Virus record (IMG/VR): IMGVR_UViG_3300046559_001153
Coordinates: 1-64,000 of that record
DNA length: 64,000 nt
Strand: one strand, 5' to 3'
In this document: positions 1-64,000 of the stretch, piece after piece
Position numbering within the stretch: the first letter of the stretch is position 1
How the letters are laid out: each line of letters begins with the position of its first letter
Made by a program: the position numbers and the translations under genes
Notes under the pieces: generated by a model
The model's input: only the letters and a program-made list of their open reading frames with translations
Told to the model about the DNA's origin: nothing
The model's database searches: none

Positions 1-792
1 GTCAGAGCAGCCCTGTGCGGATCGACCCCAGACAGGACCATGCTCAATTACAGATCCCGCCAACTGCTCGGGATGATTCACGATTCGCGTTATGCGAACT
101 ACGCTCTGCAATTCGACCCGCGGGTCACCTACTTGAACAGCACAGATCCGATTTTTTATCTGCCGTCGACCTACTCGCCTCAGATCGGAATGCAGACGTC
201 TCGACCCAGTTCAACCCTTTACGTGCTGGGCCAAGAGGATCCGCCAGACTCAGACGGAATCATGCGAGCACAGTGGACAGTTACTGTGACGCAAGAGTTG
301 GGACCACAGTTCGCAATAGAGCCCTCGCCTGTCGCGGCGATCACCCAACTCGGTTCTGCCGCACCTGGCATTATGGGCCGACAGTACGGCTCATTCGCCG
401 GGCGTGTGGGTGTTAGCATGGCGACTGTGGCCGTGACAAAACAACCAAACAGCAAACTGTGGCTTAACACGTACAATTTCATAAGTAACTTGTCTCAACC
501 GATCGCACTGGGCGACTCGGGGTACACCTTCCAATTTTACGGGCTGATCGGTGACACATGGAATGTTACGACTACCGCAACACCTAAGCGTTCGATCTGC
601 GACATGGTCAATATCCTGCAGTCCATGAGCCAGTCGACGTTGGCTGCCGTGTTTACGACGCAGTCGGAAGAGCCGTGGAACACCTACCGTAACTTGTGGG
701 AGTTGGCGCCTGAGACAAGCAATCGCATGATCGGCTTTTTGCTGGCCTACTTGCACCAGCTGGAACTACTCAGGGTGAACAGTGGCAGTTAG
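1..792 (+). CDS. Putative virion structural protein, 5'-truncated; carries TQLGSAAPGIMGRxYGS peptide
   Basis: Frame open from base 1 with no stop before ATG 40; overlaps next gene; lies in baseplate block. Confidence 0.6.
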   Translation, partial: VRAALCGSTPDRTMLNYRSRQLLGMIHDSRYANYALQFDPRVTYLNSTDPIFYLPSTYSPQIGMQTSRPSSTLYVLGQEDPPDSDGIMRAQWTVTVTQELGPQFAIEPSPVAAITQLGSAAPGIMGRQYGSFAGRVGVSMATVAVTKQPNSKLWLNTYNFISNLSQPIALGDSGYTFQFYGLIGDTWNVTTTATPKRSICDMVNILQSMSQSTLAAVFTTQSEEPWNTYRNLWELAPETSNRMIGFLLAYLHQLELLRVNSGS

Positions 793-2575
793 TAAACGAT
801 GGGCGTTGACCGGGGGCATCGATGTCCAATTGTGGGTCACCCTGGACGGCGGCAAGGTGCTGAAATATCGACTGGTTCAGCATGCCAGCTATTTTGCGCT
901 TAACGAAATGCCTCAAGCAACTTGCCTATTGGCCGTCGGAAAGCCTGTGCCAGGTGACAAGCTGGACCCGTTCAATTCAACAGCGGGCCAGTTGAAAGCC
1001 ATGCAGAAGGCGTTGGTCGTCGGAAAATTTTCTGGCGATTATGACGCGGCCGGCACACAGTGGCCGGGAGCCACATCGACAACCAAAAAGACGGCAGCTA
1101 ACACGTCAATAGCCCAGACCAGCGGAGATGCCAGTGCGGCCAACTATCTTGGGTATCAGGTGCTGTTTGACGGCAAGCTGGTCGGGTTCAATTATCAGAA
1201 GATCGACGGACGAATCTTCGTGGTTGTCCAGCTGATTCACTGGTTGGTTGATCTGGCTAACACAAGCCTGTTGAGCCAGTACGTACATCCATCGGGAGCA
1301 GCTAACCTAGCATTTCCCCTGTCGCGATTGGCGCCCGGTACCGGGGATGCGGCGACACAGCCGTTTCTGGTCAGCGACGTGGGCCCTGACCTGCTCGATC
1401 TGCCCCAGCTCACACAGGACGTCTGGGGAGCACTCAAGGATTTCTTCTACGTGTACGCCGGCTCACGTCCAATGGACTTCGGCGGGGATTTTTCAACAAA
1501 TCTGGTAGCCAACTCGGCCGTGAATAATCTGGCTAAGAATGCTCTGGCTAGGATGGAAGGCGGCCTGGGCATGACTGCAGAGACCAGGAAGGCCCTGTTT
1601 CCGTACAACTTCGGGAAACCGGGCAGCCCGCTGCAGACCAGTTCACCGTCTGGTGACGAGGCGGTGGCCGGGGCTATCCGATCTTCGATCATGAAACAGA
1701 TCAATCAAGTCTATGGCGCCGGGACGTTGTGGGATCATCTTGTTGGAGAGATCAGCCCGAACTTCGACCTGCACGTCGTGCCAATGATCGACCGGGCTCT
1801 GGTCGTGCCGCTTACACCCGGCTTGAGTTTTACGGGCAATCAGACGCCGTGGAGAACACTGGCTGTCGACGACTACTTTGCCGAGAACATGCAGGCAGCG
1901 TTGCACTATCCGATCAAGGCTGTTGTGGTGGCAAATAACCGGGGCCGGTCGTCGACGGACGCTAACATCACCAAAGTCAGCTTTAACGGATTGTTCCAAC
2001 CGCTGGATATACCCGACGCAGCAAATGGGGCGATTGTCTTTCTGCAAGCCCCCGAATGGATCCAGGAGATTGAACCGTCTGCAGCTAGAAACAGTGCTCC
2101 ACCTGGCGTACAGGTCGGAGCAGTGGTTAATGCCGCTGAGAATCCACAGAAACCAGCCAATGCCAACAATGCGGCCCAAGCCGGTGTCGACCTCGCTAAG
2201 ACGCAATTCAACTATCTGAACCGGTTTGCCCAGTCAATGTACGTACAACGGGCCCTGGCCGGTCGTGTCGGCACGATTGCCAGCCGACTGCGATTCGATA
2301 TTGCTCCGGGTTCGACGATCAAACTGATGGGTTCATCGGAATTGTTCTTGTCCAAAAACCAGGATGCATTGGCCCAGGACGTCTACGGGTTGGTCGTGCG
2401 ATCGTCGATTCTGATCGATGCAGACTCCCAACAAGCTGCAACAACCTATCAGCTGTCGCACCTTCGAAGCCTGTCCGAAACGCAGTCAGGGTACTGCCAG
2501 GCGTCCAATCCGTTGTACAATACACGCTTTGTGGGAACACCGATGCTCCCCGCCTTTAACATCGGAAACATTTGA
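782..2575 (+). CDS. Putative baseplate hub / tail-associated protein
   Basis: 597 aa; C-terminal GRVGTIASRLRFDIAPGSTIKL resembles hub-type (gp27/gpD-like) ends; upstream of wedge genes. Confidence 0.45.
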   Translation: MAVSKRWALTGGIDVQLWVTLDGGKVLKYRLVQHASYFALNEMPQATCLLAVGKPVPGDKLDPFNSTAGQLKAMQKALVVGKFSGDYDAAGTQWPGATSTTKKTAANTSIAQTSGDASAANYLGYQVLFDGKLVGFNYQKIDGRIFVVVQLIHWLVDLANTSLLSQYVHPSGAANLAFPLSRLAPGTGDAATQPFLVSDVGPDLLDLPQLTQDVWGALKDFFYVYAGSRPMDFGGDFSTNLVANSAVNNLAKNALARMEGGLGMTAETRKALFPYNFGKPGSPLQTSSPSGDEAVAGAIRSSIMKQINQVYGAGTLWDHLVGEISPNFDLHVVPMIDRALVVPLTPGLSFTGNQTPWRTLAVDDYFAENMQAALHYPIKAVVVANNRGRSSTDANITKVSFNGLFQPLDIPDAANGAIVFLQAPEWIQEIEPSAARNSAPPGVQVGAVVNAAENPQKPANANNAAQAGVDLAKTQFNYLNRFAQSMYVQRALAGRVGTIASRLRFDIAPGSTIKLMGSSELFLSKNQDALAQDVYGLVVRSSILIDADSQQAATTYQLSHLRSLSETQSGYCQASNPLYNTRFVGTPMLPAFNIGNI

Positions 2576-2584
2576 AAGACTGTC

Positions 2585-3523
2585 ATGATCGCTCAGACAC
2601 TCGAGGGACGCATGTTGGCCATGTGCAATCTGGCCAAAGCCGTCAACGATTCTGACGAGACAACTACGGTCAGTGGCCCATGGGCAGAGGCTGCCGGGTT
2701 GCTGGGAACGACCGTGTCAATCGCCAGTGGAAGGGACAACATCAACGCGGCTCTTGTCGGCAAAATGGATATCGGTACGACGGTTGCGTTCCGCGGTACG
2801 ATCTCTGTGAATGATCACACACGACCGTGGAAGGAGAGGCTGCTCGACTGGATGCAGGACTTCGACGCCGTCCAGACAGACTGGAATGGGGTATTTGTGC
2901 ATTCAGGATTTGCCGAAGCAATAGATTCAATGTGGCCCACGGTTCAATCGCTTATTACCGACGATACCCCTGGCGTGTATTTCACTGGTCACAGCAAAGG
3001 CGGGGCAATGGCCACGCTCGCAGCAATTCAGTTTTACAGACTGACCGGCCGACCGTCACTCGTTACAACGTTTGGAGCAGCTCGCAGCGTAGGTGCCGCA
3101 TCGGCCAATAAGATATTCGGGATGCCAATCTCGATTCACCGATACGAGAATGCCGGCGACATTGTTCCATTGACACCGCCCTGCACGGAGATCGCCGAGC
3201 TGGCTGCCCAGGAACTGGGGCATCCGATCGGCGTCCTTGACTACGAGAGCATTGGGGATTTGAAATTCGTAAACAAGGAACGCACAGTTGATACCTGTTC
3301 AAAGTTCATCAGTCAATTTCGTCAGGGAGCCGCGTTGGCCGAGTTGATCCTGCATGGCAATATGGACGCAATCGTGGATGCCCATGCGATCGGCCTGGGC
3401 GGTGCGTACCAACAAGCAGTTGCACCGGAAGTAACAGGAATAGCCAATTCGCAGGTGGCCAGCCTGTTACAAGGCCGATCCGTCCCTCTTTTCTCGCTTA
3501 TTTCGAAGCAGTTCGATACTTAA
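2585..3523 (+). CDS. Class 3 lipase (alpha/beta hydrolase)
   Basis: VAFRGT, VHSGF, nucleophile elbow TGHSKGGAMA, TFGA, DIVP, late His. Confidence 0.9.
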   Translation: MIAQTLEGRMLAMCNLAKAVNDSDETTTVSGPWAEAAGLLGTTVSIASGRDNINAALVGKMDIGTTVAFRGTISVNDHTRPWKERLLDWMQDFDAVQTDWNGVFVHSGFAEAIDSMWPTVQSLITDDTPGVYFTGHSKGGAMATLAAIQFYRLTGRPSLVTTFGAARSVGAASANKIFGMPISIHRYENAGDIVPLTPPCTEIAELAAQELGHPIGVLDYESIGDLKFVNKERTVDTCSKFISQFRQGAALAELILHGNMDAIVDAHAIGLGGAYQQAVAPEVTGIANSQVASLLQGRSVPLFSLISKQFDT

Positions 3524-3538
3524 CTTTTTGAAAAGTTA
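3521..3538. promoter_or_regulatory. 18-bp palindrome copy 1 (TAACTTTTTGAAAAGTTA)
   Basis: Reverse complement of copies at 38630 and 63084; overlaps lipase stop, 2 nt before sigma ATG. Confidence 0.6.
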
Positions 3539-3540
3539 CA

Positions 3541-4275
3541 ATGCCCACTCCGACCGATTTTCTTGAACCTGCCTATCGCCCCGCGTGGGTAGCTTGGAAG
3601 ACAAAACCGTCTCAGCAGACCACGAGTCATCTGCTGGATACGATCCAGCCCGCGATCACCAAGGCTGTCACGTTGAACATCGGGCCGAAGAGCGACCCGG
3701 TTCTGGGCGGGCACGCCAAACTGTTGGCTCTGCAGGCGATGGAATCGTACGATCCGGCCCGGGCCAGCGTAGGAACGCATTTGACTCGAAATCTACAGCG
3801 GCTTAAACGGCTGAACGCCAGACAAGCTCAAGCCATCCCCATCCCCGAGCACTGGCTCATATCGCATCAAACAGTTCGACGGGCCGAGGATGAATTGAGC
3901 GAGGACCTGGGCCGGGCGCCGACCATGCAGGAAATTGCCAGCCATACGAAGTTACCCATCGAAAAGGTGCAGCAGTTTCGCGGTGCCATCTTCCCGGCGG
4001 CCGAGAGCGATCTGGCTGCGTCCGGCCAAAACTATGTGTCGTCATACGTGCCAGGAGTTCAGCCGGGTTCGACTGCGTGGACAGAGGCAGTTTACTCGGA
4101 CATGGATCCGATCAATCAAAAGATCATGGAACATTCTCTAGGTTTACACGGACAACCCCGTTTGCCTAATCACGAAATTGCCAAGTTGTTACGCTTGTCG
4201 CCAGGAGCCATCTCCCAACGCAAGGCTCGCATTCAACAAACACTGGATAAGGAGTCGGAGCTCTCTCCGTTCTAA
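3541..4275 (+). CDS. Phage sigma-70-family RNA polymerase sigma factor
   Basis: YDPARAS..THL (region 2), IPIPE, ELSEDLGRAPTMQEIA (region 3), EIAKLLRLSPGAISQRK HTH (region 4). Confidence 0.8.
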   Translation: MPTPTDFLEPAYRPAWVAWKTKPSQQTTSHLLDTIQPAITKAVTLNIGPKSDPVLGGHAKLLALQAMESYDPARASVGTHLTRNLQRLKRLNARQAQAIPIPEHWLISHQTVRRAEDELSEDLGRAPTMQEIASHTKLPIEKVQQFRGAIFPAAESDLAASGQNYVSSYVPGVQPGSTAWTEAVYSDMDPINQKIMEHSLGLHGQPRLPNHEIAKLLRLSPGAISQRKARIQQTLDKESELSPF

Positions 4276-4739
4276 TGCCCACTGCCGTCGACGTTCCTCC
4301 GGAATTCAACGCACTGATCCAGAAGCTGCAAAGCCTGTCGTCCAAGTTGGCCGACGCGGAACAGAATGGCGGTGCGTCCCTGTGGATGGTCCCAGCTATC
4401 AGCCCGTCATCGAGCCCATGGCCCGGCGACGTCACTGACTACGTCAACATGGTTAAGCTGTTCGACAGGAGCAGTTCCAATCAACAGTACATCGACATTA
4501 CGACGGCAGCCAAGCCCGGCTCACAGGGTGATGCGCAGGTCTTACAAACGGTCATTGATTACACGGCTACGATGCAGCGAGCCTTTCTCCAGCGACACAC
4601 GTCCAACAAAGCCCGGGCCTTCGCTCACGCAGCGACCAGGAAACGGGGCCACGGGCTCGATTATGGGACCTTCGGCCTGGCTGTACTGCAACAGCTGCAG
4701 CAACTTGTAGCGATTGGCAAATCGGAGCCCCAGTCATGA
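4275..4739 (+). CDS. Hypothetical protein
   Basis: 154 aa, stop/start overlaps on both sides. Confidence 0.7.
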   Translation: MPTAVDVPPEFNALIQKLQSLSSKLADAEQNGGASLWMVPAISPSSSPWPGDVTDYVNMVKLFDRSSSNQQYIDITTAAKPGSQGDAQVLQTVIDYTATMQRAFLQRHTSNKARAFAHAATRKRGHGLDYGTFGLAVLQQLQQLVAIGKSEPQS

Positions 4740-5218
4740 GCGGAATCGCCGACTATGTAGGACGGACCGTCGACGTGCTGGCCTGGCAGTGGCCCAGCAC
4801 TCAGAACGGGTTACTGACGGCCGCACTGATGCTGCCGGGCAATGACGGGATGATCATTGCCGGCATAGACAAATTGGTGCAACGATTCCTGCTCGAGCTG
4901 CTGACCGAGTCGGGCTCCATTCTTTTTGCTCCTACTCGAGGGTGCCAGTTCATGGCCTACCTCCGAATGGGCCATATTCGAACATCATTCGACGCCCACC
5001 AGTTGTTCAATTCGGCCCTGGTGGATATCACTCGAAACCTGCTGTCTGATCAACTGTTGTCTGATCCGACTGACGAACAATTTGCCGGTGCCACTTTGAC
5101 AAGCATCTCGCTCTCTGCCGATATTCTGACATTTGGCGTCAGCGTGCTGAGTCAGGCTGGGACCGGCCGCACGGTTGTTTTGCCGCTTTCAACGACGCTT
5201 ACTGGAGGACCCAACTGA
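4736..5218 (+). CDS. Baseplate wedge gp25/W-like protein
   Basis: GIDKLVQRFLLELLTESGS..PTRG pattern; directly before J-like gene. Confidence 0.65.
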   Translation: MSGIADYVGRTVDVLAWQWPSTQNGLLTAALMLPGNDGMIIAGIDKLVQRFLLELLTESGSILFAPTRGCQFMAYLRMGHIRTSFDAHQLFNSALVDITRNLLSDQLLSDPTDEQFAGATLTSISLSADILTFGVSVLSQAGTGRTVVLPLSTTLTGGPN

Positions 5219-6873
5219 TGGCTCTGGCATTAACAACCCTCGACGCCCTGAACGAGACGGATGTAGCGGACCTGCTGGCCCAGCTGCAGGCTGCCCTGCA
5301 GGCTAACAATCCAACTCTCGACACACGCCGCGGAGTGGTCTTCGACATCGTGCTTGGATCTGAAGCCCAGTTTGCTGAAATGATTCAGGACAATATCGAG
5401 CTGGTCACGTCGTCCAACAGCTTGTTGGCCATTACAAGCAATCCGGCCGGTGCGGATACCAGCCTGGTTGACGCGGTCCTGTCTAACTACAACTTGACGC
5501 GTAACCCAGGTAGTGCGGCAGCCGGAAGTGTCACGATCATTGTGAATGCCAACTCGCCGGTCACGATCGGGCAGGGAACCATATTTACCAGCGGGACGTT
5601 GCAGTTCACGTCGGATGATTCGTACTCGGCAAAAACCAGTGCCTCGCTGATCGTGTTGAGTACAGACAGGCTCTTACAGCCACTGGGGAATGGGCTGTTT
5701 GCCTTCACAGTCAATGTGACCGCGTCCAGTGTCGGGTCAGCGGCTGAGCTCACGCAAGGCACACTGTTGATTCCTGCTGTGATTCCAGTCACGTTTGTGA
5801 AAGCGTACGCAACATCCGATTTTACCGGCGGACTGGACCCGGAAACGAACAGCCAATTACTACTCCAGCAACAGCACGGCATCGCGGCCAAAGCCCTGTC
5901 GGGTTCAATTGCGATGAACGCAGCCCTCTTGAACGTACCGGCGTTCGCCAACATTGTTACGACATCAGTTGTTGGTTACGGAAATGCAGCCATGCTTCGT
6001 GACATGCACACGATCTTTCCGATGCACTTCGGCGGACGAATCGACTGGTACATCCGCAGCACGTTGCAAGTTCAAACGATTGTGCTCACCAAGACGGCCA
6101 CTCTGATTCAGATCCTGCCTGACGGTTCGGGCGTCTGGCAGCTGTCTATCGGCCGCGGTGACGCACCGGGCTTCTACGATGTGACATCCGTTCTTCCGTT
6201 GAACTCGAGCGCGATCGGCACACTGGCCATTACGGCTGACGTCCGAGGAACTGACCTGTCTGCGATAGGGACCAGCCTGATCCCCGACATCGCCAACCCG
6301 GTCGAGGGGGCCTATTCGAGATTTCAAACGGCCGTCATCCAGTTCAACGACACGACCGCATCGACCGCCGGCCTGGTAATCAACAAGTCGACAGCCAGTT
6401 ATGCTGTCTCTGTCCGCGGCTTGCCGTTGATTGACCAGATGCACGACTATGTGGCGGCCAATGGCGTACGATTCCCCACAGCCGATATCCTGGTCAAAGC
6501 ACCGGTTCCCTGTTTCTTGCAACTGTCATTGACCATCTTCATCGAAACAGGTGACGTTACACCCAACACATCAGCCATCGCACAGGCCATGGCTCAGGTC
6601 GTGAACAATACGCCTTTCGTAGGCCGTCTGTTCGCGTCGAATCTGGTCAGTGTGGCCCAGGGCCTATTGGCCGGAAATCAGAGTATTGGACCGATCGACA
6701 TGTTCGGTAAGATCCGACGACCGGATGGGACGCTTAAATACATTCGTAATAACGCCGTATTGCAAGTTCCGAGCGACCCTGCGAACATGATAAATGACCA
6801 AACCGTGCAATTCTTCATCACTCCCAGTGATATTGGAATTGCTGTCCAAACTCTCTCAGCCCCGGAGACATGA
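5218..6873 (+). CDS. Baseplate J-like (gp6-like) wedge protein
   Basis: P.LD.R.G.V..D, NY.LTR.PGS.A.G.V, V.A.SVG, FTGGLDPETN motifs. Confidence 0.8.
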   Translation: MALALTTLDALNETDVADLLAQLQAALQANNPTLDTRRGVVFDIVLGSEAQFAEMIQDNIELVTSSNSLLAITSNPAGADTSLVDAVLSNYNLTRNPGSAAAGSVTIIVNANSPVTIGQGTIFTSGTLQFTSDDSYSAKTSASLIVLSTDRLLQPLGNGLFAFTVNVTASSVGSAAELTQGTLLIPAVIPVTFVKAYATSDFTGGLDPETNSQLLLQQQHGIAAKALSGSIAMNAALLNVPAFANIVTTSVVGYGNAAMLRDMHTIFPMHFGGRIDWYIRSTLQVQTIVLTKTATLIQILPDGSGVWQLSIGRGDAPGFYDVTSVLPLNSSAIGTLAITADVRGTDLSAIGTSLIPDIANPVEGAYSRFQTAVIQFNDTTASTAGLVINKSTASYAVSVRGLPLIDQMHDYVAANGVRFPTADILVKAPVPCFLQLSLTIFIETGDVTPNTSAIAQAMAQVVNNTPFVGRLFASNLVSVAQGLLAGNQSIGPIDMFGKIRRPDGTLKYIRNNAVLQVPSDPANMINDQTVQFFITPSDIGIAVQTLSAPET

Positions 6874-6874
6874 A

Positions 6875-7309
6875 ATGTTCCCCACGTCCATTTGGCAAAG
6901 ACTGATCGGTAACGGCCTCTTAATCTGGGCAGCTGGCTGCGTTGCAGTCGCGCACTCGACCGGTGCGTCGTTGACCTCGTCCTCAATGGCAATCCCTTAC
7001 GTCTCGATAATCATAAGTTGCATGATTCAAGGGACGAGCTGGAAGACCTGGGTGAACAGGCTTCGTCCTGACACGTTCGATCCGCCCCCATCCACGGCTC
7101 AGACGCCTCTCGGCGACAAGGAAACTGAAGTCGAATTGTACCGCTGTTACCAGGAGCTGGTAGCCGCGTCAGAATCCGAAACGAACGTTGAAGCCCTGGA
7201 CCATTTCAGAGACGGATGGGTCAGCCTGTTCAACACATCACACCGGGCCAAGATTACCGATTCGTCGACCCCCTCGTCAGTTGACCTCACCAAGACCGCA
7301 AAAGCCTGA
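6875..7309 (+). CDS. Membrane protein (two N-terminal hydrophobic segments)
   Basis: ATG 6875 after J stop; LLIWAAGCVAVA and MAIPYVSIIISCMI. Confidence 0.6.
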   Translation: MFPTSIWQRLIGNGLLIWAAGCVAVAHSTGASLTSSSMAIPYVSIIISCMIQGTSWKTWVNRLRPDTFDPPPSTAQTPLGDKETEVELYRCYQELVAASESETNVEALDHFRDGWVSLFNTSHRAKITDSSTPSSVDLTKTAKA

Positions 7310-7319
7310 AAGGTTCACC

Positions 7320-7865
7320 ATGAAGAAATCATTGTTTGCAATATGGCTCTGCCTGAGCCTGGCCGGATGCGGCCTCAGTATTCCGGGATGGTCAGTGCCG
7401 GGGGAGTCAGATCCGGTTACCCCGGACACTCCCGTGACACCAGCGGTGATCGACGTCCACGATATCGTGAAGCCGGCCGACGATATGGGCCTCGGAACGT
7501 CCGTGCCCCCATTGTTTGCGTCGTACCGCGATCAAGCCGTGGCCAAACGCGATGCTGCTGTCTTGGCGGCCATGTATGCGGAACTTGCCGATTTGGTCGA
7601 ACGAGATGGTGCTGCCAAAAAGAAGCTGACTACAACCGACGATCTGGTCAATCTGCAAGGCGCCCAAGCCGACTTCATGCTCCTGGGAACCGATTTCAAC
7701 TCGATCACTCGCCGGTACCCGAATGTGGTTGCGGCTTTCGTGGATCTCGATAAGAAGACGCTGCCCGAAAGCGCCAAGCTCGATGACGGTACACCAACCA
7801 ACAGATCCAAGTTCGTAAATCTTTGCCGAAGCAAGGCGTGGGGTTGTTATCAGGCGTCGAAATGA
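7320..7865 (+). CDS. Lipoprotein
   Basis: MKKSLFAIWLCLSLAG-C lipobox followed by Pro-rich linker. Confidence 0.75.
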   Translation: MKKSLFAIWLCLSLAGCGLSIPGWSVPGESDPVTPDTPVTPAVIDVHDIVKPADDMGLGTSVPPLFASYRDQAVAKRDAAVLAAMYAELADLVERDGAAKKKLTTTDDLVNLQGAQADFMLLGTDFNSITRRYPNVVAAFVDLDKKTLPESAKLDDGTPTNRSKFVNLCRSKAWGCYQASK

Positions 7866-8056
7866 ATGAACAAATGTCATTCTTGAATAATGTTCTCGCG
7901 TCGGCCCGCACAGGGAACAATGCAGCCGTCAGTCTGTTGCGAGATGTTTGTCGAAAAGCAGCAGAGGCCGCTCCGGCTAATGATTTAATCCTGATCGGTC
8001 AATTTTTGTACGATATGCGACTCATGGCCGCTCAAGCAGCTATTGAGCGAAATTGA
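7862..8056 (+). CDS. Small hypothetical protein
   Basis: ATGA overlap with lipoprotein stop; helical 64 aa. Confidence 0.5.
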   Translation: MNEQMSFLNNVLASARTGNNAAVSLLRDVCRKAAEAAPANDLILIGQFLYDMRLMAAQAAIERN

Positions 8057-8066
8057 AAGGTGCCCA

Positions 8067-9224
8067 ATGTCTGATCTGCAGGAAAATCCCGGTATCTTCG
8101 TGCAGGGGCCAAAGCACGAGTACTACACCGAGTATGGCGGCAACGAGGTCTGGGCTGTCGATCCAGACACTGGTGCTCGCGATCTGATCTACGATCCCAG
8201 CGATCCGACACAGGTCGCCCCGTTTGGCTGTTTGCTTAATGCGGCGGACGCTATCCCTGGCCGCCGAGACCTCGTAGCGAGGCCTTGGAGCGATCCGGAC
8301 GTTCCGGACGTTATGAGAGGTCTGCCTCTGCCCGACGTCTTCCTGATGGGCCCCAAGGCCCTTGCCGGCGGGCAAGGGAAAGATGTCGTTGGTACGTGCC
8401 TGCAGAAGATCGGCGACTGCACCTGCGCGTGTGCCTCAAACGTCGTAGAAGGCACGATGAACTCGGAGGAGATCTTTTTTGGTCAAAGTCTCTATCATCC
8501 CCAGATTTCCATTTCCCATCTGTATTACGGTGCCCAGGCCGCTTTTGGCAAGCCGGGTGGCGACGGAGCCATGACCCAGGGCGTCGCCTTGGTCCTCCAG
8601 GGCTACGCACAGACCAAATACGCAAACTTCAACGGGCGGTACGGCGGAGTCGTCCACGAGGCCCCCTGCGACGCTGTAACGGATCCCGATCTGGTCTCCG
8701 GTTACCCGTATCAGCCCCAACTGGAAACAAAAGGGGTGGCTCCCCCGGCCATGTGGATTGAATTCGGTCTGAAACACTTGTGCGGGGAAGGCACCGGTGA
8801 CTGCCGAGCCGTGGCTGACTTCGACTCGGCCCTGCAAGTCTGGGCGTCCGGACACATCATCTTTACCGGGATCAGCTGGCCGCAGAGCTGGTCGTACTGC
8901 GACAAGAACGGCTTCCTGACGAAGCAGCTGGCAATGGGCGCCAAGCCAGGCGGCCATGAGGTGAATTTCTGCGGCTACATCAAACGCCAGGCGCAGAGCG
9001 GTTACGGCGGATCAAATACTCTCACGATGAGTCTGGCCGGCGGGAACCCGTACTGGTTGAATATGGGAAATAGCTGGGGTCTTGACTTCGGCGTGCAGGG
9101 CCACATCCTGGTACCGTATTCCCAATTCGTTCAGGTCGGTGCTTTGAAGGAGATGTACACGATCAGTTACACGAACGGCTGGGACAAATCCCGTCTGCTC
9201 GATTGGACCAAGGGATACAACTAA
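8067..9224 (+). CDS. Papain-like (C1 family) cysteine peptidase
   Basis: Q-KIGDC (oxyanion Gln and catalytic Cys), S...LY, GGH, NSWG.DFG.QG. Confidence 0.85.
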   Translation: MSDLQENPGIFVQGPKHEYYTEYGGNEVWAVDPDTGARDLIYDPSDPTQVAPFGCLLNAADAIPGRRDLVARPWSDPDVPDVMRGLPLPDVFLMGPKALAGGQGKDVVGTCLQKIGDCTCACASNVVEGTMNSEEIFFGQSLYHPQISISHLYYGAQAAFGKPGGDGAMTQGVALVLQGYAQTKYANFNGRYGGVVHEAPCDAVTDPDLVSGYPYQPQLETKGVAPPAMWIEFGLKHLCGEGTGDCRAVADFDSALQVWASGHIIFTGISWPQSWSYCDKNGFLTKQLAMGAKPGGHEVNFCGYIKRQAQSGYGGSNTLTMSLAGGNPYWLNMGNSWGLDFGVQGHILVPYSQFVQVGALKEMYTISYTNGWDKSRLLDWTKGYN

Positions 9225-9248
9225 CCCTGTTTGAGCATGGAGGCTCCG

Positions 9249-10133
9249 ATGACACGATTTATCGTCACGCTGTTAGTCTTGGCCAGTTGCAATGTGGCAG
9301 TGGCCAAAATCACGTTAAAGGAACTGGTCACCGGGTCCGAACCCGCGGCTGTTCAAACATCGATTTTTACTCCCAAAAAGAAGACTGCTGTTCCTGACAA
9401 CGTTCGCGTACGAATGCGAGCCTTCCTGGCAGCTGAAGCTTCTATCGTGTCTCTAAAGGCGTCGGCACCCGGGCCCAATCCGGCGCCTGCCCCCGACAAG
9501 AAAGGCGTTTGCACTTACTGTGACGGGAGTGGCAAATCAGGAGACGGCTTGAACGTCTGTGCCCATTGCGGTGGTTCGGGTAAAGAACCCAAGAGCATGA
9601 CGATGGAAGAAATGCTTGAGCAATTGGACATGAGGCTGGATACGAAATTGAGTGTAATGGCCAGCCAGCTACAATCCCAATTCAGGGGCCAGCTCGACGC
9701 GTTGAAGCCCAAGGAACTTCCCAAGCCGAAAGAACAGCCGAAGCCCAAAGTAGTGGCCATGCCCCACTACCCGGTTAGGGGCGGGTGGTGGACAGGGTGT
9801 CCCGACTGGCAGCATCTGACGCGCGGCGAGCATAATGGCAAATTTGACCAGACATGGTTGAGAAGCCTGTCGAACGCCGAGGTCCAATCGCTGCACAGTG
9901 ACGACCACGAAGGGCATGTGAAATGGGAATATGCGGTTCGTCCGCAGCCCGTTCAATCTGCACCTCCGGCGGCTGCTCCGCCCGCCCCGAAAGCCAAGCC
10001 GGCCGTCAAATTTTATTTTGCCCCGCAGCGTCGCGGTAACTGCCCTGGCGGTTTTTGCCCGGCGTCAATTCAGACGGTCGAGGTGACGGAAGAGCGTGGC
10101 TATGTTATCGTGGAGTCGTACGCTTCAAACTGA
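9249..10133 (+). CDS. Exported protein with DnaJ-type CxxCxGxG fingers and His-rich domain
   Basis: Signal peptide; CTYCDGSG and CAHCGGSG; HL..GEH..LHSDDHEG; CPGGFCP. Confidence 0.7.
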   Translation: MTRFIVTLLVLASCNVAVAKITLKELVTGSEPAAVQTSIFTPKKKTAVPDNVRVRMRAFLAAEASIVSLKASAPGPNPAPAPDKKGVCTYCDGSGKSGDGLNVCAHCGGSGKEPKSMTMEEMLEQLDMRLDTKLSVMASQLQSQFRGQLDALKPKELPKPKEQPKPKVVAMPHYPVRGGWWTGCPDWQHLTRGEHNGKFDQTWLRSLSNAEVQSLHSDDHEGHVKWEYAVRPQPVQSAPPAAAPPAPKAKPAVKFYFAPQRRGNCPGGFCPASIQTVEVTEERGYVIVESYASN

Positions 10134-10141
10134 GGTGACCA

Positions 10142-10270
10142 ATGAGCATGTTGGTGAGCGTGAAAATTTGCTGGTATTTGGCCAACGGACTGGTGGCCTT
10201 TCTGTATTGGGCCGGATTTGAAGTTGGTCCGCCCGAAGATCCCGAACCGCCTAACGAGGAGTTATCGTGA
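10142..10270 (+). CDS. 42-aa membrane peptide (not in ORF track)
   Basis: GAGGTG SD; MSMLVSVKICWYLANGLVAFLYWAGF; GTGA overlap with next gene. Confidence 0.5.
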   Translation: MSMLVSVKICWYLANGLVAFLYWAGFEVGPPEDPEPPNEELS

Positions 10271-10503
10271 GCAACGAGACAGCACCGGGTGACGAGCCGA
10301 CCCTGATTGGCAAACGGCCAGACGAAATGGGCGGTCTGTTCAGTGTGATCCCCCAGCTTGAAGCACTGGTCGCGGAGGGCCAGAAGATTGTCGCAGCCAT
10401 CGACCCGGCCAAGATTCGCGATCTTTTTGACGCAATCAAGGTCGACGGCGACACAGTCACCCTCGATGTGAAACTGATTCTTCGAAAGACAGTGACCCCG
10501 TAG
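10267..10503 (+). CDS. Hypothetical protein
   Basis: GAGGAG SD, GTG start. Confidence 0.6.
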   Translation: MSNETAPGDEPTLIGKRPDEMGGLFSVIPQLEALVAEGQKIVAAIDPAKIRDLFDAIKVDGDTVTLDVKLILRKTVTP

Positions 10504-10513
10504 GAGCCATCGC

Positions 10514-10945
10514 GTGGCGACAGTTCAAGAGCTCAGCCAGACAATGTGTGCCTCGCCTGATTACCAGGCGAAGGTCAAACAATTGGAAGCCCCGTTTGTC
10601 ACTCTGGCAAGCGGCCAGACGGTCTCGCACGCTGACGTGGCGGCTGCTACAGCCGAGGCATTCGTCAGATTGCGAAAGCAGCCCGAATACGCCAGAGTGC
10701 TCGGGGCCCCGCGGCACAAGCAGAAGCGCAGAATCAAAGCTTTACAGGCTGCGGTCAAGCAGGATGTGGCTCAGAAGTTCGGTGTCGAGCTGCCGTCGGG
10801 TTTCACGATCGCCCTGCTCGGCGTGGCTGCAATTATCGGATTCGCTTTTGGCCCGGTAGTTCTGTTTACCGTAGCGATCGAAGCGGCTTTTGGCTGGTTG
10901 ATTGAAAAAGAATTGACTGACAATTTTGACGCCGTCACAGGGTAA
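10514..10945 (+). CDS. Membrane protein (holin candidate)
   Basis: AGGAG SD; basic stretch then long hydrophobic C-terminal segment. Confidence 0.5.
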   Translation: MATVQELSQTMCASPDYQAKVKQLEAPFVTLASGQTVSHADVAAATAEAFVRLRKQPEYARVLGAPRHKQKRRIKALQAAVKQDVAQKFGVELPSGFTIALLGVAAIIGFAFGPVVLFTVAIEAAFGWLIEKELTDNFDAVTG

Positions 10946-10947
10946 AG

Positions 10948-12492
10948 ATGCTCGAGTTGCCAGTCTACCCGGCCTCGGACCTCGATCGACCGCAACAACT
11001 AATTGCGGCGATCGGTTCATTTTGGGGCAATGTCTATGACGGCCGAGATTTCGTCGTCGATCTCTTGCAGGGCCGAGCCGCCGTCGTACGCCAAGCCTTC
11101 GCCGATCTGCAGGAAACGGCCAGCAGTCTGAGTCGGCACACGATCCCTGTGTTCCACAAAAAGGACTGGCAGCGGCTCACAATTGTCGCCTCGCAGGTGA
11201 ACAACTCGGTTATTAACCCATTGCTGTACGACGCAGGCGCCGCGTATGACAGCGGACTACAGTACAACGGGGCCCTATCCCGGTCCGACTTCGCATTCGC
11301 CTGTCCATCGCCCCTGAGAAACTGCCACACGATTTTCGACGCCCCCTCGACAGCGACTGTGTCATTGTCGTTGAATATCGACTTCATCCTGGACACGGTT
11401 AACGGCGTCGTCGCCTTCCGCAACAATCCATTCACCGACCCCAGGTTCTCGCCTCAGACCGTATTTGACGGGGCGTCATCAGACCAGACGTTGGACCTGT
11501 GGCTGTTCTCGGGAGATTACGAGACAAACCAGCTCTACCTGCAGTATGGCTCTGTGCTGGGTGTCCAGCTTCCATCCAGCGACGCGTACAAGCAATTGCT
11601 GAATGCCGTGTTCGACGCGATGGTGCAAGGCACAGCCATGCAGCAGATCCAGAGTTTCATGTCGGCCATTACAGGGATCCCTCTGGCGGCAGGGACCGAG
11701 GTTGTGCAGCTCGTGACGCAGGACGCGTCAGGGCGGCTGGTGATTACCGACCAAAACGTCTACCGGTTCGGATTCAGCGCTACGCCACTGGTGACCGTGG
11801 GGCAGACCGTAACCCAAGGACAAGCCCTGACGGACGGTCTGCAGATCTACGAATTGAACCAGGGGAAAATTCCCGCGGGTTTACAGTCGCTGGCTGTAGG
11901 CTCCGGTGTCCTGGCCGAGGGCTATTACCAGGATCTGGTCTTCCAAAACATGACCGTCCCGACAGTAGTGACCACTGACGCCAACGGCTTCACTGAGCTC
12001 CAGTTCCAGATCGGTGGATTCCCCGGGGATGTTACCGCGTTCTGGGATTCTGTGCATGCAGCCGGGCTGGCGGCCGGGCAGACGCTGGCCGATTTACTGG
12101 ATACCCGTCCAGTCAAAGACGGTCAGCCCACGGCCATCGCCCTGCCAACCACGATCAACCCGTTGCAGTTTTTGATCTCGAATGTGCTGAGAAGCAACGC
12201 ATTCGTCGTCATGTTCACCCCGTCGAGCGGGAACAGCAACGCAATCGGGTTCGATAACCTGCGGTTGCTGCATAAGATCCTGCCCCCACAAACGATTATG
12301 TTCGTGGTAATCAAGCTGGCCATGGCAGAAGGGCCCTTATTGCCCACCCAAGCGGCTACCGCATCGGCCCCAGGTATCGTAGAATCACTGGGCAAGTTCC
12401 TCATACCGCCGATTTTGCAGGATACAATCAATCCGACAGTTTTCATCACCGAACGTGCCTTGCCTCGATCCCTGGCTGGGCGGTGCCAGTAA
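10948..12492 (+). CDS. Putative baseplate wedge protein
   Basis: IGSFW N-terminus, YK.LL.AVF...QG, VITDQNVY..VG..V..GQ.L; structural context. Confidence 0.55.
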   Translation: MLELPVYPASDLDRPQQLIAAIGSFWGNVYDGRDFVVDLLQGRAAVVRQAFADLQETASSLSRHTIPVFHKKDWQRLTIVASQVNNSVINPLLYDAGAAYDSGLQYNGALSRSDFAFACPSPLRNCHTIFDAPSTATVSLSLNIDFILDTVNGVVAFRNNPFTDPRFSPQTVFDGASSDQTLDLWLFSGDYETNQLYLQYGSVLGVQLPSSDAYKQLLNAVFDAMVQGTAMQQIQSFMSAITGIPLAAGTEVVQLVTQDASGRLVITDQNVYRFGFSATPLVTVGQTVTQGQALTDGLQIYELNQGKIPAGLQSLAVGSGVLAEGYYQDLVFQNMTVPTVVTTDANGFTELQFQIGGFPGDVTAFWDSVHAAGLAAGQTLADLLDTRPVKDGQPTAIALPTTINPLQFLISNVLRSNAFVVMFTPSSGNSNAIGFDNLRLLHKILPPQTIMFVVIKLAMAEGPLLPTQAATASAPGIVESLGKFLIPPILQDTINPTVFITERALPRSLAGRCQ

Positions 12493-12497
12493 CCCGA

Positions 12498-12515
12498 ACC
12501 TTATTAAAAAGTTAA
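12498..12515. promoter_or_regulatory. Palindrome copy 2 (ACCTTATTAAAAAGTTAA)
   Basis: Exact reverse complement of 27814-27831; intergenic, 3 nt before ATG. Confidence 0.55.
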
Positions 12516-12518
12516 GCC

Positions 12519-13100
12519 ATGTTCACACCAGGTATTCGCGGCCGCGGGCGTCTTGGACTGGTTTTGCCCGGCGAGGAATTTAAGTCGGTAAGCCCGTGGC
12601 AACACAACGATGTGCTCTACGACTGGGCGACAATCGTTGGAAACAGGCTGGTCACAAATACGCCGGACTACAAAATCTCGTTCATGTACATCGAGTTCGA
12701 GAACGTTGCCAGCCCGTCTAATCCGGTTTCGCTGCCAATCGTTTATCGCGGCGGCGGACAGGCGTACTATCGCAGCCTGTCAAGCAGCCCCAACAACGAC
12801 TACCTGCGGGTTCCCATTATCTCAGGTGTGCTGACGTCGACTGACATCGACAATTTCCCCGGTGGCAACCTGTTGACGTTCTTTGCCCAGACTCAAGGCC
12901 TTACCGGCGTGAACGGTAAGCCGTTCTCCAACGCGGCAAACTCCAAGGTCTACGGGGGCGCCTTGATTGCAGCGCCTGACCCGGATGACGCGACTCAAGA
13001 CTTGATCTTCGCCCGATTGTACTACGCAGCTGTCGATCAGATCATCAAACCAGCCACGTCGGCACAAGTCGGAATGCAGTGGGAAGAGAATCTCGGATAG
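12519..13100 (+). CDS. Putative baseplate/tail structural protein
   Basis: 193 aa beta-rich ORF in structural run. Confidence 0.55.
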   Translation: MFTPGIRGRGRLGLVLPGEEFKSVSPWQHNDVLYDWATIVGNRLVTNTPDYKISFMYIEFENVASPSNPVSLPIVYRGGGQAYYRSLSSSPNNDYLRVPIISGVLTSTDIDNFPGGNLLTFFAQTQGLTGVNGKPFSNAANSKVYGGALIAAPDPDDATQDLIFARLYYAAVDQIIKPATSAQVGMQWEENLG

Positions 13101-13115
13101 TCCAATAGGCCAAGG

Positions 13116-14936
13116 ATGGCGCAAATGGGTAGTTTCAACCCGCTGATCGATATTATCAAGTCCGGCGAGCCTGTCTCAGCTGGAGTGACCAACCGGCCGA
13201 TTACCGAGCTGGAAGGGCAGATTCTCTACCTGAAGAGTCTGATCGACGCAGCCGGGGCCGGACAAGCCCTCTACGCGATGGGGGTTACAATTGAGCCGGC
13301 TGTCCAGGTGGGCATGCCCGTCTTCTATAATTCGATCACCCAGCAGTTTGAACGGGCTCTGGCGGCCATAGCAACGGATCCCGTCACCGGCGTCCTGACG
13401 ATGGCCGCATCGGCTCAGGTGTGGGGAATTGTTTCAGCCAAGGTGTCGGCCAACCAGGCCAACCTGCTTCTCGCCGGCATGATCCCTCTCGATCTGACAG
13501 CCGCACTGAATGGAGCGGCGTTGACAGCCGGCATCTATCACCTGTCGGGACAGTTCAGCGGTGTTCTGTTGAGCCAAAAGCCGCCGGTATCTGTACCTAT
13601 CCTTCGCGCAGACGGCCAGGGCAATATCCTTTTCACCCCTACGTACCGTGATTTGCTCGAGTCACACGTGCACTACCGGGTCGAATTGGCGGCTCTGCCG
13701 GCCGGAGGGACAGTCCCGCCGCTTCCCGGTCATGTCCACGTCATCACTGACCCCGACCCGATTCTACCGGGATGGCTGCCAGCCAATGATGCCACTTTCC
13801 TGGGCAACGCCCCGCTGGGCGCCGAGTTCGGATACAACATCAACGCCGACCCCGTTCTGAAGAACCTGTGGCCGCCGATTCCTGTCAGCTCGGCTTATCT
13901 CGAGTGGGACAAAGGCGAGCATCCACAGTTCGGATTCCAGGGGGTTCCGCTTGGCCCGCTCGGTAAGGCGATCGTCGACCGCAATGGGATCTGGTGGATG
14001 ACCAATTGTTATGGCGATGCGCCGTGGCCCAAGAACTGGTCAACTGCCCGTGAGTCGCACCAGTCGGATGCGTCACTGGGGCCTGACGATCTCAACGAAT
14101 GCCCAAGGGATCTGCACATGCGGATCGCCTTGTTCTTCAATCGACAGGTTTTTGAGAATGACGTCACTACCGTGACCAGTCTTCGATCGGCCGACAGCCG
14201 AATTGTCGTCCGATGTCTCAGTACGGCCGATCCGACCGCCACGACAGGCGACTTGTCTCTAAGCCTGAATCTGCAGTTGATCGCGTCCGGCACGACAGAT
14301 ACTGGCTGGATCGTTTTCAAGAATTTCAACAATGGAACTTTCAGCGGGGGCCCTGTCACAGAAGGTTTGCAGCCGCTTTCGTCCAACGTGTCGATGACCG
14401 GCACGGCCGTGCGGTTAGACAGCCTCGGCAATCCCATCTACCAGGGCATTGTTGGAATCGCCGTCTCTCCGTTCGCGTCGCAGGAACTGGATGTCGATCA
14501 GGTGTTCCTCTACGGGGCCACAGTCGAGAATTTCGGCAACGTGATCTATCTCGGGATGGCGACAGGCAAGCTGTCCTCATACCGCGGCAAGATTTATGTG
14601 CCCGAGCAAATCGGCTATGTCACTCCAAAGATGCGAATTCGCCTGTGGGTTCTAGGTCGAAGCTCTGGCACATTGCCCGCGTTGGCGTTGACCTACATGC
14701 GATTACCGATGCCGCCTAGCGGCCTGATCACGCCTGTCGCCCTGCCTACCAGCGACACACCCGTTGCTATTACCACAGCGGCACCTGTAGCAGCCAGCCA
14801 GTACGTCGAGGCAGTCAGCGCACCGTTCGATGTCAGCCCAGGAGATACGATCTACTTTACGGTGACCCGAGCCATCGACGGTTACGCCGGGCAGGTGGGT
14901 GTGATTCGCCAGGTGGGCGTTCTCTCCGGGAGTTGA
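13116..14936 (+). CDS. Putative tail fiber/baseplate attachment protein
   Basis: GEPVSAGVTNRPI..L....YLK start typical of tail-fiber N-termini; VGMPVFY..A.A..GIV module. Confidence 0.55.
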   Translation: MAQMGSFNPLIDIIKSGEPVSAGVTNRPITELEGQILYLKSLIDAAGAGQALYAMGVTIEPAVQVGMPVFYNSITQQFERALAAIATDPVTGVLTMAASAQVWGIVSAKVSANQANLLLAGMIPLDLTAALNGAALTAGIYHLSGQFSGVLLSQKPPVSVPILRADGQGNILFTPTYRDLLESHVHYRVELAALPAGGTVPPLPGHVHVITDPDPILPGWLPANDATFLGNAPLGAEFGYNINADPVLKNLWPPIPVSSAYLEWDKGEHPQFGFQGVPLGPLGKAIVDRNGIWWMTNCYGDAPWPKNWSTARESHQSDASLGPDDLNECPRDLHMRIALFFNRQVFENDVTTVTSLRSADSRIVVRCLSTADPTATTGDLSLSLNLQLIASGTTDTGWIVFKNFNNGTFSGGPVTEGLQPLSSNVSMTGTAVRLDSLGNPIYQGIVGIAVSPFASQELDVDQVFLYGATVENFGNVIYLGMATGKLSSYRGKIYVPEQIGYVTPKMRIRLWVLGRSSGTLPALALTYMRLPMPPSGLITPVALPTSDTPVAITTAAPVAASQYVEAVSAPFDVSPGDTIYFTVTRAIDGYAGQVGVIRQVGVLSGS

Positions 14937-14939
14937 TCG

Positions 14940-15881
14940 ATGCCCATTGGAATAGTTAATCTCGAATTTCTGAATCACAACGCCGAGCGTCGGTATCCGT
15001 TGGCGTATGACGCAAGTGCTCAGGATGTGACGGGCACCTTCACGATCCCCGACGACTTCATGGTCGAACTGCGTCTGGCTGTAGACGCCAGCTGGGCTAT
15101 TTCGCCAGCCAACTTCTTCATCTCGCAGATTGGCGCATTCGCGACTGGCTATTCGATCGTTATCTCGTACATGTCCGGAACTACGGCAATCCCGATTGCG
15201 TCTGCCCTGGTCGCCGCTCCGACCTTCGCCAGGGGTCAGGTTTACCAACTGATCGGGAACAGCCAATTCCCGAATACGGCCGGCCAAATTGCCATCTGGA
15301 GCCTCGATTCGATAAACCTGCAGCCGCCCGGTCTGTGGACGTTTAATGCGACTGGGGCCAAGATCGACACCGACTGTGTCGTGCCCAGCCTGTCCGGCGT
15401 GACAAGCCTGGCTACGGTAAATGGATCCACAGTCAGTGCCGCCTACTCGGGGATTATCGAACTGGTAGCCGGGACAAACATTACCCTGGTTCCAACTGTG
15501 GTTGGTGGGATCACTACGATCCAAATCAACGCAATTGACGGGGCTGGTTTGAATTCGGAATGCGGCTGTGCCGGAGCCCCGGCTGTACCTATCACTCGTA
15601 TTAACGGGGTGCCGCCGACAGCTGCCGGCGACTTCACTCTTTTAGGTGACGACTGCTTACAAATCACAGCAATCGGGCACGGGTTACAATTGACGGACAG
15701 CTGCTCGCAACCGTGCTGTGGATGCCAGGAGCTGGCTGCCATTACGCAGGACCTCGAGCAGTTTGGCGCCGAGGCGACCACGTTGCAGACGTTCGTCAAT
15801 GCGTTGAGCGTATCTGTAAACCAAATGAACATGGTTGTCCTGGGTAGTCGTCTTTCAGATAACAGTTGCCAAGTTTGTTGA
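14940..15881 (+). CDS. Cys-rich tail-associated paralog 1
   Basis: EFLNHNAERRYPL; LVAGTNI; RINGVPPTAAGDF; CSQPCCGC then coiled coil. Confidence 0.6.
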   Translation: MPIGIVNLEFLNHNAERRYPLAYDASAQDVTGTFTIPDDFMVELRLAVDASWAISPANFFISQIGAFATGYSIVISYMSGTTAIPIASALVAAPTFARGQVYQLIGNSQFPNTAGQIAIWSLDSINLQPPGLWTFNATGAKIDTDCVVPSLSGVTSLATVNGSTVSAAYSGIIELVAGTNITLVPTVVGGITTIQINAIDGAGLNSECGCAGAPAVPITRINGVPPTAAGDFTLLGDDCLQITAIGHGLQLTDSCSQPCCGCQELAAITQDLEQFGAEATTLQTFVNALSVSVNQMNMVVLGSRLSDNSCQVC

Positions 15882-15887
15882 GATGAA

Positions 15888-17675
15888 ATGGCCGTCGACT
15901 ATCCTGTTAATCCCGTCGCCATGGATCAGGCTCCACTTGGTGGCACGAACTTTCCGTTCGTGGACACCTCGACGGGTCTGGAATTCCTCATTGCCGATCT
16001 CAACCTGACTTACTCTGACGACGCGTCTGTCTTCGCTTTACCGTTCCGACTCGACTGGCTGCACGGCTTCGGCTCGATGCCCCACTCGGCACCGAGTTTC
16101 GCGCCGACGCCTACCCACGCTCAGGATGTCTTAATCCGTGACGCCAACGAGCAGGTAGTATTCAGCTCTGCTACTGGCAGCTTCAACGTGACAGTCTGGA
16201 ATTCCAGCCTGACTGTTCTGACCTGGAAAACAGCGATGGGGGTTTTGTCGCTCGTCTGGGTTACACAATGGCCCAGCGGACCGACGGCCCCGAACTATTT
16301 CACGAATATCGCCTTCACAAACGTCAAACTTGATTTGCGTACCTGCCAGCGTCTGCCGCCGCATGTTACGGGCATCAAAATCGGCAGCACGGTCTACACA
16401 GGCCAGATTCAGCTGGCGGCCGGGTATAACATCAATCTCGAAAAGGTTGAACAAACGGGCTTTGATAGCGGTATCCAGAATGTGACGGCCCTGCAGATTG
16501 ATGCCGTTCCAGGCGCGGGCCTGGGTCAATTTTCAGACTGCACAGAGGCCAATGTCGTACTACGCAGGGTTAATGGCCAGAGCCCTGACAGCAATGGGAA
16601 TCTGCAGTTGGATCTCGCCGGCTGTTATCGATTGCAACTGGCCGGAGCCATAACGTCGACCAGCCCGCGTGTGTTCAAAACGACACTCGGAACGTTGCAA
16701 TTCAGCAACGACTGCGCCCCATGCTGCGATTGCCAGGACTACGTCAACACCTATCGAGGCCTGACGAACGTTTGGAACCAGTTCTACCAGATAGACGTGG
16801 ACGCTCACCAGGCAAGAGACCAGTTGCAGGCAAACATCGCGAGATGGGATTCACAAAAATCCTGTCGTGAGGCAACAGCGGTTCGTTTGTTAATGGTCCC
16901 GTTCTGTCCATGCCTGATCGGTGTGGTCGGATCGTACTGCAATATGACTGGGACCTGCCTGACAAATGTGACAATGACGTTCAACTTTTCCGGGCTGACC
17001 GAGCTGTCGCCGGACGTGATCTGTGGCCAGACTGTGATCAATAACGATCAGCAGTACGCATTGGCCGGGTCGTGGCCTCAGTATACGGCTTACTTCGACA
17101 ACGTCAGCGCTGGACAACGAGTTTCGGTTCAATTTGCGGTGGAGGCAAAAAACTGTCAGTCGTCTGAGCCGTTGACTGGAACACTCGGTGTTGCGTTCGG
17201 GGCGTCGTCAGCCACACCGCCGCCATCCGCCAGTCAGTCGATCTTGATGCTGGCGCCGGATGGAATCACCGGAGATTGTTGCGATCCCGGCGCAACTTTA
17301 GGGACGTCGTCTACGTCCTCCACGACGTCTAGTACTACTACGACTACCACCACTACCACGACCACAACTACCACCACTACCACGACCACAACTACCACCA
17401 CTACTACGACCACGACCACCACTACTACGACCACGACTACCACCACTACTACGACCACGACCACCACTACTACCACGACTACCACCACTACTACGACCAC
17501 CACTGGCACGTCCGGTACCGGATCGCACGTATGCCAGGCCGTCTGCTCGTGGATGTGGATGGGCGATACATGGTCCTTGCAATCTGGTTGTGAGGTCGGT
17601 TGCGGATGCGCGCCACCTGGAGCTTGTCCGGGCTGCTTTGTCGGCCAATTAGCCGGGTCGGACTGCCACAATTAA
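15888..17675 (+). CDS. Cys-rich tail-associated paralog 2 with poly-Thr stalk
   Basis: NFPF; LAAGYNI; RVNGQSPDSNGNL; CAPCCDC; 57 Thr; Cys/Trp C-terminal module. Confidence 0.65.
   Translation: MAVDYPVNPVAMDQAPLGGTNFPFVDTSTGLEFLIADLNLTYSDDASVFALPFRLDWLHGFGSMPHSAPSFAPTPTHAQDVLIRDANEQVVFSSATGSFNVTVWNSSLTVLTWKTAMGVLSLVWVTQWPSGPTAPNYFTNIAFTNVKLDLRTCQRLPPHVTGIKIGSTVYTGQIQLAAGYNINLEKVEQTGFDSGIQNVTALQIDAVPGAGLGQFSDCTEANVVLRRVNGQSPDSNGNLQLDLAGCYRLQLAGAITSTSPRVFKTTLGTLQFSNDCAPCCDCQDYVNTYRGLTNVWNQFYQIDVDAHQARDQLQANIARWDSQKSCREATAVRLLMVPFCPCLIGVVGSYCNMTGTCLTNVTMTFNFSGLTELSPDVICGQTVINNDQQYALAGSWPQYTAYFDNVSAGQRVSVQFAVEAKNCQSSEPLTGTLGVAFGASSATPPPSASQSILMLAPDGITGDCCDPGATLGTSSTSSTTSSTTTTTTTTTTTTTTTTTTTTTTTTTTTTTTTTTTTTTTTTTTTTTTTTTTTTTTTTTGTSGTGSHVCQAVCSWMWMGDTWSLQSGCEVGCGCAPPGACPGCFVGQLAGSDCHN
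17334..17504 (+). repeat. (ACN)57 tract encoding 57 consecutive threonines
   Basis: 171 nt of mixed ACT/ACC/ACG/ACA codons in frame. Confidence 0.95.
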
Positions 17676-17731
17676 ACAACCAGCCGAATTGCCAATGACA
17701 ATCTGCGACACGGCCTATACGCTAGTCAGCT

Positions 17732-19354
17732 ATGCCAACCTGGAATGAACACTGGTATGTAGCGAATCAGCAACGAGCTTACCCGCTTGCCGAGACAGCC
17801 ACACTGTTGTCTGACAACGGCGTCCAGCTGCCGCACGGGGTGCTTGTCGACGCGGTCATCCGCTTCCCGACATCGCTCGGAAATTGGCTGTTTTTGAGCT
17901 CAGTCACGATCACAGCCAATCTCGTCTCTTTGACGTTTCAAGCTGCCACATCGCTGAGCGGGCCCATGTCTCTGCTACCGGCGGCCGTGTTGTCGTTGCC
18001 CAAACCTATCGACATCTACCGGGTGATCGCCCTGCAAGCACAGTACCCAGGTGTTTACGGCTATGTCGTATTCGGGGAAGAAATCAACAATCTCGATTCG
18101 TTCTTCGGCCGATTTTCAACGCCTGGCCAGTCTGTGGTCGTTCCGAAGGCTGCCCGTCCTTATGCCGATTTGCCGATCTCGTCTGTTGGTGTTCCGGAAG
18201 CGGGATCGGGGCTTACCGGATTGGTCAAATTGACCGCTCAGGCCCCTCTCGAGATCGTCAAGGAAACTCGTGAAATCGACAACATCGTCCGAGACGCTGT
18301 CGTTATTCGGTTGGTCCAACCGATTGGCCAAGCTACGAACGTATTTCAACAGTTCACAGGCGCGTGTGGCGGCCGACCCGAAAGCAACACATGCAGCCAA
18401 TCAGCCGTCGAGTTTATCAACAATGTGGCGCCTGACTGCGCCGGAACGCTGACTCTCAAATTCGCCGGAGCGATCGACGTGGCAAGCACCACTCCGATTG
18501 TCGGGGCTGTGGTCGACGGCACGTACGGTCTGGCAGAAACCTGTTTGAATAAGAACCAGGTACCGACCGCGGACGGCAAATTGCCCAATCAATACCCGAA
18601 TCTCTGCAACCTGCTGGTTAGCAGCCAAAACCTGGAAGTCAGCTTGCCGCCATGGCCACCGGTCCAGACGCACGGACACTCGACGTTGCCTTACACGGAC
18701 GACTTTGACGCTTGCGTGGCTCGTGACTTTCTGATCATTCAAGGCGGCTGGACATTTACGAGCGACGATTCACCCGATCAGATGCTTTCAGAACCGCCAA
18801 ACGGCCCGTCGCAATGTCCCGTCGGTTCAACCGGGCACATGTCGCTGTCGACGGAGACAACGATTGGAGCCAGCGTTCGCAACATTGATGTCTGGACAGG
18901 CAACGGGCAGACGTCTGGTGTTGAGATCATCACAGACTTCAACGTTCAACAAGGGCCGATCGGCGCTTTGCACAACGCCGGGATCATTTTGAATTACAGG
19001 CCGCACCAGACGGATGCAGACCGGTACGTCTATTATCTGGTGCAGGTCGACTATGACGCACAAGCTTTGCAGCTGTGGTTCTTCAACGGTACGCAGTTCG
19101 TCTTGATCGGCTCTGTGCCGCTCGTGGGTATGCTCTTCGGCGTCTGGTACAGGGTCTTTGTCATAGTGCGGCCGGGGCTCGGTAGTGGGGTAACCATTCA
19201 AGCTCAAGTTCTATCGCTGATTGATGGGAGCATCAATGTGACTTTCGGACCAGTCGCGGTAAACAGTTATCTGCCGGCAACCGGTTACAATGGCCTTGAA
19301 TCTAACCGGTCGTTCACCCGTTTCTCATTTTGGCACGCCAACTCAGTAGCCTGA
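17732..19354 (+). CDS. Tail-associated paralog 3 with C-terminal lectin-like beta-sandwich
   Basis: WYVANQQRAYPL; FINNVAPDCAG; YTDDF...AGIILNY...YYLV...WYRV...G.NGL. Confidence 0.55.
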   Translation: MPTWNEHWYVANQQRAYPLAETATLLSDNGVQLPHGVLVDAVIRFPTSLGNWLFLSSVTITANLVSLTFQAATSLSGPMSLLPAAVLSLPKPIDIYRVIALQAQYPGVYGYVVFGEEINNLDSFFGRFSTPGQSVVVPKAARPYADLPISSVGVPEAGSGLTGLVKLTAQAPLEIVKETREIDNIVRDAVVIRLVQPIGQATNVFQQFTGACGGRPESNTCSQSAVEFINNVAPDCAGTLTLKFAGAIDVASTTPIVGAVVDGTYGLAETCLNKNQVPTADGKLPNQYPNLCNLLVSSQNLEVSLPPWPPVQTHGHSTLPYTDDFDACVARDFLIIQGGWTFTSDDSPDQMLSEPPNGPSQCPVGSTGHMSLSTETTIGASVRNIDVWTGNGQTSGVEIITDFNVQQGPIGALHNAGIILNYRPHQTDADRYVYYLVQVDYDAQALQLWFFNGTQFVLIGSVPLVGMLFGVWYRVFVIVRPGLGSGVTIQAQVLSLIDGSINVTFGPVAVNSYLPATGYNGLESNRSFTRFSFWHANSVA

Positions 19355-19357
19355 CCA

Positions 19358-20152
19358 ATGCCCGAATTTACAATAGTTCCGGAATGGCGTGACGACCAGC
19401 AGGCGACCGGCTGGCCGTTCAGCTTGGACGTGAAACCAAGCAACCAGGCTGGGTACTTCATCCCCGACTCGACATTCTTGGACGCCGCCTTTTACCCGGT
19501 TGGCGGGACTGTCGGTCTGTACATCTCGAGTATCGCCGTAGCCAGCGGGCTCGTCACGATTACGGTGAGCGACTCGGGAATTAACGGACTGGCCACCGGC
19601 AGTTTCTCCTTGTTAAACCCGCCGAGCTTGATTGACTTCTTCGACTCTTTCGGGCGACCGGCAGGCGTAATCGTTTCAGACCCGACACGATTGGCAGTTT
19701 TTCAGGCCTGGGCAACCGGCACACAGACTTTCACAGCCGACCAGACAGAGTTCGTTGCGACCGTGTATCAGCCGTCGCCTGAGATCGGCTTCAGAGGATT
19801 TGTTCTAGCCGACGGAAGCCTGGTGACAGGCGATATCTGGCTGGTTGGTGATGACGGCGTAGTCGTTAGGAATGACCCGGGCAATCCGGAACCGGTCATC
19901 CGTGTCGATGCGGTCGGTGATCCGTTGTTCGCTCGCCGGTTGTGCCAGCCAGACAATTTGTTTGTTACCCCGCGGTACGTCCAACAGATCAAAGTCATCT
20001 CTGGCAACGGGACATTCACGGTGACGCCCGATCAAACAGGAAATTTCGAAATCAGCGTCGGTAGCAATCTGGCAACAGATGTCGCTTTGCGGGTCCGAAC
20101 GACCAATTCGGGGCTCGTTTTCGAGGTAATGGGATCGAGCTCTGCTGTCTGA
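19358..20152 (+). CDS. Tail-associated paralog 4
   Basis: EWRDDQQATGWPF; IPD..FLDA; LVGDDGV; PDQTGNF. Confidence 0.55.
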   Translation: MPEFTIVPEWRDDQQATGWPFSLDVKPSNQAGYFIPDSTFLDAAFYPVGGTVGLYISSIAVASGLVTITVSDSGINGLATGSFSLLNPPSLIDFFDSFGRPAGVIVSDPTRLAVFQAWATGTQTFTADQTEFVATVYQPSPEIGFRGFVLADGSLVTGDIWLVGDDGVVVRNDPGNPEPVIRVDAVGDPLFARRLCQPDNLFVTPRYVQQIKVISGNGTFTVTPDQTGNFEISVGSNLATDVALRVRTTNSGLVFEVMGSSSAV

Positions 20153-20222
20153 ATTAACCCGGTTTTGGGGGTATATACAGTGACGGCCAGAGCTATTCAT
20201 TACCCCTTCTGAGGATCAAATC

Positions 20223-20783
20223 ATGTTCACCCGATTGTCTTTGCTTAGTTCGATTGTTGTTGGATGTTTGACCGCGACAATTTTTGCGAAAGTTGAAAAG
20301 GAATCCAAAATCGACTGTCCCTGTAAAAATCAGCCGTACTGGAAAGCGGTTGTCGACGGGATCAGCGACAACGGACAGGTGGTCTCCGGGAGCTGCGGAT
20401 CGTACAACGGAACGTACGTCGTCGGACCCGTGGTAGAAGAGACGCAACGCTGGGATTACACGTGCGGTCCTCGAGGCGGAGCCACCTGCAGTTTCAGCGG
20501 CATTGAAGAATCGAAAGCCGTTCTTCAGTGGTATCCTGAAAAATACGACGTCAAAGATTCGGCCGGCCGATTGATTCCCAACGGTCTAGGCGGAGTTTGG
20601 GTTTTGACCATTACAGCCCCGAATGCCACTTTGTATCTGGCAGGCTCGGACTGGCGCTGCGACGGGTCAAATGTTATGCAAGCGGTCGTGTCTGACAATA
20701 CTGGCTGCTGCTCGTGCGGATCGATCAAGGCAACAGTCAGCCCGACATCGACGGACTGCCGCGGTCGGAAGCTTCGAATTTGA
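20223..20783 (+). CDS. Exported Cys-rich protein (moron-like insertion)
   Basis: Signal peptide, about 11 Cys, own GAGG SD and own terminator. Confidence 0.65.
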   Translation: MFTRLSLLSSIVVGCLTATIFAKVEKESKIDCPCKNQPYWKAVVDGISDNGQVVSGSCGSYNGTYVVGPVVEETQRWDYTCGPRGGATCSFSGIEESKAVLQWYPEKYDVKDSAGRLIPNGLGGVWVLTITAPNATLYLAGSDWRCDGSNVMQAVVSDNTGCCSCGSIKATVSPTSTDCRGRKLRI

Positions 20784-20785
20784 TT

Positions 20786-20820
20786 GTTTCCCGGGCCATA
20801 TTGGCCCGGGGCATTTTTTT
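20786..20820 (+). terminator. Intrinsic terminator
   Basis: CCCGGGCCA-TAT-TGGCCCGGG followed by T7. Confidence 0.8.
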
Positions 20821-20835
20821 AGCTATCGTGGTTCT

Positions 20836-23800
20836 ATGCCTAGACCAGACTGGTACAACGAGAACAGCTATCGATCCTTTCCGTTCTTGAAAGGATTGAC
20901 GGGTGTGGCTGTAGACCCGTTGTTGGTGCTGTCAGGGCCATCGCCGGGCCGCGGACTCACCCAGTTGGGCTCGGCCGCCCCGGGGATCATGGGCCGCCCT
21001 TACGGGTCATCCGGGTCTTCCAGCCTGCTGACACTGGCCAATCTGCCGGAAGCGACCATCGTTGATTTCGGGTGCGTGATCGGGTACGCCTCGTCTTATG
21101 ACCCGATGATCGATTCGGTTTTCCTGTACAAGATCACCCGCGTCGGCAGCCTGTTCACATTCGAATTCCGTTCCTCGGCCATGTCTCTGGACGGTATTCC
21201 TCTGATCTTCACGCGGAGCCTGTCAGACCCGCAAATGAGTGTGGAGTACACCGACAGTGACGGTTTACCCCAGTCTCTCACCAGCACGACATCCTTGACC
21301 GGCCCATGCCCAACGGAACCAGCCTGGACAGGCTTTATCGTCACAGGTGATTTGACCGCTTTAGCTGCTATCTTGCTGTCCGGCCAGACTCTGACCGGAC
21401 CAACCGGACCATACTTGCAGGTCGAGCCGTCGACCGTGATCGACCAGTTTCAACACACGGCCTGGGCGATCAACCTGGCCAATGACGACCGCACTCGAGC
21501 CACAGGGTCATCAGGGTGTTCCGATCCAGTCTGGGATTATCCGGCCGGAACAACGCTCGTACAGCAGACGTGTTTGCAGGGCCGAGTCCTGCTCATGGCC
21601 GGATTCAATGTCATTGCGACGCAGATCGACTTTGCCAATGAAATCCAATTGTCGGCATCCCCGGGGGTCGGAGTAGTCGGCAATTGCGGGGACCTGGCTT
21701 TGTTCCCAGGCGAAAAGCCGCCAACGGGGTCAGCCCTGCTTGACGGCGCGGTAGGTTGTGATCAAGTGCTGACGACCATCAATGGGATTGCCGGTCCACG
21801 AATCGACTTTCACGGTGGAGCAGGTGTGACCGTCACGTCCTCACCGAGCACCAATACCGTTCTGATCAACGTGAACATGAACGATGTCGGTAATGTGTGC
21901 AATCGTTTCGAGGGCGGAGGAACTACTCTCATCACATCGATCAGCAGTATTGGCGTCCCATCAATATCGAGCATCAGCACAGCCGGGCCGCTCGGCTGCT
22001 TATCGAACACAATTCAACGTCTGGATATGTTCCAGCTCGCGACCCTGGATCCAGCGGCCACTTACCGATTGTCTCTGTACAACCACACGACATCGCTGCT
22101 TCACGGCAACTCGACCGCTGCGACGATCCAGGCGGCCATCCAAGCCTTGCCCAACGTGGGAGTCGGTAATTGCCTGCTGCTACCGCAAAATACTGGAGAT
22201 TTCGTTAATGCCGGAAGTGGCGGGTTTCTGTTCTTCACCGGAGCACTGGCTGGCGAAGCCGTACCGCTCGCGCAAGTCATTGGGTGGAACGGCGCACATC
22301 CAGGCCCGGTCGTCACGATGATGTACCCCGGCGAATTGGCGAACCCGGATGACATCCAGCTGTTCAATTTTTCCAATCCGCCACCGGGCATGTTGTTTAC
22401 TGTCACGTTTAAGGGTTTCTCGACGGCGCCGATTGCCGTTGTGAATAACGTCGGCGGGCCGAGGCAGGGAACCATCCTGCAACACGCCCTGGAAAGTCTT
22501 CCGTCGATCGGGCTGGGCAACGTGTTCGTCCAGGGACAGAATGACGGAGATAATCAGCCTGTTGACGGATTCTTCGTGCATTTCATGAACGCACTCGGCG
22601 GTGTTCGTCAGCCGCTTCTGTCGATCAACGCAGTACCGGGCACTCAGGTCATAATGAACCATCTGGTTCCAGCCTGCATGCTGAAAGGCCACATAGGCCC
22701 GACCAGTTCGAGTGTCAGTCTCAGCTTGCGAGACAGAGACGACTGCCTGACATCGAGCATACAACGGCTGGATCTCTTTCAGCTTCCCAGTACACAGCCG
22801 ACTGCCACCTACTTCTTCGTGCTGGGAACGCATCATTCCGCCTACATCTCTGCCAGTGCGACGGCTCTCGAGATTCAAAACGCCCTGCAAGCGATACACG
22901 GTGTGGGGCTCGGGTGCTGCCTAGTGTACCCACAAAACGTCGGCGATCCGATCAACGATAAAATGGGCGGGTTTATCGTATTCACCGGCGGACTAACCGG
23001 GCTCGACATGCCGACACTCGAGGTCGAGGGGTGGACCGGCACCGGGACTGGCCCTGTTGTCACGTCGATGATGACGGGCGGATTGCTCGGCATCGATGAC
23101 GTCCAGTTGTTCAACCTGGTTCGCCCGGCGGTTGGCACTACGTTTACAGCAACGCTGAACGGCCAGACAACCGCGGCGATCGGTGCGTATAACAATCCAA
23201 GCGGACCTGACCAGGGAGTGGCCCTGCAGGCTGCACTGGAAGCTTTGCCGACCATCGGGCCGGGCAATGTCCTCGTGCAGGCACAAAATCAAACTTCCAG
23301 CCATTCTGTCGACGGATTCTACGTTCAGTTCATTGGCTCACTGGCTCAGAAACGGCAGAATCTGCTTCAGATCACGCCCACACCCAGTACGGGAGTTTCG
23401 ATCGTCAGGTTAACCGAGGCCTGCTTTGCAAACAGCAGCAGCATCGCTCCTATCCCTCACGGGCTATCGGATACGATCCAGATCTACGGGCCGACCAATT
23501 TCAATCTGCAGGGATCGCACTTCTCCATGCAGTTTGTGCTCGGAGGGTCGACCTCGCCCACGGTGACGAATGTGCCGATGACCCCGAACGCCTTGCAACT
23601 CATTCTCGAATCACTACCAAGTGTGGGTCCCGGCAATGTGGCTGTTTACGGGCAGTCAGAATACCCCAATCAAGAGTCCAACATATTCGTCATTCACTTC
23701 ACAGGCGACTTGGCCGGGACGGACGTGCCCTTGCTGCAAGCCCAATCGTCCCTGCCTGGCAACTCGTTAGTTGCGGAGTGCCGAGTGGTTCAACACGGTG

Positions 23801-24738
23801 GCATGACAACCAGTGACGATTTTCAGTGGGTTGATTTCCGTATCCCGACAGGCCAACCTTTCGGCAATAACACCATCACTTACGGCGGGCATACGACAGT
23901 GAATATCCCGATTGGCAGTACGGGAACCCCGACCGTGGACGGATTGGGTCCGCAGATCCGTACGGCAATGCAGGCCCTATCGTCGATCGGTTTCGGTAAT
24001 TGCCAGATTTATGCCGGTGAGTACCCGACCAGCTCATTCCAATTCACGGATGGATTTCTGGCGAGATTCACCGGCTGCCTGTCCGGCACACCGGCGCTGG
24101 CCATCACAGCAACAACCTATGCGGGGCCCGGTGCGCTGATCACCAGGATTGTCCCTGGATTCGGCGGCAGTAGTCCCGATGCAAACCCGGTTAGCCTGTA
24201 TCCAATTGCGGCGTGGCCGTCTGGTGCGTTTGTTTCGAACGACGTAAATGTGACCCTGAATCGATTCGTCTCGGGCACGTTATTTCCGTCGCCGCCGGCC
24301 GACACGTTCGACCTGCTCGGGCCGGTTGGCGGTGGAAGTTGTGGCGTCGTCGCCGCTAACATTACCAAGACGCCTGACGCGGTTACGTCGATCTCGTTTT
24401 CGATGTACTACGCACTCGGATGTTTGCCGACGGCTTTCATTTCAGCTTCTCACGTCACGGCCGTCTTTGGTGTTTGCAACTACATCTACACGTGGACCAT
24501 CTCGGTCGAAGTCGAAACAAGCCCAGGCGTCTACACGGCGATCTGGTCAGTCAGCGGTATCGTACCACCGAACACTAATCCTGGCGTCTTGACCTACCCC
24601 ATGACGCTGATCAACCCGTCCCTGAACACCCGCCCCAATTGGCAGAACGCCCGACTCAACCTATCCGCAACAGGCACCAGTGTGCCGTCCAGCACAGAGA
24701 CTGAGGTGTACCAGGCCTACGTGAAGGTGTATTACTGA
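20836..24738 (+). CDS. Large tail-fiber-like paralog 5 with six ALEALPxIGxGNV-type repeats
   Basis: Start re-set to MPRPDWYNENSYRSFPF after terminator; repeats IQAAIQALPNVGVGN, LQHALESLPSIGLGNV, IQNALQAIHGVGLG, LQAALEALPTIGPGNV, LQLILESLPSVGPGNV, IRTAMQALSSIGFGN. Confidence 0.7.
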   Translation: MPRPDWYNENSYRSFPFLKGLTGVAVDPLLVLSGPSPGRGLTQLGSAAPGIMGRPYGSSGSSSLLTLANLPEATIVDFGCVIGYASSYDPMIDSVFLYKITRVGSLFTFEFRSSAMSLDGIPLIFTRSLSDPQMSVEYTDSDGLPQSLTSTTSLTGPCPTEPAWTGFIVTGDLTALAAILLSGQTLTGPTGPYLQVEPSTVIDQFQHTAWAINLANDDRTRATGSSGCSDPVWDYPAGTTLVQQTCLQGRVLLMAGFNVIATQIDFANEIQLSASPGVGVVGNCGDLALFPGEKPPTGSALLDGAVGCDQVLTTINGIAGPRIDFHGGAGVTVTSSPSTNTVLINVNMNDVGNVCNRFEGGGTTLITSISSIGVPSISSISTAGPLGCLSNTIQRLDMFQLATLDPAATYRLSLYNHTTSLLHGNSTAATIQAAIQALPNVGVGNCLLLPQNTGDFVNAGSGGFLFFTGALAGEAVPLAQVIGWNGAHPGPVVTMMYPGELANPDDIQLFNFSNPPPGMLFTVTFKGFSTAPIAVVNNVGGPRQGTILQHALESLPSIGLGNVFVQGQNDGDNQPVDGFFVHFMNALGGVRQPLLSINAVPGTQVIMNHLVPACMLKGHIGPTSSSVSLSLRDRDDCLTSSIQRLDLFQLPSTQPTATYFFVLGTHHSAYISASATALEIQNALQAIHGVGLGCCLVYPQNVGDPINDKMGGFIVFTGGLTGLDMPTLEVEGWTGTGTGPVVTSMMTGGLLGIDDVQLFNLVRPAVGTTFTATLNGQTTAAIGAYNNPSGPDQGVALQAALEALPTIGPGNVLVQAQNQTSSHSVDGFYVQFIGSLAQKRQNLLQITPTPSTGVSIVRLTEACFANSSSIAPIPHGLSDTIQIYGPTNFNLQGSHFSMQFVLGGSTSPTVTNVPMTPNALQLILESLPSVGPGNVAVYGQSEYPNQESNIFVIHFTGDLAGTDVPLLQAQSSLPGNSLVAECRVVQHGGMTTSDDFQWVDFRIPTGQPFGNNTITYGGHTTVNIPIGSTGTPTVDGLGPQIRTAMQALSSIGFGNCQIYAGEYPTSSFQFTDGFLARFTGCLSGTPALAITATTYAGPGALITRIVPGFGGSSPDANPVSLYPIAAWPSGAFVSNDVNVTLNRFVSGTLFPSPPADTFDLLGPVGGGSCGVVAANITKTPDAVTSISFSMYYALGCLPTAFISASHVTAVFGVCNYIYTWTISVEVETSPGVYTAIWSVSGIVPPNTNPGVLTYPMTLINPSLNTRPNWQNARLNLSATGTSVPSSTETEVYQAYVKVYY

Positions 24739-24744
24739 GATCGA

Positions 24745-26826
24745 ATGAGTCAGACCCCCAAAAGATTTTTACTGGTCCATCGACGAGCCGTCGGCGACAC
24801 GGTTGTCATGACGGGCGTGATCCGGGATTTGAAGCTGACTTACCCGTCGATCCCCATCCACGTGTATTCGAATTACCGGGATGTCTGGCTCAACAACCCG
24901 CACATCGAGAGCTTTGATCGAAACGAAGTACCGGGGGCGGAGCGACATTCTCTGTGCTACTCGCGATCCATCAACATCGCCGAGAAGGGCACGAGATTGC
25001 ATTTCCTGGGCGCCTTCCATCAGGACTTCACAGTCAAAGCCGGCGTCCCGGTTGAACTGCTGTATCCAACCCCCGACCTGCATCTGTCGCCGGACGAGCT
25101 CGTTCCGCCGCTTGACCGTCGATACTGGGTTGTTCTGGCTGGTGGCAAGTCGGACGTTACGATCAAGCATTGGGACTACAGCTGGTACCAGCAGACGGTC
25201 GACCTGTTGTCGGACTACGGGATCCCGTGCGTTCAGGCGGGCTCGGTCGAACGCGGTCACACGCATGAGCCGTTGAACGGGGTTCTCAATCTGGTCGGAC
25301 AGACCAATCTCCGGTCATTCATGCGGTTGATCTATCACGCAGACGGGGTGATATGCCCAGTCACATCGGCCATGCACATTGCCGCGGCCTTCAACCGGCC
25401 CGCGGTGGTTATCGCCGGCGGCCGGGAAGCCTGGTGGTGGGAGGCCTATCGCCGCGAGAATCAGGGCCTCGGGAAAAATCACGAACTGCTCCCCGTATCG
25501 CACGCTTACTTGCATACAATTGGTTTATTGCCCTGCTGTCAGGACAAGGGGTGTTGGCGTGCACTGGTTAATCCAATCACGCCGGAAGACTTCACGTCAA
25601 AACGAATGAAGACGATGTGTCGAGACGTCGTCAAAGAACCAGGTCGTCAGATCTTGCCACGCTGCATGGCCATGATCACCCCACAGCATGTTGTTTCCGA
25701 GGTCCTCATGTACTACGAAAAAGGCGTTCTTCCTCCGATCGGGCAGGCAAGACAACTGCCCCCCATTCCTGGAGTTGGCCATGCGATTCACCAACCGGCC
25801 CAAACGGCTGCGGCACCCCTACTTCTACCCGGTACGCTGCCGGGACAAATCTCGACTCCCAATGACACCGCACAATTACAGGCCCCGCAAATTCTGGGAC
25901 TGGCCCCGGACACGCAGGCAGGCGGAGCAGGACTTCTACGCTTAAATCCGCCGGTCGTTACGGATGCGAGACTGATCAAACCGCAACCAACGGTGTCGGC
26001 GATCCGATTGACGGTTCCTGTTCAGGCCGTACTCGAGCAAGCCGCATCAATCCTCGACCATCCGATCGTCGGTGGCAAATTTACGATCTGCACTTTGGCT
26101 TACGGTAAATTCCCCCACCTGATCAAACGGTGTATCAGCTCGATTCTGGAGTCTGTGCCGCGGAGCCGACTCGATCTACGGATTGGCGCCAACGCCTGTT
26201 GCGACGAAACGCTGGAGTACATCAATAGCCCTGAGGTGGGGGCGACCAAGGTCTACAACCACCCGGAGAACGCTTACAAGTACCCTGTAATGCACGAGAT
26301 GTTTCATGACGCTAGCTGCCCGATCCGATCGAACTATCTGGTCTGGTTCGACGACGACAGTTACGTAGTCAAAACGTCCTGGCTGACCGACCTGGCTCAG
26401 GCCATCATTGAGAACCACAATCACAAGGTGGGCATGTACGGGATCAAATTCATCCACGATATCAAGTCGTTTGCTCGAAACGGACACGATCCTCGCCAGT
26501 GGTTCCAACAGGCAACCTGGTGGAGAGGCCGTCCGTTCCAGACGTCTGGCGGCGGTGAGGCGCCCAATGCGACGGCCATCCACTTCGTCTCCGGCGGCTT
26601 CTGGGCGATCTACACGCCGCTGATCAAACAGGCTGACATTCCGGACATCCGCCTCAGAAACAACGGTGATATGCAGCTGGGGGCTGCCTGCCACCAGCAC
26701 GGTTACAAGATTCGCGATTTCAACCGGAACAAGACCCACGTATACTCATCCGGAGCGGCCAGACGCGGCGTCCAGCACAATTTCCCGTGGTCACACGAAC
26801 AGCCCTACGAACGCCTCATCAGTTGA
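24745..26826 (+). CDS. Bifunctional glycosyltransferase: GT9 (heptosyltransferase-like) plus GT-A/GT2-like
   Basis: AVGDTV, K.W, LVGQTNL..ADGVI...TSAMHIAAAF..P; Pro/Gln linker; WFDDDS DxD motif. Confidence 0.8.
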   Translation: MSQTPKRFLLVHRRAVGDTVVMTGVIRDLKLTYPSIPIHVYSNYRDVWLNNPHIESFDRNEVPGAERHSLCYSRSINIAEKGTRLHFLGAFHQDFTVKAGVPVELLYPTPDLHLSPDELVPPLDRRYWVVLAGGKSDVTIKHWDYSWYQQTVDLLSDYGIPCVQAGSVERGHTHEPLNGVLNLVGQTNLRSFMRLIYHADGVICPVTSAMHIAAAFNRPAVVIAGGREAWWWEAYRRENQGLGKNHELLPVSHAYLHTIGLLPCCQDKGCWRALVNPITPEDFTSKRMKTMCRDVVKEPGRQILPRCMAMITPQHVVSEVLMYYEKGVLPPIGQARQLPPIPGVGHAIHQPAQTAAAPLLLPGTLPGQISTPNDTAQLQAPQILGLAPDTQAGGAGLLRLNPPVVTDARLIKPQPTVSAIRLTVPVQAVLEQAASILDHPIVGGKFTICTLAYGKFPHLIKRCISSILESVPRSRLDLRIGANACCDETLEYINSPEVGATKVYNHPENAYKYPVMHEMFHDASCPIRSNYLVWFDDDSYVVKTSWLTDLAQAIIENHNHKVGMYGIKFIHDIKSFARNGHDPRQWFQQATWWRGRPFQTSGGGEAPNATAIHFVSGGFWAIYTPLIKQADIPDIRLRNNGDMQLGAACHQHGYKIRDFNRNKTHVYSSGAARRGVQHNFPWSHEQPYERLIS

Positions 26827-26844
26827 TTTTCAATTATCGCAAGG

Positions 26845-27297
26845 ATGCGAATCATGGCTCATGGAGTGAAGCTTCGCCGGTACGGGATGATAACGCCCGA
26901 CCCAACCCGCAACATTTTTCGAATCCGAATCGAAGTCATCGATTTCAGCGGTGACATCGATGGCCGAATCTTTCTGTTCAAACGCAGTCCGGTTAACCCT
27001 TACACGTCGACGTACAGCGACAATTACATGTGCGTGTGTGCTCCCGTCGATATGGCCGAGTATCCGCCCGGGGCACCAGACCCGGAGAAGCCTTATCCGT
27101 TTTTCCGATCGCACATGGTTGAAGCCGATTTGAGAAATATGGCTGACATTGAAAAATACTGGGAACTTGTCAAATCTGACGTGTGTCAGTTGATGCAATC
27201 GCTGGACCTGGCAGCTGATCTCAAGGTGATCGAAGATTTCAATTGTGGCGAATTGCCCAAGTCAGATGCGTCATCGTCCATTTCCATTAACGGGTGA
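26845..27297 (+). CDS. Hypothetical protein
   Basis: 150 aa, in-operon. Confidence 0.65.
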   Translation: MRIMAHGVKLRRYGMITPDPTRNIFRIRIEVIDFSGDIDGRIFLFKRSPVNPYTSTYSDNYMCVCAPVDMAEYPPGAPDPEKPYPFFRSHMVEADLRNMADIEKYWELVKSDVCQLMQSLDLAADLKVIEDFNCGELPKSDASSSISING

Positions 27298-27300
27298 AAG

Positions 27301-27609
27301 ATGCCTGATCGACAAACTCTGGTAGTGCTCGATGATGGACTGCTGCTTAATTTGACCAGTCGTCCGGACATCATGGCCGCCTTCTCGTTCATCGCCCAAG
27401 TCAAAACGGCCGCGGCAACTGGATCGAAATGCGGAGCCTGCGCCCGTAAAGCGGCGTCCCGTGGGAATGTTTTTTCCGCGGTTAAGCAAACGATCGCCGA
27501 GTTGCCCGACTCGGAGAAGCTGCGATTGAAGAACCTGCTTAACACTGAGCGGCTCCGACTTCGTTACAGTCGCAGGCAGGACGGCCGGATGGTCGAACTG
27601 ACCTTCTAA
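27301..27609 (+). CDS. Small CxxC protein
   Basis: KCGAC; last gene of late block. Confidence 0.65.
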   Translation: MPDRQTLVVLDDGLLLNLTSRPDIMAAFSFIAQVKTAAATGSKCGACARKAASRGNVFSAVKQTIAELPDSEKLRLKNLLNTERLRLRYSRRQDGRMVELTF

Positions 27610-27649
27610 GCTGCAGCTAAATTAGACCCCGATTCCTGGCATATTACTT

Positions 27650-27812
27650 GGAGCGGCTCGTTAGCTTGCGAAAGCAATCTGACGGTTCTTCTCTAGGTGA
27701 TCCAGATTAAGACCCATCGGCCCGATTCGACTGATCTGGGTCACCTTCGTTCTGCTCACGAGGCATTGTCTGATCGTCCCCTGGCCGGGTAGTCAGACAA
27801 TGCCGGCGTGAG
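27650..27812 (+). ncRNA. Candidate structured RNA/leader with three hairpins
   Basis: Stems 27659-27684 (GAAA tetraloop), 27695-27746 (15 bp, two G.U), 27755-27812; non-coding gap. Confidence 0.55.
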
Positions 27813-27813
27813 T

Positions 27814-27831
27814 TTAACTTTTTAATAAGGT
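27814..27831. promoter_or_regulatory. Palindrome copy 3 (TTAACTTTTTAATAAGGT)
   Basis: Exact reverse complement of 12498-12515. Confidence 0.55.
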
Positions 27832-27843
27832 ACGGGAGACACC

Positions 27844-28272
27844 ATGCGACAAGTCTTGCTAACGGTCGTCGCTACGACCATTGCTCTTATCGGGATTCTT
27901 TTGTTCATGGTGCTTTGCTTGGTGGAGTTCGTTTTGAAAGTCAGTCTTGATTTGTTGAATGCGGGCGAAGACCGCCTGTATGAGTTGGTTGCAAAACTTT
28001 CGGGAATTTTTCGAGCGGTCGGCCAGGCCGGGAAAACTCCCACTCATGCGTCAGAGAACACGACGCGACATGGAGGTGATGATGCTTGTTTTAAGTCGAA
28101 AGGCCAGCGAGGAAATTCGATTGACGGACACGCAAACGGGCCAAACGATTGTGCTCATGGTCGTACAAATCAGAGCAGGGAAAGTTCGACTGGGGATTCA
28201 AGCCCCGCAGACGGTAGTAGTGACACGGGGCGAGTTGTTGAAAAACCGACAGTCGGTGGATCAAGTCGTTGA
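27844..28272 (+). CDS. Putative membrane protein overlapping csrA out of frame
   Basis: GGGAG SD; strongly hydrophobic first 30 aa; C-terminal half overlaps csrA. Confidence 0.4.
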   Translation: MRQVLLTVVATTIALIGILLFMVLCLVEFVLKVSLDLLNAGEDRLYELVAKLSGIFRAVGQAGKTPTHASENTTRHGGDDACFKSKGQRGNSIDGHANGPNDCAHGRTNQSRESSTGDSSPADGSSDTGRVVEKPTVGGSSR

Positions 28273-28288
28273 ACAAAACGCCTCTTAA
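28082..28288 (+). CDS. csrA: CsrA/RsmA translational regulator
   Basis: MLVLSRK..E.I...I.L.VV.I..GKVRLGI.AP..V.V.R.EL; GGAGGT SD. Confidence 0.9.
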   Translation: MLVLSRKASEEIRLTDTQTGQTIVLMVVQIRAGKVRLGIQAPQTVVVTRGELLKNRQSVDQVVEQNAS

Positions 28289-28339
28289 CCAGACCAGACT
28301 GGGCCAGCTAAAAAATAACGCCGGTAACCCGGCAAAAAT

Positions 28340-28458
28340 GACCTCCCTTGGCCCACTGTGGCTGATGGGGATTATTGTGAACGGTTGTTGTTCATCCTTT
28401 GGGATGGCGACACCTGTTCCCCGTAATCCCCATCAGCCGCAGTGGGTTAAGGGTTGTC
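28340..28458 (+). ncRNA. Long rod-like RNA hairpin
   Basis: 31-bp arm 28345-28375 pairs with 28423-28453, all four non-WC pairs G.U; inner stems continue to a short loop. Confidence 0.6.
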
Positions 28459-28504
28459 TCACCTCGGGCAAACTGTGTTGCCTTTTACCTATTAGGTATT
28501 ACGC

Positions 28505-28867
28505 ATGTTGAAGAGAATTTTTGTGGAGATCCTCGTCGAGGTGCCCCCAAGTGATCCAGGCTTCGTACCTGAATTGGAAGTTTATGTAGCCAATACTCGA
28601 ACCGAGTTGGCACATCGGGCACATCCAACGCTGACGTCGTTAATCCAGTACGTGATCACGCATCTCAACGGCTCCCCCTGTCAGTGCTGCCGCAGCGACT
28701 ATCTGAGCGCACCGATCCCCGGCATCCGGGCCCGAATCGAGGGCGGACGCGTTGCCGAGCACGCGAAGGTCGAACGATGCGACAAATGCGAGTGTTTCAG
28801 AAGCGATGCGGCTGCTGAAGTGGCTCTGAATCTCTACATGGCCCATCAGGACTTTTACGCGTTATGA
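28505..28867 (+). CDS. Hypothetical Cys-containing protein
   Basis: CQCC and VERCDKC. Confidence 0.6.
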   Translation: MLKRIFVEILVEVPPSDPGFVPELEVYVANTRTELAHRAHPTLTSLIQYVITHLNGSPCQCCRSDYLSAPIPGIRARIEGGRVAEHAKVERCDKCECFRSDAAAEVALNLYMAHQDFYAL

Positions 28868-28937
28868 ACTGGTTGTCCTGGCTCTGATTTGATAATCTGA
28901 TTTCGTGGGCCCCACTCGTAACGAAAGAGAATCGATC

Positions 28938-29237
28938 ATGAATTTGAAAGTCGTGTCCGTCGACAAGGAAGCCGGTGTCGTGACTGTGGAAGCTGAGACC
29001 TTCGCTCCGGCCGATTTCCCGGTCGCCATCGAATCGCTCAAAGAAGGTCTGCGAGTTCCCAACATGGCCATCGAAGCGGCCAAGGCCGCTGGAATCAGTA
29101 ACCCGACGATTGTCTCCAGATCACGACATCCCTACCCGTATTTCGGTGAAGGGGTTGATCAGGACGAACTGGCCAAGAGCAGCGCCGAACCGATCTCTTA
29201 CAGGATTGACGTTCCCATCTCGAGCTTCTCGATGTAG
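28938..29237 (+). CDS. Hypothetical protein
   Basis: ATG 28938 after purine-rich tract. Confidence 0.6.
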   Translation: MNLKVVSVDKEAGVVTVEAETFAPADFPVAIESLKEGLRVPNMAIEAAKAAGISNPTIVSRSRHPYPYFGEGVDQDELAKSSAEPISYRIDVPISSFSM

Positions 29238-29241
29238 TCAA

Positions 29242-29979
29242 ATGCCGACGATCGACCGACCACAACAACGTGGCCCGCTAATGCAGCGAGCCATTCAGCG
29301 TTCGACCAGCGACCCAATCGGGAAGCTGTTGCTCGACCCTGAGGCATTCGCCACGTCCTTGTTGATCGTTCTGGTTGATCACTACGGCCAAGAGGCCTTA
29401 CGCTGGGCCCCTCAAACGATTCGAATGCACCTCGAGGAAGATTTCCAGGTAAGCATTCTTCCGCTGAATTTTGACAAGTTAATGGCTGCCATTACAATCG
29501 TGACGACTGACTTCTATTTTCGAGATCTGTCACGATTCATCATTCTGACGAATGCTCTGTGCGGTGACGGCTTCTCATTTACCGAGTTCGATAAAGCTGA
29601 CGTCCACGAGTGTGCCTGGGGCATTGTCGAGGCCTGGATGTTGAATCCGCCAGACAGCCAGCAGCCGTTTGATACGGCTATCCGGCACTACTTGTCCGTT
29701 CTGCTTCAACACGACGGTTACGTCGTGCCGCCAGGCATGCTGAGAATGGCCATAGACGGCGACCGGACCGCTGGTGTAATGAGGAACTTCGGACACGATC
29801 CGCAGATGCTGGCTACGATCAACGCTGTGCAGTCCGATAAGACCCGTGAGGTCGACGACATGGTGCAGCGCAATCTACAGGAGTTACTGGCTCAGATAAA
29901 GGACCTGCCGTTAAAGACAGGTAATTCCAAAAACATCGCTGAGACGCTTGTCAACGAGCTCAAGAAAATCAGAGCATGA
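29242..29979 (+). CDS. Helical phage hypothetical protein
   Basis: D.YG.EAL.W.P.T, NAL, CAWGI.E motifs; start 29242 or 29281. Confidence 0.65.
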   Translation: MPTIDRPQQRGPLMQRAIQRSTSDPIGKLLLDPEAFATSLLIVLVDHYGQEALRWAPQTIRMHLEEDFQVSILPLNFDKLMAAITIVTTDFYFRDLSRFIILTNALCGDGFSFTEFDKADVHECAWGIVEAWMLNPPDSQQPFDTAIRHYLSVLLQHDGYVVPPGMLRMAIDGDRTAGVMRNFGHDPQMLATINAVQSDKTREVDDMVQRNLQELLAQIKDLPLKTGNSKNIAETLVNELKKIRA

Positions 29980-30143
29980 AAAACTTCGTCCTGTACAATT
30001 TTTCAACCCGTGTGTTAGTTTCACGTCACGTCTATGCCCAACACGACAAGGCTCAATGCGACGCCGACCAGTGGAACGACGTGATAGTGCTGGCTATCGA
30101 AGTCCCCAACGATTGCGTTGAGGACTCCGAAGAAGAAGACTAA
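29976..30143 (+). CDS. 55-aa hypothetical protein (not in ORF track)
   Basis: ATGA overlap; acidic tail. Confidence 0.5.
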   Translation: MKNFVLYNFSTRVLVSRHVYAQHDKAQCDADQWNDVIVLAIEVPNDCVEDSEEED

Positions 30144-30172
30144 TTCGAAACCCCAAACCAGGAGAATCAGGA

Positions 30173-30586
30173 ATGTCCCACATTGTGACCCTCAAGACCC
30201 TCAAGACCCAGATCACCAACATCGACGCGCTCGATACGGCATGCAACAAACTCGATCTCAGGCTGAACCGCGGCCAGAAGTCTTTCAAGTCGTTCGGCAG
30301 CGTCCGTCCGGCCTGCGAACACGCCATCTCCATGGCACAGCCGCAACAGGGTGACTACGAGATCGGCCTCGTCCAGGACGGCGACGCGTTCACGTTGAAG
30401 TACGACTTCTACAATCAGCACAATCGTCTGGAGAAAGCGGTTGGCGCCAACTGTGACCTGCTCACCCAGCGGTACGCGGTTGAAGTCGCCCGCGCCGAAG
30501 CTCAGGCCAAAGGCTTTGAGTGCTTCGAAACGGTCGAGCAGGACGAGTCGATCACGCTTCAGGTCTGCGTTGGCGCCGGTGCTTAA
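30173..30586 (+). CDS. DUF1257 / Ycf35-like protein
   Basis: MSHIVT..TQI....AL..AC, YEIG, D.Y, L.QRYA.E.AR.EA..KG. Confidence 0.75.
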   Translation: MSHIVTLKTLKTQITNIDALDTACNKLDLRLNRGQKSFKSFGSVRPACEHAISMAQPQQGDYEIGLVQDGDAFTLKYDFYNQHNRLEKAVGANCDLLTQRYAVEVARAEAQAKGFECFETVEQDESITLQVCVGAGA

Positions 30587-30888
30587 TGCTCGTCAAACGC
30601 ATTGATGTACAGCAAAAACACATCGATTGCGGGGAACCAGACTCAGCCACGTCATGCCCAGTCGCCTGGGCGGTGGCTGAAGCTTTTGGGTTCGACCCGG
30701 CATCCCTCGACTGCGAAGTGTATGTTGAGGGCAGCGATATCCAAGTAGACACCCCGGGGCTAGCCCGTCGCGGGATAATCTCGCAGCAGGTCTCCGATTT
30801 TGTCAATCGCTTCGATGACCGACTCGACGTTGCGCCATTCTCGTTCGATTTCGAATACGAAGAAAATGTACTGATATCGGACGACTAA
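30586..30888 (+). CDS. Hypothetical protein
   Basis: I.V.Q.HI..G....CPVA.A...FV.RFD..V.PFSF. Confidence 0.65.
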   Translation: MLVKRIDVQQKHIDCGEPDSATSCPVAWAVAEAFGFDPASLDCEVYVEGSDIQVDTPGLARRGIISQQVSDFVNRFDDRLDVAPFSFDFEYEENVLISDD

Positions 30889-30914
30889 TCTCAAATCACT
30901 CGAAAGGAAGTCAA

Positions 30915-31100
30915 ATGCAATTCGTAAACATCAACATCAAGAAGGGCGGAAGTGTCACGATCGACGCTGTCGGCTTTACAGGCACGTCCTGCAAAGCGGC
31001 GACCGCCGCGTTCGAACAGGCCCTGGGGACCATCCAGGTCGACCAGGATAAGCCAGAACTCTTCGAGACCCTCTCCACCGACACGAACGTTTCCAACTAA
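30915..31100 (+). CDS. DUF2997 family protein
   Basis: I...G.V.I...GF.G.SC..AT..FE.ALG......KPE. Confidence 0.8.
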   Translation: MQFVNINIKKGGSVTIDAVGFTGTSCKAATAAFEQALGTIQVDQDKPELFETLSTDTNVSN

Positions 31101-31117
31101 TCCGCGAAAAGGACACT

Positions 31118-32731
31118 ATGGCCGTTTCGAGCACTGAAGAAGTCGTTTCTACAAGTCCCCTGCAACATCAACTGGAGGATTACATCAAGGCCGGGTTCAC
31201 TGGAATCTGGATCAACACGTATGAGCATCTGAACGTTATCGAAGAGATTTGCGATCTGCGAAAGCAATACGGCTGGAATGTGGCCGTATGGGACAGTGAC
31301 CTGGGAATCCGCCTGGCCACCGACAAAGGAGTTATCCCCGTAAAGGAGATCACCTCGGGTGTCCCAGACCAGTTGCGGACGGTCTCCACCCCGGGATCGG
31401 CCGCCACGCTGGCTCGAACCTGGTATGACGAGGAGTTCGATCCAGACGACACAAGCCCTGACCGACGACCGCCTACACCACATGTCGTGGTGTTACGCAA
31501 TTTTCACGGCTATGCCAGCGCCACAGCACAGATACTGCAGAATACTGTCGAAATGTGCCGACGGTTGTGTTCGTTCACGATCATTCTCAGCGCGTTGCAG
31601 AGGATCCCGGCCGAACTTGAAAAGGACTTCGTGGTCATCGCCTACGATCTCCCGAACAAGGATGAGCTGAAGAAAATCGCCGGCAACCTGCTGAAAGACG
31701 ACGAGCAGGAGATGCTGGACGAACCGGAGACTGACAAGGCCGTTGAGGCTGCACGCGGTCTGACCCGCATTGAAGCCGAAAACGCGTTCAGTCTGTCGCT
31801 CGTCCAGACAGGATCAAAACGCCTCGAGTACCGATCGGTCTGGCAGCAGAAAAAACAGATGGTCTCGAAGAGCGGTCTGCTCAACTTTTACGAGGGCCAG
31901 GAACAGCTGACTGATCTGGGCGGTTTGGCGTCGCTCAAGAATTTCTGCCTGAAGGCCCTGCTGCACAAACCGGATGCTGTGGCCAAACCCCGCGGTATCC
32001 TGCTGATCGGACCGGCCGGTACAGGCAAATCGGCAATCGCTAAGGCTCTTGGAAATGCGGTCGGACGTCCGACGATCTCCCTGGACCTCGGATCGCTGAT
32101 GGGCAGTCTGGTTGGACAGACTGAATCCCAGACGCGTCAAGCCCTGCAGATTATCGACGCGTGCAGTCCGGCGATCCTCATGGTCGAAGAAGTCGAGAAG
32201 GCCCTGGCTGGCACCCGCTCGTCGGGACAAACGGACGGCGGCATTATGGCTCGCATGTTCGGCATGCTGCTCGCGTGGCTTAACGACCACGAGTCAGACG
32301 TCTTCTGCGTGATGACCTGTAACGGGGCTGAAAGCCTGCCGCCAGAGTTCACACGCGCTGAACGTTTTGATGCGACCTTCTTCCTGGATCTGCCCACGAA
32401 GAAGGAGAAAGCGGCCATCTGGCCGATGTACATCAAGCACTTCCGACTGACCGACAAACAAACAGCACAAATGCCAATGGACGAAGACTGGACTGGAGCC
32501 GAGATCCGCTCGTGCTGTCGTTTGTCTTCGCTATTGGACATTTCGCTGGTCGAGTCGGCCAACAATGTGCGGCCGGTTGCCGTGACTGCCAAGGAGTCGC
32601 TGGACTCGCTGAGAACGTGGGCATCGGCCCGTTGCCTGAGTGCCTCTTATCCCGGTCCGTACGCCAAAGACAAGAAGTCACCGTCATCGGGGACTGGCGG
32701 ACGCCAGATCCTGAAGAGCGAGAATAACTAG
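31118..32731 (+). CDS. Ycf46-like AAA+ ATPase
   Basis: Degenerate N-terminal AAA (IP.ELEK, GLT..EAE); Walker A GPAGTGKS, Walker B variant MVEEVEKAL, LPPEF.R.ERFD, WTGAEI. Confidence 0.85.
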   Translation: MAVSSTEEVVSTSPLQHQLEDYIKAGFTGIWINTYEHLNVIEEICDLRKQYGWNVAVWDSDLGIRLATDKGVIPVKEITSGVPDQLRTVSTPGSAATLARTWYDEEFDPDDTSPDRRPPTPHVVVLRNFHGYASATAQILQNTVEMCRRLCSFTIILSALQRIPAELEKDFVVIAYDLPNKDELKKIAGNLLKDDEQEMLDEPETDKAVEAARGLTRIEAENAFSLSLVQTGSKRLEYRSVWQQKKQMVSKSGLLNFYEGQEQLTDLGGLASLKNFCLKALLHKPDAVAKPRGILLIGPAGTGKSAIAKALGNAVGRPTISLDLGSLMGSLVGQTESQTRQALQIIDACSPAILMVEEVEKALAGTRSSGQTDGGIMARMFGMLLAWLNDHESDVFCVMTCNGAESLPPEFTRAERFDATFFLDLPTKKEKAAIWPMYIKHFRLTDKQTAQMPMDEDWTGAEIRSCCRLSSLLDISLVESANNVRPVAVTAKESLDSLRTWASARCLSASYPGPYAKDKKSPSSGTGGRQILKSENN

Positions 32732-32790
32732 CCCATTTTGGGGAAGTATATATACTCCCCAAAACGAGGGTAAAAACTACGGTCCTGTTC

Positions 32791-32830
32791 GAGCCCCGCT
32801 GGTCATGATGGCCGGCGGGGTTTTATTTTT
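32791..32830 (+). terminator. Intrinsic terminator
   Basis: CCCCGCTGGTCA/TGGCCGGCGGGG stem then TTTTATTTTT. Confidence 0.75.
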
Positions 32831-32839
32831 GGAGCTTTC

Positions 32840-33184
32840 ATGCAAGCAAGTCGAGAATTGCAGAGTCTTCAGCGGAGTCTGGATAACGGGACAATTCCGC
32901 CCAATGAGCCTATGTTCTGTCTCAGGGCCAGCGACCGCTTTGCCGCGGCCTTGGTCCGCTTGTGGGTAGGTATGGCGATCGCGGCGGAGACTCCGATCTG
33001 GATGACAGACAACGCACTGGCCCTGGCTGATGAAATGGAGAGATGGCCGATCAGGCGAACACCCGGACGTCCGGACACACAAATTGATAATTCACCCGCA
33101 TTCACAGGAGAAGAGAATGTTAGCCAATCTGGAGCATCAACGAATCGCAGGCAAGCTCGCCGACGGCGATCTGCCACCCGGTGA
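32840..33184 (+). CDS. EP.F.LRA.DRFAA-domain protein, paralog A
   Basis: GGAG SD; shares about 60-aa domain with next gene. Confidence 0.65.
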   Translation: MQASRELQSLQRSLDNGTIPPNEPMFCLRASDRFAAALVRLWVGMAIAAETPIWMTDNALALADEMERWPIRRTPGRPDTQIDNSPAFTGEENVSQSGASTNRRQARRRRSATR

Positions 33185-33590
33185 GCCGTTGTTCACGCTG
33201 CGAGCCAGAGATAGATTCGCGGCACAAGTTGTTCGACACTGGTGTGATCTGGCTGAAGCCGGTGGATCCCCGCATGAAAAGATCGACGAGGCGAGACTTC
33301 TGGCCAACGACATGGATCGATGGCCAATCAAGCAGATCCCCGGCAGACACGATACACGTCGAGATGACGGCATGGCCGCCCGCGAGAGGGCCTTCCGTGA
33401 CCAGCTTGCGACGAATCGCGAAGAGACCATCCGCGAGCTCATGGCCATCAAGGTCGACGAATGGCTTGAATCAGAGGGCACGTCAGAAGTGGCGCGTGTC
33501 CTATCCAACTGGCTCATCGACGGACTGGATTTCCGAAACGACGACACGATCGTCGAAATGGCCCACGGCCGCTTGTGGGGCATCGAATGA
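33117..33590 (+). CDS. EP.F.LRA.DRFAA-domain protein, paralog B
   Basis: AGGAG SD before ATG 33117. Confidence 0.65.
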   Translation: MLANLEHQRIAGKLADGDLPPGEPLFTLRARDRFAAQVVRHWCDLAEAGGSPHEKIDEARLLANDMDRWPIKQIPGRHDTRRDDGMAARERAFRDQLATNREETIRELMAIKVDEWLESEGTSEVARVLSNWLIDGLDFRNDDTIVEMAHGRLWGIE

Positions 33591-34051
33591 AAATTTCTCG
33601 TGGCGCCGCACTTGATCGCTATTACTTGCTCAAGCTGTTTGGCTTCGGAATTTTTCTTCACCGAATTCATCACTCGGATCCTGGGGCTGTATACCTTGTG
33701 CCTCGATCGGGTGATGTAGCTCTGTATCACAGCCACCCGTGGAGTGGTTTGAGTCTCATTCTCGGCAGTTACGTGGAAATCCGGTACGGAGAGAATCCTA
33801 AACGACGTTGGTTATGGAACTGGATAAACGCCAAAGTGCATCATCGTGTTCTCATAGCTAAACCAGTTTGGACTCTGTTCATCCACCTGCCAAAGTCGAA
33901 TCGCTGGTCAGTCATTAACGAAAACGGCTGCGTGTTATCAGAGGAACCCTGGAAAGGTGATAAAGGGTTCAAAGATTATTCTGCATCAACCAATCTGTCT
34001 CACTCTCAAGAAGGAAACCATGCCTGCAACCATGTCCCCTCCCAAAAATAA
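33587..34051 (+). CDS. Cupin-like protein
   Basis: LH.I..SD, H.HPW, G.Y.E, HRV, WTLF. Confidence 0.65.
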   Translation: MKISRGAALDRYYLLKLFGFGIFLHRIHHSDPGAVYLVPRSGDVALYHSHPWSGLSLILGSYVEIRYGENPKRRWLWNWINAKVHHRVLIAKPVWTLFIHLPKSNRWSVINENGCVLSEEPWKGDKGFKDYSASTNLSHSQEGNHACNHVPSQK

Positions 34052-35078
34052 GCGAGCGACGAAAACCGAAGAACTTCCCAATCAGCTGCACTTGCCTCTG
34101 GACGGCAAAGCCGATCTTTCCCCGGCCACCCAAATCCGAAGCGTATCGAGAGCCTTCCGCATCACGTTCAACGACATCGGCGGTAAGCGTCAACTTGACG
34201 ACAGTCAGAAGCTGCAGGTGTCGTCTGGATTTGACGCGAACATGGATCGCCTCGACTTGAGCAAGAAGCTCGTCAACGCCAAACACCCGGCCATCAAAAA
34301 GAAGAACGCAGCCAAATCGGAAATCCTGGCCTGCTTCAAATCAAGAACGCTACCCTACCCGGAAGCGGGCATCCGTCTGCTGCCGATACGATCTAAGGCG
34401 AGCGAAGAACAGTTGGCCGAGGTCGACTCGTTCACGACGCGTATCCGCGAACTGATCGAGAACTACTATTCAGCTGTGGCCGATCTACAGAATGAGTGGA
34501 CCAGCGTGGTCAACCAGGCCCGCAACGAACTGGGGACCCTGTTCAACGCGAACGACTACCCGACCAACGTGGTGGACCTGTTGACCTGCCACTTCGAACC
34601 GGTCAACGTTGAGTTGCCTGATTATTACAAGCATGTGTCGCCGGCAGAGTACAAGGCGGCCTGTGATCAGCTCAATCGCAAGTTCGAGGAAGCGGCTGAG
34701 ATGCAACGCGAGTTCGTTGCCAAGATGCTCAGCAACTCGGTCGAGCAGTTGGTCAAGTCGGTTACCGGTTTCCGAAAGGGCGAACAACGCTCGTTCCAGA
34801 ATTCGGTGGTAACCAACCTATTTGCCGCGTTCGACGAGTTCCGCGAGAAGACCAAGGTGTACGGAATTGGGGGTCGTGAGCTCGAGGATACAGTCGAACG
34901 GATTCGTGCTCTGCTGACCACCGACTCACGATCAAACAAGCTGCGTGCAGTTGACGTGCCGGATGAACTGCGTCGCGACGAGCAGTTCAGCAACCGGGTA
35001 ACGTCCGGCCTGCAAGAGCTGACCTCGCACCTGGCAACGCAGACCAGATCCCGCAGAACCCGTTTCCTCATGCGCTGA
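34020..35078 (+). CDS. DUF3150-like protein
   Basis: SKKL...HP, TLPYPE.GIRL, LG.LFN..DYP, F..S.V.NL..F..F. Confidence 0.6.
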   Translation: MPATMSPPKNKRATKTEELPNQLHLPLDGKADLSPATQIRSVSRAFRITFNDIGGKRQLDDSQKLQVSSGFDANMDRLDLSKKLVNAKHPAIKKKNAAKSEILACFKSRTLPYPEAGIRLLPIRSKASEEQLAEVDSFTTRIRELIENYYSAVADLQNEWTSVVNQARNELGTLFNANDYPTNVVDLLTCHFEPVNVELPDYYKHVSPAEYKAACDQLNRKFEEAAEMQREFVAKMLSNSVEQLVKSVTGFRKGEQRSFQNSVVTNLFAAFDEFREKTKVYGIGGRELEDTVERIRALLTTDSRSNKLRAVDVPDELRRDEQFSNRVTSGLQELTSHLATQTRSRRTRFLMR

Positions 35079-35088
35079 AAGGCTGTCG

Positions 35089-35454
35089 ATGATGAAAACA
35101 AAAGGTGATCGTTTCATCGACGAGTTCTGGAGAGATTTCAGCGACTTGTCGAGATTCAAGATCTGCGAAGACCGTTGTGAGCCACTGAGAATCGTCTCTA
35201 TCGGTCTCGATACGGATATCGAGACGGGTGTCGTTCGACCGGCTATTACAGTTGAGCCGGCCGACGCCACCCCAGCCGACGTGGAAGGCAAACGGGTGAC
35301 TCTGCATGAGAACGTGCCAGTATACGATCCTGATTTTCATACGGCCGGAGAGCTGATCGAGATGTTGGTCGACACGCTCAAGTTGCCCGAGCCGGTCATT
35401 CGTGAACGGCTCAAGAAGGCCGGATTACTGGAGGACAGTCTTGACCAAACATGA
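35089..35454 (+). CDS. Hypothetical protein
   Basis: ORF in coupled run. Confidence 0.6.
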   Translation: MMKTKGDRFIDEFWRDFSDLSRFKICEDRCEPLRIVSIGLDTDIETGVVRPAITVEPADATPADVEGKRVTLHENVPVYDPDFHTAGELIEMLVDTLKLPEPVIRERLKKAGLLEDSLDQT

Positions 35455-35767
35455 GCTGCAGACGGTTTACGCAGTTTTTGGCACAACCTACGAAGAATAC
35501 GACGGCATCATGGTCAACGAATTTGACTACCTGGCCAGCGATTTGTATGCGGTGCAGGATGACGCGTTAGCTGAATTGGATCGCTTGCTGGAGCAGTTCT
35601 TCGCCGCTGAAGATCCGGTGAAATACGCAGACCCGGACATCATCGGTGATTGTTTCGGCGATTGGACGTGGGAAAAGCTGCGTATGTGTCCTGAATGGCA
35701 GGAGCCCTACGAGCTGAGGAAACTTACACTTCATCTGGAGAAAGTACAGTGCCCGGAGACAAAGTGA
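35441..35767 (+). CDS. Acidic hypothetical protein
   Basis: GGAGG SD before TTG 35441. Confidence 0.55.
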   Translation: MTKHELQTVYAVFGTTYEEYDGIMVNEFDYLASDLYAVQDDALAELDRLLEQFFAAEDPVKYADPDIIGDCFGDWTWEKLRMCPEWQEPYELRKLTLHLEKVQCPETK

Positions 35768-36033
35768 TCGTACTCAACATCGCTAAGGGTGGTGCTGGGA
35801 AAATGCTCTATGACGAGGATCTCGATCTGGCCGCGGCAGGTCAAATCGAGATCAGTCGAGCTTCTCACGTAGAACCGACCGCCGACGGACAGTGGTCTGT
35901 GGACTTCTTGCCAATTGGCGTCAACCTGCAATTAGGCCCGTTCAAGCTGCGGTCAGAGGCCCTGGCAGCTGAACACAAGTGGCTGGATGACAATTACATC
36001 CGACCGTGGAAAGGTGATCGTGCTGAAACTTGA
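35764..36033 (+). CDS. Small RASHVEP-motif protein
   Basis: LY.E.LDL...G...I.RASHVEP...G.W..D.....LGPF..RSEAL.AE..WL. Confidence 0.65.
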   Translation: MIVLNIAKGGAGKMLYDEDLDLAAAGQIEISRASHVEPTADGQWSVDFLPIGVNLQLGPFKLRSEALAAEHKWLDDNYIRPWKGDRAET

Positions 36034-36334
36034 CCTATGCGATGGAAACATCGTTGTTGACACGGCTGATGGCAGTGGCTCAATCGGAAGCGATCTACCG
36101 GAAGCGTGCCCGGCCTGCGGGCACATGGCCTGCGAGTTTTACAGCTGTCCTGAGTCTCGAGCATCGCAGCCTCTTGACGCGGTCATTAGTCGACTTCAGT
36201 ACAACGCCGGTTGTGACGGAATCGAATCTCTCATTCTGGCTCTGGCTTGTGCCGGGTTTAACGTGGTTCATCCGGATTTCCAAACCGCTGTGCAGACAGC
36301 CCTTGATTCTGTCGCCAACCGTTTCGGAGACTGA
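36014..36334 (+). CDS. Hypothetical Zn-finger-like protein
   Basis: CPACG..C...C; YN...DGIESLILALA.AG. Confidence 0.6.
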   Translation: MIVLKLDLCDGNIVVDTADGSGSIGSDLPEACPACGHMACEFYSCPESRASQPLDAVISRLQYNAGCDGIESLILALACAGFNVVHPDFQTAVQTALDSVANRFGD

Positions 36335-36336
36335 AA

Positions 36337-37227
36337 ATGGGACTGACCATTCATTGGGATTTGGAATTCGAAGGAGACAGACAAGAAGCCGTATGGATGA
36401 TGACCACGCTCGAGAATCGAGTTCGTGCTTTGCCGGTATTCCCGGCCCATCATGACTATGTCAACTTACGTTGCGGGCCGCCGGTGACTCGTGGTGGTGG
36501 ATTCGTAGATGGCGCCGTCACGGTGTATTACACCAGCCATTTTGGCGAATCTAAAAGCGAGTGGGTCAATCCCAAGTGGCACTGCGGCTTTCACGTTTTG
36601 CCTGGCGCGGGATGTGAGTCTCTTAATTTCGATCTCTACGAGTATCCAAAAACGGTTCGTGTGGCCACGTACTCGAATCACAAGCAATACCAGGTTGTGA
36701 AAGTCGGGCAGTCCGCCTTCAGCAGCTCCGGGTTTTGCAAGACTGTGTACGCTGGTAGTCCTGCGTCGGGTGGTAGCCCGGAGAACTTCTTGAAATGCCA
36801 TCTGCTTGTCTGCCGCGCGTTGGAGATAGCTTGCGAGCTGGGCTTCAAAGTTGACGTAAACGATGAGAGCGGATATTACGAGAACGAAAATCTGGATCTG
36901 CTCTTGCCGCAAGGCACGTCACTGCGGCGGGTCAGCGAATTGCCGGATGGCTGGTACCAGCGGCTCGATCCGGTCTTACGCCCAAACTATAAATTCGAAA
37001 AGCCCGAGGGCCCTGTTCGTCGTTTGACGAGGGCTGAGCGAGCCAACTACAGCGGCAACGACTACATCGGTTTTGAACCGTACAGCCCGGAAAAGTTCCC
37101 GGTCACAGGCCGCTTCTGGACTCGATCAGAACTCGATCTAGCTGACTACGACGTCACCCATTTAATCGATGCGTCTCCCGGTAGAAGAGCGCCTCGGATT
37201 TTGTTGCACAACTTTTCAAAAAGGTAA
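36337..37227 (+). CDS. Hypothetical protein
   Basis: MGLTIH, PG.GCE, FCKT.YA, F.KCH, V.DE.GY; ends NFSKR. Confidence 0.7.
   Translation: MGLTIHWDLEFEGDRQEAVWMMTTLENRVRALPVFPAHHDYVNLRCGPPVTRGGGFVDGAVTVYYTSHFGESKSEWVNPKWHCGFHVLPGAGCESLNFDLYEYPKTVRVATYSNHKQYQVVKVGQSAFSSSGFCKTVYAGSPASGGSPENFLKCHLLVCRALEIACELGFKVDVNDESGYYENENLDLLLPQGTSLRRVSELPDGWYQRLDPVLRPNYKFEKPEGPVRRLTRAERANYSGNDYIGFEPYSPEKFPVTGRFWTRSELDLADYDVTHLIDASPGRRAPRILLHNFSKR
37209..37227. promoter_or_regulatory. Palindrome copy 4 (CAACTTTTCAAAAAGGTAA)
   Basis: Encodes NFSKR-stop. Confidence 0.55.
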
Positions 37228-37248
37228 CTACATGAAGCAGGAAGTTCG

Positions 37249-38085
37249 TTGAGCAGTCTGCCGATCCTTAACCTGATCAGCAACCAAAACTCTAAGCTGG
37301 GCCCCAACGTCTGGGGTTTCAGCTTGCCGGCCGTTACGACTTGTCCAGGCAGCACAGCCCTCTGTAGGAGCCTGTGCTACGCCACACGGGGGCATTTCTC
37401 CTGGCCGGCAATGAAGAAAAAATTCCGTCGACAACTGGCGCTTGTGCGCAAGGGTCGATGGACGCAACTGCTTGAACACCAGTTGCGAGAAAATGGTGTG
37501 CGTACACTCCGCGTTCACGTGAGTGGCGATTTCTTTGACGCACCCTACATTCGTGAGTGGACCAAACTTGTCCGCCGAAACAGGCGTATTCAGTTCTTCG
37601 CGTACACGCGATCACACCGAGTCGCCAAGCTCCTGCCACTGCTTCTGCAGCTTGGCCGAGAGCCCAACTTTGTCCTGCACTTCTCGTATGACAAGGAAAC
37701 CGGTAGTCCCAAAATGTACCGCGGAATTCATTCCGCCTACATGATGATCGACGACCATGATTTGCCCGGCGCCCAGACAGACATTGTCTTCAGGGTAAGG
37801 CCGAAAACTGTAATGAAGCACACAACGGATGGATTGCTTGTTTGTCCCGTCGAGAACGGCGTGACGAACACGGCAGAGAAAAAGGGTTTGAGCTGCAGTA
37901 CATGTCAGATCTGCTTCTCTGCTCCGAAACTTCAAAAGCTGAAAAGGAAATTCTGCTATGTCAGTCGATCCCACAGAAGCCCCGAGACGCGAGCTTGTAG
38001 CCGAGCTAAACCAAGGCCCAGGCGACCGGTCCGCAGTCGAAGGCCAACACGGACAGTGTTGGAACACGCGGGAGCTGCAGACTGA
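37249..38085 (+). CDS. Gp88-like phage protein (degenerate radical-SAM-like, Cys-rich)
   Basis: N.KLG..FSLPA..TCPG....C...CYA, R.H.SGDF, F.AYTR, C..C..C. Confidence 0.75.
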   Translation: MSSLPILNLISNQNSKLGPNVWGFSLPAVTTCPGSTALCRSLCYATRGHFSWPAMKKKFRRQLALVRKGRWTQLLEHQLRENGVRTLRVHVSGDFFDAPYIREWTKLVRRNRRIQFFAYTRSHRVAKLLPLLLQLGREPNFVLHFSYDKETGSPKMYRGIHSAYMMIDDHDLPGAQTDIVFRVRPKTVMKHTTDGLLVCPVENGVTNTAEKKGLSCSTCQICFSAPKLQKLKRKFCYVSRSHRSPETRACSRAKPRPRRPVRSRRPTRTVLEHAGAAD

Positions 38086-38212
38086 CTTCGCGGTTTTGAC
38101 TTATCTGGCCCCGTTTGTCCACGTACGACGCCGGACGGACGGGGTAAAAGGCACGATGATGTTTACCTGCCATCCAAGGCTCTATTTCCAGTTTGAGCCA
38201 GATGACACGTAG
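37958..38212 (+). CDS. Small hypothetical protein
   Basis: G..W.T.EL..DF....APFV.VRR..DG.KG...F...PR.YF. Confidence 0.65.
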   Translation: MSVDPTEAPRRELVAELNQGPGDRSAVEGQHGQCWNTRELQTDFAVLTYLAPFVHVRRRTDGVKGTMMFTCHPRLYFQFEPDDT

Positions 38213-38338
38213 AGCAACCGCAGGCTTCCAGGCTGCCCCGGTGGCAGCCTGGTGGCCCGTTGCGGGTCTTATCGGGCGTTCGGACGGTCCGACGCGTCGT
38301 GGGGCATCCTAGAGCGTTGTTAAGATAGGGGGTTTGAG

Positions 38339-38626
38339 ATGGATATACCAGATCTGAAACTGAAGGCGTATGACCTGAAAGAGATGGAACCCGGATACAT
38401 TCACGGGCGTATCGATATCGGGCACACGTCACTGCACCTTGAGATGGTTCAGGTCATGGACGACGAAACCGAAGACGGTCCGGCTCAAGTGACCTGCGGT
38501 AGCGACGTGAATAACGACAGGTACGAAAGCCTGATGCACGTTCATTCCGGTGACGGCAAGGGCTACGAGACGATCTCGTGGGACGGCCGAGACTGGGTGA
38601 TCTACATTTTTCCGTTTGCGAGGTAG
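38339..38626 (+). CDS. Hypothetical protein
   Basis: 95 aa acidic ORF. Confidence 0.6.
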   Translation: MDIPDLKLKAYDLKEMEPGYIHGRIDIGHTSLHLEMVQVMDDETEDGPAQVTCGSDVNNDRYESLMHVHSGDGKGYETISWDGRDWVIYIFPFAR

Positions 38627-38629
38627 CCG

Positions 38630-38647
38630 TAACTTTTCAAAAAGTTA
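38630..38647. promoter_or_regulatory. Palindrome copy 5 (TAACTTTTCAAAAAGTTA)
   Basis: Between convergent stops; identical to 63084-63101. Confidence 0.6.
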
Positions 38648-39850
38648 AACGGGAGCCTGGACCTCGGCCAGCTTCTTGAGCTGTTCGGTGCTGAAGCCGA
38701 CCGGTCGGTAGGCGGCCTGCTTGATCACGGGGAAAATCCCACTGTCGCGCAACAGCTGGTCAAACAGGTGAGCATCCGGTTGGGGCAGAGTGGCTGCAAC
38801 TTCAGCCATCTTTTCCGGGTCGACATGCAACCCACTGCGAACGGCATCCACGATGTCATCCCCGAACACGGCGTGCAGATCGTCAAGCGGAACCCGCTCA
38901 AAGTCCTTCATCGCGTAGATCGAACCGGTAGTTGTCGCACAGTGCGAGTCTCGCCATTCGGCCACCTTGGTGATGGTCACGCCAAAACAAGCTTCTTCGG
39001 GTCGCAGAATGTTCTCGGTGTAACGACCAGACAGTCCGATCGCCTTGTCGACTTCGTCGAGAACTTGAGCGATCTTGAACTGCATATCCCTGTTGACTGC
39101 CAACGACGGCAGATTCTCTGTCGCATCGGCCAGCTTGGTCAGTCGTTCTCTCGTTGCCGATTCCTTGGCCAGTCGGGCACGCGTGCGGATGGCCGCGGCG
39201 ACGTGCTTGCCGGTGGACATCCCGCGGCAGGCGTGTTGTTCAAGCGGCTCGTACGCGTCTTCCAGGTCGGTACCCAGATCGGTTGCCCGTTTGAGAATCT
39301 TGTCGGCCACGACGTGTCGGTCGTTGAAAGCAAACGAATCGCGATACTGCAGGAACCAGTCGGCGGCCGCTTTGACTTCGTTGACGTTACGCAGTGGCAT
39401 GCGACGGGTCTTGGCGCCGGTAGCCTCGTCCACCCAGACGTAGGCGAACTGGCTGTCCGGCAATTGGTCACTCGCATCCTTGTAGAGCTCAGTGTGACGG
39501 ACGCGAATAGCGTCACAATGGGCCTTGATTCCGAAGTGCGAGGCTGATTTGGCCAATCGCTCATCGACCCAGGATGCTTCCTTGGTCGTGTATTCAGATC
39601 GTTTTTCGGTGAAGAAGAGCGAGCTCAACCATGTCTCCGCCGCCGTCTTGCAGGGGAACAGTCGGCGAACCGGATCACCATACACATTGACTGGCGGACG
39701 AGATGGTTGCAAAATTGTTTCAGCTGTCTTCTCGCTCTCCCCGGCTAGATAGGCCGTGACGAAGGCCGGAGCCGAATAGAGTTTACTCAGGCGATGCCAT
39801 TCGCGGCCCTGGGGATCGTGTGCGTGATCGAAAAGCGTCGCGTCAGCCAT
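38645..39850 (-). CDS. K-x-A-rich protein, putative head/assembly protein
   Basis: 401 aa; 13 of 23 Lys are in K-x-A; same strand as terL. Confidence 0.55.
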   Translation of the reverse strand: MADATLFDHAHDPQGREWHRLSKLYSAPAFVTAYLAGESEKTAETILQPSRPPVNVYGDPVRRLFPCKTAAETWLSSLFFTEKRSEYTTKEASWVDERLAKSASHFGIKAHCDAIRVRHTELYKDASDQLPDSQFAYVWVDEATGAKTRRMPLRNVNEVKAAADWFLQYRDSFAFNDRHVVADKILKRATDLGTDLEDAYEPLEQHACRGMSTGKHVAAAIRTRARLAKESATRERLTKLADATENLPSLAVNRDMQFKIAQVLDEVDKAIGLSGRYTENILRPEEACFGVTITKVAEWRDSHCATTTGSIYAMKDFERVPLDDLHAVFGDDIVDAVRSGLHVDPEKMAEVAATLPQPDAHLFDQLLRDSGIFPVIKQAAYRPVGFSTEQLKKLAEVQAPV

Positions 39851-39874
39851 TTTGACCTCGAAGCGAGAACTGAA

Positions 39875-42601
39875 ATGATCGAGTTGGGTTCACAGACCAA
39901 AGTCATCCACAAGAGTAAGCTCGTATCGCCCGACGTCAAGCTTGCCATTTCAGAAGTTCTGATGGCACTTGGGCTCCCGTCCGGGCCCAACGTTCTGCAG
40001 TCAAGCATAACCTGTCCGTTTTGCGATCACAAGCAATTCTACCTCTACTTGCTCTCCGACGGGGGCCATTGGCACTACTGTTTCGACTGCAAACGTAAGG
40101 GCGATCTGGTCGAGCTGGCGGCCGGTATCTGGCAATTGCCGATTCGAGACACGCTGGCCAGACTTCGAGACATGGCCTTGTTCACCGATACTCGAGCGTT
40201 AGACGCCATCATGCAAAATGAAAAAGAGATGGATCCGTGGAAGTATCGCCAGGCTATTATGGCTTTCTGGGAAACAGCGTCAGAACGCGCCCGGACCGGT
40301 AGTGGTGGGTCAACTCTCGGCGACCTGCGAAACAAATTGGGGATTCGACGTCTCGGCCAACGCCCTGACGTCTGGGCTGCCGGGCTCGGCCAACTGTTTG
40401 GCGAGACCACAGCAAAAGAGGCCCGAGCTCTAGCCCACCCAATTGAAGATTTTGCTGGCCAGAAGAGGATGCGAAGACGAGAGTGGAAGAATGTCCTTGT
40501 CTTGCCGTACTGCCAAGTACCCGAACATATTAGCGCGTTCCTGTTTGTAGGGCGGGAAGGGAAACAATCTCGAGGCGATCACAACTACCAGCCCCTAACA
40601 GCCCGCACGTACGACGAGGCGCCCGACGCCGGCTTGTGGGGGATGTCAACAGCCTGGACAGCCGGAGACGGCTGGCACGACTGCGTGCTGGCCCTCGAGG
40701 ATCCTGTTCTTGCTTTGAGATTGCAGCAACAGCATCTGTTGGCAAATCGTCTTCCGGTCCCCATCGTGTGCTGGTACGACAACGGAGCAATTAAATCGAC
40801 ACAGTGCTGGCGGACATTGCGGGGCAAAAGGGTTATCTTCGTCGCCGACACGTTGACACCCCGGCTGATGCAGCAAGTCAAAATTGCTCGCGGCGAACTT
40901 GTTATCTACGACACGACGTACGACGCCACGCGATTCTGGAAAGACACGTCGGCCAAAGACATGGTCCATCAGTTTTCGGCTACAGCCAAACCTTTAGGTG
41001 AGGCGATCGCTGACTGGCTGCGAACAGCCAAAGCCGTGGAGATAGAGGAACTTTGCCTGGCCTGCGAACGTGCCAATTTTGATCTGGAAGCCGAGTTAAA
41101 GGCGATCAACCGTCCTTTACTGGAAAGAGCCCGACAGTCGGCCGGGAAGACCGCTAACCGGCTGCCAACCATCCAGTTATCGAGAGACACTAAAGTCAAG
41201 CTCGCCATTACGGAATGCGAAAACGAATGGTTGATCAGTTCGCAGCGAACTAAGACCCAGGATGTCGGTTGTAACTGCGTCCTGCGAATCGACCGGACGA
41301 TTTTCTGCCCGGGGCTGGACTCCCCTATTTACGCCGGCCGAGTGTTATACAAAAAGGACGTCATCGACTTCCAGGTTTTGTCGTCGAGACTGGTTAAGGT
41401 CAAGTCTTGCCGATTGTGGCTGGCCAAGTTGCTATTGAAGCGTTTGGGGATCCCTCTTCAGGTCGATCGACGAATTGCCGGGGAGCTGCTGAAAATCGCG
41501 TTGATGTTCAGGCAGCCCGAACGGGTTGACAGTTCGCCGAGAGTGGGCTGGATCAATGACGGACAGCAATTTCAATTGCCCAATCTGACAATTGGAAGTT
41601 CCATTCAGACTCGACTCGTGAGGACGCGACTCGTTCCCGGCTTGAAATTCAAGAAGGTCGAACAACCTGATTTCTCCGGCATGAGAAACAATGAGTCGTC
41701 GCACGCGTTCTGGGCCCTCTTGTCGCTCGGTCTGGCCAACATCATTGCACCGCTACACGGGAAAGAGACAGCCGGGATAGGTCTTCTCGGTAAGGGCGCA
41801 TCTGAAATGGGCAGGTTAGTCGCTGAACACGCATTGGGGATAGCCCCGTTCCGCGGCGTGAGCAGCCTGGGTGAAACGACCGGGAAGATCAGAAAATTGG
41901 AATCGAGACACGCCTGGCCGGTCTACACGGACAAGGCCAGCGAGCAACCGTTTTACAAGCCGTGGCTCCAGTTGTACGGCGTTTCGAAAAACGCCATCGT
42001 ACCGCTCAGCCCGCGTTTGTCGAAGGGTTTGCCTCTTCTCGCCGCCTGGCGACTTGTGACAATCGAAGAGCCTCTCCGCGAGATGGCCTGGATGCGAACT
42101 GAGGGCGAAAAAATAGTTCCCTCCTACCTGGAACACATTTGTCAGAATCAGGTTCAGTTCAATCTTCGCAAGCACTGGGCCAAGGTCATCCTGGAAGATC
42201 TAGCTGAGTGGGTCGGTGAGCGCGAGGGCGATCCCGGGTGTGTGCTGGCTGCTACCAAATACTGGCGGCTCGACTTACCAGCCTCGCAGGGGAAGGCTGT
42301 ACTGGATGTTCTTTTAGCTGGCTACATGTCCGATCGAATAAGCAATGTCCGTATTGAATTTGAACGCACAGTCCGGCTTGGTGTTTTTACAGTAGAAAAT
42401 GAGTCTGAACGTTACCTGATCGTGCCACCGTCTGCCTTCATCAAGTCGGCCGACCGATTGGGACTTGGCGTACTCTCTCCGGCCATAGCCGAGAAAGCTC
42501 TCGCCGATGCTGGCTACCTGTTGGGGCATCAAACCACGGGCCCGCGAACTGGGTGGCGAGTAAATCTGGACGTCTGGAACGATTGTTTGAAAGGATTATA
42601 G
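39875..42601 (+). CDS. Large protein with primase-type N-terminal zinc finger
   Basis: CPFC..WHYCFDC..KGD.VEL; no intact TOPRIM or Walker A visible. Confidence 0.55.
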   Translation: MIELGSQTKVIHKSKLVSPDVKLAISEVLMALGLPSGPNVLQSSITCPFCDHKQFYLYLLSDGGHWHYCFDCKRKGDLVELAAGIWQLPIRDTLARLRDMALFTDTRALDAIMQNEKEMDPWKYRQAIMAFWETASERARTGSGGSTLGDLRNKLGIRRLGQRPDVWAAGLGQLFGETTAKEARALAHPIEDFAGQKRMRRREWKNVLVLPYCQVPEHISAFLFVGREGKQSRGDHNYQPLTARTYDEAPDAGLWGMSTAWTAGDGWHDCVLALEDPVLALRLQQQHLLANRLPVPIVCWYDNGAIKSTQCWRTLRGKRVIFVADTLTPRLMQQVKIARGELVIYDTTYDATRFWKDTSAKDMVHQFSATAKPLGEAIADWLRTAKAVEIEELCLACERANFDLEAELKAINRPLLERARQSAGKTANRLPTIQLSRDTKVKLAITECENEWLISSQRTKTQDVGCNCVLRIDRTIFCPGLDSPIYAGRVLYKKDVIDFQVLSSRLVKVKSCRLWLAKLLLKRLGIPLQVDRRIAGELLKIALMFRQPERVDSSPRVGWINDGQQFQLPNLTIGSSIQTRLVRTRLVPGLKFKKVEQPDFSGMRNNESSHAFWALLSLGLANIIAPLHGKETAGIGLLGKGASEMGRLVAEHALGIAPFRGVSSLGETTGKIRKLESRHAWPVYTDKASEQPFYKPWLQLYGVSKNAIVPLSPRLSKGLPLLAAWRLVTIEEPLREMAWMRTEGEKIVPSYLEHICQNQVQFNLRKHWAKVILEDLAEWVGEREGDPGCVLAATKYWRLDLPASQGKAVLDVLLAGYMSDRISNVRIEFERTVRLGVFTVENESERYLIVPPSAFIKSADRLGLGVLSPAIAEKALADAGYLLGHQTTGPRTGWRVNLDVWNDCLKGL

Positions 42602-42603
42602 GG

Positions 42604-42876
42604 ATGTTGACGCAGATTCACGTGAACCAACATGTCATTCGAAAAAACAAGAAAACGGGGAAACGGGCGCCTGTGCTGACGGTCAAAACGTCTAAAGGCG
42701 TTCTACGAGGAAACAGAGTCATAGCGCCGGGGTTTGAGGTGGTCTACCAGCCTGACGATCCGTTGAGCTGCGGTGCTCACGTCTGGGTCGAGACAACTGA
42801 TGATGTTGTTGTTCAGCAGAGAACGAGAACCAAGCGACGTCGATGCCAGCGAGTCCCTGTCAAACCGAAGGATTAG
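42604..42876 (+). CDS. Small phage hypothetical protein
   Basis: IHVNQHVI..N.K.G...P.LTVK, VY.P..PLSCGA.VW.ET. Confidence 0.7.
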   Translation: MLTQIHVNQHVIRKNKKTGKRAPVLTVKTSKGVLRGNRVIAPGFEVVYQPDDPLSCGAHVWVETTDDVVVQQRTRTKRRRCQRVPVKPKD

Positions 42877-43332
42877 ATGACCACCCTCGACGATCTTCAG
42901 TTGTTAATCACGCTGCCGGAAAAGGGGAAGAAGTCCGTCAAGCTCGACGAGGGCCGAGTCACCTGGCGGGGCAACTCGGGCGGCTGCCGAGTCGGGACGG
43001 TCATGTTCCAGTTCGACGCCATAGAAACGACAGTTTACATTCCCCGATTGTACGGCGGACGTAAGATGTTGAAGATGCTCATGGAGCTGGTCAACCAACC
43101 GAGTTGTACTCTTTACGACGTCTGTTTCACGCAGATTGACGATTTGTTCGTGAAGTTTGACCAGATGGAAGCATCCAACGCAGAGAAGTACATGCCGACA
43201 GGCCAGATGGGTACAATACACGGACTCACATTACAACGGTTCCACCTGCCAAATATGTCGCACATCGCTATCGGACCTCAGCCGGAAGACAGGCGTTGGG
43301 GAACTGGTGGTAGAAGGGTTATCATCCGATGA
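42877..43332 (+). CDS. C-terminal tag protein 1 (..WGTGGRRVIIR)
   Basis: AAGGA SD; ATGA coupling to next gene. Confidence 0.7.
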   Translation: MTTLDDLQLLITLPEKGKKSVKLDEGRVTWRGNSGGCRVGTVMFQFDAIETTVYIPRLYGGRKMLKMLMELVNQPSCTLYDVCFTQIDDLFVKFDQMEASNAEKYMPTGQMGTIHGLTLQRFHLPNMSHIAIGPQPEDRRWGTGGRRVIIR

Positions 43333-43658
43333 GCGATGACGAGGCCACACTGAACGATGACCAGGTGCGCGAGTTGAATACAGCATTCTTCGAGGCGTTG
43401 GCTCTACCGGCGGATTCGCCCGGGCATCGCCTGGTGGCGGATTGTGCCAACGATTTTACTCGCATGCGAATGCTTGAATCGGGACTCATACGAAGTTTAT
43501 TTCCGCCGATCCCGATAGACGGAGAGCCTCAACTTGTGACCACGCCATCGAGTTTTCCAAATCCATTGTTTGGATACTGGGACACGTCGCTCGGAGAACC
43601 GTACAAACCACGGCGGTCAGTCTGGCAACGGCCTAATAGAAGGATAATCATCCGATGA
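43329..43658 (+). CDS. C-terminal tag protein 2 (..WQRPNRRIIIR)
   Basis: ATGA coupling on both sides. Confidence 0.7.
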   Translation: MSDDEATLNDDQVRELNTAFFEALALPADSPGHRLVADCANDFTRMRMLESGLIRSLFPPIPIDGEPQLVTTPSSFPNPLFGYWDTSLGEPYKPRRSVWQRPNRRIIIR

Positions 43659-44014
43659 GACGTTTTGAATGCGTAGCCGGAAGCGCCAATAAATTCTGGG
43701 AGGTCCGCGTCGACGGTGTCAGAGTACACGTCCGGTTCGGCCGACGCGGCACAAACGGTCAGTCCGAAACAAAAACCATGGATACCCCGGCGGCAGCTCA
43801 GCGGTACATGAACACTAAGATCAACGAGAAGCGTAGAAAAGGGTATGTGGAGATTGTTCCCACTGCGCGACCCATCCTGCGGGTGTCTCCAGCCGTCGAA
43901 TCGCCGCGGAGACGTGAGACGGCGAGTGCTCCGCCAGTCGCCCAACAAACTGCAAACGCTGCCAGGGCCAACAGACAATTCGACACCACGAAGAAACGGA
44001 TTATCCTGCGATGA
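43655..44014 (+). CDS. WGR-domain protein; tag protein 3 (..FDTTKKRIILR)
   Basis: MRRFE...G.ANKFWEV..V.VRFGR.GT.GQ..K..EK.RKGY.E. Confidence 0.85.
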   Translation: MRRFECVAGSANKFWEVRVDGVRVHVRFGRRGTNGQSETKTMDTPAAAQRYMNTKINEKRRKGYVEIVPTARPILRVSPAVESPRRRETASAPPVAQQTANAARANRQFDTTKKRIILR

Positions 44015-45051
44015 CCAACGTTCTCAGGGGGTGGGCTGCAAATACGAATTCGCCGGACTTCCGTGCAGAAATTTCCCAATCGACAACGCCAGGCTACGGG
44101 CCGACAAGGCAAGCAGCTGCACCAACTGGAGATCAATCGATGCCAGTCTACGAAGAAAGAAGAGTTAACGATCACCCGGCATTCGCGATGGCACAGGCTC
44201 AGATGAGGGGACTGAATCGCACATTTGGTGATTTTCGCGACCGCCGTATTTATCATTTGACGCTCGGTCACGCCGTACTTCGTTTTGGGCAAGATCCGAC
44301 GCGGCGAGCAATGGCCTATAATCTACGGATAAGCCGCGTCGACTCCTTGAACTACATAGCCATTGAAGCTCCGAATGTCGTATTGCTGCCTAGCGTAGCT
44401 ACCTGGCTTGTCGCAAATGATTTGTTTGGCGAGCTGAACATTCTCGATCCCCACGCTGGCAGCATGACTTTTTCTAATTGCCGACTTTCGAGGGTGGGCA
44501 CAGGAATTCTCGGCCGAACAGGCGCAGGACAGGCGGTCCAGACCATTGACGGTATTTCGATCTTTTGTAGCAATGGAGACGTGGTTGTAGACGCGGCAGC
44601 CTTGCCTGGACCGTCGCCCGGACTGTTGCCTTCAGGCAGCTCGTTAGGCGAGGCGAGTTTGCGGCTGCTGCACGGCGATCAGCCCAACCTTCATCCTCCA
44701 CAGGTTATAGGAGCGATCCAGGCGGATGGCAGTTGGGTGTCCGTCCCGCCACCGTCATCTGCCCCGCAGGACATAGGAGCGATCCAAGCGTTCCGAGCGG
44801 CAGAGTCTGGCAGGTGGTCGCCCATCAACCCGCCGTTGTCCGCTCCGCCAGTACAGTCACAGGAATACGCCGACTACTCTGATCGGGTGGCGGACGCCGA
44901 AGGAGGGCAGCTTTACTCGCCGGAAGAGCTTAATCGCCGGGCCTGGGCCTTAGTAGATCAGGCTCAACAGAACCTAAAACGCCAGGAAGCCGTGCAGGCA
45001 AGAAAGGCCCGAGTGTGGAACAAGACGACAAAACGCATTGTAATTCGTTGA
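44011..45051 (+). CDS. C-terminal tag protein 4 (..WNKTTKRIVIR)
   Basis: 346 aa; internal duplication IGAIQA...W..PP.SAP. Confidence 0.7.
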   Translation: MTNVLRGWAANTNSPDFRAEISQSTTPGYGPTRQAAAPTGDQSMPVYEERRVNDHPAFAMAQAQMRGLNRTFGDFRDRRIYHLTLGHAVLRFGQDPTRRAMAYNLRISRVDSLNYIAIEAPNVVLLPSVATWLVANDLFGELNILDPHAGSMTFSNCRLSRVGTGILGRTGAGQAVQTIDGISIFCSNGDVVVDAAALPGPSPGLLPSGSSLGEASLRLLHGDQPNLHPPQVIGAIQADGSWVSVPPPSSAPQDIGAIQAFRAAESGRWSPINPPLSAPPVQSQEYADYSDRVADAEGGQLYSPEELNRRAWALVDQAQQNLKRQEAVQARKARVWNKTTKRIVIR

Positions 45052-45572
45052 ACCTGCGTAACTGGCTCAACACGTTGGTCCGCCGCATCAAGGTGGCTGT
45101 GTTCGGCCGTCAAAATTTGCCGGTCGTTGAGCCAGAATCACGTACCTACGACCAGATCGAGGCCGCACTAGCTTTCGACACTAGGGTCCTACAAGAGTAC
45201 ACTGACGCGCGATATCGACAACTAGCCCACCTGCGAGGACTCCGCGACTCTCGGACGGTTGTATTTCCGGGACATGAGGTGATCATTAACGGAATCGATT
45301 GGTCGGCCACAGGCCACCAGACGATGCAAGCACGCTGGGAAGCCATGGCCGCTCGCGAGTTGCAGACTAGTGAAGACAGCCGGCTTATTGAGCAGTTGCC
45401 GGCTTCCAAGCAAACTGACACCAAAATTACGCCTCCCCATCCCACTCCCAAACGAGCGGTTCACTGGGTTCCAGGTAAGCCTCGAGTTCTCCTTCGAGAG
45501 CGTACTTCTGCGAGTTCGCCAGATTCGGCCAGCGACCCTGGCTGTGCCACAGAGCCACGCAGCCCATGTTGA
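45048..45572 (+). CDS. Tag protein 5 (..WVPGKPRVLLR plus extension), overlapping terL 3' end
   Basis: TTGA coupling; 146-bp convergent overlap with terL. Confidence 0.55.
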   Translation: MNLRNWLNTLVRRIKVAVFGRQNLPVVEPESRTYDQIEAALAFDTRVLQEYTDARYRQLAHLRGLRDSRTVVFPGHEVIINGIDWSATGHQTMQARWEAMAARELQTSEDSRLIEQLPASKQTDTKITPPHPTPKRAVHWVPGKPRVLLRERTSASSPDSASDPGCATEPRSPC

Positions 45573-47280
45573 CGGCCTGGGCGAAGTCGTCGGGGTGCAT
45601 GGGGTTCTTGCCGATCGTGTAGGCTTCTTTTCCGAATCGTGTCGGAATCTTCTCTTCGACGAGCGACAGGAAGTCGTTCATCAGGCCTTCATGATCCTTG
45701 TCCAGGTAGTCGTACTGGAAGAACCGGATCTCGCAGTTCTTGATCTGTTGGCACGTCAGCAAGAGGCTGCGAGCCTTGTCGACCTGCCAGTGCTCCTTGG
45801 GGTGCTTCTCAGTCGCCAGCTTGAAGGTGAGGATATTCGCAAAGGCTGCACGAACGTAGGCGACCGGCATGATCCTCGACTGGGGCATACCTGTATGCAG
45901 CAGGAATGTTTCACGTAACGACCCGGCGCCCGTGTAGTCATGCACAAGAGCGTCGCACTTGAAGACGCGGAAGAATCTGGCAGCCATCTGAGCTTCGACA
46001 ACGTGTTCAGACGGGTTCAACGATCGATGCCCGTAGATCACGTCAATCTTTCCGTCCGGCAGCATGCCCATGACGGCAAAGGTTGTGAAGCTCTGGAACC
46101 TCTCACCTACGGCACCCCAGTCAACAGACAGGATGACCTTGATGTAGTCCCCTCGAGGAACCATTTCGGCCTGCTCAAACGTATTGCGGTGCGGGAGACT
46201 GGCCGCTCGTTTGAGGTCCGTTCGTGTGACCAGCTTGGTTCCCGTATCGGAGCTCTCGCCCAGGATTTCGTTGTGGAAGATGGCTTGGGTCATGTTGCCA
46301 GCGCCAGCCTGTCTGGCCAGTAGTTCGGCCCATTTTTCCCGGCTTGCATAGTGGGCCGGGAAAATAATCTGCGGCATGTGGTACCCGGCCATCGTTTGCC
46401 GTTTGTCAGCCACCTGGTGGATCCACCAGCCGTTTCTCGGATCGACTGGCTTGCGACATTTGGCACAGATGGTGCCCGGCCGCCTTGGACCGATGTCTGG
46501 GTGCCACGGTCCGAGCATCTTCTCCAGGTCGTGTGTCAGCGCGGGCACGTTGTCGTAATGGCATGCGTCGCACGGTACGATCCATTCGGCCATGCTGGAC
46601 GACGACCAGAGACCCTCGAGCGTGTTATCGAGAGTCAACGGAGTTCCGGTGTACAGCTCCCAGCCCCAGCGCGAGTAGGCCATAACCTGGGTGATCACAC
46701 CGATCAACGAACTGTCCAGGTTTTGAACTTCGTCAAAATTGATCTCGTCGCCCGACACGCCGCGGATACGATTCGCGTCACGAAAGGCAAAACTGAAAAT
46801 CATCATCGATTTGTTGCGGAATGTTTTCTGCAGCACGCTGCCGTTGCTCTTGCTGTTGACGAACAGCGTTCGCACGGGCGAATCGTTGATGAACGGCTCG
46901 ACGTAGTTTGTCGAGAACCGGCGAATCTGCTCGAACAGGGGAGTAACTGTGAGCAGCTTGAAATGCTTAATCGCATTGCACCGAGCCAGACCGATCGCGG
47001 CCAGACTGGTCGATTTTGAGATCTGGCGACCCGCCTTAACGACGGTCACTTTTGGTGAATGCGTTTTGAATAACGGCTCGAACGGAAAATGGTCATCGAG
47101 CGAATAAGGTTTTCCGTTCAGTGTGAACAAACTCGACAGAATCGGCCGCAACGTAGGGATATGCGTCTGTTCGAAAAATCGCAATTCCTTTTTGAGCTTC
47201 GCGAGCTCACGTTTAGAAAGCGGTGGTTTCTTTCTCGGCCCCTCATCCTTTTCAGGAGACAAAATTGCGTCCAAATCCAT
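45427..47280 (-). CDS. terL: Terminase large subunit (lambda gpA-like)
   Basis: KAGRQISKST, RIRG, FDEVQ, GTP, CxxC pairs, GYH..Q, NEILGE, nuclease SVDWG and DDFAQA. Confidence 0.85.
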   Translation of the reverse strand: MDLDAILSPEKDEGPRKKPPLSKRELAKLKKELRFFEQTHIPTLRPILSSLFTLNGKPYSLDDHFPFEPLFKTHSPKVTVVKAGRQISKSTSLAAIGLARCNAIKHFKLLTVTPLFEQIRRFSTNYVEPFINDSPVRTLFVNSKSNGSVLQKTFRNKSMMIFSFAFRDANRIRGVSGDEINFDEVQNLDSSLIGVITQVMAYSRWGWELYTGTPLTLDNTLEGLWSSSSMAEWIVPCDACHYDNVPALTHDLEKMLGPWHPDIGPRRPGTICAKCRKPVDPRNGWWIHQVADKRQTMAGYHMPQIIFPAHYASREKWAELLARQAGAGNMTQAIFHNEILGESSDTGTKLVTRTDLKRAASLPHRNTFEQAEMVPRGDYIKVILSVDWGAVGERFQSFTTFAVMGMLPDGKIDVIYGHRSLNPSEHVVEAQMAARFFRVFKCDALVHDYTGAGSLRETFLLHTGMPQSRIMPVAYVRAAFANILTFKLATEKHPKEHWQVDKARSLLLTCQQIKNCEIRFFQYDYLDKDHEGLMNDFLSLVEEKIPTRFGKEAYTIGKNPMHPDDFAQAVNMGCVALWHSQGRWPNLANSQKYALEGELEAYLEPSEPLVWEWDGEA

Positions 47281-47375
47281 AGTTCAAATTCCCTGGTAGA
47301 GCGTCGTACCGAATCGTGCTACGCTATGAAATGCTACGGGGACCACGTTCACCTTGCGAGACAAGGGCTGTCACA

Positions 47376-47612
47376 ATGGCTGTATCACGCAGCAGTAGAG
47401 AGTTTTTAGAGCGCCATGGGATCATACCGACGCTACGTTCGCCGACGCAACGGCTAAATGTCAGCGACCTGTTGATCCGCAGCTACCCTTTGACGCCTCC
47501 TTTGCCTCTGGCAGAAGAGGTCATTCACTCTGAAGGAACACCATCACCTGACCGGGCCGTAACGGAATCGTGGCCGGTCGTGTTGCCAATTCCTCCGAAC
47601 GTGAGTGCATAG
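47376..47612 (+). CDS. Small Pro-rich hypothetical protein
   Basis: Divergent from terL; weak support. Confidence 0.35.
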   Translation: MAVSRSSREFLERHGIIPTLRSPTQRLNVSDLLIRSYPLTPPLPLAEEVIHSEGTPSPDRAVTESWPVVLPIPPNVSA

Positions 47613-47767
47613 TCCAGGTGCTCGATCTGAGTAAGTGGCTGCAGAATGTCGTCGGTCTTCTGGTACTGAGCGGGGCGGTTTGTGTTGCCGTAACTGGCGA
47701 CGCCTCGATCCTTTTCCCGATCGGCCTGACGATTTTGATTTTCTGCAGTCTGTTGGCTCGTCGCTAA
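47570..47767 (+). CDS. Small two-TM membrane protein (start uncertain)
   Basis: VVGLLVLSGAVCVAV and ILFPIGLTILIFCSLL. Confidence 0.5.
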   Translation: MAGRVANSSERECIVQVLDLSKWLQNVVGLLVLSGAVCVAVTGDASILFPIGLTILIFCSLLARR

Positions 47768-47788
47768 ACGGGCACAATCTCTGAACGC

Positions 47789-47813
47789 ACCCGCTTCTTG
47801 CGGGTTTTTTATT
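47789..47813 (+). terminator. Intrinsic terminator
   Basis: ACCCGC-TTCTT-GCGGGT then T-run. Confidence 0.65.
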
Positions 47814-47824
47814 TGGAACAACTG

Positions 47825-48208
47825 ATGACTTGGATGGACTTGATCATTGGCGGGCTTTCAACAGCATATCTGACGAACTACTGCGACCTGAGGTGGCGTA
47901 CGCAAATTCGTGATGTGCCAGAGTCCTACCGTCGCAAGACGACAGGACCGTCGGGCCCGCTACTCGAGTTTTTGGTACGGGCGACCGTACAGGTCCAGCG
48001 TTGGTTGTCTCTTTCACATTGGGCGGCACTCAACATCCTGTCAATCCTAACACTGGCGGATTATCTGCCAGCCGGGTTGGCGTATGGCTTAAAGCTACCG
48101 ATCTACGCCTTGTCCGCTGCGAGCGTGTCGACGCGCGTTTGCCGGGCAGGCTGGATGTTGAGGCCCAGTGTTTCGCTCGTCAATCATCACCGTATCAGAG
48201 GGACATAA
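47825..48208 (+). CDS. Membrane protein
   Basis: Several hydrophobic segments. Confidence 0.5.
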   Translation: MTWMDLIIGGLSTAYLTNYCDLRWRTQIRDVPESYRRKTTGPSGPLLEFLVRATVQVQRWLSLSHWAALNILSILTLADYLPAGLAYGLKLPIYALSAASVSTRVCRAGWMLRPSVSLVNHHRIRGT

Positions 48209-48517
48209 ATGACACCAATAGCCGATTTATTTGAGTGCCCCGAGTGCGGCGGCAGGCGACTCGAAGAGATGGAAATCAATGTCCTGGTCTTCACGCCAGT
48301 GACATCTGTTGGACCTGACTGGGAATTAGGTTACGACTACGACCTGCAATCAATTGACAACTGTGAGGACGAAAAGCACACGCGTTATCGTTGTATTGAG
48401 TGCGGATGGGTTCTCGAGAACCCGGACGACACCGGTAGCATGGACCTGTTCGCCGTTCTGACTCACCCTGATTCTCCCTGCAAACCGAAAGGACCACCCA
48501 GTGGATCAGACGCCTGA
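48209..48517 (+). CDS. Zn-ribbon protein
   Basis: FECPECGG and YRCIECG. Confidence 0.65.
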   Translation: MTPIADLFECPECGGRRLEEMEINVLVFTPVTSVGPDWELGYDYDLQSIDNCEDEKHTRYRCIECGWVLENPDDTGSMDLFAVLTHPDSPCKPKGPPSGSDA

Positions 48518-48884
48518 TCAACCACAAGTCTTCTACGACGCCGCGGCCGCTACTCTTCACGACGCGGGGATGGAAGTGATTAAAAATCATCCCGAGGTCC
48601 GCAGCCTGGTCGTCGTTTTCGATTACAACAAGGATCTCAACGACGCAAGGATCCCGCATGCCATTTGGATTGGCGGCGGTCCCGACGGTCAGTTGACAAC
48701 GCCCGAGGCCATTCTTGGATCTGGTTACCAGTTGCTGAAAATGTTGAGGGCTGTCGCAGTTCGTGCCGAGGAAGTCCTGCGACTTCGCGAGAAGCAGATC
48801 GTCGATGCATCCAAGCGGTTACTCGAACTGGAGAAACAGATTGCCGACAAACAAACCGAAGGGCCTGCGACGGGAGCCCCTTGA
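48501..48884 (+). CDS. Hypothetical protein with C-terminal coiled coil
   Basis: AAGGA SD, GTG start; PEVRS..VVFDY. Confidence 0.65.
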   Translation: MDQTPDQPQVFYDAAAATLHDAGMEVIKNHPEVRSLVVVFDYNKDLNDARIPHAIWIGGGPDGQLTTPEAILGSGYQLLKMLRAVAVRAEEVLRLREKQIVDASKRLLELEKQIADKQTEGPATGAP

Positions 48885-48891
48885 GGACGTC

Positions 48892-49413
48892 ATGCGTCGT
48901 GCCCATGTTGACCCGGACACGGCTGACATTGTCATTGTGAGCGACGGAAGTGGCGCCGGATGGAAAATGGCCTGCGGCTGGGCGGCTACGATGATTGACC
49001 TGCGAACGAAAGCTCGCCGTGTATTTCATGGGGCCTGCTCGCCTGGGTCTGTGGGAATGGGAGAGCTTATGGGCCCACTCCACGCATTAACCTGGTGCCA
49101 CGCCCACGGCCACACAGGCAAACGGATTGTCGTCCTGTCAGACAGCCAGTACGTGGTCAACACGGGCAATAAAGAGCGCAAGGTCACGGTCAAAGCTAAC
49201 TTCTACCTGTGGAGCCAGTTCGATTGGTTCAAGCGACAAGGCTACCGGGTCCAGTGGGCATGGATGCGTAGAGATGAGTGTGCGCTGAACAAGTATGCTG
49301 ACGGTCTCAGCAGATCAGCCAGGCTCAAGCTCACAGAAATTGATCTGGCTGCGGCAGAAGAAGTCCTGCCGACCGGAGAGCGAATCGGAATCAACAGAAG
49401 AAACCCCCACTGA
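48892..49413 (+). CDS. rnhA: Ribonuclease HI
   Basis: VSDGSG, GELMG, LSDSQYVV, N..LW, N.YAD.LSR (D-E-D-D tetrad). Confidence 0.85.
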   Translation: MRRAHVDPDTADIVIVSDGSGAGWKMACGWAATMIDLRTKARRVFHGACSPGSVGMGELMGPLHALTWCHAHGHTGKRIVVLSDSQYVVNTGNKERKVTVKANFYLWSQFDWFKRQGYRVQWAWMRRDECALNKYADGLSRSARLKLTEIDLAAAEEVLPTGERIGINRRNPH

Positions 49414-49422
49414 AAGGACAAC

Positions 49423-49827
49423 ATGGGCGCTTCATTTATTTTGCATGCTTTACCTGATGTGAAAAACAAAACTGACGAACGACTGACTCAGATGACAGAG
49501 ATCATCGATAACCTGTCGCATGACGATCTGGCGATTCTCAGATACGACTGTGCCATACTCGACGAGGCTACAGACGATTCAATCAAAGATGCCCTGGTTG
49601 ACGACCTTGAGGATTACTGGATGCTGGAAGACTCTGGCAGGGAACACGGATCAATGCATCTGCCAGGCTGCAACCTGTCGTACGTGTTTACTGGTGGGTC
49701 TTCCTGGGGTGACCCACCAACTGAACTGAGTGACGGATTTGATTTGCTTAGTTCCTGCGGTCAAATCTTTGACCAGCTGAAGGAATGGGCTACCGCTGAC
49801 CTGATGGACAACTTTTCGAAAAGGTAG
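49423..49827 (+). CDS. Acidic hypothetical protein
   Basis: TGG.SWGD.PT motif; ends NFSKR. Confidence 0.65.
   Translation: MGASFILHALPDVKNKTDERLTQMTEIIDNLSHDDLAILRYDCAILDEATDDSIKDALVDDLEDYWMLEDSGREHGSMHLPGCNLSYVFTGGSSWGDPPTELSDGFDLLSSCGQIFDQLKEWATADLMDNFSKR
49809..49827. promoter_or_regulatory. Palindrome copy 6 (CAACTTTTCGAAAAGGTAG)
   Basis: Encodes NFSKR-stop, like copy 4. Confidence 0.5.
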
Positions 49828-49930
49828 CCTGGGCCTGTTGGTCTGGTTTCGTAGTGGGCCTGGTTTAAGAGGGCTCGTCCGCCCGCTGACAAGCGGGGCG
49901 GCGACGCCCGCATTAAATCTTTACGAAGTA

Positions 49931-50145
49931 AAGTGTATAGAACTAAGCTCAGGCCCAAAAGTGAGAAATAATGGACCCCTCTCGCGTATCTCTGAAGTGA
50001 TAGAAACAAGTTCCCCCTCTGTCACCAGGCTGGTCTATCGAGTACGTCAAAACCAGGCCTTTTTTGACCAAAACGAAGTGATAGAACGAAGTTCCCAAAG
50101 CTGCAAATTTCGGCCTTATTTGATGTGTGATAGAACTAAGTTCCT
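49931..50145. repeat. Four direct repeats, consensus GAAGTGATAGAACTAAGTTCC (iteron-like)
   Basis: Copies at 49931, 49994, 50075, 50125; GC hairpin 49871-49909 upstream. Confidence 0.75.
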
Positions 50146-50217
50146 GAACCCCCTTTTAAGGCTGAAAACAATGGATTTAGCCGAGGTAATCCACTGAAAT
50201 CCGACAAACCCGGAAAA

Positions 50218-51087
50218 ATGGCAGCCCGGCATACGATCCTCAGGATCTTGAATGGGCCACCCCAGGCTGCCCAGCGATTCGCTTTGATGCAGCCGATGTT
50301 TGGGAACAAATGGCTCGAGCATAAGCTGGAAAATTTGTTGAAAGCTGTGCGAACTTATTACTCGAATCGGCTGCATCGGCTTCGCGACATTGATTCCTTG
50401 CCAGGCTATGCTGTTAATGTTGCTCAGCATTTGACATACATGACGAACTGCCCGATGGCCACAGTCATTCAGCAGCCTAAGACTCTGTTGTGCAAGCTGT
50501 GGCGATTCTGCCCGTGGTGTTATTGTCGCTACGTCGTGAAGGACTCGTTTTGTCGAGTCGCTGACGCAATGGGCTGTGGGTACTATCTTGTGCCCCACGT
50601 GCCCGGCGAATTGATCGGTGTTGTGGCCAAGCTGATTATCCCTGACGACGCCGATGCGCCGCAGAGAGCCAGAGAATTTGTCCGCAACAGGAACTTGTAC
50701 CGGGATGCCACGCAGGCCGTCGGTGCTTTGACCTACTCAACCGTGCAACCGGCTTGGCAGCAAGTTGGACGGCCGCCGGAATGGGAACTGTCCCGGCGTG
50801 ACTTGCTGGTCGTTTCCGAGGTGCCGGACGACCTGGAGATGCGAGCTGTGCTTCCTGGTTGCAGCTTCTATTACCAGTATCACCTGAAAAACGTGCAGCG
50901 AACGGAGCTGGCTTCGCTGATCGGGTCTACGCTGCAGTACCCGGCTGGTCTGCTGTTGTACGATGTCGATAGCGCAGCTCGCATTCTGACGGCGACACAC
51001 GGATTACGGATGTCGGCGCCAACTGGTCTGTTCTACAACCAGGATGGGCCAGACCCCTACGATGATGAATGTTTGGGTTACGATTGA
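50218..51087 (+). CDS. Rep-like protein with C..C-x5-CPxC zinc site (HUH motif not retained)
   Basis: NC...LCKLWRFCPWC resembles the Zn site of rolling-circle Rep/IS91 proteins; follows the repeats. Confidence 0.45.
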   Translation: MAARHTILRILNGPPQAAQRFALMQPMFGNKWLEHKLENLLKAVRTYYSNRLHRLRDIDSLPGYAVNVAQHLTYMTNCPMATVIQQPKTLLCKLWRFCPWCYCRYVVKDSFCRVADAMGCGYYLVPHVPGELIGVVAKLIIPDDADAPQRAREFVRNRNLYRDATQAVGALTYSTVQPAWQQVGRPPEWELSRRDLLVVSEVPDDLEMRAVLPGCSFYYQYHLKNVQRTELASLIGSTLQYPAGLLLYDVDSAARILTATHGLRMSAPTGLFYNQDGPDPYDDECLGYD

Positions 51088-51099
51088 TTGGGAGAAAAA

Positions 51100-51492
51100 A
51101 TGGACAAAGCCTTCGTTACAGGCAGCCAGGCGTACGGGATGCCGCGGCCAGTGACCCGCTGGGAGAAGAATCCGTCTGATCTGGACCTGGTGGTTATGGT
51201 CAGTCGCAGCGACTTGAAGACCATCTTGGACTTTTATGAAGCGACCGGCGTCGGGCCCCCGGGCAGCTGGGAGCCTGGGAGAACCGGCGAGCCTGCACAG
51301 GCCAGCTTGCGGTTCGGCATGTTGAACCTTATCGTCTGCACTCGAGAAGAAGATTACGAAATGTGGCAGACGGGAACTGCGGCTTTGAAGGATAAAAAGC
51401 CGGTCACCCGTGATTTTGCCGTGGCCATGTTCGACAAGATAAAGCAGAAGATGAAAGCCTGGCAATTGTTTCCAGAGGAGTCACTGTCGTGA
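51100..51492 (+). CDS. Pol-beta-type nucleotidyltransferase-like protein
   Basis: FVTGS.AYG...SDLDLVV. Confidence 0.65.
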   Translation: MDKAFVTGSQAYGMPRPVTRWEKNPSDLDLVVMVSRSDLKTILDFYEATGVGPPGSWEPGRTGEPAQASLRFGMLNLIVCTREEDYEMWQTGTAALKDKKPVTRDFAVAMFDKIKQKMKAWQLFPEESLS

Positions 51493-51659
51493 TATTGCAG
51501 CAACAAGCGTTGGCCAATCTGTCTGAATTTTTGGAGCGTCTTCCCACGAAGACAGAGGCCCTGGTCCTGTTTACGACTGACATCTCCCTGGAAGACTGGC
51601 GAGAGACCAAGCGCTGGCTTGAAAAGGCAGCAACCGCAGAAGGAGTTCGATGTGAATGA
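51489..51659 (+). CDS. 56-aa hypothetical protein (not in ORF track)
   Basis: GAGGAG SD, GTGA overlap. Confidence 0.5.
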   Translation: MILQQQALANLSEFLERLPTKTEALVLFTTDISLEDWRETKRWLEKAATAEGVRCE

Positions 51660-52107
51660 AATCACCGTTTTGACGTGGGGAATTTTCGATTTGATTCATC
51701 CTGGCCATATGCGACTGCTTCGTAAGGCCCGCTGGTACGGCACTCGACTGGTTGTCGGGATCAACTCGGATGACTCTGTGCAGACGATCAGGATGTCAGA
51801 CAACCGGCCCGTTATGAACGAGTTGGAGCGGGCCTATGTGCTGCGGCACGTTGTCGGTGTTGACGAGGTGCGAATCTTTGATGCACCGAACGCGGCCGAT
51901 CTGATCTATTCTGTCCGTCCACGGTTTGCTGTTAAAGGCGGCAGCATTCCCGTGTCTGAAGAATTGGCTCTCAGCGACGTGCATGCCAAGTTCATTTATC
52001 TGCCCCCTTTGCCATCCCATCCGCATACTACCGAGCTCATCGGGCGAGCTTACGAGATTTACTGTGACGAACAAGGAATACCATGCCACCAAAGAAAGTT
52101 GCGTTGA
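51652..52107 (+). CDS. HxGH nucleotidyltransferase (RfaE/HldE domain II-like)
   Basis: GIFDLIHPGH, LVVGINSD.SV, RPV..E.ER, VD.V.IF, VKGG. Confidence 0.85.
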   Translation: MNEITVLTWGIFDLIHPGHMRLLRKARWYGTRLVVGINSDDSVQTIRMSDNRPVMNELERAYVLRHVVGVDEVRIFDAPNAADLIYSVRPRFAVKGGSIPVSEELALSDVHAKFIYLPPLPSHPHTTELIGRAYEIYCDEQGIPCHQRKLR

Positions 52108-53213
52108 TTTTTGCCGACTCTCATTTGGCTCAGGGCGCCTGGGTCAGCCGGGAGCCGATCAAGGGGGACAGCTACTTCGGATTTGAACAGATCATCGAGT
52201 TGGCCCTGGAACACAAAGTTCCTCTCATCGGTGCCGGCGATTTGATCGACACCAAACGGCCTGACCCTCGGACGATTGACGTCCTGCGTGTGGGATGTCA
52301 GAAACTGAAAGACGCTGAAATCCCGTTTCACTACATCATGGGCCAGCATGACCTGACGGATCCGCCGTGGTTCTCAGCTGTGCACGACTGGCCTCAGTTG
52401 ATCGAGCCGGACACATCGTTTATGAGCGGCTCTGTCGCTTTTGGAGGATTCTCCTGGCTGCCGTCTGACCAGGTTAATGGCCAGTTGGCCAAGATGATAA
52501 ATGTCGATGTGTTGATTCTCCATGAGGTCTGGGAAGAGTTCATGGGCGGCGGCCAGATCATTTGTGACGGCAGCCTGGTCCACACACCTGAGTCGGTCAA
52601 AGCTGTTTTCACCGGTGATTACCACAGGCACATGAAGAAGCAGGTGACTGGCGTAAAAGGAAATTCATTCCCAGTCTACTCGCCCGGCAGCACATGTCTG
52701 CAGTCGATCGATGAACCGCGGGAGAAGTCTGTTTACCTGCTGTACGCCGACATGTCAGTTAGACCACTTCCCTTGCTGTGTCGTCCGGCGATGACGATTA
52801 CAACGCCGATTGTCAGTGAAGCCGGGTTGGATGAATTCTGCGATACGATCAAGAGGCGAGCGGATACGATCAAACATGATGCGATGAACGACAAGGTCCC
52901 ATCGCATTTGTGCGAACCGTTGATCTACGTCGAGTACGCTCCGGACGTCACGAACATCGTGACCAGGCTTCGCAAGGCTGTGCCGTCGGTGGCCCACTTG
53001 TTCATGAAGCCTGTGTTCCGGGAATCAGAAGAACGGACTGCGCGTAAGGTAACTCGTGCCAAGGTGCTCAATAGCGGCCTGGACGGCGCGGTTGCCTCGC
53101 TGACTGTGGACGACGCCGGGCTCCGCGGAATGTGTCAGCAATTGTTGCTGGCCGACAATCCGGTGATCGAACTGCAAGCACTCAAGGAAACATTCTTTAA
53201 GAAAGGCGCGTGA
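52083..53213 (+). CDS. sbcD: SbcD/Mre11-like nuclease
   Basis: ADSHL, AGDLID, GQHD, LHE, GDYH, PGS. Confidence 0.85.
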   Translation: MPPKKVALIFADSHLAQGAWVSREPIKGDSYFGFEQIIELALEHKVPLIGAGDLIDTKRPDPRTIDVLRVGCQKLKDAEIPFHYIMGQHDLTDPPWFSAVHDWPQLIEPDTSFMSGSVAFGGFSWLPSDQVNGQLAKMINVDVLILHEVWEEFMGGGQIICDGSLVHTPESVKAVFTGDYHRHMKKQVTGVKGNSFPVYSPGSTCLQSIDEPREKSVYLLYADMSVRPLPLLCRPAMTITTPIVSEAGLDEFCDTIKRRADTIKHDAMNDKVPSHLCEPLIYVEYAPDVTNIVTRLRKAVPSVAHLFMKPVFRESEERTARKVTRAKVLNSGLDGAVASLTVDDAGLRGMCQQLLLADNPVIELQALKETFFKKGA

Positions 53214-53323
53214 TGAGGGACTGGAATGAAGCTTGGTTTGCCATCATTCTTGGTACGGTGGCCGGTACCGTGGCGGGCACTCTGACCGCCGTGATCATCT
53301 GGTTTTTTACGAAAGGCTCGTGA
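53213..53323 (+). CDS. 36-aa single-TM peptide (not in ORF track)
   Basis: TGATG coupling on both sides; WFAIILGTVAGTVAGTLTAVIIWFF. Confidence 0.55.
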   Translation: MRDWNEAWFAIILGTVAGTVAGTLTAVIIWFFTKGS

Positions 53324-53526
53324 TGGCTGTGATAGAGGCGTACGCAAAACTGGTCTGGTCACCTGGCGATATCCAATCGTTACGGCCCGATTGGGATATT
53401 CCCCGATGTCGAAGATTCTTGGAAAACAACCAGAATCAAATTCGTGACCGGCTGTGCGAGATCGGCTGGGATGTCATTGAGACATTCTTGTCGTTGGAAG
53501 GAGACGACGAATGCAAATCTTCGTAG
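53323..53526 (+). CDS. Small hypothetical protein
   Basis: W...DI...RPDW....FL......I.DR..E.GW. Confidence 0.6.
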   Translation: MAVIEAYAKLVWSPGDIQSLRPDWDIPRCRRFLENNQNQIRDRLCEIGWDVIETFLSLEGDDECKSS

Positions 53527-53834
53527 ACGACATCCCAGTTTGTTCGTTGTCTGGTCTGATGCCAAATGGGCAGTTCTTCGATGAGGATGAGCGTGTCATG
53601 CGCTGCCGTGAGTCGATGGAACGTGGCGTCATCTGCTTGCGGGAAACTTTCCCCGACATTGTTCCCCAGGCGTGCGTTGTAAAAGTGCTCAGGGCGGTTT
53701 GTACGGCCGCCAACTCCGGGCTGTGTGATCCCAACTTGGAAAGCAATGTGCTTATGGCGTACATGAAACATCACAACGTATTGGACCGGTTCACGGTCAC
53801 AAGTGACGATGACAGCTGGTATCCAGCTAGATAG
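53511..53834 (+). CDS. Hypothetical protein
   Basis: AAGGAG SD. Confidence 0.6.
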   Translation: MQIFVDDIPVCSLSGLMPNGQFFDEDERVMRCRESMERGVICLRETFPDIVPQACVVKVLRAVCTAANSGLCDPNLESNVLMAYMKHHNVLDRFTVTSDDDSWYPAR

Positions 53835-53843
53835 GAACAGGCG

Positions 53844-55994
53844 ATGCTACTTAAGCGTTTGACACTTCGTAACATTGGCGTTCACCAGAAATTGGACATT
53901 ACGTTCAAGCCGGGGTTGGTTGGCATCTTCGGTGCCAACGGGGCCGGCAAGTCGACAATCACTAACTCTGCTTACGCTTGCCTGACTAATGACTTCTCCA
54001 GGTTTCCAGGTACTCGAGATCAAATTATCAATGATCAGTCCCAACCCGGCGATCTGGCAGAGATCGCTTGTGATCTGGATATCGATGGTGTCGAGTACTC
54101 ACTGAAACGTGAGCTCGGCCGTAGCAAGTGTCGCATGGAATTTACTCGCCCCGGGCAGCCGCGGCAGCGAATCGACAAAGACGGAGAATTCCAGCAAGCC
54201 CTCTTCAGCGCTTTGGGATTTCCGAGAGATGTGCTCGACAACTTCGTGTTCATCGACCAGTGGGAGACGTTCGCCTTTCTCAAAGCGACACCGGCCAAAC
54301 GAATGATGGCCTTTCACGGGTTGTGCAATACGGGCAAGGCTGAGCGGATCTGGGACGCGGTTGGTCAACGGATTGCCGCCGATGCCAGTCTTGTGGCTGA
54401 CGTACAGGACAACCTGGCTGAGTTTCGTAAACAGAAGGACGACACGGCGGCCGAGTATGTGAGACAACACACGGCGCTCGCCAGCATGTTGCAGGTCGGG
54501 CCTGTGGTTTTGGCTGATCTCCAGCAGAAGGTTAATGATCTGACGGCGTTGGCTAACCTGCGAGAGAATCTGCGTGAGGCTGAGGAAGCTTTGGCCAGTG
54601 CAGCTGCCTCTTCTCTGGCGGCTGCCACCAAATTGTTGCCGGTCAAGAAGGAGCGTGACCGGTTGCAGTCGGCTGTGGATGCAATCGACACGTCGACAGC
54701 TGAGAAGTGCGTGCCCATTCTGCAGGAGTACATCCTGCAGCAGCGGCAGGTCGCCGAGGACAAGCAGCAGATCGATGAGCTGGCTGAGTTCCTGGCTGAC
54801 ATGGCCCAGGAGCCTGAGCTGGAGCTGCCGGAAGGAATCACGTACGAGCCGATGGAAGAGATCAACAAGCGGTTGATCCTGAACAAGGCCGAACTGGCGA
54901 CGGCCAAGGCCTATGTGAAGAATTTCACAAAATCACCCAAGTGTCCCACCTGCGGTCAGGATGCGACTATGCTACTGGCTAAATACCAGAAGACTGTCGA
55001 CGAGTTGCCAGAGCAGATCCAGCAGGACGAAGAGACGGTCGAATGCATCGCTGATTTCAACGCTGACGTGGTCGTTTTCAGACAACAGGTGTCGGATGCC
55101 CAAGCTAAACTGGGCGCGTTGCGCACGCGTTTGGATAACGCAACGCTCGTCGTTCTAGACGATCCGCACTGGGTGACGGAACCGTTGGCCGCCCTCGAGG
55201 ATTTCAAGCTCACGATCGCCAGACGCAAGTTGGCTGAGGTTGCTCTGGCGACGTATGTCAAGTTGACGCTCACTCCAGCAGAGGCTAAGGCCAACGTGGC
55301 TAAGGGGGCTGTAGCTCCGGCAGAGAAACGCGTGGTTAAACTGACGGCCGATTTGCTCATCTACGGCGAAGCCAGTGCTGACGATTTGCCCGCGGTCAAA
55401 GAGGCATTGGCCACAGCAGTCGCCGCCAATAACAGATACACGACTGCTCATGCGTTGGCCAAAGCTGCCAAAACGACAGCTGAAAACGCTGCAGCGGCGT
55501 ACAAGCGGGCTAAGCAGTCCCTCGAGGATGCCCGCCAGCGTTCCCGGGTGGCCCGCTTGTGGCTTGAGCGGCTGGAAAAGGTCCGAGAGGTCTTTCACAG
55601 AGACGGAGCTCCCAAGCTGGTCGCCCAGAGCCGTCTGGAGAGCCTTGAGGACGATATCAACTTGTTCCTTGAGCCATTCGGCAGCCCGTTCACGGTCAGG
55701 GCGGGCGAGGATTTCAACTTGCTGGCTCAAGTCCCCGGGCACTCTGAACGAGAAGCCACCTGGCTTAGCGGGGGACAAAAGGTCGTCCTGTCGATGGCCT
55801 TCTTGCTGTCACAAAGCCCCGGCATGCTGGTGCTTGATGAGCCTGGCGCAGGCCTGGACACCGCGAACAGGGCCTACCTGCGTACGGCCTTGCAGCATTT
55901 CCAGTCAGTTGCGAAAAGTCGCGGGTTGCAGATCATCATGATCACTCATGACGAAAGCATGGAGAGCTCGTTCAACCAGGTCATTCAGTTGTAA
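53844..55994 (+). CDS. sbcC: SbcC/Rad50-like ATPase
   Basis: GANGAGKST, Q-loop, CPTCG zinc hook, LSGGQ, LVLDEP..GLD, ITHD. Confidence 0.92.
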   Translation: MLLKRLTLRNIGVHQKLDITFKPGLVGIFGANGAGKSTITNSAYACLTNDFSRFPGTRDQIINDQSQPGDLAEIACDLDIDGVEYSLKRELGRSKCRMEFTRPGQPRQRIDKDGEFQQALFSALGFPRDVLDNFVFIDQWETFAFLKATPAKRMMAFHGLCNTGKAERIWDAVGQRIAADASLVADVQDNLAEFRKQKDDTAAEYVRQHTALASMLQVGPVVLADLQQKVNDLTALANLRENLREAEEALASAAASSLAAATKLLPVKKERDRLQSAVDAIDTSTAEKCVPILQEYILQQRQVAEDKQQIDELAEFLADMAQEPELELPEGITYEPMEEINKRLILNKAELATAKAYVKNFTKSPKCPTCGQDATMLLAKYQKTVDELPEQIQQDEETVECIADFNADVVVFRQQVSDAQAKLGALRTRLDNATLVVLDDPHWVTEPLAALEDFKLTIARRKLAEVALATYVKLTLTPAEAKANVAKGAVAPAEKRVVKLTADLLIYGEASADDLPAVKEALATAVAANNRYTTAHALAKAAKTTAENAAAAYKRAKQSLEDARQRSRVARLWLERLEKVREVFHRDGAPKLVAQSRLESLEDDINLFLEPFGSPFTVRAGEDFNLLAQVPGHSEREATWLSGGQKVVLSMAFLLSQSPGMLVLDEPGAGLDTANRAYLRTALQHFQSVAKSRGLQIIMITHDESMESSFNQVIQL

Positions 55995-56009
55995 CTTATC
56001 AAAAAGATA
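55992..56009. promoter_or_regulatory. Palindrome copy 7 (TAACTTATCAAAAAGATA)
   Basis: Overlaps sbcC stop. Confidence 0.5.
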
Positions 56010-56050
56010 AAGGAGGTCCCATTTACGTTCACACGGATCCGACGGGCGTT

Positions 56051-56950
56051 GTGGCTTACAGGGAGAAGTCCACAACGCCCGTCATTTCATCTGAGCTGAA
56101 AGTTGCCCGGTTCGTGGCAGAGCTGTCTGCCAGGGCGCCGTGCGAATACCGCGTGCTCGGCATGACGAGCAACGCGTCGCTGATTTGTCGCCTGGCTACG
56201 GCCGGTTACCGGGTGCGTGTCGGCACTCCGGGAGTCTGTCCCACAGGCGACGCGAGAAAACGACCAGAACTGGCTTTGCAGTGTGCTCTGTCAGTGGCCG
56301 GCCCGGCCAGCATCGGCGGCTGGCACCCGGTTGTCGATCACGATCTTCGAACTTACGAATTGATTTGCTCGATGCAGTGGTGTCGATCGCACGGCGGGCT
56401 TCGACCGACACGCTCGTTGGAGCGGCTGTTGCGTCGACATCCGGCCTGGTCAGCTTTGTCGTTTCCGACAACCGGTACTCTGACTGGCCGCGCTCGAGTT
56501 ATTGAGGCGCTTGTTGATCCGCGGTGGTATGTCGATCCGGCAAGAATGAATTCGGTGGCCAAGCTGCATTCGTATATGGGCTTGCACCCCGATCCGATAT
56601 TGTTGCTGTTGGGTTTCCCCGGCGCAAAATTCAAACCGACTGCGGCGTTTATGGACCGAGCATCGGCTGTGCTGGCTGCTTGGGGAGCCCATGGCCGACG
56701 TCCTGACGATTTGTCACAAATGAAAGACCCGCGTCATTTTCTGTGGAGAATCTATTCCGACTCGGCGGTTCCGCATCGCTGTCTGCGTGCGGCTCGCCGG
56801 TTCATAACGTTTGTCAACCAGGTCTGGCTGGACGCTATCACAAAAACGAGCGGCGACGGGATGCTCGACTTGAAACAGATGCTCAGGCGGGACTGCGACG
56901 TAGCTGCCTACAAAAACTATCTGGAAAGGAATGACTATGCCGGGAGATGA
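56051..56950 (+). CDS. Divergent IS110/Nop-domain-like protein (possible ATT start at 56021)
   Basis: L..HPAW..L, LVDPRWY..SVAKLHSYMGL.P, C-terminal H..LRA.RRFI.FV..VW. Confidence 0.5.
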   Translation: MAYREKSTTPVISSELKVARFVAELSARAPCEYRVLGMTSNASLICRLATAGYRVRVGTPGVCPTGDARKRPELALQCALSVAGPASIGGWHPVVDHDLRTYELICSMQWCRSHGGLRPTRSLERLLRRHPAWSALSFPTTGTLTGRARVIEALVDPRWYVDPARMNSVAKLHSYMGLHPDPILLLLGFPGAKFKPTAAFMDRASAVLAAWGAHGRRPDDLSQMKDPRHFLWRIYSDSAVPHRCLRAARRFITFVNQVWLDAITKTSGDGMLDLKQMLRRDCDVAAYKNYLERNDYAGR

Positions 56951-57188
56951 CGACTACGACGACTGGCCGAATGACGAAGACCGCGTGCCATCGATCGGCC
57001 ATCAGAATCTGGCCGCGTCTGTGATGCGGCTAGAATCGTCCTACCGCGATCTGGTTCACTTTACAGGCGGGATTATCGCTACACTGGCGATTGAACGAAA
57101 CCAGTCTGAATTTGCCAAGATTCCCGTGTTCCACGAGATGGCTAAGAAATGGGTGGAACGGTACCGGATTCAATTTAACGGGAGGTGA
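56931..57188 (+). CDS. Small hypothetical protein
   Basis: Acidic N-terminus; overlaps upstream stop. Confidence 0.55.
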   Translation: MTMPGDDDYDDWPNDEDRVPSIGHQNLAASVMRLESSYRDLVHFTGGIIATLAIERNQSEFAKIPVFHEMAKKWVERYRIQFNGR

Positions 57189-57190
57189 CC

Positions 57191-57355
57191 GTGGGCGCCG
57201 CGCGACACTTGAGTGATTTGGCTGATATTTGTGGGTTAACTAAAGAGGATTTTCTGGATTTGTGTATCGAGTACATTGACCGCCAGAAAGACGACGACGC
57301 TTTCCACGATTTTGTGCAGCAACAAACAGTGGCCTGGCTGGACGAAGAATCCTGA
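57191..57355 (+). CDS. 54-aa acidic protein (not in ORF track)
   Basis: GGAGGT SD, GTG start, TGATG coupling. Confidence 0.6.
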   Translation: MGAARHLSDLADICGLTKEDFLDLCIEYIDRQKDDDAFHDFVQQQTVAWLDEES

Positions 57356-57834
57356 TGAGAGAATTGACGATCACGATCCGCTTCTCACAGCCCAGTCTGG
57401 GAAACGTAAAACAGCCTGACGGGAGTTTTGCCTTTCCTCGAGGAGCTACACCGGTAGACGTGCTGTTTTTCGCCAGCTGGTGGAAAGCGTTGATTTGTTT
57501 TGCGGCTGATGCCGTTGGCAAACGCCAGGACGCCGTTCGCGAGATCCTCTGGGATCCTCGAATTGTCGGGGCACCTAAGACGGGCCCTCGTTATGGGTAC
57601 CGTCGTCGCCGCGGTGAACGGTTCATTGTGCATGAGCAGTTTGCTGTGGGCGACACTCTGTCTGTGCATTGCCTGGTTCCGACAGAGATTACTGACCCTG
57701 ATCTGCTTGAGTTGATGACAACGGCCGGAGCATACCGAGGCATTAGTCCGTTTCAGCCCGGCATTTTCGGACAGTTCGTTGTCGATAGAATCGAGAAAAA
57801 GGCCGGATTATCAAATCCGGCTGATTCAGCTTGA
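57355..57834 (+). CDS. Stand-alone RAMP/Cas7-like protein
   Basis: N-terminal strand TIRFSQPSLG, helix SWWKALI, HE.F.VG strand, L.ELM..AG.YRGISPF.PG.FG.F.V Gly-rich loop. Confidence 0.5.
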   Translation: MRELTITIRFSQPSLGNVKQPDGSFAFPRGATPVDVLFFASWWKALICFAADAVGKRQDAVREILWDPRIVGAPKTGPRYGYRRRRGERFIVHEQFAVGDTLSVHCLVPTEITDPDLLELMTTAGAYRGISPFQPGIFGQFVVDRIEKKAGLSNPADSA

Positions 57835-57883
57835 CCGCCATTCGCGGAAAGTTAAACTTGCCTCCCCCCATCAAGGAGTTCTC

Positions 57884-58225
57884 GTGGACTGGCTTATTGC
57901 CCACCTAATCGGTGACTATCTGATTCAAAACGATTGGATGGCGAGAAATAAAAAGACCAGCACAAGCCTGTGTCTGATTCATGTCATCTCGTACACGCTC
58001 GTAATGGCCTGTTTTACGCTGTGGCCGCCGACAGCTTTGTTGATCGTGGCAGTCACCCATTTTGCACAGGATCGAACTCAATTCGTCGCCTGGTACATGC
58101 GTGTGATGGGCCAGACTGAGTTCGCCAAACCACCACTGGCGCCGTGGTCGTGCATCATAGTCGACAACGTGCTCCACCTGGTGGTTCTTTATTGCATTTC
58201 GATTTCCCCGTTGGTACGCCCATGA
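57884..58225 (+). CDS. DUF3307 membrane protein
   Basis: AHLIGDYLIQNDWMA..K, H...YT, THF..D, DN.LH. Confidence 0.8.
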   Translation: MDWLIAHLIGDYLIQNDWMARNKKTSTSLCLIHVISYTLVMACFTLWPPTALLIVAVTHFAQDRTQFVAWYMRVMGQTEFAKPPLAPWSCIIVDNVLHLVVLYCISISPLVRP

Positions 58226-59673
58226 AAATCAATGTTTTGCGCCGTGGTCAGTGGATAGTGATCGACCCGACGACCCCGGAAATTCTGACTGTGTTGGATA
58301 AAGCGTTGACGTACACAAAGCGAGAGTTCCTCTACGGTCTCGACCGTAAGCGGGCTCTGGCTGATGGTCGACCGCCGCTTCAGCTTGTAGATCTCGCTTG
58401 TTACACGCTCGATCACAAACAACGGGTGGCATGCGCCTACGGTTTCTACCCTCGCATTCGAAAGTTGTTGCGCGAGCTGGGGCACGAGGTGAATCTGAGT
58501 AATCTGGCCCCGCACCCGCATCCAGAGATCTTCGAACCGGACTGGAGCAACGTGCTCTCGTTCACAGAACTGCGATACCGACAACAGGAATTTCTTGAGC
58601 TGCTGATCAATAAAGATCAAGGACGATTCGACTGTCCACCCGGGTTTGGCAAGACAATGTTGATCGCCCTGGCTGCCCGGCTGTTTCCGAAAGCCAAGAT
58701 CGATATCACGGCCGTGTCCGCGGATGTTTGCCGCAACATCTGTAGCGAGCTCGAAACGGCGTTGCCGAATGTTGGCTTGATTGGTGGCGGCAAAAAGCAA
58801 AAGGGTCACCGGGTGACTGTGTACGTGGCCAAGTCGTTGTGTCACAGCCCGGCGGATGCGGATATTCTTTTTGGCGACGAATGTCACCAGCTTCCGTGTG
58901 ACAGCTACATCGAGCATTTGACCCGATACCGCTACGCCAGGAAGTACGGCATGTCGGCCACACACGACATGCGATTGGACGGCCAGGACATGCGGGTTGA
59001 ATCGGTTTTCGGCCCGATCATCATGCAGCTGTCCTACCAGGAAGGCGAGGAGAACAAACTGGTTGTGCCTATCCGAGTCGAGTGGACAGACGTCGAAATG
59101 GATTACGACCCGTGCGCCGGAATGGACCAGGTTGAGAAGCTCCGACACGGAATCTGGCGAAACGATTATCGCAACTCGTTGATAGCGGCTGATGCTCGAC
59201 AACACCGGGCAGACGAACAAGTGCTGATCGTTGTTAACACGATCGATCACGCTGTCCATTTGAAACAGGTGTTGCCCGAGTTTACGTTGGTTTACGCGGA
59301 GAACGGCTTGGACGCCATTCATCGTCGCCGGTATACGAAGTGGGGGCTCATTCCGGAGAATGAGCCGTTGATGACCCTCGAGCGTCGCAGTAAGTTGCGG
59401 GTTAAATTTGAATCAGGTGAGTTGAAGAAAGTCATCGCGACCGGTGTGTGGTCGACGGGCGTTGACTTTCGTCAGTTGGAAGTCCTGATTCGAGCCGACG
59501 CCAGCGGTAGTCCGACGCTCGACACTCAGCTTCCTGGCCGTATCTCCAGGTTAAGCGCCGAGACCGGCAAGAACTGCGGGATCTTGCGAGACTACCGCGA
59601 TCAGTTCAACAAGACGTTTGCGCAGCGGGCCAAACGTCGTGAAGCCAATTATGCGGCTAATGGATGGGAGTAA
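58222..59673 (+). CDS. SF2 DNA helicase (UvsW/XPB-like)
   Basis: LRYRQ, PPGFGKT, DECH, MSAT, TGVD, Q.PGR.SR. Confidence 0.88.
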   Translation: MKINVLRRGQWIVIDPTTPEILTVLDKALTYTKREFLYGLDRKRALADGRPPLQLVDLACYTLDHKQRVACAYGFYPRIRKLLRELGHEVNLSNLAPHPHPEIFEPDWSNVLSFTELRYRQQEFLELLINKDQGRFDCPPGFGKTMLIALAARLFPKAKIDITAVSADVCRNICSELETALPNVGLIGGGKKQKGHRVTVYVAKSLCHSPADADILFGDECHQLPCDSYIEHLTRYRYARKYGMSATHDMRLDGQDMRVESVFGPIIMQLSYQEGEENKLVVPIRVEWTDVEMDYDPCAGMDQVEKLRHGIWRNDYRNSLIAADARQHRADEQVLIVVNTIDHAVHLKQVLPEFTLVYAENGLDAIHRRRYTKWGLIPENEPLMTLERRSKLRVKFESGELKKVIATGVWSTGVDFRQLEVLIRADASGSPTLDTQLPGRISRLSAETGKNCGILRDYRDQFNKTFAQRAKRREANYAANGWE

Positions 59674-59675
59674 GT

Positions 59676-60341
59676 ATGCCACTGGTTAATGCGAGATTGG
59701 TGGAATTGACCGCCGGTGTCGTCCGTGCCACGTACATTCAAGAACGCAGTCTGATTGACGGTAAATCGTACATCCCGTCGGTTAAGTGGGATGGTAATGG
59801 GCACGGTAGATCGGCTGATTCGATCTGGCAGAAGATCGCACAGAAGCTGTTGCTTTACGGAGTGGAGCCTGGCAATTTTGTTCGACATTATTTCGAGCGT
59901 ATCGCCGTGGTTGGCGGAAACCGGATAGCGTATTACCCGACTGATCTTTTGAATGAGAGCCTGATCAAGGCATATCGCGATGACTGGCGTCCTATCGCGA
60001 TTGCTGATCTGCGTGACTCGTTCAATTTTCAGACGAACATAGCGAGAATCGCCTTCCTGACGTATCAGGGTCTGCGAAAGGTTGACGCTATCGAGGCGAC
60101 CAAGGCCGTACTGTGGGATCTCGATGTGGAGCTGACGCCCCTGTTTCGTTTCTGTTGGGCTGTCAGTATGAAACGAAAATCGTTTCGCAAGATTCGCGAC
60201 AACTATCTCTTATTGGCCGCGATCCAATACAGCAGCGACAGCGAGTGTTACGACGAGGTTTGGGGAGACCGGATTCCCCAGTCTTTTAAGACCTATGTAA
60301 TCAAGACTCTCGGTTTAGCGTGCAAAGGACGAAAGTTATGA
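59676..60341 (+). CDS. Hypothetical replication-region protein
   Basis: KWDG, LTPLFRFC, Y...W motifs; between helicases. Confidence 0.65.
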   Translation: MPLVNARLVELTAGVVRATYIQERSLIDGKSYIPSVKWDGNGHGRSADSIWQKIAQKLLLYGVEPGNFVRHYFERIAVVGGNRIAYYPTDLLNESLIKAYRDDWRPIAIADLRDSFNFQTNIARIAFLTYQGLRKVDAIEATKAVLWDLDVELTPLFRFCWAVSMKRKSFRKIRDNYLLLAAIQYSSDSECYDEVWGDRIPQSFKTYVIKTLGLACKGRKL

Positions 60342-61969
60342 CAGGGATGAAATTCAAAAAGAGAGAAATTGATACGACTGTCGCGACGCTGAGCGAGGCG
60401 GAAGTCGAACTGATGATGAAGACGGCCATTCGACGCGAAGATGTGTTCACGACGGTTCGTGGCCAGCTGACGGCCGAGATTCTGCACAATTATTCGGAGA
60501 TCCTGTTTGTCGTGTGGCTGGTACTTGAGACGCACTACACGAAACACAAGCAGATGCCCAAGTTCCAGACTCTCAGGGCCGAGCTGAAGGCACACTGTTC
60601 CAGACACAAAGAAGGCTCGACCGGGAACCTGGGAATTGACGAACTACGTCAGGCCATTTTGTTTTGTCGAGAAGCCTACTCGATCAAGCTGGCCGATTTT
60701 GATCCATTGTGGGCGATCGGAAAAATTCGATCGTTCCTGGAGGAGCAGCTTCTTGCCAAAGCTAAGAAGTCCCTCGAGGAAGAAGACCGACGCCCCGGCA
60801 ATCTGCCTGATTTTCTCAAGCAGATGCATGTGGCGTCGGAAGCGATTTCCAGCCTGCAGGGCGACAGCGCCGAACTGCCATTCCCGATTGGCTGGGAACC
60901 CCGCCCCTTGCCGGTGACATCGACCGGCATCGATTTTCTGGACAAGTTCATGGGAGGCGGGGATGCTCTGGGAGAGATCGCCGTGACGATTGGTGCAACT
61001 GGCGGATGTAAGACGACGCTGGCCAATCAGATTGCCTGCAGGCGTGCCCAGTATTACTGGACGCAGGCGAGGGATAACCCGGATGCTCCGAAGCAGATGG
61101 TCTACATGGTGCCTTATGAATCGCCGGTTGAGCCGGAACTTCGACAGAGGATTCTGATGTGCCACGCTGTTGTTCGTCGCGACGAGATGGAAGAGAAGGG
61201 TTGGGCCGGTTTGTCGACGTCTTCAACACCTAAGCCTTATGAGCTCGAGATGTTCAGAGGGGCGATCGCCAGTGGACATTTTCGTGGGGAACGCGAGCGT
61301 ATTGAGGATGCGTCAACCATTCTTAATTCGTCGTTACGATTCATCGACTGCAGTGGGGCTGACCGCGCTCACCCTAACCGCGGCGGCGGATTTGTTGACG
61401 AGCTGGCGGCGATTCTTCAAAATGAACTGCGGACCTACCCTGATCGACAGATCGGCACGGTCATTATCGATTACGCCGGCGTGATGGTCGCAAAACATCT
61501 CGCGGCAACTGGTCAGGATTACAGTCAGCTCCGCCATCATCTCGCCAACTTGCCCCTGCAACTTCGCGATCGAATCGCCTTGCCGATGAATTGTTCGATC
61601 TGGCTGATGCATCAGCTGGCTGGCGCCGCCAACAAGAAGTCGGCGTGGGCGAACATGCATCACTCCGATTCGCAGGAATGCAAGACACTCGCAGATAACT
61701 GCAGTTTCGCGTTTGTTCTTGGAAACATCGATGCTAACGGGCATTGTGTTATCCGCTGCACGAAGCATCGTCGTCAGCCCCGTCACGAACAGGAGATCAT
61801 TAAAGTGGAAGGACAACTAGCCCGAGTCCGCAGTACTCAGGGACAATACTACTACGACGCCCGACGTGCCCAGATTGTCAGTTACGCCGACGCCCAGAAA
61901 ACCATGTCAGCAGAAGAAACACGCCCAGCTCAACGTGGCAGTCTGGGAGTACCCGACTATGAGGGGTAA
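60338..61969 (+). CDS. dnaB: DnaB-like (SF4) replicative helicase
   Basis: STGI.FLD..MGGG, GATGGCKTT, IIDY, HQL, KHR. Confidence 0.78.
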   Translation: MTGMKFKKREIDTTVATLSEAEVELMMKTAIRREDVFTTVRGQLTAEILHNYSEILFVVWLVLETHYTKHKQMPKFQTLRAELKAHCSRHKEGSTGNLGIDELRQAILFCREAYSIKLADFDPLWAIGKIRSFLEEQLLAKAKKSLEEEDRRPGNLPDFLKQMHVASEAISSLQGDSAELPFPIGWEPRPLPVTSTGIDFLDKFMGGGDALGEIAVTIGATGGCKTTLANQIACRRAQYYWTQARDNPDAPKQMVYMVPYESPVEPELRQRILMCHAVVRRDEMEEKGWAGLSTSSTPKPYELEMFRGAIASGHFRGERERIEDASTILNSSLRFIDCSGADRAHPNRGGGFVDELAAILQNELRTYPDRQIGTVIIDYAGVMVAKHLAATGQDYSQLRHHLANLPLQLRDRIALPMNCSIWLMHQLAGAANKKSAWANMHHSDSQECKTLADNCSFAFVLGNIDANGHCVIRCTKHRRQPRHEQEIIKVEGQLARVRSTQGQYYYDARRAQIVSYADAQKTMSAEETRPAQRGSLGVPDYEG

Positions 61970-63086
61970 TCTGAAAGCGACCGGCCGCGTTAAGTTGAAA
62001 TCATCTGGCCGTCTGGAACCGGGACAGGTGATTAACCCTAAATTGTACAGGGCTCTCGAGAAACGTTTTGGCGAGGTGCGTGTAGGCTCGCCAGGGCTCG
62101 AGCTGATCGGCAAAACTGAGCGAATTACGACAGCGTCCGGCCGCGATCATCCTGTCTTGTCGGTGAGGTACTGGGGGGAGCATTACGCTGTCTGCTGCCC
62201 CAAATGCGGAGATACCAAACATAGGCTCTATTTCAGCCAGCGATTTGGTGTCAGCGACAAGCACGGGCTCAATAAGAATCTCGTGTATTGCTTCAACGAG
62301 AACTGCTATGCCGAGTGGGAAGACCGAGAACACCTGTACTCTTTGTTGTTCAACTTCAATATCGGTTCTCAGAAAATTACGGATTTGCGTAAAGGCAAGA
62401 CTCTGACTGAGGTCGAGCTGAAGGTGGTGATCCCCGGCATCACTTACAAGTTGGAAGATCTCGATGAAGATCATGCTTCTCGACGATACATTGAAAGCCG
62501 CGGTTTCGATCCAAACACCCTGTCAAAAATCTACGGGGTGTCTTATTGCGCGTTTGCCCAGGATTACCGCGTGCACAGGCGTATCTTGATCCCCGTCTAC
62601 AATGACGGGAACCTTGTCGGCTGGCAGGCTCGCTATGTGGGTGAACTGGATTGGAAGGGTGAGAATAAGTCAGTCAAGAAGTACCATACCTGCCCGGGCA
62701 TGAGGAAGTCTCTTTGCCTGTACAACCTGGACAGGGCTAAGCACTATCCGACCGGGGTAGTTGTTGAAGGTGTGACTGATGTGTGGTCCTTCGGTCCAAT
62801 GGCCGTCTCTGGTTTCGGAGACAAGATCTCCCCAGGTCAAGTCGACTTGCTCGTTAAACATTTTCAGAACAAGTCGTTGTTGATTGTGTTGGATAGTGAG
62901 CCGAGCGCGTTGGAAAAAGCGCACGAAGTCGCGGAAGAACTGCGTGGCCGAATCGTGAAGGGCGTAGCCGTGATAACGTTGCCCGACGGATCTGATCCGG
63001 CTGATCTGGATCGACGAGTTCTGTGGCAGATCGCTAAGAAACAGGCGGCAGAGCAGGGTGTGTTCTGCTCATTCAAACGGGCGTAA
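61959..63086 (+). CDS. dnaG: DnaG-type primase
   Basis: CPKC..H..C..C zinc finger, YIESRG, RILIP, GWQAR, KY, VVEGVTD, DPAD. Confidence 0.85.
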   Translation: MRGNLKATGRVKLKSSGRLEPGQVINPKLYRALEKRFGEVRVGSPGLELIGKTERITTASGRDHPVLSVRYWGEHYAVCCPKCGDTKHRLYFSQRFGVSDKHGLNKNLVYCFNENCYAEWEDREHLYSLLFNFNIGSQKITDLRKGKTLTEVELKVVIPGITYKLEDLDEDHASRRYIESRGFDPNTLSKIYGVSYCAFAQDYRVHRRILIPVYNDGNLVGWQARYVGELDWKGENKSVKKYHTCPGMRKSLCLYNLDRAKHYPTGVVVEGVTDVWSFGPMAVSGFGDKISPGQVDLLVKHFQNKSLLIVLDSEPSALEKAHEVAEELRGRIVKGVAVITLPDGSDPADLDRRVLWQIAKKQAAEQGVFCSFKRA

Positions 63087-63101
63087 CTTTTCAAAAAGTT
63101 A
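63084..63101. promoter_or_regulatory. Palindrome copy 8 (TAACTTTTCAAAAAGTTA)
   Basis: Overlaps dnaG stop; identical to 38630-38647. Confidence 0.6.
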
Positions 63102-63121
63102 ACAATTTAAGGAGTCGCGGT

Positions 63122-64000
63122 ATGGCTGATCGTGTGCTGATTTCTGATCTGTCCGCGTCGAAAGACAATACTAAAAAACAGCTGAGCAAGCAGGCAGTTG
63201 CCGGTTTGCGTGTCTATCCATTTACTGCCCCGGGGATGCCGAAACCGGGTCCGTCTTTTGTCGCCGCCGCCCGACAGTGGGTTGGAGAGCCCGACGAGCC
63301 TCCGCATGTCCTGTCGAAAGATCAGATCGTTAGGAGGAAAGAAGCGTACGATAAAGCTGTGAATGAACAACTCGCTCAGTTTTATGAGGACGCGTTATAC
63401 AATCCTTTCGATATGCCCGTCGGCTTCAGGCACAAGGATCCGCCATTCCGTGAAGCGCGTTTTGGGTCTAGCCATTTCGTCCCTGGCAGTTTATGGGATA
63501 CGTCTAATATGGGCGACAGGCATAACATGCCTCCGGGCGGATATGGCCCGCGTCGTGCTCGAATCATGGTTATCGGAAAGACGCCTAACCAGGATGAGGT
63601 CAGGCATAACCGTAATCTGGTTGGCGGACCCGGTAGCTATCTTCTCGAGATGCTTCGTCAGTACGGTATTGATGACATGGCCAGCTGGTATGTGACCAGC
63701 CTGGTGAAATTTATCCCGCCGAGGGATAAGACGGCTCTCGCAGCTGAGTGGGTTCAAGACTGCGCTCCGCTGTTGCAGATGGAATTAAGAATCGTTCGAC
63801 CGGAGATCATTCTTTGTCTCGGCGCTGATGCAGTGAAGGCTGTGTTTGGTAAGGGAGTCAAGTTGGCCGAGGTTGAAGGTCGTGATGTTCCCCTTACGTA
63901 CAATTACCATTTATCCGATAGTCATTATCCATTGCGCCACACGGCGAAAGTTTTCTCAGTCGTGCACCCTGCTTTCGTCATGCGTACTCCGGCCGAGGGG
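63122..64000 (+). CDS. Family-4 UDG-like domain, probably N-terminus of phage DNA polymerase (3'-truncated; not in ORF track)
   Basis: AAGGAG SD; my translation gives IMVIGKTPNQDE..LVGGPG, WYVTSLVK, CAPLL..EL.IVRP.IILCLG..A, HPA. Confidence 0.75.
   Translation, partial: MADRVLISDLSASKDNTKKQLSKQAVAGLRVYPFTAPGMPKPGPSFVAAARQWVGEPDEPPHVLSKDQIVRRKEAYDKAVNEQLAQFYEDALYNPFDMPVGFRHKDPPFREARFGSSHFVPGSLWDTSNMGDRHNMPPGGYGPRRARIMVIGKTPNQDEVRHNRNLVGGPGSYLLEMLRQYGIDDMASWYVTSLVKFIPPRDKTALAAEWVQDCAPLLQMELRIVRPEIILCLGADAVKAVFGKGVKLAEVEGRDVPLTYNYHLSDSHYPLRHTAKVFSVVHPAFVMRTPAEG

What the first reader, a model, noticed from the sequence alone, without database searches (positions are those of the whole stretch)
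56010..56950. IS110/Nop-domain-like protein embedded in the recombination operon without IS features
Seen: HPAWSAL..ARVIEALVDPRWY..SVAKLHSYMGLHP and HRCLRAARRFITFVNQVW; no clear DEDD RuvC tetrad, no catalytic SG motif and no IS ends; tightly packed after sbcC. A perfect AAGGAGGT SD (56010-17) precedes an in-frame ATT at 56021, suggesting a non-canonical start. Established: IS110 bridge recombinases, TIGR-Tas proteins and Nop56/58 share this RNA-binding region. Inference: a domesticated RNA-guided binder with its guide encoded elsewhere.
Basis: partly seen in the sequence, partly recalled or inferred. Interest (0 to 1): 0.78.

Follow-up and report, generated by a model that had tools for sequence, protein, structure and literature searches.

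The report
Arrayless TasR-like protein in jumbo phage
This gene encodes a compact relative of the RNA-guided TasR and IS110 proteins that has lost the usual nuclease residues. In a large clade of about 200-kb soil and water phages it sits as a fixed part of the DNA-replication gene block, next to a CRISPR-type Cas7-like protein and a helicase, with no guide-RNA array found in this genome.

Summary
**Observation confirmed.**
- The ORF is real and single-copy.
- It most likely starts at ATT 56021, not GTG 56051. Homologues align to residues encoded upstream of the GTG. AAGGAGGT lies 3 nt before the ATT. The GTG sits inside a perfect 14-bp hairpin.

**Fold.**
- The AF2 model (pLDDT 93.6) has an N-terminal RuvC/RNase H-like fold without DEDD.
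- The C-terminal domain matches the IS110 Tnp (Nop-like) domain by profile comparison (hhalign 94-95%).
- An unbiased scan of 48,161 PDB chains ranks TIGR-TasR (Z 10.2), TasH (7.8) and IS110 recombinase ISCro4 (7.0) first.

**Not an IS.**
- There is no conserved catalytic Ser, no IS ends and one copy.
- The gene directly follows SbcC in 33 of 33 related loci.
- The family has about 955 clusters (50% identity), the sampled members lying in about 200-kb jumbo phages.

**New finding.** The conserved downstream 159-aa gene is a Cas7/Csm3-like RAMP (Z 12), followed by an XPB-like helicase.

**Guide RNA.**
- I found no TIGR array in this 224-kb genome.
- One relative (L038) carries a canonical CCA-N9-TG dual-repeat array right after the cassette.

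**Context.** A 2026 preprint notes an arrayless compact TasR clade in dense viral genomes, probably this family. RNA guidance remains inferred.

The parts
56010..56017 (+). Shine-Dalgarno AAGGAGGT, 3 nt upstream of the ATT
   Evidence: Read directly. The 8-mer occurs 4 times on the + strand and never on the - strand of the 224-kb genome. The other three copies have ATG or GTG 4-5 nt downstream.
56021..56950 (+). TasR-like / IS110-related gene (309 codons from ATT 56021, stop 56948-56950). Gene callers report it from GTG 56051 (299 aa).
   Evidence: N-terminal homology upstream of the GTG; single copy in the genome; 955 clusters of relatives.
56021..56395 (+). N-terminal RNase H/RuvC-like domain (residues 1 to about 125) with a non-canonical site: H4, D6, N51, H102, D108
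   Evidence: AF2 topology is b1-b2-b3-a-b4-a-b5-a. Residues 1-97 match YqgF/RuvX, RuvC and MOC1 at Z 5-6.
56408..56941 (+). C-terminal helical Nop-like / IS110 Tnp-like domain (residues about 130-307). The core motifs HPAW..LSF, DPRWY and YMGLHP lie at 56438-56590.
   Evidence: hhalign against 25 IS110 transposases gives probability 94-95%, E about 1e-7, over residues about 130-215. TasH Nop domain Z 7.8 over residues 109-301.
56041..56083 (+). Perfect 14-bp hairpin with a 15-nt loop, starting 20 nt after the ATT. The GTG at 56051 lies in its 5' arm.
   Evidence: pair I2, 100% complementary; the 120-nt region folds at -43.3 kcal/mol, z -3.07. A comparable hairpin is not seen at this position in relatives.
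52083..53213 (+). SbcD/Mre11-like phosphoesterase
   Evidence: Pfam Metallophos. Syntenic in relatives.
53844..55994 (+). SbcC/Rad50-like ATPase, directly upstream of the gene
   Evidence: Pfam SMC_N and AAA_23; PHROG 77 SbcC-like. Directly upstream in 33 of 33 related loci.
56931..57355 (+). Two small ORFs (85 aa and 56 aa) inserted between the TasR-like gene and the RAMP gene in this phage only
   Evidence: In relatives the RAMP gene follows within about 10-60 nt. No family hits.
57355..57834 (+). Conserved partner gene: minimal Cas7/Csm3-like RAMP protein (159 aa)
   Evidence: Alignment A3. AF2 pLDDT 91.1. Foldseek PDB gives 77 hits at E<=1e-3; all 50 listed rows are CRISPR Cas7/Csm3/Cmr/Csf2/Cas7-11-type proteins. 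VIA Z up to 12.0 over 145 of 159 residues.
58222..59673 (+). SF2 helicase (ResIII + Helicase_C), XPB-like. The ORF is open from 58144.
   Evidence: Pfam and PHROG 16. Nearest solved structure is archaeal XPBII, E 1e-8. Weak Cas3 model hits. Syntenic.

Best explanation
SHOWN.
- The gene (56021-56950, translated from ATT) encodes a compact two-domain protein.
- The N-terminal domain has an RNase H/RuvC-like fold. Its catalytic DEDD tetrad is replaced by a partly conserved H/D-N-H-D set.
- The C-terminal helical domain is homologous to the Nop-like guide-RNA-binding (Tnp) domain of IS110 bridge recombinases. Its closest solved structure is TIGR-TasR.
- It is not an insertion sequence. It is a single-copy, syntenic core gene of the replication/recombination block of a large clade of about 200-230-kb jumbo phages.
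- The block order is SbcD - SbcC - this gene - Cas7-like RAMP - XPB-like helicase - DnaB - PolA.

INFERRED.
- Together with the adjacent RAMP protein it forms an RNA-binding, probably RNA-guided, DNA-recognition module.
- It would lack canonical RuvC cleavage, like the catalytically dead TasR proteins that bind and unwind an RNA-specified DNA site.
- It would hand that site to the neighbouring helicase and/or the SbcCD nuclease during phage DNA replication or recombination.
- Its RNA is not a recognisable TIGR array in this genome and must come from elsewhere or have another form.
For: Fold and homology:
- AF2 model pLDDT 93.6, pTM 0.92.
- Foldseek PDB top hit is TasR 9mty, probability 0.96.
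- VIA Z 10.4 over 231 residues.
- An unbiased scan of 48,161 chains ranks TasR 10.2, TasH 7.8 and ISCro4 7.0 first; the remainder are RuvC/YqgF-type hits to the N-terminal domain only.
- AlphaFold DB clusters and the ESM Atlas return IS110 transposases.
- hhalign to IS110 Tnp gives probability 94-95%.

Core-gene status:
- 955 clusters at 50% identity, all listed members about 300-350 aa.
- SbcC is directly upstream in 33 of 33 loci, with the helicase downstream.
- The contigs are about 190-230 kb viral genomes.

RNA link:
- The conserved downstream gene is a Cas7/Csm3-like RAMP.
- In relative L038 a canonical dual-repeat TIGR array starts at the helicase stop codon, co-oriented with the cassette. 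It has 7 units, period 35, alternating GTGAGAACCA and GTGAATCCA, i.e. CCA-N9-TG.
- Both proteins are basic: pI 9.8 and 9.1.

Precedent:
- Dead-RuvC TasR proteins act as RNA-guided DNA binders and repressors.
- An arrayless compact TasR branch in dense viral genomes has been reported (bioRxiv 10.64898/2026.09.09.750476).
Against: - No guide was found. There is no dual-repeat array (autocorrelation). Stem-loop tigRNA-like units are not enriched (2 hits against 0-3 in shuffles). There are no Rfam hits in the window.
- No RNA run was listed.
- Only one of the roughly 45 distinct related phage loci scanned has an array. That array runs into a contig end, so it may belong to an unseen tas gene.
- The predicted secondary structure shows no two-helix coiled coil between the domains, and the homodimer prediction gave no answer. 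Canonical Tas proteins act as coiled-coil dimers.
- Strict core synteny within replication genes is unusual for guide-dependent defence-type systems.
- High conservation of N51, H102 and D/E108 could mean a non-canonical catalytic or DNA-binding site that needs no RNA.
- RNA binding itself was never tested.
Confidence: 0.45

Rival explanations
1. Protein-only DNA-structure factor. The RuvC-like fold, with its conserved N51/H102/D108 site, plus the helical domain recognises or resolves branched DNA, hairpins or ends. It would be an accessory of SbcCD and the helicase (a resolvase- or Nbs1-type partner). The Nop-like domain would be exapted for DNA or protein binding, with no RNA involved.
For: - Invariable position directly after SbcC, often with overlapping stop and start.
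- Core replication-module synteny.
- The N-terminal domain matches Holliday-junction resolvases RuvC, MOC1 and RuvX/YqgF at Z 5-6.
- Residues at fold positions where RuvC-type catalytic residues are expected stay 91-97% conserved although the first Asp is not.
- No guide RNA was found.
Against: - The first catalytic Asp is absent in 44% of members, and the position expected for the Glu is Asn.
- The whole-protein match is to RNA-guided proteins, not to resolvases.
- The conserved RAMP neighbour is an RNA-binding fold.
- The most conserved motifs lie in the Nop-like domain (DPRWY, HPAW, GL.P).
Confidence: 0.25
2. A bona fide TIGR-Tas-type inter-element competition or (counter-)defence system. 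Its arrays would be located far from the gene, embedded in coding sequence, or too divergent or short to detect. The replication-module location would be incidental.
For: - The L038 array is a canonical TasR-type array (UG...CCA boxes, 9-nt spacers). It starts with a truncated repeat, as described for TIGR arrays.
- Intragenic tigRNAs are known.
- Faure et al. report Tas proteins mainly in phages.
Against: - Arrays are absent from the complete 224-kb genome by two detection modes.
- Arrays are absent from about 45 related loci with 6-10-kb flanks.
- Accessory defence genes are rarely this strictly syntenic across members only 25-33% identical.
- The RuvC catalytic residues are lost.
Confidence: 0.15
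3. A decaying remnant of an IS110 element with no present function, or a protein that truly starts at GTG 56051 and lacks the first strand.
For: - Sequence kinship to the IS110 Tnp domain.
- Gene callers chose the GTG (cluster P0001 is 299 aa).
Against: - 955 clusters, the 150 listed near full length and most matching nearly the whole profile, with a mean pairwise identity of about 30% among the 142 aligned and many conserved positions. This indicates purifying selection.
- Fixed synteny, a confident fold, and no IS ends or extra copies.
- The GTG has no SD and is buried in a 14-bp stem. Starting there would delete the conserved first beta-strand.
Confidence: 0.03

Closest known systems
TIGR-TasR (TaTasR, PDB 9MTY; Faure et al. 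2025, PMC12045711)
   Same: - Same size class (about 300 aa).
- Same order of a RuvC-like N-terminal domain followed by a Nop-type helical domain.
- Best structural match over both domains: Z 10.2-10.4, 231-235 residues aligned.
- Found in phages.
   Different: - 11-12% identity; not detectable by HMMER.
- The four acidic RuvC residues are not conserved.
- No evident coiled-coil dimerisation element.
- No TIGR array in this genome.
- Fixed position inside a replication module rather than a stand-alone array-plus-gene locus.
Catalytically dead TasR (PateTasR, CsTasR) and the 'divergent arrayless compact TasR branch' of bioRxiv 10.64898/2026.09.09.750476
   Same: - Dead RuvC plus Nop architecture.
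[quoted passage not shown] That is exactly the anatomy here.
   Different: - I could not verify that the preprint's branch is this family, because no sequences or supplement are held.
- The preprint text I searched does not mention SbcC or jumbo phages, and a library search linking TIGR-Tas with SbcCD or RAMP returned nothing.
- PateTasR and CsTasR have stem-loop arrays; this phage has none.
IS110-family bridge recombinases (IS621, ISCro4 PDB 9T56)
   Same: - Detectable sequence homology of the Tnp/Transposase_20 (Nop-like RNA-binding) domain: HPAW..LSF corresponds to iPGvG, DPRWY to GD..RF, and YLGL.P to yaGL.P.
- RuvC-like N-terminal domain.
- ISCro4 Z 7.0 over residues 1-288.
- AlphaFold DB hits at probability 0.99-1.0.
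   Different: - No DEDD tetrad.
- No catalytic Ser (SG) after GL.P.
- Lacks roughly 50-100 residues that lie between the RuvC and Tnp parts in IS110 proteins.
- No non-coding bridge-RNA flank and no IS ends.
- One copy, syntenic across phages.
Archaeal/eukaryotic Nop5 and Nop56/58 of box C/D snoRNPs
   Same: Per Faure et al., these combine a Nop domain with an inactive RuvC-like N-terminal domain that recruits an effector (fibrillarin). That is a precedent for a dead RuvC domain acting as an adaptor to a neighbouring enzyme.
   Different: - No Nop5 chain appeared among the 50 rows listed in the fold searches.
- No fibrillarin or L7Ae partner is known here.
- Those proteins guide RNA modification, not DNA metabolism.
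Type IV / type III CRISPR effector modules (Cas7 backbone plus DinG or Cas3-type helicase)
   Same: - The adjacent 159-aa protein has the Cas7/Csm3/Cmr4/Csf2 RAMP fold.
- It is followed by an SF2 helicase. This echoes the Cas7 plus helicase logic of nuclease-free type IV interference.
   Different: - No CRISPR array, Cas5, Cas6, Cas8 or Cas10 was detected. The Cas5 hint for the 225-aa protein failed (1 of 10 members).
- The RAMP is a minimal single RRM, invisible to Pfam and PADLOC models.
- The helicase is XPB-like.

Membership tests
IS110 family transposase / bridge recombinase | N-terminal DEDD (RuvC-like) catalytic tetrad (PF01548) | tested here: not met
   The fold is RuvC-like. Position 6 is D in 56%, N51 stands where the fold topology predicts the Glu, and H102 and D/E108 follow. 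hhalign of the N-terminal domain against the IS110 DEDD domain is not significant, P 0.12.
IS110 family transposase / bridge recombinase | C-terminal Tnp / Transposase_20 domain (PF02371) | tested here: met
   hhalign probability 94-95%, E 3e-8 to 2e-7, over residues about 130-215. Pfam itself gives only 2 of 142 members, best E 0.028.
IS110 family transposase / bridge recombinase | Catalytic serine (SG) shortly after the GL.P motif | tested here: not met
   In the hhalign alignment the IS110 SG columns face variable residues. No position from 191 to 212 is conserved.
IS110 family transposase / bridge recombinase | Mobile element anatomy: non-coding flank encoding a bridge RNA, element ends, multiple or variable insertion sites | tested here: not met
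   There are 26 nt to sbcC upstream, and the downstream ORF overlaps. No terminal repeats. One copy in 224 kb. PF02371 is absent elsewhere in the genome. Same position in 33 of 33 related loci.
TIGR-associated (Tas) proteins, TasR type | Nop-domain fold | tested here: met
   TasR Z 10.2-10.4 over both domains; TasH Z 7.8 over residues 109-301. This rests on structure only, with no sequence-level test against Tas profiles.
TIGR-associated (Tas) proteins, TasR type | Association with a TIGR array (dual-repeat or stem-loop) near the gene | tested here: not met
   None in the window or the whole 224-kb genome. None in about 45 related loci except L038:11293-11547.
TIGR-associated (Tas) proteins, TasR type | Coiled-coil dimerisation domain giving a C2 dimer | tested here: inconclusive
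   The predicted secondary structure has no long two-helix hairpin between the domains. The homodimer prediction scored 0.25 against a mark of 0.42, which is 'no answer'.
TIGR-associated (Tas) proteins, TasR type | Active RuvC site (four acidic residues) in nuclease-type TasR | tested here: not met
   This is comparable to the catalytically dead TasR proteins described.
TIGR-associated (Tas) proteins, TasR type | Binds a box C/D-type guide RNA | not testable with these tools
   No RNA run was listed. This needs pull-down plus small-RNA sequencing.
CRISPR RAMP (Cas7/Csm3-like) - for the neighbouring gene 57355-57834 | RRM/ferredoxin-like core with a glycine-rich loop, matching Cas7-family structures | tested here: met
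   AF2 pLDDT 91. 77 PDB hits at E<=1e-3, with all 50 listed rows RAMP-type proteins. Z 12.0 over 145 residues. Conserved G125..G129-S-P..G139 loop. No sequence-profile hit.

The most novel reading that the evidence does not exclude
The TasR-like protein, the minimal Cas7-like RAMP and the XPB-like helicase form a previously undescribed RNA-guided machine. Jumbo phages would use it as a housekeeping part of DNA replication or recombination. Possible roles are RNA-specified R-loop opening for origin firing or helicase loading, or directing SbcCD to defined sites. The guide RNAs would not be arrays. The L038 array would be a relic or a link to canonical TIGR-Tas.
Probability: 0.22. Interest if true: 0.92.

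Novelty: new variant of a known kind. Interest (0 to 1): 0.72.

Why it matters
Known Nop-domain RNA-guided systems each come with an obvious guide gene: IS110 bridge recombinases, TIGR-Tas and box C/D snoRNPs. Here a large family (about 955 clusters at 50% identity) keeps the TasR/IS110 architecture. It has lost the nuclease residues and the array, and it is welded into the replication/recombination block of jumbo phages beside a Cas7-like protein, a helicase and SbcCD.

If it is RNA-guided, three things follow:
- It would show RNA guidance used for a virus's own DNA metabolism rather than for defence or mobility.
- It would join hallmark folds of two separate guide systems, Nop and RAMP.
- It would answer the open question, raised in a 2026 preprint, of what arrayless TasR proteins use as a guide.

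If it is not RNA-guided, it is a clear case of exaptation of a guide-RNA-binding fold.

The ATT start is a small annotation lesson. Automatic callers truncate this protein by ten residues.

Tried and rejected
- **Sequence profiles.** Pfam, PHROGs and PADLOC on the protein gave nothing. A PDB sequence-profile search gave nothing. The protein-language-model atlas gave only noise. tblastn against 50,697 GenBank phages gave no match. BFVD gave no match.
- **N-terminal domain against IS110 DEDD by hhalign.** Not significant.
- **Array and RNA searches.** TRF, direct repeats, Rfam and tRNA searches of the window found only coding low-complexity repeats. Genome-wide autocorrelation at periods of 18-90 nt found only coding repeats, at 17.3, 69.3, 107.9, 124.2, 141.7, 191.1 and 198.0 kb. 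A TIGRFinder-like scan for stem-loop units gave 2 hits against 0-3 in shuffles.
- **Apparent 400-700-bp 'gaps' in related loci.** These turned out to be coding, an artefact of my crude ORF caller.
- **Array-repeat pattern in IMG/VR.** 0 hits.
- **Extending the L038 contig.** Looking up its helicase protein returned the same contig only, and the record is not held for whole-record search.
- **Cas5 hint for the 225-aa protein (59664-60341).** Only 1 of 10 members matched, so I rejected it.
- **Homodimer prediction.** No answer.
- **RNA sequencing runs.** None was listed.
- **5' hairpin.** It is not conserved in relatives, so I do not propose it as a family-level RNA element.
- **Unpublished genomes.** Locus L027 (unpublished genome G141) was left out of the IS110 alignment.
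Full report
**1. The observation**

The window is the first 64 kb of a complete 224,270-bp viral record with 127-bp direct terminal repeats and 55.5% G+C. Genes lie almost entirely on one strand (245 of 258 by my crude caller).

It follows the SbcC-like gene (stop at 55994) by 26 nt. AAGGAGGT lies at 56010-56017, and an in-frame ATT lies at 56021. The frame is open from 55952, and no ATG, GTG or TTG occurs before GTG 56051.

Four independent soil or rhizosphere metagenome assemblies are letter-identical across the start region. At least 20 DNA runs hold the sequence. It is therefore not an assembly artefact.

**2. The start codon**

The word-indexed search found only three relatives. All three begin M-x(3-5)-LR[LV]H..G.VW. 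This conserved first strand aligns with IYVHTDPTGVVAY, which is encoded upstream of the GTG.

In most of the 24 related viral loci, an ATG (GTG in L040) lies about 9 codons upstream of the [IL]K-L-H-T motif. The window has no such codon. In the model, residues 2-5 form beta-strand 1 of the N-terminal sheet.

GTG 56051 has no Shine-Dalgarno sequence. It sits in the 5' arm of a perfect 14-bp hairpin, 56041-56054 paired with 56070-56083 (regional z -3.07).

The other three AAGGAGGT copies in the genome, all on the + strand, have ATG or GTG 4-5 nt downstream. Here the spacing to ATT is 3 nt, at the short end of the usual range.

I conclude that ATT 56021 is the most likely start (inference, about 0.8). 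The product is then 309 aa.

**3. The family**

A profile of the four sequences, searched against 1.84 billion representatives, found 955 clusters at E<=1e-3 and 489 at <=1e-30. The 150 listed are nearly all about 300-350 aa, and most match nearly the whole profile.

In a 142-sequence alignment (A2), D166, W221 and W269 are invariant. About 23 further positions are at least 90% conserved. The hallmark motifs are L.LH.D..G.VW, LG...NA.LI, GGWH.....DY..Y, HPAW.ALSF, DPRWY, YLGL.P, FLWR and LRASQ.F..FLR..WL. Mean pairwise identity is about 30%.

No Pfam, PHROG, PADLOC or PDB sequence hit exists. Transposase_20 appears faintly in 2 of 142 members.

**4. Kinship**

The locus from an unpublished genome was excluded.

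- hhalign of A2 against this alignment gives 93.7% probability (E 2e-7).
- Split by domain, residues 130-309 give 95.1% (E 3e-8) and residues 130-215 give 94.3%, both to the IS110 Tnp/Transposase_20 part.
- The N-terminal 135 residues do not match the DEDD domain.
- The IS110 catalytic SG aligns to unconserved columns.

AlphaFold2 with A2 gives pLDDT 93.6 and pTM 0.92. The topology is b1-b2-b3-a-b4-a-b5-a (RNase H/RuvC-like, residues 1 to about 125) followed by a helical domain.

Fold searches agree with each other:
- Foldseek against the PDB puts TIGR-TasR (9mty) first. VIA-align gives Z 10.4 over 231 residues, and the next hit is 5.2.
- A Foldseek-independent scan of 48,161 chains ranks TasR 10.2 (residues 1-301), TasH 7.8 (109-301) and the IS110 recombinase ISCro4 7.0 (1-288). 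After these come YqgF, RuvX, RuvC and MOC1 for residues 1-97 only.
- AlphaFold DB clusters and the ESM Atlas return IS110 transposases.

Faure et al. 2025 established that the IS110 RNA-binding domain, Tas proteins and Nop5/56/58 share the Nop fold.

**5. Catalytic residues**

I assigned the RuvC-equivalent positions from the fold topology. At those positions the family has:
- H4 (82%)
- D6 (56%; Ala 23%)
- N51 (95%), where the Glu would be expected
- H102 (91%)
- D/E108 (97%)

Canonical two-metal RuvC chemistry is thus not a conserved property. The site is not free to drift either. This keeps a non-canonical catalytic or nucleic-acid-contact role open.

**6. Not an insertion sequence**

- There is one copy in the genome, and PF02371 occurs nowhere else in it.
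- There are no terminal repeats.
- The gene is tightly packed between its neighbours.
- The gene order is fixed. SbcD-(x)-SbcC sits directly upstream in 33 of 33 loci that have upstream sequence. An SF2 helicase, a protein of about 225-260 aa, DnaB, a protein of about 350-380 aa, and a PolA-UDG fusion sit downstream.
- Contigs that reach full size are 190-230 kb.

The family is a core gene of the replication/recombination module of a jumbo-phage clade found in soil, rhizosphere, freshwater and marine metagenomes.

**7. The neighbour**

In 22 of 25 loci the gene is followed within about 10-60 nt by a conserved protein of about 160-190 aa (alignment A3). In the window this is 57355-57834, displaced by two small inserted ORFs.

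Its motifs (RF..LG, HEAF.PGD, G.Y.G.SP......G.F.V) suggested a RAMP protein. The tests bear this out:
- AF2 gives pLDDT 91.1.
- Foldseek finds 77 PDB chains at E<=1e-3. All 50 listed rows are Cas7-family or RAMP-type proteins: type VII Cas7, Csm3, Cmr4, Csf2 and Cas7-11.
- VIA gives Z 12.0 (Cmr), 11.7 (Csm) and 10.7 (Csm3), with about 145 of 159 residues aligned.
- Sequence models do not see it.

The helicase that follows is closest to archaeal XPB, with weak Cas3-model hits. A Cas5 hint for the next protein did not hold.

I found no paper linking Tas-like proteins with a RAMP or with SbcCD.

**8. Guide RNA**

The window has no Rfam hit and no tRNA. The whole genome has no dual-repeat array; all periodic regions are coding. 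It has no excess of stem-loop tigRNA-like units.

Among about 45 distinct related loci only one has an array, L038, the locus of P0020. That array has these features:
- It begins at the helicase stop codon (TAACCA...).
- It runs to the contig end, with 7 units of period 35.
- GTGAGAACCA and GTGAATCCA alternate, separated by 8-nt variable stretches, i.e. CCA-N9-TG.
- This matches the TasR-type box C/D motifs and the truncated first repeat described by Faure et al..

Whether the array serves this cassette or an unseen tas gene beyond the contig end cannot be decided here.

[quoted passage not shown] It leaves the guide source open. The description fits this family, but I could not check that they are the same.

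**9. Interpretation**

Shown:
- the fold and the homology
- the loss of DEDD and of the catalytic Ser
- core synteny
- the RAMP and helicase partners
- the absence of arrays in this genome

Inferred: an RNA-binding, probably RNA-guided, nuclease-inactive DNA-recognition module acting with the helicase and SbcCD in phage DNA metabolism (confidence 0.45).

Rivals:
- a protein-only branched-DNA or DNA-end factor (0.25)
- a conventional TIGR-Tas competition system with hidden arrays (0.15)
- an IS110 relic or a GTG-start truncation (0.03)

The homodimer prediction was uninformative.

**10. Verdict**

The thing is a new variant of a known kind, an arrayless TasR/IS110-related Nop protein. Its previously unreported context (a Cas7-like RAMP, an XPB-like helicase, SbcCD and the replication module) makes it worth experimental follow-up.

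Noticed in passing
window 57355-57834: A 159-aa protein conserved directly downstream of the TasR-like gene has a Cas7/Csm3-type RAMP fold (Z up to 12). No sequence model detects it.
   Followed up: yes
L038:11293-11547 (JGI 3300076146, contig Ga0620837_000036): A canonical dual-repeat TIGR array: 7 units, period 35, GTGAGAACCA / GTGAATCCA, CCA-N9-TG. It starts at the stop codon of the cassette's helicase and runs into the contig end. It is the only array among about 45 related loci.
   Followed up: partly
window 56041-56083: A perfect 14-bp hairpin with a 15-nt loop, inside the 5' end of the gene, 20 nt after the ATT start. It buries GTG 56051. It is specific to this phage and may tune initiation at the weak start codon.
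   Followed up: partly
window 49932-50144: Three exact-pattern copies plus one degenerate copy of GTGATAGAAnnAAGTTCC, which contains a GAAC-N3-GTTC palindrome. They lie in the 390-bp non-coding region just upstream of the replication block, and the motif occurs nowhere else in the 224-kb genome. It looks like an iteron or operator.
   Followed up: partly
window 58222-59673: The SF2 helicase of the cassette is closest to archaeal XPBII among solved structures (E 1e-8). It gives weak hits to Cas3 and PbeA defence models.
   Followed up: partly
window 56931-57355: Two small ORFs (85 and 56 aa, the second with a good SD) are inserted between the TasR-like and RAMP genes in this phage only. They have no family hits.
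   Followed up: partly
window 57779-58225: A 148-aa ORF overlaps the end of the RAMP gene and the start of the helicase ORF. It reads like a small membrane protein with a DUF3307-like H..GD..Q..W motif, judged by eye only.
   Followed up: no
window 51088-51492: A 134-aa ORF carries a GS...(x)...DLDLVV signature that suggests a minimal Pol-beta-type nucleotidyltransferase, judged by eye only. A cytidylyltransferase-like ORF at 51619-52107 precedes SbcD. CTP_transf_like genes occupy this position in relatives.
   Followed up: no
window 17293-17538: A long imperfect ACC/ACG-rich tandem repeat (periods 21, 24 and 45) inside the 595-aa ORF 15888-17675. It is coding low complexity (Thr-rich). Similar coding repeats lie elsewhere in the genome at 107.9, 124.2, 191.1 and 198.0 kb.
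   Followed up: partly
L190:11036-11364: In this 226-kb relative the RAMP gene is replaced by a 329-nt non-coding gap. The gap contains a strong hairpin followed by a T-run on the minus strand, which could be a small antisense transcript. L039 also lacks the RAMP gene at this position.
   Followed up: no
L038:4088-4288, L189:3705-3920, L190:5506-5682: A CsrA-like gene on the opposite strand, and a PfkB-cytidylyltransferase fusion, sit just upstream of SbcD in several relatives.
   Followed up: no
L215-L218 (IMG/VR contigs): Four viral contigs match only the DPRWY-centred stretch of about 50 residues (29% identity). They may be more distant Nop/IS110-like relatives.
   Followed up: no

What the first reader, a model, noticed from the sequence alone, without database searches (positions are those of the whole stretch)
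57355..57834. Minimal stand-alone Cas7/RAMP-like protein 400 bp from the Nop-like gene, with no cas genes or array
Seen: 159 aa with RAMP-like order of elements and a terminal Gly-rich loop (AGAYRGISPFQPGIFGQFVV). It lies in the run sbcC, Nop-like, two small acidic ORFs, RAMP-like, DUF3307, SF2 helicase, DnaB, DnaG, Pol. Established: Cas7-group RAMPs polymerise on guide RNA. Inference: two folds from different RNA-guided lineages side by side in a replication operon may form an undescribed RNP for R-loop priming, recombination, gene silencing or anti-CRISPR, possibly with the phage RNase H and the orphan RNAs at 27.6-28.5 kb or 49.9-50.1 kb.
Basis: partly seen in the sequence, partly recalled or inferred. 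Interest (0 to 1): 0.8.

Follow-up and report, generated by a model that had tools for sequence, protein, structure and literature searches.

The report
Stand-alone RAMP in phage replication module
A jumbo soil phage encodes a small protein with the fold of the CRISPR guide-RNA-binding subunits (Cas7/Vipr-like); it has no CRISPR genes or guide-RNA array nearby, and related phages keep it fixed next to a DNA helicase inside their replication genes, so this fold may also have a housekeeping job.

Summary
ORF 57355-57834 (159 aa) is a real, constrained gene, and its high-confidence model (pLDDT 92.6) is a minimal RAMP: RRM core, basic thumb-like hairpin and Gly-rich loop. All significant PDB matches are CRISPR RAMPs, with Cas7-group subunits on top.

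It belongs to an unnamed family of about 150 sequence clusters. All loci with readable context are phage-like, on contigs up to 224 kb. No curated Cas or RAMP model hits the family. Its only recurrent sequence relative is the recently described phage Vipr protein (VIPR systems), and only through the C-terminal helix/G-loop motif.

It does not meet the definition of VIPR:
- No pentanucleotide vrRNA, TIGR or CRISPR-like array lies in the 64-kb window or within 10 kb in eight related loci. The SUSP1 positive control was always detected.
- The GGY-contact residues aligned in the G-loop are not conserved.
- The alpha-bundle is missing.

Instead, the gene lies directly upstream of an XPB-like SF2 helicase in 9 of 9 loci, inside an SbcCD - X - RAMP - helicase - Y - DnaB - DnaG - PolA module.

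Linkage to the neighbour called "Nop-like" is conserved in 6 of 8 loci, but a Nop fold is unproven. The "orphan RNA" regions are a CsrA locus and operator-like repeats.

Most likely it is a strand-binding partner of the helicase. The mechanism is inferred, not shown.

The parts
57355..57834 (+). Stand-alone minimal RAMP (Cas7/Vipr-like), 159 aa: RRM core, basic thumb-like hairpin (about residues 72-96, tip YRRRRGER), Gly-rich loop (128-140). H93-E94 is nearly invariant.
   Evidence: ORF; AF2 pLDDT 92.6; Foldseek PDB and BFVD; family alignment; purifying selection
58222..59673 (+). XPB-like SF2 helicase/translocase (483 aa from the internal ATG; the 509-aa GTG ORF starts at 58144). It is the invariant downstream partner of the RAMP gene.
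   Evidence: Pfam ResIII + Helicase_C, PHROG 16; PDB XPBII E 1.2e-8; adjacent to the RAMP gene in 9 of 9 loci
56051..56950 (+). It is a conserved family of unknown fold with motifs SLGGWH, HPAW, DPRWYVD and NFLWRRW. It lies upstream of the RAMP gene in 6 of 8 loci.
   Evidence: BLASTP synteny; alignment A4; no Pfam or PDB sequence hit; AF2 pLDDT 56 and non-significant TasR top hit
56931..57188 (+). Small acidic ORF (85 aa) between X and the RAMP gene. No homolog was detected in the other seven loci compared.
57185..57355 (+). Small acidic ORF (56 aa). Its stop overlaps the RAMP start codon. It is conserved only in the close relative L001.
57779..58225 (+). DUF3307 membrane protein, inserted between the RAMP and helicase genes only in this phage. 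A promoter-like site lies at 57831-57858.
   Evidence: Pfam 6.5e-11, PHROG 2470; absent in L001 and all other loci; promoter scan
59664..60341 (+). Gene Y, 225 aa, a conserved gene between the helicase and DnaB. The only available model is low-confidence and its nearest structures are helical repeats. It is a possible helicase loader or adaptor, and no RAMP fold was detected.
   Evidence: synteny; Atlas pLDDT 0.37, nearest structures helical repeat proteins at TM below 0.5; PADLOC Cas5_IIIg E 0.0027 judged spurious
60320..61969 (+). DnaB-type replicative helicase
   Evidence: synteny with genes carrying DnaB_C/AAA_25 hits
61866..63086 (+). DnaG-type primase
   Evidence: NCBIfam dnaG 1.6e-8
63122..64000 (+). 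5' part of the UDG-family-4 / DNA polymerase A fusion gene, which runs off the window
   Evidence: L007 15768-19043
52083..53213 (+). SbcD/Mre11-like nuclease
   Evidence: synteny with Metallophos genes
53844..55994 (+). SbcC/Rad50-like ATPase
   Evidence: synteny with SMC_N/AAA_23 genes

Best explanation
The ORF encodes a genuine minimal RAMP: an RRM core, a basic thumb-like hairpin and a glycine-rich loop. It is built like a Cas7 backbone subunit and is distantly related to the phage Vipr protein.

It is the founding example of an unnamed family found on large phage contigs. There it is a fixed part of the recombination/replication module SbcD - SbcC - X - RAMP - XPB-like SF2 helicase - Y - DnaB - DnaG - PolA. 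It always lies directly upstream of the helicase gene and often overlaps it.

The most likely mechanism is inferred, not shown. The protein binds a single strand of nucleic acid (RNA or ssDNA) along helix 1, the G-loop and the thumb, probably cooperatively as other RAMPs do. In this way it presents or stabilises a strand-separated intermediate (R-loop, D-loop or fork) for the helicase it is co-translated with. X and Y would serve as further subunits or loaders that hand over to DnaB and primase.

It is not an array-programmed interference effector of the CRISPR, VIPR or TIGR kind. At the least, no such array is encoded near it.
For: Shown:
- AF2 model: pLDDT 92.6 with beta-alpha-beta-beta-alpha-beta topology.
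- Foldseek PDB: 93 hits at E<=1e-3. The listed ones are all CRISPR RAMPs, led by type VII Cas7, Csm3, Cmr4/Cmr1, Csf2 and Cas7-11, at TM 0.5-0.62.
- BFVD: the top hit is a viral 'RAMP superfamily protein'. The ESM Atlas structure search gave RAMP, Csm4 and Cas5 clusters.
- Family: 152 cluster representatives, nearly all 140-200 aa, with no recognisable fused domains. The G-loop glycines, S131-P132 and H93-E94 are conserved.
- Selection: strong purifying selection.
- Synteny: the RAMP gene abuts the SF2 helicase in the window and in L001, L002, L003, L004/5, L008, L009, L010/11 and L012, at 25-40% protein identity. Start/stop codons overlap in several loci.
- Helicase type: nearest to XPBII.
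- Arrays: none was found by four methods, while the SUSP1 control was detected.

Inferred: strand binding and cooperativity rest on established knowledge of Cas7 and Vipr filaments (bioRxiv 10.64898/2026.04.26.720927). The functional tie to the helicase rests on conserved adjacency.
Against: - There is no experimental or expression evidence; no RNA run was listed.
- No ligand has been identified.
- About 160 kb of the 224-kb contig was not visible, so a distant guide locus cannot be excluded.
- RAMP folds can be used for other purposes.
- X and Y have no assigned fold.
- One distant relative (L003) has a promoter plus an 8-nt tandem-repeat leader directly upstream of its RAMP gene. This could mean a specific repeat-RNA ligand after all.
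- The published VIPR types include helicase-associated ones whose details I could not read.
Confidence: 0.55

Rival explanations
1. It is a bona fide VIPR system, for example one of the published helicase-associated types. The RAMP would be the Vipr protein and the SF2 helicase its vap gene. The vrRNA would be encoded elsewhere in the 224-kb genome, or be too degenerate to recognise, and would guide silencing of competing mobile elements.
For: - phrog_4652, the SUSP1 Vipr family (E 1.4e-96), is the only PHROG that family members recurrently hit: 9 of 94 members, best E 1.8e-4, and the target itself at E 0.093.
- hhalign of the family against type II Vipr gives 94.7% probability, and the PDB profile search hits 36pp 'SUSP1 Vipr protein' at E 0.018.
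- The gene is phage-encoded, small and stand-alone.
- VIPR types III-V carry nuclease or helicase accessory genes, degenerate repeats exist, and solo vrRNAs can be encoded away from vipr (bioRxiv 10.64898/2026.04.26.720920 and 10.64898/2026.10.15.759431).
Against: - The similarity covers only about 40 C-terminal columns, the generic RAMP helix/G-loop/strand motif.
- No tract of YNNGG>=4, NNNGG>=5, YNNNG>=6 or NNNNG>=9 units exceeds chance in the window or within 10 kb in eight related loci. The same scans recover all four SUSP1 vrRNAs.
- The loci are tightly packed and lack the long flanking intergenic regions typical of VIPR.
- The SUSP1 GGY-contact residues D177, W178 and R179 align to P132, F133 and Q134.
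- There is no alpha-helical bundle between beta1 and alpha1. In Vipr this bundle carries K33 and R39, and alanine substitutions abolish (K33A) or reduce (R39A) silencing.
- The gene is a conserved core member of a replication module, not an accessory locus.
Confidence: 0.2
2. It is an RRM-fold subunit that does not bind nucleic acid. It would act as a structural or regulatory adaptor of the XPB-like helicase, the way partner proteins modulate XPB in archaea, and its RAMP resemblance would be a relic.
For: - Adjacency and translational coupling to the helicase are invariant.
- No ligand RNA was found.
- The net charge is only mildly basic (counted from the sequence).
Against: - The elements that contact RNA in RAMPs are the best-conserved parts of the family: the G-loop glycines, and R79 (nearly invariant) within the arginine-rich hairpin.
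- The thumb-like hairpin is strongly basic (YRRRRGER).
Confidence: 0.12
3. It is an RNA-binding translational or autogenous regulator of the replication operon, comparable to T4 gp32 or RegA acting on mRNA leaders.
For: In L003 the RAMP-helicase operon has its own promoter and a leader with about nine tandem, U-poor units (ACGAGGCA/ACAAGGCA) predicted to be unstructured. That is a plausible platform for cooperative binding.
Against: - Only one locus has such a leader.
- In most loci the gene has no leader at all and is coupled to the upstream gene.
- The repeat could equally bind the phage CsrA or ribosomes.
Confidence: 0.08
4. It is an anti-CRISPR decoy: a Cas7 mimic that poisons host Class 1 effector complexes or soaks up crRNA.
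For: It has a Cas7-like fold in a phage that shows no cas genes.
Against: - It is conserved at a fixed position in a core replication module across phages that share only 25-40% identity, and it is translationally coupled to a helicase. Anti-CRISPR genes typically sit in variable accessory loci (general knowledge).
- It has no sequence similarity to any cellular Cas7 family.
Confidence: 0.03

Closest known systems
Vipr protein of VIPR systems (Viral Interference Programmable Repeat; SUSP1 Vipr, PDB 36pp, phrog_4652; bioRxiv 10.64898/2026.04.26.720920 and .720927)
   Same: - Both are small, stand-alone, phage-encoded RAMPs with an RRM core, thumb and G-loop, and no cas genes or CRISPR array.
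- Vipr is the nearest relative detectable by sequence profile.
- Some VIPR types are also paired with a helicase gene.
   Different: - The similarity is limited to the C-terminal helix/G-loop/strand motif.
- It is 159 aa against about 190 aa and has no alpha-helical bundle.
- The GGY-contact residues aligned in the G-loop are not conserved.
- No pentanucleotide-repeat vrRNA and no long flanking intergenic regions are present.
- The gene sits as a conserved core member of a recombination/replication module instead of a two-gene accessory locus.
Cas7-group backbone subunits of Class 1 CRISPR effectors (type VII Cas7, Csm3, Cmr4, Csf2)
   Same: These are the best structural matches (Foldseek E about 2e-6, TM 0.5-0.62). 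They share the order of RRM strands and helices, a hairpin in the thumb position and the G-loop.
   Different: - No curated Cas7/RAMP sequence model is matched, apart from one weak Csf2 hit in 94 members.
- It is smaller than most of them.
- No Cas5, Cas6, large or small subunit, Cas10, adaptation genes or array are present.
- The Csm3/Cmr4 catalytic aspartate context was not established.
Type IV-A CRISPR-Cas (Csf2 backbone plus DinG helicase) and type I Cascade-Cas3
   Same: A Cas7-like protein is encoded together with an SF2-type helicase. Csf2 of the type IV-A3 complex with DinG is among the structural hits (8s35_L).
   Different: - The helicase here is XPB-like, not DinG or Cas3.
- There is no Csf1, Csf3, Cas6 or array.
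- The context is replication, not plasmid or defence.
TIGR-Tas systems (Nop-domain Tas proteins with tandem interspaced guide RNA arrays; PMC12045711)
   Same: This bears only on neighbour X. TasR (294 aa) is the top-ranked but non-significant structural match of a poor model. TIGR-Tas systems are also largely phage-encoded.
   Different: - X matches no Nop domain by sequence in five orthologs.
- No 36-nt-period dual-repeat array is present.
- The match (E 0.22, TM 0.27) is not evidence.
Archaeal XPB-Bax1 helicase-partner pairs
   Same: An XPB-type SF2 helicase is encoded next to a dedicated partner protein. This rests on the PDB hit to XPBII chains of entries 6p4f and 5tnu plus general knowledge.
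   Different: The partner here has a RAMP fold, and no nuclease domain is recognisable. The resemblance concerns gene pairing only and was not tested structurally.

Membership tests
RAMP superfamily (structural) | RRM/ferredoxin-like core with beta-alpha-beta-beta-alpha-beta order | tested here: met
   AF2 pLDDT 92.6, element order; Foldseek hits to CRISPR RAMPs at E down to 1.9e-6
RAMP superfamily (structural) | Glycine-rich loop between alpha2 and beta4 | tested here: met
   Residues 128-140; G129 and G139 invariant and G125 nearly invariant in 94 homologs
RAMP superfamily (structural) | Thumb hairpin inserted between beta2 and beta3 | tested here: inconclusive
   The model has short strands at 75-77 and 93-96 with a basic tip (YRRRRGER), but the tip has pLDDT 64-83. 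No coordinates were available to superpose it.
Cas7 families (Csm3/Cmr4/Csf2/Cas7 sequence models) | Match to a curated Cas7/RAMP profile (Pfam RAMPs, NCBIfam, PADLOC) | tested here: not met
   0 of 94 members in Pfam and NCBIfam; 1 of 94 weakly to typeIV_Cas7 (E 0.0015) in PADLOC
Cas7 families (Csm3/Cmr4/Csf2/Cas7 sequence models) | Encoded with other effector-complex genes and a CRISPR array | tested here: not met
   No cas hits in the neighbours beyond generic helicase matches; no array
VIPR system | Minimal phage-encoded RAMP homologous to Vipr | tested here: inconclusive
   hhalign 94.7% over 40 C-terminal columns only; 9 of 94 members hit phrog_4652 weakly; cross-HMM scores of 20-27 bits
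VIPR system | vrRNA: tandem YNNGG (or NNNGG, YNNNG, NNNNG) repeats with a 3' tail, usually flanking vipr | tested here: not met
   None above chance in the 64-kb window or within 10 kb in eight related loci. All four SUSP1 vrRNAs are recovered by the same scans. The remaining 160 kb of the genome was not visible.
VIPR system | GGY-recognition residues (SUSP1 H17, R138, D177, W178, R179) | tested here: not met
   Aligned G-loop positions are P132, F133 and Q134, and S131-P132 is nearly invariant. The H17 equivalent appears to be N17 by eye only.
VIPR system | Alpha-helical bundle that cradles the target strand (K33, R39) | tested here: not met
   No helix between beta1 (2-10) and alpha1 (40-54) in the model
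VIPR system | Adjacent accessory (vap) gene acting on DNA | tested here: inconclusive
   An SF2 helicase is always adjacent. Whether it corresponds to a published vap helicase could not be read from the text.
TIGR-Tas (for neighbour X) | Nop domain | tested here: not met
   No Pfam hit in five orthologs and no PDB profile hit. By structure only a non-significant TasR top hit from a pLDDT-56 model, which leaves the fold itself unresolved.
TIGR-Tas (for neighbour X) | Adjacent dual-repeat or stem-loop TIGR array (36-nt units) | tested here: not met
   Lag autocorrelation over lags 4-100 and TRF found nothing. Stem-loop arrays without conserved repeats could escape these scans.

The most novel reading that the evidence does not exclude
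A second lineage of viral stand-alone RAMPs works in genome replication or recombination instead of interference. The protein polymerises on an RNA, either a transcript or a dedicated repeat RNA such as the 8-nt array in the L003 leader. It then forms or stabilises an R-loop that the co-encoded XPB-like helicase opens, so that DnaB and primase can load. This would be RNA-guided origin firing or replication restart in jumbo phages. It would make a housekeeping RNP a candidate ancestor or sibling of Vipr and the CRISPR Cas7 backbone.
Probability: 0.15. Interest if true: 0.9.

Novelty: new variant of a known kind. Interest (0 to 1): 0.66.

Why it matters
RAMPs were long known only as CRISPR effector subunits. 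In 2026 the phage Vipr proteins were proposed as their ancestors, working with pentanucleotide-repeat guide RNAs in conflicts between viruses.

This family extends that picture:
- It is a further, even smaller viral RAMP lineage with no recognisable guide array.
- It is conserved as a core gene of the recombination/replication module of large phages.
- It is hard-wired to an XPB-like helicase.

If it acts on replication or recombination intermediates, the RAMP fold has a role in viral DNA metabolism outside defence and counter-defence. That bears directly on where RNA-guided effector backbones came from, and it offers a very small strand-binding module to study. If it turns out to use a distant or unconventional guide RNA, it would broaden the VIPR concept to a helicase-coupled form linked to replication.

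Tried and rejected
- Pfam, PHROG, PADLOC and NCBIfam on the target gave nothing usable.
- The word-indexed homolog search found only two close hits. With the profile it found nine.
- tblastn and blastn against GenBank phages found nothing.
- Rfam gave no match in the window or in seven loci. There are no tRNAs in the window.
- I suspected Y (225 aa) of being a Cas5 because of a PADLOC hit at E 0.0027. I dropped this: the Atlas search gave only weak helical-repeat matches from a low-confidence model.
- I suspected X of being Nop/Tas-like. There is no sequence support, the five-sequence AF2 model is poor, and the TasR hit is not significant.
- C-terminal extensions of longer family members carry no known domain.
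- Expression could not be tested: no RNA run was listed, only DNA metagenomes.
- I did not walk the remaining 160 kb of the contig.
- Which published VIPR type carries the helicase could not be read. The figures and supplements are not held.
Full report
**1. The observation**

ORF 57355-57834 (+) encodes 159 aa and contains the quoted Gly-rich stretch at residues 124-143. Its ATG overlaps the stop of the preceding small ORF (TGATG).

It is a real gene. Against a 75%-identical ortholog on an independent contig (L001), non-synonymous divergence is 0.146 while synonymous sites are saturated at 0.78. An exhaustive HMMER search of 1.84 billion cluster representatives found 152 relatives, 104 of them at E<=1e-10. 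Nearly all are 140-200 aa and match over their full length.

The window is the first 64 kb of a 224,270-bp IMG/VR viral contig, so this is a jumbo phage. The phage recurs in at least 20 soil and rhizosphere DNA metagenomes.

**2. The fold**

No Pfam, PHROG, PADLOC or NCBIfam model matches the protein.

With a 94-sequence alignment (A1), AlphaFold2 gives a confident model (pLDDT 92.6, pTM 0.86). Its elements run:
- beta1 at 2-10
- alpha1 at 40-54
- beta2 at 65-71
- a hairpin-like excursion at 72-96, whose arginine-rich tip (YRRRRGER) is less confident
- beta3 at 101-108
- alpha2 at 114-127
- a Gly-rich loop at 128-140
- beta4 at 141-148

Foldseek against the PDB returns 93 matches at E<=1e-3, and every one of the 50 listed is a CRISPR RAMP. 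The list is led by type VII Cas7, Csm3, Cmr4/Cmr1, Csf2 and Cas7-11, with TM 0.5-0.62 normalised to the query. In the viral structure library the top hit is itself named a RAMP superfamily protein. The ESM Atlas structure search independently returned RAMP, Csm4, Cas5 and Cas6 clusters, after three clusters of unnamed viral proteins.

The conserved positions are the loop glycines (G125, G129, G139), S131-P132, F10, L15-G16, R79, P109 and an H93-E94 pair of unknown role.

**3. Relation to known families**

No curated Cas7 or RAMP sequence model detects any of the 94 members, apart from one weak Csf2 hit.

The profile of the family does hit one solved structure, 36pp 'SUSP1 Vipr protein' (E 0.018). 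This led to the 2026 description of VIPR systems. These are phage-encoded minimal RAMPs (Vipr) that polymerise on vrRNAs made of 9-16 YNNGG units plus a 3' tail, usually with one accessory gene (vap). They silence competing mobile elements (bioRxiv 10.64898/2026.04.26.720920; structures in 10.64898/2026.04.26.720927).

I retrieved the SUSP1 locus (L006), built a type II Vipr alignment (A3) and compared profiles:
- hhalign gives 94.7% probability, but over only 40 C-terminal columns: alpha2, the G-loop and beta4.
- Reciprocal HMM searches give 20-27 bits, mostly over the same stretch.
- phrog_4652 is the Vipr family (E 1.4e-96). It is the only PHROG that members of this family repeatedly touch: 9 of 94 members, best E 1.8e-4, and the target itself at E 0.093.

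So Vipr is the nearest sequence relative, but a distant one.

**4. Test of VIPR membership**

The defining partner, the vrRNA, is absent near the gene. I used four methods:
- the paper's own criterion (at least four YNNGG units) and its degenerate variants, as regular expressions with shuffled controls
- a motif-free column-conservation scan for periods 4-8
- lag autocorrelation for lags 4-100
- TRF at permissive settings

Nothing exceeds chance in the 64-kb window or within 10 kb of the gene in eight related loci. The only periodic signals are coding repeats. The same scans recover all four SUSP1 vrRNAs.

The loci are tightly packed and lack the long intergenic flanks typical of VIPR.

At the residue level, the SUSP1 G-loop contacts to the GGY motif (D177, W178, R179) align to P132, F133 and Q134. 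The model also has no helix where Vipr carries its alpha-bundle. In Vipr, K33A abolishes and R39A reduces silencing.

VIPR membership is therefore not met on the features I could test. One caveat is that about 160 kb of this genome is out of view. Another is that the published helicase-associated types could not be inspected.

**5. Genomic context**

This is the most informative result. Contexts obtained for diverse family members (24-75% identity to the target) show the same module on phage contigs of 105-224 kb:

SbcD - (two small genes) - SbcC - X (about 300 aa) - RAMP - SF2 helicase (about 490 aa) - Y (about 240 aa) - DnaB - DnaG - (one gene) - UDG/PolA fusion.

- **Helicase.** The RAMP gene lies directly upstream of the helicase gene in all nine independent loci. 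Start and stop codons overlap in several of them. The helicase is nearest to archaeal XPBII (E 1.2e-8).
- **Gene X.** It precedes the RAMP gene in six of eight loci with upstream context (by BLASTP in five; in L012 judged from gene size and position). In L003 it is replaced by a promoter and a repeat leader, and in L010 by two small genes and a promoter.
- **DUF3307 and the 85-aa acidic ORF.** These were found only in this phage. DUF3307 has a promoter-like site of its own.
- **Gene Y.** Its only available model is low-confidence and its nearest structures are helical repeats, so the Cas5 hit in PADLOC is unsupported.

**6. Neighbour X and the 'orphan RNAs'**

X is a well-conserved family with motifs SLGGWH, HPAW, DPRWYVD and NFLWRRW. 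It has no Pfam match, Nop included, in five orthologs, and no PDB profile hit.

Its five-sequence AlphaFold model is poor (pLDDT 56). The top-ranked PDB chain is TasR, a Nop-domain RNA-guided nuclease of similar length, but at E 0.22 and TM 0.27 this is not evidence (PMC12045711 for TIGR-Tas). No 36-nt-period array is present.

The 27.6-28.5 kb region contains a CsrA gene (Pfam 3.8e-14) flanked by long hairpins.

The 49.9-50.15 kb region contains four copies of a GAAC-N3-GTTC-centred motif in the intergenic region that precedes the module. A search with the 18-nt consensus found three matches where 0.06 are expected by chance. This looks like operator or iteron sites, not an RNA.

**7. Mechanism**

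What is shown:
- a Cas7/Vipr-like RAMP fold
- conservation of the elements that bind RNA in RAMPs
- strong purifying selection
- an invariant, often translationally coupled pairing with an XPB-like helicase inside a recombination/replication module

What is inferred: the protein binds a single strand (RNA or ssDNA), probably cooperatively, and acts with the helicase, X and Y on strand-separated intermediates that feed DnaB and primase.

I rate this at 0.55. The fold and context parts are much firmer than the mechanistic part.

The rivals, with my confidence in each:
- a true VIPR system with a distant or unrecognisable guide (0.2)
- a helicase adaptor that does not bind nucleic acid (0.12)
- an mRNA-leader regulator (0.08)
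- an anti-CRISPR decoy (0.03)

One unexplained lead keeps the RNA question open. In L003 the RAMP-helicase operon has a near-consensus promoter followed by about nine tandem copies of an 8-nt, U-poor unit (ACGAGGCA/ACAAGGCA) predicted to be unstructured. No other locus has anything similar.

**8. Verdict**

The thing is a new variant of a kind that has just become known: stand-alone viral RAMPs. It is distinguished by its replication-module context, its fixed helicase partner, its smaller size and the lack of a repeat guide RNA nearby.

It is of real interest to people working on the origin of RNA-guided effectors. However, the function rests on inference and needs biochemistry.

Noticed in passing
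L003:2035-2241 (Logan contig, 116 kb): Directly upstream of the RAMP homolog, where other phages have gene X, lies a TTGACA-17-TACACT promoter. It is followed by about nine tandem 8-9-nt units (ACAAGGAAA, ACAAGGCA, ACGAGGCAA ... ACGAGGATA). The tract is U-poor and predicted to be unstructured. TRF reports period 8 and 7.9 copies. It could be a RAMP-binding or CsrA-binding platform, or a set of ribosome standby sites. It is unique among the loci examined.
   Followed up: partly
window:28085-28288 (+), with flanks 27750-27810 and 28340-28450: A phage-encoded CsrA homolog (Pfam CsrA, E 3.8e-14). It is flanked by structured non-coding stretches: a perfect 12-bp hairpin upstream and an inverted repeat of about 23 bp downstream. 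A relative (L004) also carries a CsrA gene near the module.
   Followed up: partly
window:49937-50145: Four copies of ATAGAACnAAGTTC (palindromic core GAAC-N3-GTTC), spaced 63, 81 and 49 nt apart. They lie in the 390-nt intergenic region just upstream of the recombination/replication module. A search with the 18-nt consensus found 3 matches against 0.06 expected by chance. They look like operator or iteron (origin) sites.
   Followed up: partly
window:49837-49900: Two copies of GTKGGYCTGGTTT, 17 nt apart, right after the stop of ORF 49423-49827. A GC-rich hairpin follows that looks like a terminator.
   Followed up: no
window:57779-58225 and 57831-57858: The DUF3307 membrane-protein gene is inserted between the RAMP and helicase genes only in this phage, and a promoter-like site (TTGACC-16-TAAACT) lies just upstream of its conserved part. 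This is a moron-like insertion that splits an otherwise invariant gene pair.
   Followed up: partly
window:63122-64000 and L007:15768-19043: The DNA polymerase A carries an N-terminal family-4 uracil-DNA-glycosylase-like domain (NCBIfam UDG_fam4, E 3e-21). It also gives a weak hit to the aminoadenine polymerase DpoZ model (E 1.8e-7, far below its cut-off). The UDG/PolA fusion is conserved across the related phages.
   Followed up: no
window:17311-17503: A coding tandem repeat (period 21-24/45, ACC/ACT-rich, so Thr-rich) inside the 595-aa ORF 15888-17675. It is the only strong periodic signal in the window.
   Followed up: no
window:48763-49413 (+): An RNase H-like gene (Pfam RNase_H, E 1.7e-5, just under the curated cut-off) about 0.4 kb upstream of the operator-like repeats.
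   Followed up: no
window:51619-52107 (+): A stand-alone cytidylyltransferase-like gene (162 aa). In relatives it corresponds to the C-terminal part of a bifunctional PfkB/CTP_transf_like protein of about 500 aa at the same position (L002, L004, L008, L009).
   Followed up: no
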